Below are positions 1 through 10,755 of a DNA stretch of 10,755 nt, in pieces (the stretch's first letter is position 1; each line of letters starts with the position of its first letter). The DNA comes from Candidatus Bathyarchaeia archaeon. GTDB taxonomy: Archaea > Thermoproteota > Bathyarchaeia > Bathyarchaeales > Bathycorpusculaceae. A model generated the notes under the pieces. It was not told where the DNA came from. It saw nothing but the letters and a program-made list of their open reading frames with translations, and searched no databases. Made by a program: the position numbers and the translations under genes. The stretch covers positions 1-10,755 of the forward strand of contig JBBFKZ010000032.1 of the NCBI GenBank assembly GCA_037481775.1, read 5' to 3'.

Positions 1-288
1 GAACTCCTTGCCCTTTCTTATCTTTTCCTCATTCTCATGAAAAAGAGCGTTAAATGATGTTACCTCTTGGTAACCAGACTGCAAGTAGGCGTCAAATGAC
101 GATTGATGCTGCGCTATGTAAGCTGTGAACTCATCATCAGTCATGACCTGGTACCCTAGCGACTCAAAGTAAGGGACCGATTGATCGTCCGAAAAGTAAA
201 TCGACTCTTTAACCCATTCTAGCGGAGGGTTACCGCTTTTTTGCCTCTCTTCTGCCGACACTGAGGACCAAAGTTTAACTGCTCTCAT
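1..288 (-). CDS. Hypothetical phage protein, 3'-truncated at the window edge (not in the ORF track)
   Basis: ATG at 288, 14 nt after the stop of the 303..788 gene. My manual translation is open to base 1: MRAVKLWSSVSAEERQKSGNPPLEWVKESIYFSDDQSVPYFESLGYQVMTDDEFTAYIAQHQSSFDAYLQSGYQEVTSFNALFHENEEKIRKGKEF... Same strand as the operon. Confidence 0.75.
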   Translation of the reverse strand, partial: MRAVKLWSSVSAEERQKSGNPPLEWVKESIYFSDDQSVPYFESLGYQVMTDDEFTAYIAQHQSSFDAYLQSGYQEVTSFNALFHENEEKIRKGKEF

Positions 289-302
289 AAAAAACTCTTT
301 TG

Positions 303-788
303 TTATGTTACCGTGTTTAGCCAAAAAACACCAAATGGTCGATTAAATGAGCCTGATGCAACATAAACTTCTAACCGGCTCAATGCGGGCTGGGCTGGAA
401 GAGTTAATCCAACGGCCGCCACCTGAGTTTGTGCAGAAAAATTAATGGTAACAATAATGGTGTTCGTAGTTATGTTTCGTATGGCTATGCTACCAGTAGC
501 CGCAGCCGTTGCGCCGAAAGAATAAGCAACAATCCTTGACGCCTCAGGCAAAATGAGCGGTGCGACATTGGAGGCAAGGCCGGACCATATCTGAAGCCTT
601 ACATTTGCGTTTGTGTTACCGTTTCTACTGCAAAAAACCGGGTATCTGTCATTGTTTATAGAATCCTGCTTTGACTCGATAATCGCATTGAAAACATCTG
701 TCGAACTAATACCTGCAGCAATAGCCGCTGGGTTCGTAGCGTCAAAAGGCGTCTGAAAAGCGTCCTGAGTTCTTCCAAAAATAATCAT
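303..788 (-). CDS. Putative virion structural protein (fibre/spike-like, beta-rich C-terminal domain), 161 aa
   Basis: ATGA overlap with the stop of the upstream gene. N-terminal 'ISSTDVFNAIIE' resembles the (S/T)xVxxA(I/L)xE stalk motif of phage fibres. The remainder is A/T/S/V/I-rich with alternating beta pattern. Function is inferred. Confidence 0.7.
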   Translation of the reverse strand: MIIFGRTQDAFQTPFDATNPAAIAAGISSTDVFNAIIESKQDSINNDRYPVFCSRNGNTNANVRLQIWSGLASNVAPLILPEASRIVAYSFGATAAATGSIAIRNITTNTIIVTINFSAQTQVAAVGLTLPAQPALSRLEVYVASGSFNRPFGVFWLNTVT

Positions 789-1120
789 GATTGCCCGAAG
801 TTAATAATCACCTCATACTTAACCCCAGCGGTGTTACCCCTTAGTAACACTTGCTTTATATCATTTCCACTAGAATCTTTTTTCGGAATCCATCCTACAT
901 ACTCTCCGACAGCAAGCCCCATCCAATTAGCCCCGCCATTCAAGCTAAACTCAAGCCTTCTTGTGTTTGGTGATTGCTGTGGGCAGCGGATTAAAAAAGC
1001 GTCAATAGAACGAAAAGGCGAATTCGGGACAGGTATAGGTGTTACCCCGACAGTTCCACTATACTGTCGGGTTTCTCCTAGTTCATCCGTTGTTTCGAAT
1101 TCAGGGATTATGTCAGCCAT
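785..1120 (-). CDS. Hypothetical small beta-sandwich virion protein, 111 aa
   Basis: ATG preceded by GGTGG; overlaps the stop of the upstream gene. Motif LEFSLNGGANWMGLAVGEYV resembles a segment of the 3224..3577 protein. Confidence 0.75.
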   Translation of the reverse strand: MADIIPEFETTDELGETRQYSGTVGVTPIPVPNSPFRSIDAFLIRCPQQSPNTRRLEFSLNGGANWMGLAVGEYVGWIPKKDSSGNDIKQVLLRGNTAGVKYEVIINFGQS

Positions 1121-1532
1121 TTTCCACCGATAATGCAGTTATTGATAAGCTAGCCACATCGCCAGCGTATGGCACATGATACTGCCTATAAACTACCGTG
1201 AGAACATCTCCGCCGTTAAAAACTAACCCGTTAATGTGCGGCGAACCAATGTGTTTGCGAGAAGTTGATTGTCCAACAATAACCGACCAAGAAAAAACAC
1301 AAGTAGACCCACTAAACACAGTAAAAGTCGGTGTTATAGTAAATCCAGAAGGTAGCCCCATACTAAAGATGCTGGCATTTATGTTTACCACATAATATGG
1401 TGACGTTGAAGGCAAAGCAATATTGCTTGAAGTTGCACTATTAAAGGCCATCGAGGCCATGTTGATGCTCACTCTTGCGTAGAAGGCGTTATGGCTGAAA
1501 TAAGACTGTCGTCTTAGTCCTAATGTAGCCAT
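1113..1532 (-). CDS. Hypothetical beta-rich protein (member of the low-GC paralog cassette)
   Basis: ATG at 1532 in a TGATG overlap with the upstream stop (track start 1535 is TTG). S/T/V/F-rich; LVFNGGDVLTV matches the L-x-x-G-D-x-L segment of its neighbours. Confidence 0.7.
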   Translation of the reverse strand: MATLGLRRQSYFSHNAFYARVSINMASMAFNSATSSNIALPSTSPYYVVNINASIFSMGLPSGFTITPTFTVFSGSTCVFSWSVIVGQSTSRKHIGSPHINGLVFNGGDVLTVVYRQYHVPYAGDVASLSITALSVENG

Positions 1533-1861
1533 CAAGGAACCCCGAACAATGCACCAATGATACCAATGTTTATAACTCTGCCTGATTGGGCAGAACCGCT
1601 TGCTGCGACAGCTAAAGTTTCGTTTGCCTGAAGAAATAAGGATATCACGCCGTAAAAGTTTCTACTTTGAGAACCTATTGTTATTGATGATGTAAAAGAA
1701 TTTCCAGTAATGTAAATAAAAGCCGTTACCTTAGCGATGCGACTTGCTGGCACTGTATATGTTACCGAACGGTTAAATGATGAACTAGTTACCACAGAGT
1801 CAACATTGTAAATCGTTGAAACAAAAACCGTCTCTTTTGGTACATCAAAAAAAGTTGCCAA
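1532..1861 (-). CDS. Hypothetical beta-rich protein with YTVP motif (paralog cassette), 109 aa
   Basis: TTG start directly after the upstream TAA, preceded by GAAGGGGG. Contains YTVPASRIAKV and FLQANETL. Confidence 0.72.
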   Translation of the reverse strand: MATFFDVPKETVFVSTIYNVDSVVTSSSFNRSVTYTVPASRIAKVTAFIYITGNSFTSSITIGSQSRNFYGVISLFLQANETLAVAASGSAQSGRVINIGIIGALFGVP

Positions 1862-2299
1862 TTACGCCCCCTTCATCAAAAATCCATTTATCAAAATGCC
1901 TACCCTACCCCCGTTAGGTGCGCTATACGGACCTTGATAAACAAAATTGGCCGTAATGGTATCACCCGACCTTAAAAATAAATCGTCTGTTTTATAAAAG
2001 AAAGAATTAGTCATGTGGTAATTCTCTGTCCTAGAGTATGTATTGGAAAACAAAACGATGCCGTTTATTGATAGTTTATGCTGTGATGAGGAATTCGCAA
2101 GTGTATAGTAACTTAGGATATAATAAACAAAAGATACTGACAGAAAAGCATAATCGGCCGTATTTGGCACACTATAGTTTAGTTGTATGTTTGCTACATA
2201 TACACCACTTTGTAAGGAAGTAACCCCAGATGTGAAGCTATTTACTCGTCCGACGATTATTGGTTGTTGAAAAGCTTGCCCTGTATGGTAAATAGCCAT
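1862..2299 (-). CDS. Hypothetical beta-rich protein with YSVP motif (paralog cassette)
   Basis: ATG at 2299 in a TAATG overlap with the upstream stop (preferred over the track start at 2308). Contains NYSVPNTADYAFL, LSINGIVLF and FLRSGDTI. Confidence 0.72.
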   Translation of the reverse strand: MAIYHTGQAFQQPIIVGRVNSFTSGVTSLQSGVYVANIQLNYSVPNTADYAFLSVSFVYYILSYYTLANSSSQHKLSINGIVLFSNTYSRTENYHMTNSFFYKTDDLFLRSGDTITANFVYQGPYSAPNGGRVGILINGFLMKGA

Positions 2300-2643
2300 T
2301 AAAACCACTCCGATATATTAGCGAAAAAAAAATCCGTTGAGTTTTGGTCCGACGAAAAACTCATAGATTGTCCACCGCTTAGGGTTAACTGATTAACTAT
2401 TTTCACAGGACAGCTTTTCTCAATTAAAAAAATTTGGTATGCCCAAAAACTGTCGTCAAAAATCGTTATTCCATTCACTAAAACTGAAGTCCAACCCCCT
2501 ACTGCATTGCCCCATATGTCTATAAAAGCTACCCTACCAGAAGGCACTGTATAGTTTATGACAAAAGAACCACCTACTATAGAAGCAAAAATAGTGAAGC
2601 ACCTTCTTTCAGTTATTTTTTGGTAACTCTTTGAGTAAATCAT
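2299..2643 (-). CDS. Hypothetical beta-rich protein with YTVP motif (paralog cassette)
   Basis: ATG at 2643 lies 1 nt after the upstream TGA (alternative TTG start at 2655). Contains NYTVPSGRVAFI, VLVNGITIF and LTLSGGQSM. Confidence 0.72.
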   Translation of the reverse strand: MIYSKSYQKITERRCFTIFASIVGGSFVINYTVPSGRVAFIDIWGNAVGGWTSVLVNGITIFDDSFWAYQIFLIEKSCPVKIVNQLTLSGGQSMSFSSDQNSTDFFFANISEWF

Positions 2644-2644
2644 A

Positions 2645-3193
2645 TCATTCTGCAAACTCTAAGGCAGAAATGTTACCACGAAAGTCGCTAGCTTTTTGCA
2701 AGTTTTTAGCTCTCAAAGTAAGCTTTTGCGTCCCGGTAGCGCCGCTTGTTACCTCATACTCTCCACCATCCCAAGTGAAGGTGAATTGACCGGGACCAAC
2801 AAGGAATGAGCCAATGATTGTTGATACGGTGTCATTTTGCTGCACGATTTCAAAAATCGCCTCACGAAAGCATGAGCCCGTAGCCTTGATGCGGCCATAG
2901 GTCTTGTTTTGCGCTAAGGTAACCTCAGCAACGGTAACATTCGTTAAACTTCCAGGAACGGGCCCGTTACTTGATGCGCTTAAACTTACACCTGCGCCTT
3001 GAAGGTCAACGGGAAGCTTACCTTCTGGAGTAAGTGTGGGCAGGACAAGCTGTCCGCTGTGCGTTTTGAACGCAAAGCCAACAAGTCCAGTTTTTGCCGC
3101 CGCAGCATCCCCCGCTTGCGCCGCCGTTAACGCTCTCCCCTCGTCGGTAACCTCATCAACCAAAACCGGAAAAACTTCTCTTACATCTGCCAT
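2645..3193 (-). CDS. Probable abundant virion structural protein (candidate capsid decoration/cement protein), 182 aa
   Basis: Strong SD AAGGAGG; the 15-nt initiation region is identical to that of the major capsid gene. GC content resembles the capsid gene. Ala-rich N-terminal arm followed by a beta-rich domain. Confidence 0.8.
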   Translation of the reverse strand: MADVREVFPVLVDEVTDEGRALTAAQAGDAAAAKTGLVGFAFKTHSGQLVLPTLTPEGKLPVDLQGAGVSLSASSNGPVPGSLTNVTVAEVTLAQNKTYGRIKATGSCFREAIFEIVQQNDTVSTIIGSFLVGPGQFTFTWDGGEYEVTSGATGTQKLTLRAKNLQKASDFRGNISALEFAE

Positions 3194-3205
3194 AAAATCC
3201 TCCTT
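3191..3205 (-). promoter_or_regulatory. Ribosome-binding site plus start codon AAGGAGGATTTTATG (copy 2)
   Basis: Plus strand cataaaatcctcctt at 3191-3205 is identical to 4641-4655. Confidence 0.85.
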
Positions 3206-3206
3206 G

Positions 3207-3224
3207 ATTTTTTAGCTAAAAAAT
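3207..3224. repeat. 18-bp perfect palindrome ATTTTTTAGCTAAAAAAT
   Basis: Read directly; fills the gap between the stop of the 3224..3577 gene and the SD of the 2645..3193 gene. Low complexity. Confidence 0.6.
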
Positions 3225-3577
3225 TAAGATAACACCTCTATAGTAACACTGTTACCTTTACTAGAGTCAAAGTTTTTCAAAAAAAACGCACTGTCAAAAG
3301 TAACATCAACCCATCCACCAATACCAACCTTGGTCCACTCAACACCATCTCGTGAGTAACCCCAGCGAATAGCTTTCTGTGAAACTAACCTAAGCCTTTT
3401 TTGACTATTAGTAGTTATTGTTACCATCTCGTTTGGTAACATGGATAAATTATCTATTGACTCAACGCTTAACTGCTTTTGCGTAGAAACTACCTCAACC
3501 GCCGCCTCGTTTGGCCTAGTCGGAGAGCCAACAAACTTAGAAAACTCTAGGTCCTTAATGTTACTAGGCTTCCCCAT
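3224..3577 (-). CDS. Hypothetical small virion-associated protein
   Basis: SD GAGGT ahead of GTG(3580)/ATG(3577); overlaps the upstream gene. WGYSRDGVEWTKVGIGGWV resembles a segment of the 785..1120 protein. Confidence 0.72.
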   Translation of the reverse strand: MGKPSNIKDLEFSKFVGSPTRPNEAAVEVVSTQKQLSVESIDNLSMLPNEMVTITTNSQKRLRLVSQKAIRWGYSRDGVEWTKVGIGGWVDVTFDSAFFLKNFDSSKGNSVTIEVLS

Positions 3578-3782
3578 CACTAGACCTCAAATCGTTTTCT
3601 AAGGTGTCGTAGTAGAACGCTACCCAAAAAGAATCTTTGCCTTCAGTAACACGCTGGATTGAAAAATAATTTACAAAACCACCAAGTTTTATGTTGTTCT
3701 TCAAACAAGCAAGGCGAAGCCCCGCAAGGGACCTCGCCTTAATAAAGTTTGGAACCTTTCTTAAATCGTTTTCTAAAAACAC
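3564..3782 (-). CDS. Hypothetical protein immediately after the major capsid gene, 72 aa
   Basis: GTG start 15 nt after the capsid stop; fills the gap in the operon exactly. No clear SD. Confidence 0.65.
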   Translation of the reverse strand: MFLENDLRKVPNFIKARSLAGLRLACLKNNIKLGGFVNYFSIQRVTEGKDSFWVAFYYDTLENDLRSSDGEA

Positions 3783-3783
3783 G

Positions 3784-3798
3784 GTAACACTATGTTAC
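3784..3798. repeat. Inverted repeat GTAACA-CTA-TGTTAC made of two motif copies, filling the gap after the capsid gene
   Basis: Plus strand ggtaacactatgttac at 3783-3798. Confidence 0.6.
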
Positions 3799-4643
3799 TA
3801 TGTTCCGGACACTTTGGCAATTAAACCGGACTTACCACTCAATGTAAGTGTGCCTTGGTCAATTTGAAGAGCTTTAACGCCGAAAAGCTGGTCCATAGCT
3901 TCCAAAACGGCAGTGGTTCCATATTCAATAGCTGGTTGACTTGCATAGTTTGGTGCTTGCTGGAAGCCAATAGCTACCCCGCTTTTTTCCCACATGAATA
4001 TTTCATCGTTTTGCAAAGCGGAATGAACAATTACAGGCATTCCATACAAGCGGCCAATCACGCCCTGAGGAACTACGGCTTGGCCATACATATCCGCACG
4101 GCTAAACTCCGCTACTTGCAAAAGCTGAGCCTCCATTTCAGGGGATGCAACAATTACGCATTGGTCGAGCATAGCCTCATTGCGTCGCAAGAAAGAGCGT
4201 GCCTCTAAAATTTTATCGCGTAATGCGGTAGCGGTAGCAACGAAACCAGCGTTACCCTTCACTTCCGTGTATATTTGCGCATCGACATAGCGTCCATGAG
4301 CGGCAGCGGCACGGCGAGCAAACTCAATTCGAGCATCGACGCTTGTTTGGATTGCATCCGCACCATCAATCAACCAAGAAACATAAGCGTTGTGGTTGAG
4401 TGTCAATGTATCAAGCGATGCATTGAGCGATTGAGGAACGCCAGCGGTTGCGGAAGTTCGGTTTACTACCGTAAACGAAGTTAGCTTAGGAAAGCTAATC
4501 TGGCGAGCCCCTTTCACGGCAAAAGCCGAAACATCGGTAACATAAGCCGCGAGCACGGCATTATGCTTCAACTCTTTTTGAACTGCGGCAGCGATGATTT
4601 GCTGCTTGGTAACACTTAACTCGGTGTGGCCTGTAATTGGCAT
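3798..4643 (-). CDS. Major capsid protein (HK97 fold), 281 aa
   Basis: Follows the scaffold gene; strongest SD in the window. Typical capsid pattern: G-x-x-I-x-FP, TLTLN, IDxxDxIQT, AAAAHGRYVD, IVASPE...LL, GVIGRLYGMPVIVHSAL. Confidence 0.9.
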   Translation of the reverse strand: MPITGHTELSVTKQQIIAAAVQKELKHNAVLAAYVTDVSAFAVKGARQISFPKLTSFTVVNRTSATAGVPQSLNASLDTLTLNHNAYVSWLIDGADAIQTSVDARIEFARRAAAAHGRYVDAQIYTEVKGNAGFVATATALRDKILEARSFLRRNEAMLDQCVIVASPEMEAQLLQVAEFSRADMYGQAVVPQGVIGRLYGMPVIVHSALQNDEIFMWEKSGVAIGFQQAPNYASQPAIEYGTTAVLEAMDQLFGVKALQIDQGTLTLSGKSGLIAKVSGT

Positions 4644-4655
4644 AAAATCCTCCTT
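4641..4655 (-). promoter_or_regulatory. Ribosome-binding site plus start codon AAGGAGGATTTTATG (copy 1, capsid gene)
   Basis: Canonical SD AAGGAGG, 5 nt before the ATG. Confidence 0.85.
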
Positions 4656-4660
4656 ATTAT

Positions 4661-5275
4661 TTATTCTTTAATACTTTTAGCTAAAGCCCTAAGTTCATCC
4701 CAACTTAAGTCCTCTAGCTTTTTTGTTCCGACCATGGACGCATCGGTAACAAAAGGTGTGGCACTAGGAACTTGTGGCTTTTTTTGTTCGAAAAACCAAG
4801 GCTTCTCCTTGGCCAAAGCCTCAAGCTTCGCCTTTAGCTGCTGCTGATTGACGGTGAAATCCTCGGTAACCTCAATATCGGAAAAGTCAGCCACTCGCAA
4901 AACATCCTGCACGGCTTCCTTTCTAACACCGACATCTTGGGCCACCTGCTTGACCGATTCCTCAAAGACGCGGCGTGCAAAAGTCGAAACCACGTTATTC
5001 AAACGCTCGTCCTTTTCACGCAAGGTCTTCTCAAGTAACTCTGCCTTCTCCTTCCACCGTCCCTGCTCGGCTAAACGCTGCTGCTCTTCGGCTTCCTTTT
5101 GCGCCAAAAGTTCGTTCAGCTTAGCCTTTAACGCCTTTACCTCCCCTACCGCACGGCGGTAAGTATCGTAGGCCACAAAATCCTTTTTTTGCTCCTCTTG
5201 CCCCTTTTCTTCGGTAACAGCTCCGCTGGAGTCTGCTACTTGAGCCACTGGCTCGGTAACTTCGTTTTGCGCCAT
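4661..5275 (-). CDS. Capsid scaffolding protein, 204 aa
   Basis: Directly upstream of the capsid gene. Acidic disordered N-terminus, long E/K/Q/A coiled coil, 'LAKEKPWFF' followed by a Pro-rich linker and a short C-terminal helix. SD GGAGGGG. Confidence 0.8.
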   Translation of the reverse strand: MAQNEVTEPVAQVADSSGAVTEEKGQEEQKKDFVAYDTYRRAVGEVKALKAKLNELLAQKEAEEQQRLAEQGRWKEKAELLEKTLREKDERLNNVVSTFARRVFEESVKQVAQDVGVRKEAVQDVLRVADFSDIEVTEDFTVNQQQLKAKLEALAKEKPWFFEQKKPQVPSATPFVTDASMVGTKKLEDLSWDELRALAKSIKE

Positions 5276-5276
5276 G

Positions 5277-5834
5277 TTATCCCCTCCTTGTTAATTTTGA
5301 AATTGTTACCCTATAATAGTCAACTAATCGTTTGACAAGCTGTGATTGAAGCTTTTCTCTTATTCCAATAAACTGATACTTCTCATCCAGTATCCTAGAA
5401 AGCTCGTCATTGGTAACTTTGCTTTTTAGTGTTACCACGCCCTTTTTACCCTGATAGCGGTAAGGCCTACGGCTACCAGCAAATTGATAGGTAACCTCAA
5501 ATGAGGATACACCATTTCCTCGTATCTTGTAGGATAAAGAATCCAAAAGCTGTCCACTTAAACTAATATTCGACTTTTTGGGAGTAACATATGAAGGCGC
5601 GCCTTGAAATGATATGATTTTTTCTCTCGTTTCAATCCACCTTTCGGTCAAAGGCTTTAGACGCTTTCCAGTAACAACGCTTTTACCAGAACGGGTAACC
5701 CCCCTTATATCATCAACAACCGCCTGCGCTAGCTCGTTTTTGAAACCGCTATCCTTGACCACCTGCTCCACCGCACGCCTTGCAGCATCTGACAATCGCT
5801 TAATGGCGGAAGTATCAAATTCAACTTTGAACAT
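5277..5834 (-). CDS. Putative virion morphogenesis/neck protein (Mu gpG or HK97 gp10-like), 185 aa
   Basis: Basic protein with GKRLKPLTERWIETR and NISLSGQLLDSL (compare LxxTGxLxxSI), ending in FIGI. Lies in the head module. Confidence 0.6.
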   Translation of the reverse strand: MFKVEFDTSAIKRLSDAARRAVEQVVKDSGFKNELAQAVVDDIRGVTRSGKSVVTGKRLKPLTERWIETREKIISFQGAPSYVTPKKSNISLSGQLLDSLSYKIRGNGVSSFEVTYQFAGSRRPYRYQGKKGVVTLKSKVTNDELSRILDEKYQFIGIREKLQSQLVKRLVDYYRVTISKLTRRG

Positions 5835-5843
5835 ATCATTATT

Positions 5844-6449
5844 TCACTTGATGAGCTTCACAAGCTTTTTAAGGCTTTGCAACTCACCTAAAACCTTCAG
5901 CGCATCCTTTGGGCTTGGTAACCTTGCAGTGTCATCCGAAAAAGACCTTTGAACCTCTTGATTTTTTTCTGCCGTTTCTTGCTCAATCAGAGAACGAAAC
6001 CTTCTGGCTACTTTTTCGAACTCGTCCTTGGTAACACCAAAAAAAGGACGAACAGGAAGAGGCCCCTCACCATACTGGCCCGTTTGGTGGCCGTGAGCCT
6101 TTGGCGCATTCTCATCATTGATGCTAAGCATCGGTAACCCATCACTACTCACCCCAATATCGATTGAGCGCATCATGTCGCCAGTAAGCCTCATGTTTAC
6201 CGGCCTTGGCTTTTTGCCATAGGCCTTAAAATCCGCTGAATTTTGGTAGCCCTTCGAGTAAACATTCGGAGAGAACGGTTCGTTACCAAGGCCCCTGCCC
6301 TTTGAAACCCGCTTTTCAATATACTCACGCAATGCGTAGGCTATTTCATAAGCCGTATCACGGCTAACACTGCCGCCTATCCACGCCTTCGGAATAACTT
6401 GCGTCAACTCCTCTTCGGTAACCTTGAGGCCTAACTTCTTATCGCGCAT
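5844..6449 (-). CDS. Phage virion morphogenesis protein (Mu gpG/P2 gpS-like), 201 aa
   Basis: Family signature segments VNMRLTGDMMRSI, KAHGHQTG and PLPVRPFFGV. Overlaps the portal stop. Confidence 0.72.
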   Translation of the reverse strand: MRDKKLGLKVTEEELTQVIPKAWIGGSVSRDTAYEIAYALREYIEKRVSKGRGLGNEPFSPNVYSKGYQNSADFKAYGKKPRPVNMRLTGDMMRSIDIGVSSDGLPMLSINDENAPKAHGHQTGQYGEGPLPVRPFFGVTKDEFEKVARRFRSLIEQETAEKNQEVQRSFSDDTARLPSPKDALKVLGELQSLKKLVKLIK

Positions 6450-7737
6450 CTGGTAGCCCTCTTAATACCTCGTCAAGGATACGCCTTGCCTCCTGCTCTC
6501 CTACCCCACGATAACGCATGATGGCTTCTGCGTCTGTGATTAGGCCAGCCTCTTTTTCCTTCATAATTAGTTCTAATTTGTCATGCTCGGTCATAACGGA
6601 ATCTGGTTTTTGAAACTCAATAACCATTCTAGCTTCATTGCTAATTGCTCCAGTGACAATGCCTAGGTTACTAGCCTTCTCCAGTAGCACATAAAACAAA
6701 TTCTCCTCAGCTTTTTTGAACACGCTAAAGTCGGACTCGGAGGCCTCGAACCTGTCAATCATTGCAAGCAATCGGTCCATGCCGGACGCGTACTCAGACG
6801 ATACCCCTTGTGTGTTAATTGCTTTGGGGTTTAGACCTCGCGACGTGAGGAATGCTGAAAGCGTTGAACGTAAAAATTCAAGTGATCCAGCTAGGTCTGG
6901 ACTTGGATTTGCGAAGCCAAATTCAGTATCAACCGGATTGTTTGGGTCTACTGGTAACAATAAAATGCTATTCGGACCAATTTTTAAGTTTTCAGGCAAC
7001 AGATTGCGTGGCCCCTTCAAGTATGCTTGAGCAAATCCTTGCATCCTAACAATGTTAGCTACATCGCTTAGCAAAGCGTTAAATTGAATCGTAAAATCGG
7101 TAACACTCAATCCACCTTGTGGCCAGTAGCTGTCCGAAAAAGGCTTTTTGATCGGGATGATTGGGAGCGTGAACGGCTCGTCGGTAGCAATTAAGTTCTG
7201 GGTAACCTCACCGTCCTTGTCGTAAGTCCTAATATATGACGGCGCATACTCAATCCATCCTTCGCCGTAGCGCATAATGTATGACCTAGCAACAGATGCA
7301 TCCAATGGGTCTATGGTAACATGAAGCTGATGCGCTTTTAGCGGTAACACTCGCAAGCCTTGCTCATCCTCTTTCACGAATAAATGAGTTATACCTTGAA
7401 GTTTGAAGTAGCGGTTGGCTTCGGCCATCACATCATTGACAAAAAGCGAATCGTAAAGCTTTAACATGGCCTCTGCCTGCACCTCACTTAAGCCGTTAAA
7501 ACTTCGGCGTGGGGCCTTTCGATAGATTGAAGCCTCGGTGTCCACTATGCGCCTGGCAAGATTGACGCAAGTAAGCAAAGGCACATCCTCAATCGTTCTT
7601 TTTGAATAAAAGCGGCTTAGGTAACCTTTGACATGAGGCTCCAAGTTTTCGTTGTAAATATCGAACTGCGCCTTTGATACCTTAATGCGCTGCGCCTCAT
7701 CTAAAGAGGCCAGTAACTCTTTCAAGCTATTCATCAT
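6439..7737 (-). CDS. Portal protein (possibly SPP1 gp6-like), 432 aa
   Basis: Directly follows the terminase large subunit. Size and helical character fit. Segments NLARRIVD, ASGMD and GLITDAEAIMRY resemble SPP1-type portals. SD AAGGAG/GGGGG. Confidence 0.82.
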   Translation of the reverse strand: MMNSLKELLASLDEAQRIKVSKAQFDIYNENLEPHVKGYLSRFYSKRTIEDVPLLTCVNLARRIVDTEASIYRKAPRRSFNGLSEVQAEAMLKLYDSLFVNDVMAEANRYFKLQGITHLFVKEDEQGLRVLPLKAHQLHVTIDPLDASVARSYIMRYGEGWIEYAPSYIRTYDKDGEVTQNLIATDEPFTLPIIPIKKPFSDSYWPQGGLSVTDFTIQFNALLSDVANIVRMQGFAQAYLKGPRNLLPENLKIGPNSILLLPVDPNNPVDTEFGFANPSPDLAGSLEFLRSTLSAFLTSRGLNPKAINTQGVSSEYASGMDRLLAMIDRFEASESDFSVFKKAEENLFYVLLEKASNLGIVTGAISNEARMVIEFQKPDSVMTEHDKLELIMKEKEAGLITDAEAIMRYRGVGEQEARRILDEVLRGLPDAR

Positions 7738-7766
7738 ATCCCCCGCTCCTTGGGTTTTTTAATGAA

Positions 7767-9140
7767 TTATAGGGTAACACTTCTTAGCGGGCTAGCTCCT
7801 TTTTGATTGTGAAGGTAGCATATCCAATATCCAAGTGCCGTGGTGATATGCTGATACTCTTTAGAGTCATCCTCCACATAAGATGCTCCGTCCTTCAATG
7901 CAGTTAGCTTCAAACCTCGGATAAGCATTTTTGCATTGCTACCAATAAGGACTCGCCTTCGGCCTTGAGCATTCAAAAGGTAGCTATTCACTATATTGTG
8001 TCGTTCTTTTATCGGCGGATTAGACCTTGGCACGCAAAGTTCAAAGGTTAGTTTGTGCGAAATTCTGCCAAGGTAGCTAGCTATTATATCATAGTCGCTG
8101 TGAAGTGACTTAGTAGATCTAGCCGCTCCAGTAGCATCACCAAAAACTCGGACATGAACCCTTCCTCCATTTTTGGGTTCAAAATAACCTCTGCCTTCTA
8201 ACTCCTGCATCATGTCTTGTGTTGACAAACTTTGAATTGTTACCGAGTCGATAACACGAAACAAGTCCATTCTTTCATCATACTGCCCAATAACAACACT
8301 CATTGGCTTTCCAACGCCAATGTTAAAGTCAAAGCTTACATCAAGCGGCAAGTGTGGCAAAAGCTCGACTTTTTCGGTAACATTTTCTTTTTCGCTAAAG
8401 CAATAATAGATTGCATTGTTGTCGCGTCCTATCCATTCCCCGTCTAAGTAACGACGGGCAGAGATGGGGTCTAAATCATTTCTTAGCTGTTCAACATAAC
8501 CAGCTGGTAAAAACGGGTTATCCTCTGGTTTTGAATAAAAAACAAAGCGTGTCGGATGCGGTTGCGGCTCAATGAAATAGCGATATAGCCAATGGTCCGG
8601 AGAGTCCGGATTGGTAGCAACCACAAGAAAGTTTTCTTTAATCACTGGCCGCCTTCTCAAGCGAGCCTTAAGTTCCAAGAAAGCCTCAAAATCATCTTCG
8701 TTATTTTCTGCACCTTCCTCAATAATTACACCGCTTAACTTTAGCGACCTAATTTTTTTATACTGCTTATCAGCCCAAGTAACAGGACCGATGCGTGAAT
8801 CAGTGTGAGGGAACCAAATTATTTGGGATGATTTATTATAGATATAATGCTTGCCAGGCGTAAGCGGCGCAAGGTGGTCGATTATCTCTTGAATAAGAGT
8901 TCTTTTCAAGTCCGGAAGCGTTCTTCGACACACTGCGACTAATGCTCTGCGATTAAATAAGCAATGCGTCACCGCTAGATGAGCTAGCAGCGTTGATTTA
9001 GCTGAGCCGTAGCCACCACTAAGCAAAATTTCTGGGTAAGTTCCGCTGTCCCAGTCCCATTTTTTTCTGAGTAACTCAAGAACTCTTGCTTGATAAGGTA
9101 TCTTGTATGGGTCAAAGGTTGTAAGGTGAACTGGCTCCAT
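7767..9140 (-). CDS. terL: Terminase large subunit, 457 aa
   Basis: Walker A SGGYGSAKST, Walker B GVIIEE, coupling motif ATNP, DNPFL...YVEQL...RYLDGEW, nuclease SFDFN and GDATG, and C-terminal HITTALGY. Confidence 0.95.
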   Translation of the reverse strand: MEPVHLTTFDPYKIPYQARVLELLRKKWDWDSGTYPEILLSGGYGSAKSTLLAHLAVTHCLFNRRALVAVCRRTLPDLKRTLIQEIIDHLAPLTPGKHYIYNKSSQIIWFPHTDSRIGPVTWADKQYKKIRSLKLSGVIIEEGAENNEDDFEAFLELKARLRRRPVIKENFLVVATNPDSPDHWLYRYFIEPQPHPTRFVFYSKPEDNPFLPAGYVEQLRNDLDPISARRYLDGEWIGRDNNAIYYCFSEKENVTEKVELLPHLPLDVSFDFNIGVGKPMSVVIGQYDERMDLFRVIDSVTIQSLSTQDMMQELEGRGYFEPKNGGRVHVRVFGDATGAARSTKSLHSDYDIIASYLGRISHKLTFELCVPRSNPPIKERHNIVNSYLLNAQGRRRVLIGSNAKMLIRGLKLTALKDGASYVEDDSKEYQHITTALGYWICYLHNQKGASPLRSVTL

Positions 9141-9146
9141 GTTACC

Positions 9147-9356
9147 TTATGTTACCAATCGCCCACCATTGTTACCGTGCGCTTGTGCTGCAAACGCTTG
9201 CGCTATTGCATACTTAATATCATTTAAGCTTTCTTTAACAAGCCACTTGTTACCGTCAAAGTAAGCGACAAGACCTAAGTCAGTTTCCTCAAGTAAAACG
9301 GTCATAACATTAACAAACAAAGCCCTACCGTCTTGTTTAGTTAACTGCAAAAACAT
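9147..9356 (-). CDS. Small FlbD/SwrD-like protein, 69 aa
   Basis: SD GGAG. MFLQLTKQDGRALFVN...LEET...DGNKWLVKESLNDI follows the FlbD-family pattern as I recall it (MIxLTxxxGxxFxLN...IExTP...GxKxxVKESxxEV). Confidence 0.6.
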   Translation of the reverse strand: MFLQLTKQDGRALFVNVMTVLLEETDLGLVAYFDGNKWLVKESLNDIKYAIAQAFAAQAHGNNGGRLVT

Positions 9357-9359
9357 AAT

Positions 9360-9851
9360 CTACTCTCCATTTTGGGTTTTGCTTTCTTCCTTTTTTTCTT
9401 CATCTTTTTTTTCTGCGTCACTGTCCTTTAGGCGGTAACCTAGGAAAAACTGATAATTACCGTCATCGGCTTTAAACTCGACGCGGTCGGCCATTCCTAA
9501 TGTGTTTTTAGCAAGAAAAATTTGGGCCTTCAAGTCATTATCTTCTAAAGCTTTTCTCCAAAGCTGGCGTCGCAGGCTAATTTTTCCTTGGCCTTGGTAA
9601 CGCTCGGATAGTTCTTTGAATTGCGCACCTAAGTGCTCGACGCAGAACTTTTCCACCGTTTCTGTGGTAACCTCAAAAAAAGCTGCGACTTCATAGATTG
9701 TGCAGTGTATATGAAGTAACCTTTTTAAGTTTTCTGCCCCAGTCGCTGGATCAATTGAGTTTCGTCTTTTTCTGATTTTTCCCGACTTTGTGACAAAAAC
9801 GCCGTAGTCCGGAATTTCAAAGTTTGGATTTCTTATCGACTTGTAACCCAT
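9360..9851 (-). CDS. terS: Terminase small subunit, 163 aa
   Basis: HTH-like CTIYEVAAFFEVTTETVEKFC, then GKISLRRQLWRKA...AQIFLAKNTLGMAD typical of TerS. Located upstream of terL. Confidence 0.8.
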   Translation of the reverse strand: MGYKSIRNPNFEIPDYGVFVTKSGKIRKRRNSIDPATGAENLKRLLHIHCTIYEVAAFFEVTTETVEKFCVEHLGAQFKELSERYQGQGKISLRRQLWRKALEDNDLKAQIFLAKNTLGMADRVEFKADDGNYQFFLGYRLKDSDAEKKDEEKKEESKTQNGE

Positions 9852-9878
9852 GCAGTAACCGCCACTGGCTAGGTTAGC

Positions 9879-9899
9879 GTTACCACCACCGATGGTAAC
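9879..9899. repeat. Inverted repeat GTTACCA-N7-TGGTAAC at the predicted 5' end of the late transcript
   Basis: Read directly: gttacca ccaccga tggtaac. Confidence 0.7.
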
Positions 9900-9905
9900 A
9901 AAAAA

Positions 9906-9934
9906 ATGTTAACATAAGTTTTTTATGCCGTCAA
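9906..9934 (-). promoter_or_regulatory. Sigma70-type promoter TTGACG-N17-TAACAT with extended -10 (TGn), facing terS
   Basis: Minus strand TTGACG GCATAAAAAACTTATGT TAACAT: -35 matches 5/6, spacer is 17 nt, -10 matches 4/6 keeping the key T,A,T, and TG precedes it. Sits in the only sizeable intergenic gap (9852-9937). Predicted +1 near 9899. Confidence 0.7.
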
Positions 9935-9937
9935 GCT

Positions 9938-10755
9938 CTAAGTAACCTTTAACACCTCACCGTTGGGACCTGCCCTAAACTTCTCGCCTGTAAAGCAATC
10001 GTAAGCTCCAATTGCATATAATTTTTTGATTTCATCCCGAGGCTCTACCTTAGCCATCCTGCGAACTATCCACTCCTCACGGTAACAAGAGTCGATTTCT
10101 TCTTGTGAGTCTTTTTTTAGGTGCTCTTTGTTACCCTTTTTTTGCGACGATGCAAACCGACGAAACTTGAAAATTTCTGCACCTTTCGGAAGCATCTGCT
10201 CAATGCCATCAAAAGGATAACAGGTAAGAATAAATGAGCCGCTTGATTTATCTAAAGTTTCACAAAGGTTCCTAAAATCCTCTTTTGTGTATCCCGAATA
10301 GTGCCCTTGTTCGGTTTCTGGGTACGGAGGGTCACAAAAAAAGAATGTTTGCGGTGAGTCCCAGTTTTTTATGAAACTTAAAGCGTCTAGGTTGTCGACA
10401 TAAACACCGCGAAGTCGAGCGGCAAATGGTAACAAATCAATTGAAGGTGAGTTTGATATTGCATGATTTACACCATAAACACTAAAACCCCAACCAGAGA
10501 ATAACTTTGCAGCAAAACTCACCCTTATATTCACAAAAAATGCCCAAGCCGCCTCGACCTCATCCGCAGAATTAAAATCATTTTTCATTATTGTTTTTGT
10601 CAAACCATACTCACTTCGCGAATATGGCGTGAGCAGCACTCTTCTAGCCAGCTCATAACTCTTAACCTCGTCTTTTAGCACTCGAAAAAAATTGACTAAC
10701 CACTCGTTAGTGTCGTTGATAGCTTCTCTATAGTTACCGCGGTCTTTTACAGATG
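9938..10755 (-). CDS. DNA N6-adenine methyltransferase, Dam/D12 class; 5'-truncated at the window edge
   Basis: Catalytic FFFCDPPY preceded by RLRGVYVDNLDALSFIKNWDSPQT. The frame stays open beyond the track start at 10681 and reads ...YREAINDTNEWLVNFFRVLK, the Dam-family INDxN..LVNF..VL segment. The SAM-binding motif I would lie outside the window. Confidence 0.9.
   Translation of the reverse strand, partial: SVKDRGNYREAINDTNEWLVNFFRVLKDEVKSYELARRVLLTPYSRSEYGLTKTIMKNDFNSADEVEAAWAFFVNIRVSFAAKLFSGWGFSVYGVNHAISNSPSIDLLPFAARLRGVYVDNLDALSFIKNWDSPQTFFFCDPPYPETEQGHYSGYTKEDFRNLCETLDKSSGSFILTCYPFDGIEQMLPKGAEIFKFRRFASSQKKGNKEHLKKDSQEEIDSCYREEWIVRRMAKVEPRDEIKKLYAIGAYDCFTGEKFRAGPNGEVLKVT

What the first reader, a model, noticed from the sequence alone, without database searches (positions are those of the whole stretch)
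59..10738. Window-wide ~10-fold excess of a non-palindromic hexamer GGTAAC: candidate iterated-motif system in a phage
Seen (hand count), GGTAAC at 69, 447, 2622, 2918, 2933, 3146, 3435, 3783, 4536, 4608, 4745, 4865, 5213, 5255, 5412, 5490, 5694, 5917, 6030, 6133, 6417, 6953, 7099, 7201, 7315, 7343, 7620, 7773, 8376, 9434, 9596, 9666, 9894, 10081, 10428. GTTACC at 59, 229, 307, 615, 833, 1041, 1725, 1761, 1788, 2672, 2748, 3251, 3420, 4251, 5305, 5431, 6282, 8239, 9141, 9151, 9171, 9249, 9879, 10130, 10733. That is 60 copies, one per ~180 bp, against about 5 expected; the sister word GGTAAG/CTTACC occurs only about 5 times. The next base is A in 36 and C in 14 copies. The motif is read as Val-Thr most often, but also Gly-Asn (229), Gly-Tyr (69) and Leu-Pro (5917, 6953, 7343), and it occurs between genes, so it is not one codon-pair habit. 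Established parallels: cyanobacterial HIP1, Neisseria/Haemophilus uptake sequences, Chi/KOPS, and sequence-specific phage primase sites. Inference: the DNA carries a second layer of information, such as a methylation mark, priming sites, or binding sites for a protein that coats, protects or packages the genome.
Basis: partly seen in the sequence, partly recalled or inferred. Interest (0 to 1): 0.88.

Follow-up and report, generated by a model that had tools for sequence, protein, structure and literature searches.

The report
Phage genome saturated with RGTAAC word
A small bacterial virus carries the six-letter DNA word RGTAAC about once every 130 letters, some ten to fifteen times more often than chance or its presumed host, and evolution keeps the word in place at the DNA level for a purpose that is still unknown.

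Summary
The full word is RGTAAC, often followed by A: 81 copies against 9.4.

The window is one contig of a fragmented ~34-kb siphovirus. All eight phage contigs carry 5-8 RGTAAC per kb. The other contigs of the bin carry GGTAAC at 0.1-0.6 per kb, and 40 relatives of the bin are similarly poor.

The excess survives a protein-preserving synonymous shuffle (57 vs 17.3±3.3). It holds in each of the five stop-free frame/strand classes and is at least as dense between genes. It has made Val-Thr the most over-represented dipeptide.

Two distant relatives out of 175 TerL-related loci share the word with the same graded degeneracy, mostly at different positions. Between those two, motif hexamers and their synonymous sites are conserved about twice as well as their neighbours.

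The word has no polarity. It is not a Chi, KOPS, uptake or codon-pair signal.

Function is not shown. My lead reading (0.35) is a dense self-mark recognised by a phage factor. The only sequence-specific candidate is a divergent Dam-superfamily adenine methyltransferase at the window's right end. No description was found in the searched literature.

The parts
59..10738 (.). 81 copies of RGTAAC (60 GGTAAC + 21 AGTAAC; 52 on +, 29 on -), one per 133 bp, spread over the whole contig
   Evidence: 81 copies against 9.39 +/- 3.04 in shuffles. One search gives the spacing; each of the five stop-free frame/orientation classes exceeds all 300 synonymous shuffles.
9938..10753 (-). C-terminal 271 aa of a divergent Dam-superfamily (D12 class) N6-adenine DNA methyltransferase with a DPPY motif. 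The N-terminal ~88 aa lie on contig C43, which overlaps this contig end by 77 nt. It is the only predicted sequence-specific DNA enzyme of the phage.
   Evidence: PHROG 56. PF02086, 28.1 bits against a cut-off of 22. The N-terminus is at C43:4-192. Contig overlap. It scores 26-40 bits against the NCBIfam Dam cut-off of 114.85, so it is not a standard Dam.
9360..9851 (-). Probable small terminase subunit, assigned by position upstream of TerL and by homology to the gene upstream of TerL in relatives. No family match.
   Evidence: No PHROG, Pfam or NCBIfam hit. Homologue in G203 at 10239-10685 and in 22 related loci.
9141..9176 (-). Three GGTAAC copies within 36 nt, directly upstream of the TerL start codon; the tightest cluster in the window
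7767..9140 (-). Large terminase subunit (PBSX / Terminase_3 type), used to find relatives
   Evidence: PHROG 2, E 1e-37. Homologues carry PF04466/PF03237.
6439..7737 (-). Portal protein
   Evidence: PHROG 533. Homologues in 71 related loci.
4661..5275 (-). Head scaffolding protein
   Evidence: PHROG 4866
3798..4643 (-). Major head protein
   Evidence: PHROG 267, E 5e-24. 73% identical to the G203 protein.
1078..2513 (.). Module with low motif density and low GC: 3.5 RGTAAC per kb and GC 0.39, against 8.2 per kb and 0.44 elsewhere. Contigs of ~90%-identical relatives do not cover it, and two of them join across it.
   Evidence: Poisson P 0.024, post hoc. tables 2 and 5.

Best explanation
RGTAAC (usually RGTAACA) is a word selected at the level of double-stranded DNA. 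It is independent of orientation and is kept at about one copy per 130-155 bp along the whole chromosome of a small, probably headful-packaging siphovirus.

I read it as the address of a phage-borne, sequence-specific DNA activity that has to act everywhere on the phage chromosome. It would be a dense self-mark setting phage DNA apart from the ~10-15 times poorer cellular DNA. The leading candidate for the activity is the phage's own divergent Dam-superfamily N6-adenine methyltransferase (9938-10753, continuing on C43), which would methylate an adenine of the word.

Shown:
- the excess is real;
- it is restricted to the phage;
- it is independent of frame and strand;
- it has changed the protein sequences;
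- it recurs in a second lineage;
- the sites, including synonymous positions, are under purifying constraint.

Inferred:
- a phage factor reads the word;
- that factor is the methyltransferase;
- the mark acts only locally, which would explain why high density and rather even spacing are favoured;
- what the mark is used for. Options are protection from a nuclease, selective packaging, or selective sparing of phage DNA.
For: DNA-level signal:
- 57 copies in coding sequence against 17.3 +/- 3.3 after a protein-preserving synonymous shuffle, and against 6.1 after a codon-order shuffle.
- For RGTAAC in all eight phage contigs, 224 against 78.8 +/- 7.0.
- Every one of the five frame/orientation classes without a stop exceeds all 300 shuffles.
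- Six RGTAAC copies touch the window's 198 intergenic bases. In G203 the density is 8.2 per kb between genes and 6.3 per kb within them.
- Val-Thr is the top dipeptide: 44 against 15.8 expected. 41 of the 44 are spelled so as to give RGTAAC on one strand.
- TerL of this clade has Val-Thr where relatives have Met-Ser, Met-Thr or Ile-Cys.

Phage-specific:
- The eight phage contigs have 5.4-7.8 RGTAAC per kb (GGTAAC alone 2.9-8.0).
- 44 other contigs have GGTAAC at 0.0-0.64 per kb.
- GGTAAC is 15.8 times the frequency of the rest of the bin.
- 40 relatives of the bin have 0.1-0.45 per kb.

Maintained:
- Only 2 of 175 TerL-related loci (L020, and L022 = complete genome G203) share it.
- They show the same graded profile, given as this phage / G203: GGTAAC 14.7/8.9x, AGTAAC 4.6/5.9x, GGTAGC 4.0/2.6x, GGTATC 2.0/1.8x.
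- Only 6 of 34 window sites fall in the same alignment column as a G203 site.
- L020 and L022 are 71% identical in DNA. Between them, motif hexamers are identical in 30/68 and 30/57 cases, against 20-21% of neighbouring hexamers (P 1e-5 and 5e-8).
- Codons that keep the amino acid are identical in 54/73 cases when their third base lies in a motif, against 841/1538 elsewhere (P 0.001).

Acts along the whole DNA, either way round:
- G203 has 94 sites on + and 112 on -, with no switch of polarity and 8-16 sites in every 2-kb bin.
- Spacing there is more even than random: CV 0.80 against 0.99, with 0 of 2000 simulations as low.
- The 3:2 strand ratio in the window (52:29) is what the TAA stop in one frame of RGTAAC predicts.

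Methyltransferase:
- Both motif-rich phages with enough sequence carry a D12-class gene.
- 2 of 20 motif-poor relatives do so over the Pfam cut-off.
- Both enzymes score far below the Dam cut-off, so a target other than GATC is plausible.
- A purine-degenerate 6-bp asymmetric word is typical of methyltransferase recognition (established knowledge of restriction-modification specificities).

Precedent: high-frequency words in cyanobacteria go with an orphan methyltransferase specific for that word (Elhai 2015, abstract read).
Against: - Nothing links the methyltransferase to the word. No methylation data exist.
- The two enzymes resemble each other only around DPPY, so a shared specificity is not expected.
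- 0 of 97 other viral loci carrying the nearest homologues of either enzyme (at most 36% and 47% identity) are RGTAAC-rich.
- One of these is G225, whose enzyme is 38% identical to G203's.
- No protein found only in the motif-rich phages emerged. Apart from structural proteins, the shared set is RusA and an unknown PHROG 11527 protein, and both also occur in motif-poor relatives.
- Having a methyltransferase does not by itself explain why its target should be enriched.
- The even spacing is significant in G203 and contig C38, but not in the window itself (CV 0.91, P 0.26).
- The association of 2/2 against 2/20 rests on two related lineages.
Confidence: 0.35

Rival explanations
1. Molecular drive without benefit to the phage. 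The word accumulates because some step is biased towards DNA that carries it. One option is a methylation-dependent short-patch repair that converts near-matches, as in Elhai's model for HIP1. Another is a packaging or recombination bias that favours motif-bearing segments in mixed infections, as proposed for uptake sequences.
For: - The pattern matches what is reported for uptake sequences (Findlay & Redfield 2009, abstract read). There the encoded peptides are roughly doubled; here Val-Thr is 2.5-2.8x. There the sites sit at poorly conserved residues (compare). There recently acquired genes are poor in the word, as is the module 1078-2513 here.
- An orphan methyltransferase is present, as in the HIP cases.
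- Several one-letter neighbours are depleted to 0.3-0.5 of expectation in the window phage.
- The phage encodes its own recombination genes: Erf or RecT, a PD-(D/E)XK exonuclease and RusA.
Against: - A pure drive does not predict spacing more even than random (G203).
- The neighbours are not depleted at one particular position, as a single mismatch-repair rule would give. In G203 they are hardly depleted at all.
- N6-methyladenine has no known deamination-repair route like that of 5-methylcytosine (established knowledge).
- No Vsr-like gene was recognised.
- Synonymous-site conservation fits selection. A persistent drive would give the same result, so it does not discriminate.
Confidence: 0.2
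2. The word is the binding site of a non-enzymatic phage protein. One candidate is the small terminase, which would make it a packaging signal dispersed over the genome. Another is a protein that coats or condenses phage DNA.
For: - The word is orientation-independent, genome-wide and rather evenly spaced.
- Its graded tolerance (GGTAAC > AGTAAC > GGTAGC > GGTATC) is identical in two lineages, like a binding-energy profile.
- The small terminase is one of the few DNA-binding proteins shared by both motif-rich phages.
- The tightest cluster of sites lies between the terminase genes (9141-9176), and 9001-10000 is among the densest stretches.
- The terminase is of the PBSX type, usually a headful packager (recalled). 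Host DNA is 10-15 times poorer in the word.
- G203 also has a ParB-like N-terminal domain protein next to its methyltransferase.
Against: - Small-terminase homologues of similar distance occur in motif-poor relatives: L021 at 36% against G203 at 33%.
- In G203 the small-terminase gene itself has the lowest density, 1 site.
- No ParB_N domain is found on the window phage's contigs.
- No known tailed phage uses dispersed packaging signals (my knowledge).
- No binding was tested.
Confidence: 0.15
3. The word serves a host factor, for instance as a Chi-like site that tames a host RecBCD/AddAB-type nuclease. The true host is not the bin in which the contigs were placed.
For: - Phages are known to over-represent host Chi (Bobay et al. 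2013, abstract read).
- The link of these contigs to the bin is by binning only. I found no junction with bin DNA, and only three 18-mers shared with other contigs of the bin, in a script that did not look for CRISPR arrays.
- If genome ends are permuted (suggested, not shown, by the 77-nt terminal overlap of G203), protection would be needed in both orientations everywhere.
- Another relative of the methyltransferase search, L205, does show a polar GAGCGGG excess of Chi type.
Against: - There is no polarity at all, whereas phage Chi is concentrated between origin and packaging site.
- Both motif-rich phages encode their own recombinase and exonuclease. That is the class reported to avoid Chi.
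- In the bin the word is 1.25 times expectation and unskewed, 227 against 231 on the G-rich strand.
- 40 relatives of the bin are poor in it.
Confidence: 0.12
4. The word is a preferred start site of a primase, needed on both strands at short intervals.
For: - Both orientations are used and the spacing is regular.
- An RNase H gene sits next to the methyltransferase.
- Phage primases with 3-5-nt template preferences are established (recalled).
Against: - No primase, helicase or polymerase was recognised among the early genes of the complete relative G203 or on the window phage's contigs with Pfam, PHROGs or NCBIfam.
- One site per 130 bp is about ten times denser than Okazaki priming needs (established knowledge).
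- Six to seven specified bases exceed known primase specificity.
Confidence: 0.05
5. The excess is a by-product of translation-level or protein-level selection, such as a favoured Val-Thr dipeptide or codon pair, or an artefact of assembly.
For: 33 of 55 coding copies of GGTAAC in the window read Val-Thr. Elsewhere in IMG/VR, local GGTAAC excesses are of this kind, polar and in frame (G242, 119 against 8).
Against: - Val-Thr is spelled in three ways that have only the DNA word in common: GTT-ACC, GTT-ACT and G|GTA-ACN.
- All five usable frame/strand classes are enriched.
- Intergenic DNA is at least as rich.
- The word occurs on both strands of a one-directional gene array.
- Reading frames are intact with homologues.
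- The property recurs in independent assemblies.
Confidence: 0.03

Closest known systems
DNA uptake sequences of Pasteurellaceae and Neisseriaceae (USS/DUS)
   Same: Both are short asymmetric words, hugely over-represented, in both orientations, inside genes in several frames. They raise the frequency of the peptides they encode about two-fold, sit at poorly conserved residues, and are rare in recently acquired genes (abstract of Findlay & Redfield 2009). Compare here.
   Different: Uptake sequences are 9-12 bp, occur about once per kb, lie in the chromosomes of naturally competent bacteria, and are read by the uptake machinery. Here the word is 6-7 bp, occurs about 7.6 times per kb, lies in a phage only, and the binned host and its relatives lack it.
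HIP1 and alternate highly iterated palindromes of cyanobacteria
   Same: Each is a hyper-abundant word that goes with an orphan DNA methyltransferase for that word. Informative one-letter deviations and methylation are proposed to create or maintain the sites (abstract of Elhai 2015). A 2026 paper calls HIP1 quasi-periodic (search listing only). Here an orphan-looking D12 methyltransferase is present, and spacing is more even than random in G203.
   Different: HIPs are GC-rich palindromic octamers of cellular chromosomes, tied to GATC and CGATCG methylation. Here the word is a non-palindromic hexamer of a phage, the target of the enzyme is unknown, and the two motif-rich lineages have very different enzymes.
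Chi over-representation in lambdoid phages
   Same: A phage genome over-represents a short asymmetric word for its own benefit (abstract of Bobay et al. 2013).
   Different: Chi is a host word, also rich and skewed in the host. It is polar, concentrated between origin and packaging site, and enriched in phages that lack recombinases. RGTAAC is non-polar, uniform, absent from the bin, and sits in phages that have recombinases.
Asymmetric 6-bp adenine-methylation words of BREX, type III and type IIS/IIG systems (for example GGTAAG of E. coli BREX; recalled, from no call)
   Same: The form of the word: six bases, non-palindromic, with adenines near the 3' end and one degenerate position.
   Different: Those words are not known to be enriched in the genomes that carry them. 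No BREX, type III or nuclease partner was seen on the phage contigs.

Membership tests
DNA uptake sequences (USS/DUS) | Over-represented throughout the chromosome of the (competent) host | tested here: not met
   44 other contigs of the bin have GGTAAC at 0.0-0.64 per kb, against 5.6 per kb in the window. 40 relatives have 0.1-0.45 per kb. Caveat: the host is assigned by binning only.
DNA uptake sequences (USS/DUS) | Recognised by a DNA-uptake receptor | not testable with these tools
   Needs uptake assays
Chi / KOPS-type polar words | Strong strand polarity along the replicon | tested here: not met
   G203 has 94 sites on + and 112 on - with no switch. The window has 52 against 29, about 3:2, as forced by the TAA frame.
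Chi / KOPS-type polar words | Excess and skew in the host chromosome | tested here: not met
   O/E is 1.25. 227 against 231 copies lie on the G-rich strand. GC skew is weak in this bin (mean 0.027), so the skew test has limited power.
Chi enrichment in phages (Bobay 2013) | Found in phages lacking their own recombinase | tested here: not met
   Erf and a PD-(D/E)XK exonuclease are on C45. G203 has a RecT-like protein and an exonuclease.
HIP-like methyltransferase-linked iterated words | Orphan methyltransferase in the same genome | tested here: met
   D12-class genes are present in the window phage and in G203. No nuclease partner was recognised.
HIP-like methyltransferase-linked iterated words | The methyltransferase is specific for the iterated word | not testable with these tools
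   No methylome is available. Homologues are too distant to transfer a specificity.
HIP-like methyltransferase-linked iterated words | Palindromic word | tested here: not met
   The reverse complement of RGTAAC is GTTACY
Primase recognition sites | Phage-encoded primase present | tested here: not met
   None was recognised among the scanned genes of the window phage and of complete G203. Several proteins remain unannotated, so this means 'not found with these libraries'.
Codon-pair or dipeptide bias | Excess confined to one frame and the coding strand, and gone after a synonymous shuffle | tested here: not met
Dam (GATC) methyltransferase family, NCBIfam TIGR00571 | Score over the curated cut-off (114.85 bits) | tested here: not met
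   26, 40 and 33 bits. The proteins do pass the Pfam PF02086 domain cut-off, so they are members of the D12 superfamily but not of the Dam subfamily.

The most novel reading that the evidence does not exclude
RGTAAC is the address of an undescribed phage self-marking system. A phage-borne reader or writer recognises a word that selection keeps every ~130-150 bp on both strands. This sets the whole phage chromosome apart from cellular DNA, which is 10-15 times poorer in the word. The mark could serve protective modification or coating, selective packaging, or selective sparing from a nuclease that the phage unleashes. It would be the viral counterpart of uptake sequences and HIP1, at ten times their density, and strong enough to rewrite the proteome (Val-Thr).
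Probability: 0.3. Interest if true: 0.9.

Novelty: new variant of a known kind. Interest (0 to 1): 0.78.

Why it matters
Hyper-abundant short words (uptake sequences, HIP1, Chi, KOPS) are among the few cases where a genome visibly carries a second code on top of its genes. All well-studied cases are cellular, occur about once per kb, and are polar, palindromic or tied to transformation.

Here a 32-34-kb virus carries such a word at about 7 per kb. The cost to its proteins is measurable, synonymous sites are demonstrably constrained, and no known reader exists.

If the word is a self-mark, it points to a new way for phages to tell their DNA from the host's, with consequences for defence and counter-defence, packaging specificity and transduction. 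If it is a drive, it is a compact system for studying how such drives reshape proteins.

Either way the case is directly testable:
- one methylome;
- one set of binding assays;
- one recoded genome segment.

It also gives a simple computable signature, a non-polar hexamer that is an outlier after synonymous shuffling, with which to screen viral databases.

Tried and rejected
Close relatives in GenBank phages:
- Megablast of the window found nothing.
- TerL tblastn gave 1001 records, all under 60% identity, the best 28.5%.
- A single-protein scan of IMG/VR gave no confirmed relative.
- TerL in 200 genomes of the bin's family gave one weak match at 26%.

Rejected readings of the word:
- Host signature: rejected.
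- Codon-pair or dipeptide habit: rejected.
- Clustering of sites: the GGTAAC spacings in the window are indistinguishable from random (CV 0.985).
- A longer hidden motif: flanks beyond -1 and +1 are uninformative. GGTAACCTCA (6 copies in the window) is just Glu-Val-Thr and is absent from G203.

Search for a protein exclusive to motif-rich phages: none emerged.

Do phages with the nearest homologues of either methyltransferase share the word? 0 of 97 other loci do.

Solved structures: no match for the window enzyme. G203's enzyme matched T4 Dam only weakly, E 0.009.

More relatives:
- The genome-contig scan gave 15 loci, none motif-rich.
- The metagenome-contig scan gave 80 of 338 loci, maximum 1.69 per kb. 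Some of these are the same contigs as in IMG/VR.
Only their raised Val-Thr counts (7, 4, 7, 5, against a mean of 1.46 in 111 others) hint that they share the word.

Of the 15 records I asked to have counted whole, 14 were counted. Those were either polar and in frame or not enriched. L368 was not held.

Sequencing runs:
- No RNA holder was listed.
- All four laid runs were contigs, so no read-level signal of base modification could be sought. Only 40 of 1783 differences were shown, so motif conservation among the ~90% relatives could not be measured.

Literature: searches of the CC-licensed PMC and bioRxiv library found no description of GGTAAC/RGTAAC enrichment in a phage. Hits for the word were primers. 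Subscription journals are not covered, and supplements were closed and not consulted.

Not done: no structure, complex, atlas or representative search was run, because none would discriminate between the readings. I did not name the taxon of the bin.

Full report
**1. The observation**

Dinucleotide-preserving shuffles give 4.06 +/- 2.12, with a maximum of 11 in 200.
- the next base is A in 36 copies and C in 14;
- GGTAAG/CTTACC occurs 6 times;
- the readings Gly-Asn, x-Tyr-x and x-Leu-Pro occur at the named places.

Among all hexamers of the window only AAAAAA is as frequent.

**2. What the window is**

The window is an uninterrupted array of genes on the minus strand. PHROGs identifies the large terminase, portal, scaffold and major head protein. 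At the right end lies a DNA methyltransferase whose gene runs off the contig.

The window is the whole of contig C32 of a 1.82-Mb, 54-contig assembly. Per-contig counts are decisive. Eight small contigs (C32, C38, C40, C41, C43, C45, C47, C51; 33.7 kb in all) have 2.9-8.0 GGTAAC per kb. Two further small contigs (C52, C54) are intermediate. The 44 others have 0.0-0.64 per kb.

The dense contigs encode tail proteins, an endolysin-type amidase, Erf, a PD-(D/E)XK exonuclease, RusA, RNase H and a regulator pair. Several join end to end by 77-nt overlaps: C51 to C32 to C43, and C38 to C40. They are therefore one phage genome broken by the assembler.

I found no junction with cellular DNA, and only three 18-mers shared with other contigs of the bin, in a script that did not look for CRISPR arrays. 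The 'host' is thus assigned by binning only.

**3. The word itself**

In the 33.7 kb of phage DNA, GTAAC is preceded by G 183 times, A 74, C 5 and T 11. It is followed by A in 141 of 273 cases. The word is therefore RGTAAC, preferably RGTAACA.
- The window has 81 copies against 9.39 +/- 3.04, with a maximum of 20 in 200 shuffles.
- GGTAAC alone is 14.7 times a first-order Markov expectation (z = 48) and 15.8 times its frequency in the rest of the bin.
- The only other enriched one-letter neighbours are GGTAGC (4.0x) and GGTATC (2.0x). Most other neighbours are at or below expectation.

**4. Is it a coding habit?**

No.
- A shuffle of synonymous codons within each gene keeps every protein and each gene's codon usage, which the word itself inflates. 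It gives 17.3 +/- 3.3 GGTAAC (maximum 28 in 1000) against 57 observed. Shuffling codon order gives 6.1.
- For RGTAAC in all phage contigs the figures are 224 against 78.8 +/- 7.0.
- The word can be read in five ways without a stop; RGTAAC in one frame contains TAA. Each of the five classes separately exceeds all 300 shuffles, in the window, in the whole phage and in the relative G203.
- The missing frame explains the 52:29 strand ratio in the window.
- Six RGTAAC copies touch the window's 198 intergenic bases. In G203 intergenic density is 8.2 per kb against 6.3 per kb in genes.

The proteins have paid for it. Val-Thr is the most over-represented dipeptide (44 against 15.8 expected). 41 of the 44 are spelled GTT-ACC, GTT-ACT or G|GTA-ACN, three spellings that share only the DNA word. 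In TerL, the window's clade has Val-Thr where relatives have Met-Ser, Met-Thr, Ile-Ser or Ile-Cys.

**5. Is it a host signature?**

Not in the bin or its kin.
- The bin has the word at 1.25 times expectation, with no strand skew relative to GC skew (227 against 231).
- Forty genomes from the same genus to the same order have 0.1-0.45 per kb.

**6. Relatives**

No close relative exists among GenBank phages. Protein search found TerL homologues at 96, 70, 70 and 62% identity, and many around 45-56%.

An alignment of 30 of them retrieved three sets of loci:
- 80 of 429 IMG/VR loci;
- 15 genome-collection loci;
- 80 of 338 metagenome loci.

Of these 175 loci, which include some duplicates between collections, only two are rich in the word:
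- L020, with 8.5 RGTAAC per kb;
- L022, part of G203, a complete 31,878-bp genome with 206 copies, 6.5 per kb.

By TerL these two (92% identical to each other) belong to a clade different from the window's (55% identity). Their nearer relatives L021 (73%) and L103 (68%) lack the word.

G203 passes the same tests:
- 181 against 66.0 +/- 6.3 after synonymous shuffling;
- Val-Thr 100 against 39.4.

It also shows the same graded profile of tolerated variants. Only 6 of 34 window sites in six shared genes fall in the same alignment column as a G203 site. What is inherited or re-acquired is the property, not the sites.

The four closest TerL homologues, whose DNA I could not fetch, have 4-7 Val-Thr against a mean of 1.46 in 111 more distant ones. 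That is a hint that they share it.

**7. Constraint**

L020 and L022 align over 8,071 columns at 71% identity. Motif hexamers are identical in the partner in 30 of 68 and 30 of 57 cases. They are still a motif in 35 cases. Only 20-21% of neighbouring hexamers, including those in the same codon phase, are identical (binomial P 1e-5 and 5e-8).

Among codons that encode the same amino acid in both phages, the codon is identical in 54 of 73 cases when its third base lies in a motif, against 841 of 1,538 elsewhere (Fisher P 0.001). Amino-acid identity is similar, 73% against 68%. The DNA word itself is being conserved.

**8. Layout**

- G203 has 94 copies on one strand and 112 on the other, with no switch of polarity.
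- Every 2-kb bin holds 8-16 copies.
- Its spacing is more even than random: CV 0.80 against 0.99, with 0 of 2000 simulations as low, and variance/mean 0.42 in 1-kb bins. Both very short and very long gaps are in deficit.
- In the window alone the evenness is not significant (CV 0.91, P 0.26). In the whole window phage the CV is 0.86.
- The stretch 1078-2513 has 3.5 per kb and GC 0.39, against 8.2 per kb and 0.44 elsewhere (post-hoc P 0.024).
- Contigs of ~90%-identical relatives from runs labelled hot-spring and aquatic metagenomes do not cover that stretch. Two of them join across it. This looks like a recently exchanged module not yet filled with the word.

**9. What reads the word?**

The only predicted sequence-specific DNA enzyme is a D12-class N6-adenine methyltransferase.
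- It lies at window 9938-10753 with a DPPY motif. Its N-terminus is on C43.
- G203 also has one, preceded by an overlapping gene for a ParB-like N-terminal domain protein.
- Both score 26-40 bits against the NCBIfam Dam cut-off of 114.85, so they are not ordinary GATC Dam enzymes.
- Among 20 motif-poor relatives, 15 of them at least 90% complete, 2 have a D12 match over the Pfam cut-off.

Against a causal link:
- The two enzymes resemble each other only around DPPY.
- None of 97 other viral loci with the nearest homologues of either enzyme is rich in the word.
- No protein is exclusive to the motif-rich phages.
- No primase, helicase or polymerase was recognised.

**10. Comparison with known systems**

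*Chi.* Chi enrichment in lambdoid phages is polar, concentrated between origin and packaging site, typical of phages without recombinases, and mirrors a host excess (abstract of Bobay et al. 2013). RGTAAC is the opposite on each count.

In passing, other relatives do show polar excesses of that kind (L205 GAGCGGG, L099, L076, L043). A scan of IMG/VR for close triplets of GGTAAC found only polar, in-frame cases, such as G242 with 119 against 8. The tests can therefore tell the two kinds apart.

*Uptake sequences.* The evolutionary behaviour resembles uptake sequences most closely. Their encoded peptides are doubled, they sit at poorly conserved residues, and they are rare in newly acquired genes (abstract of Findlay & Redfield 2009).

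*HIP words.* The link to an orphan methyltransferase resembles HIP words (abstract of Elhai 2015).

RGTAAC is a member of neither family. It is in a phage, it is a non-palindromic hexamer, and it is about ten times denser.

**11. Verdict**

The finding is real and robust, and its core interpretation holds. The mechanism is open.

I commit, at 0.35, to a dense self-mark read or written by a phage factor, with the methyltransferase as candidate. The rivals are:
- a drive without function (0.2);
- a dispersed binding site of the small terminase or another phage protein (0.15);
- a host factor of an unidentified true host (0.12);
- primase sites (0.05);
- coding bias or artefact (0.03).

Searches of the held literature found no description of this word or of a comparable non-polar excess in a phage. 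That library omits most subscription journals, and supplements were closed.

Noticed in passing
L205 (IMG/VR locus found through G203's methyltransferase), whole 20.9 kb: There is a strong polar excess of GAGCGGG/AGCGGG. CCGCTC occurs 41 times against 6.3 expected, and 24 of 27 GAGCGGG lie on one strand. The word contains AGCGG, which I recall as the Bacillus subtilis Chi, so this may be a Chi-type enrichment in a phage of a Firmicute.
   Followed up: partly
L092 and L094 (TerL relatives, 44% identity): CCGCAC occurs 22 times in 13.1 kb against 1.6 expected, in both orientations. GGTACC is also enriched (12 against 1.2). This may be a second case of a non-polar asymmetric word in this phage family. 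No D12 methyltransferase was found in the 64%-complete record.
   Followed up: partly
L130 (IMG/VR, 10.6 kb): ACGTTC occurs 15 times against 1.3 expected, in both orientations. This locus was found through the window's methyltransferase (31% identity).
   Followed up: no
G000 contigs C51, C32, C43, C38, C40: The phage genome is split at 77-nt overlaps: C51 to C32 to C43, and C38 to C40. The methyltransferase gene is cut between C32 and C43. Run X2 holds over a thousand short contig pieces of this phage at 90-99% identity, which suggests strong microdiversity as the cause of the fragmentation.
   Followed up: partly
L101 (G203) 3519-4959, minus strand: A gene for a ParB-like N-terminal (nuclease-type) domain protein overlaps the start of the D12 methyltransferase gene by 8 nt. 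This is the split form of the ParB-methyltransferase fusions listed in PHROG 498.
   Followed up: no
window 2918, 3146, 4865, 5490, 7201, 9666: The 10-mer GGTAACCTCA occurs six times. In each case it reads Glu-Val-Thr on the coding strand. There is one more copy on C47 and none in G203.
   Followed up: yes
G242 (IMG/VR record of L345, 53.8 kb): GGTAAC occurs 119 times on one strand and 8 on the other, many at distances divisible by three. This is a coding-level Gly-Asn or repeat effect and served as a useful contrast to the window.
   Followed up: partly
L299 (metagenome locus, 17.2 kb): The palindrome TGGCCA occurs 26 times against 2.1 expected.
   Followed up: no
G000 contigs C52 (1,079 bp) and C54 (557 bp): These have intermediate GGTAAC density, 1.9 and 3.6 per kb. 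C52 encodes a DUF499 fragment. Whether they belong to the phage is unclear, and I left them out of all phage counts.
   Followed up: no
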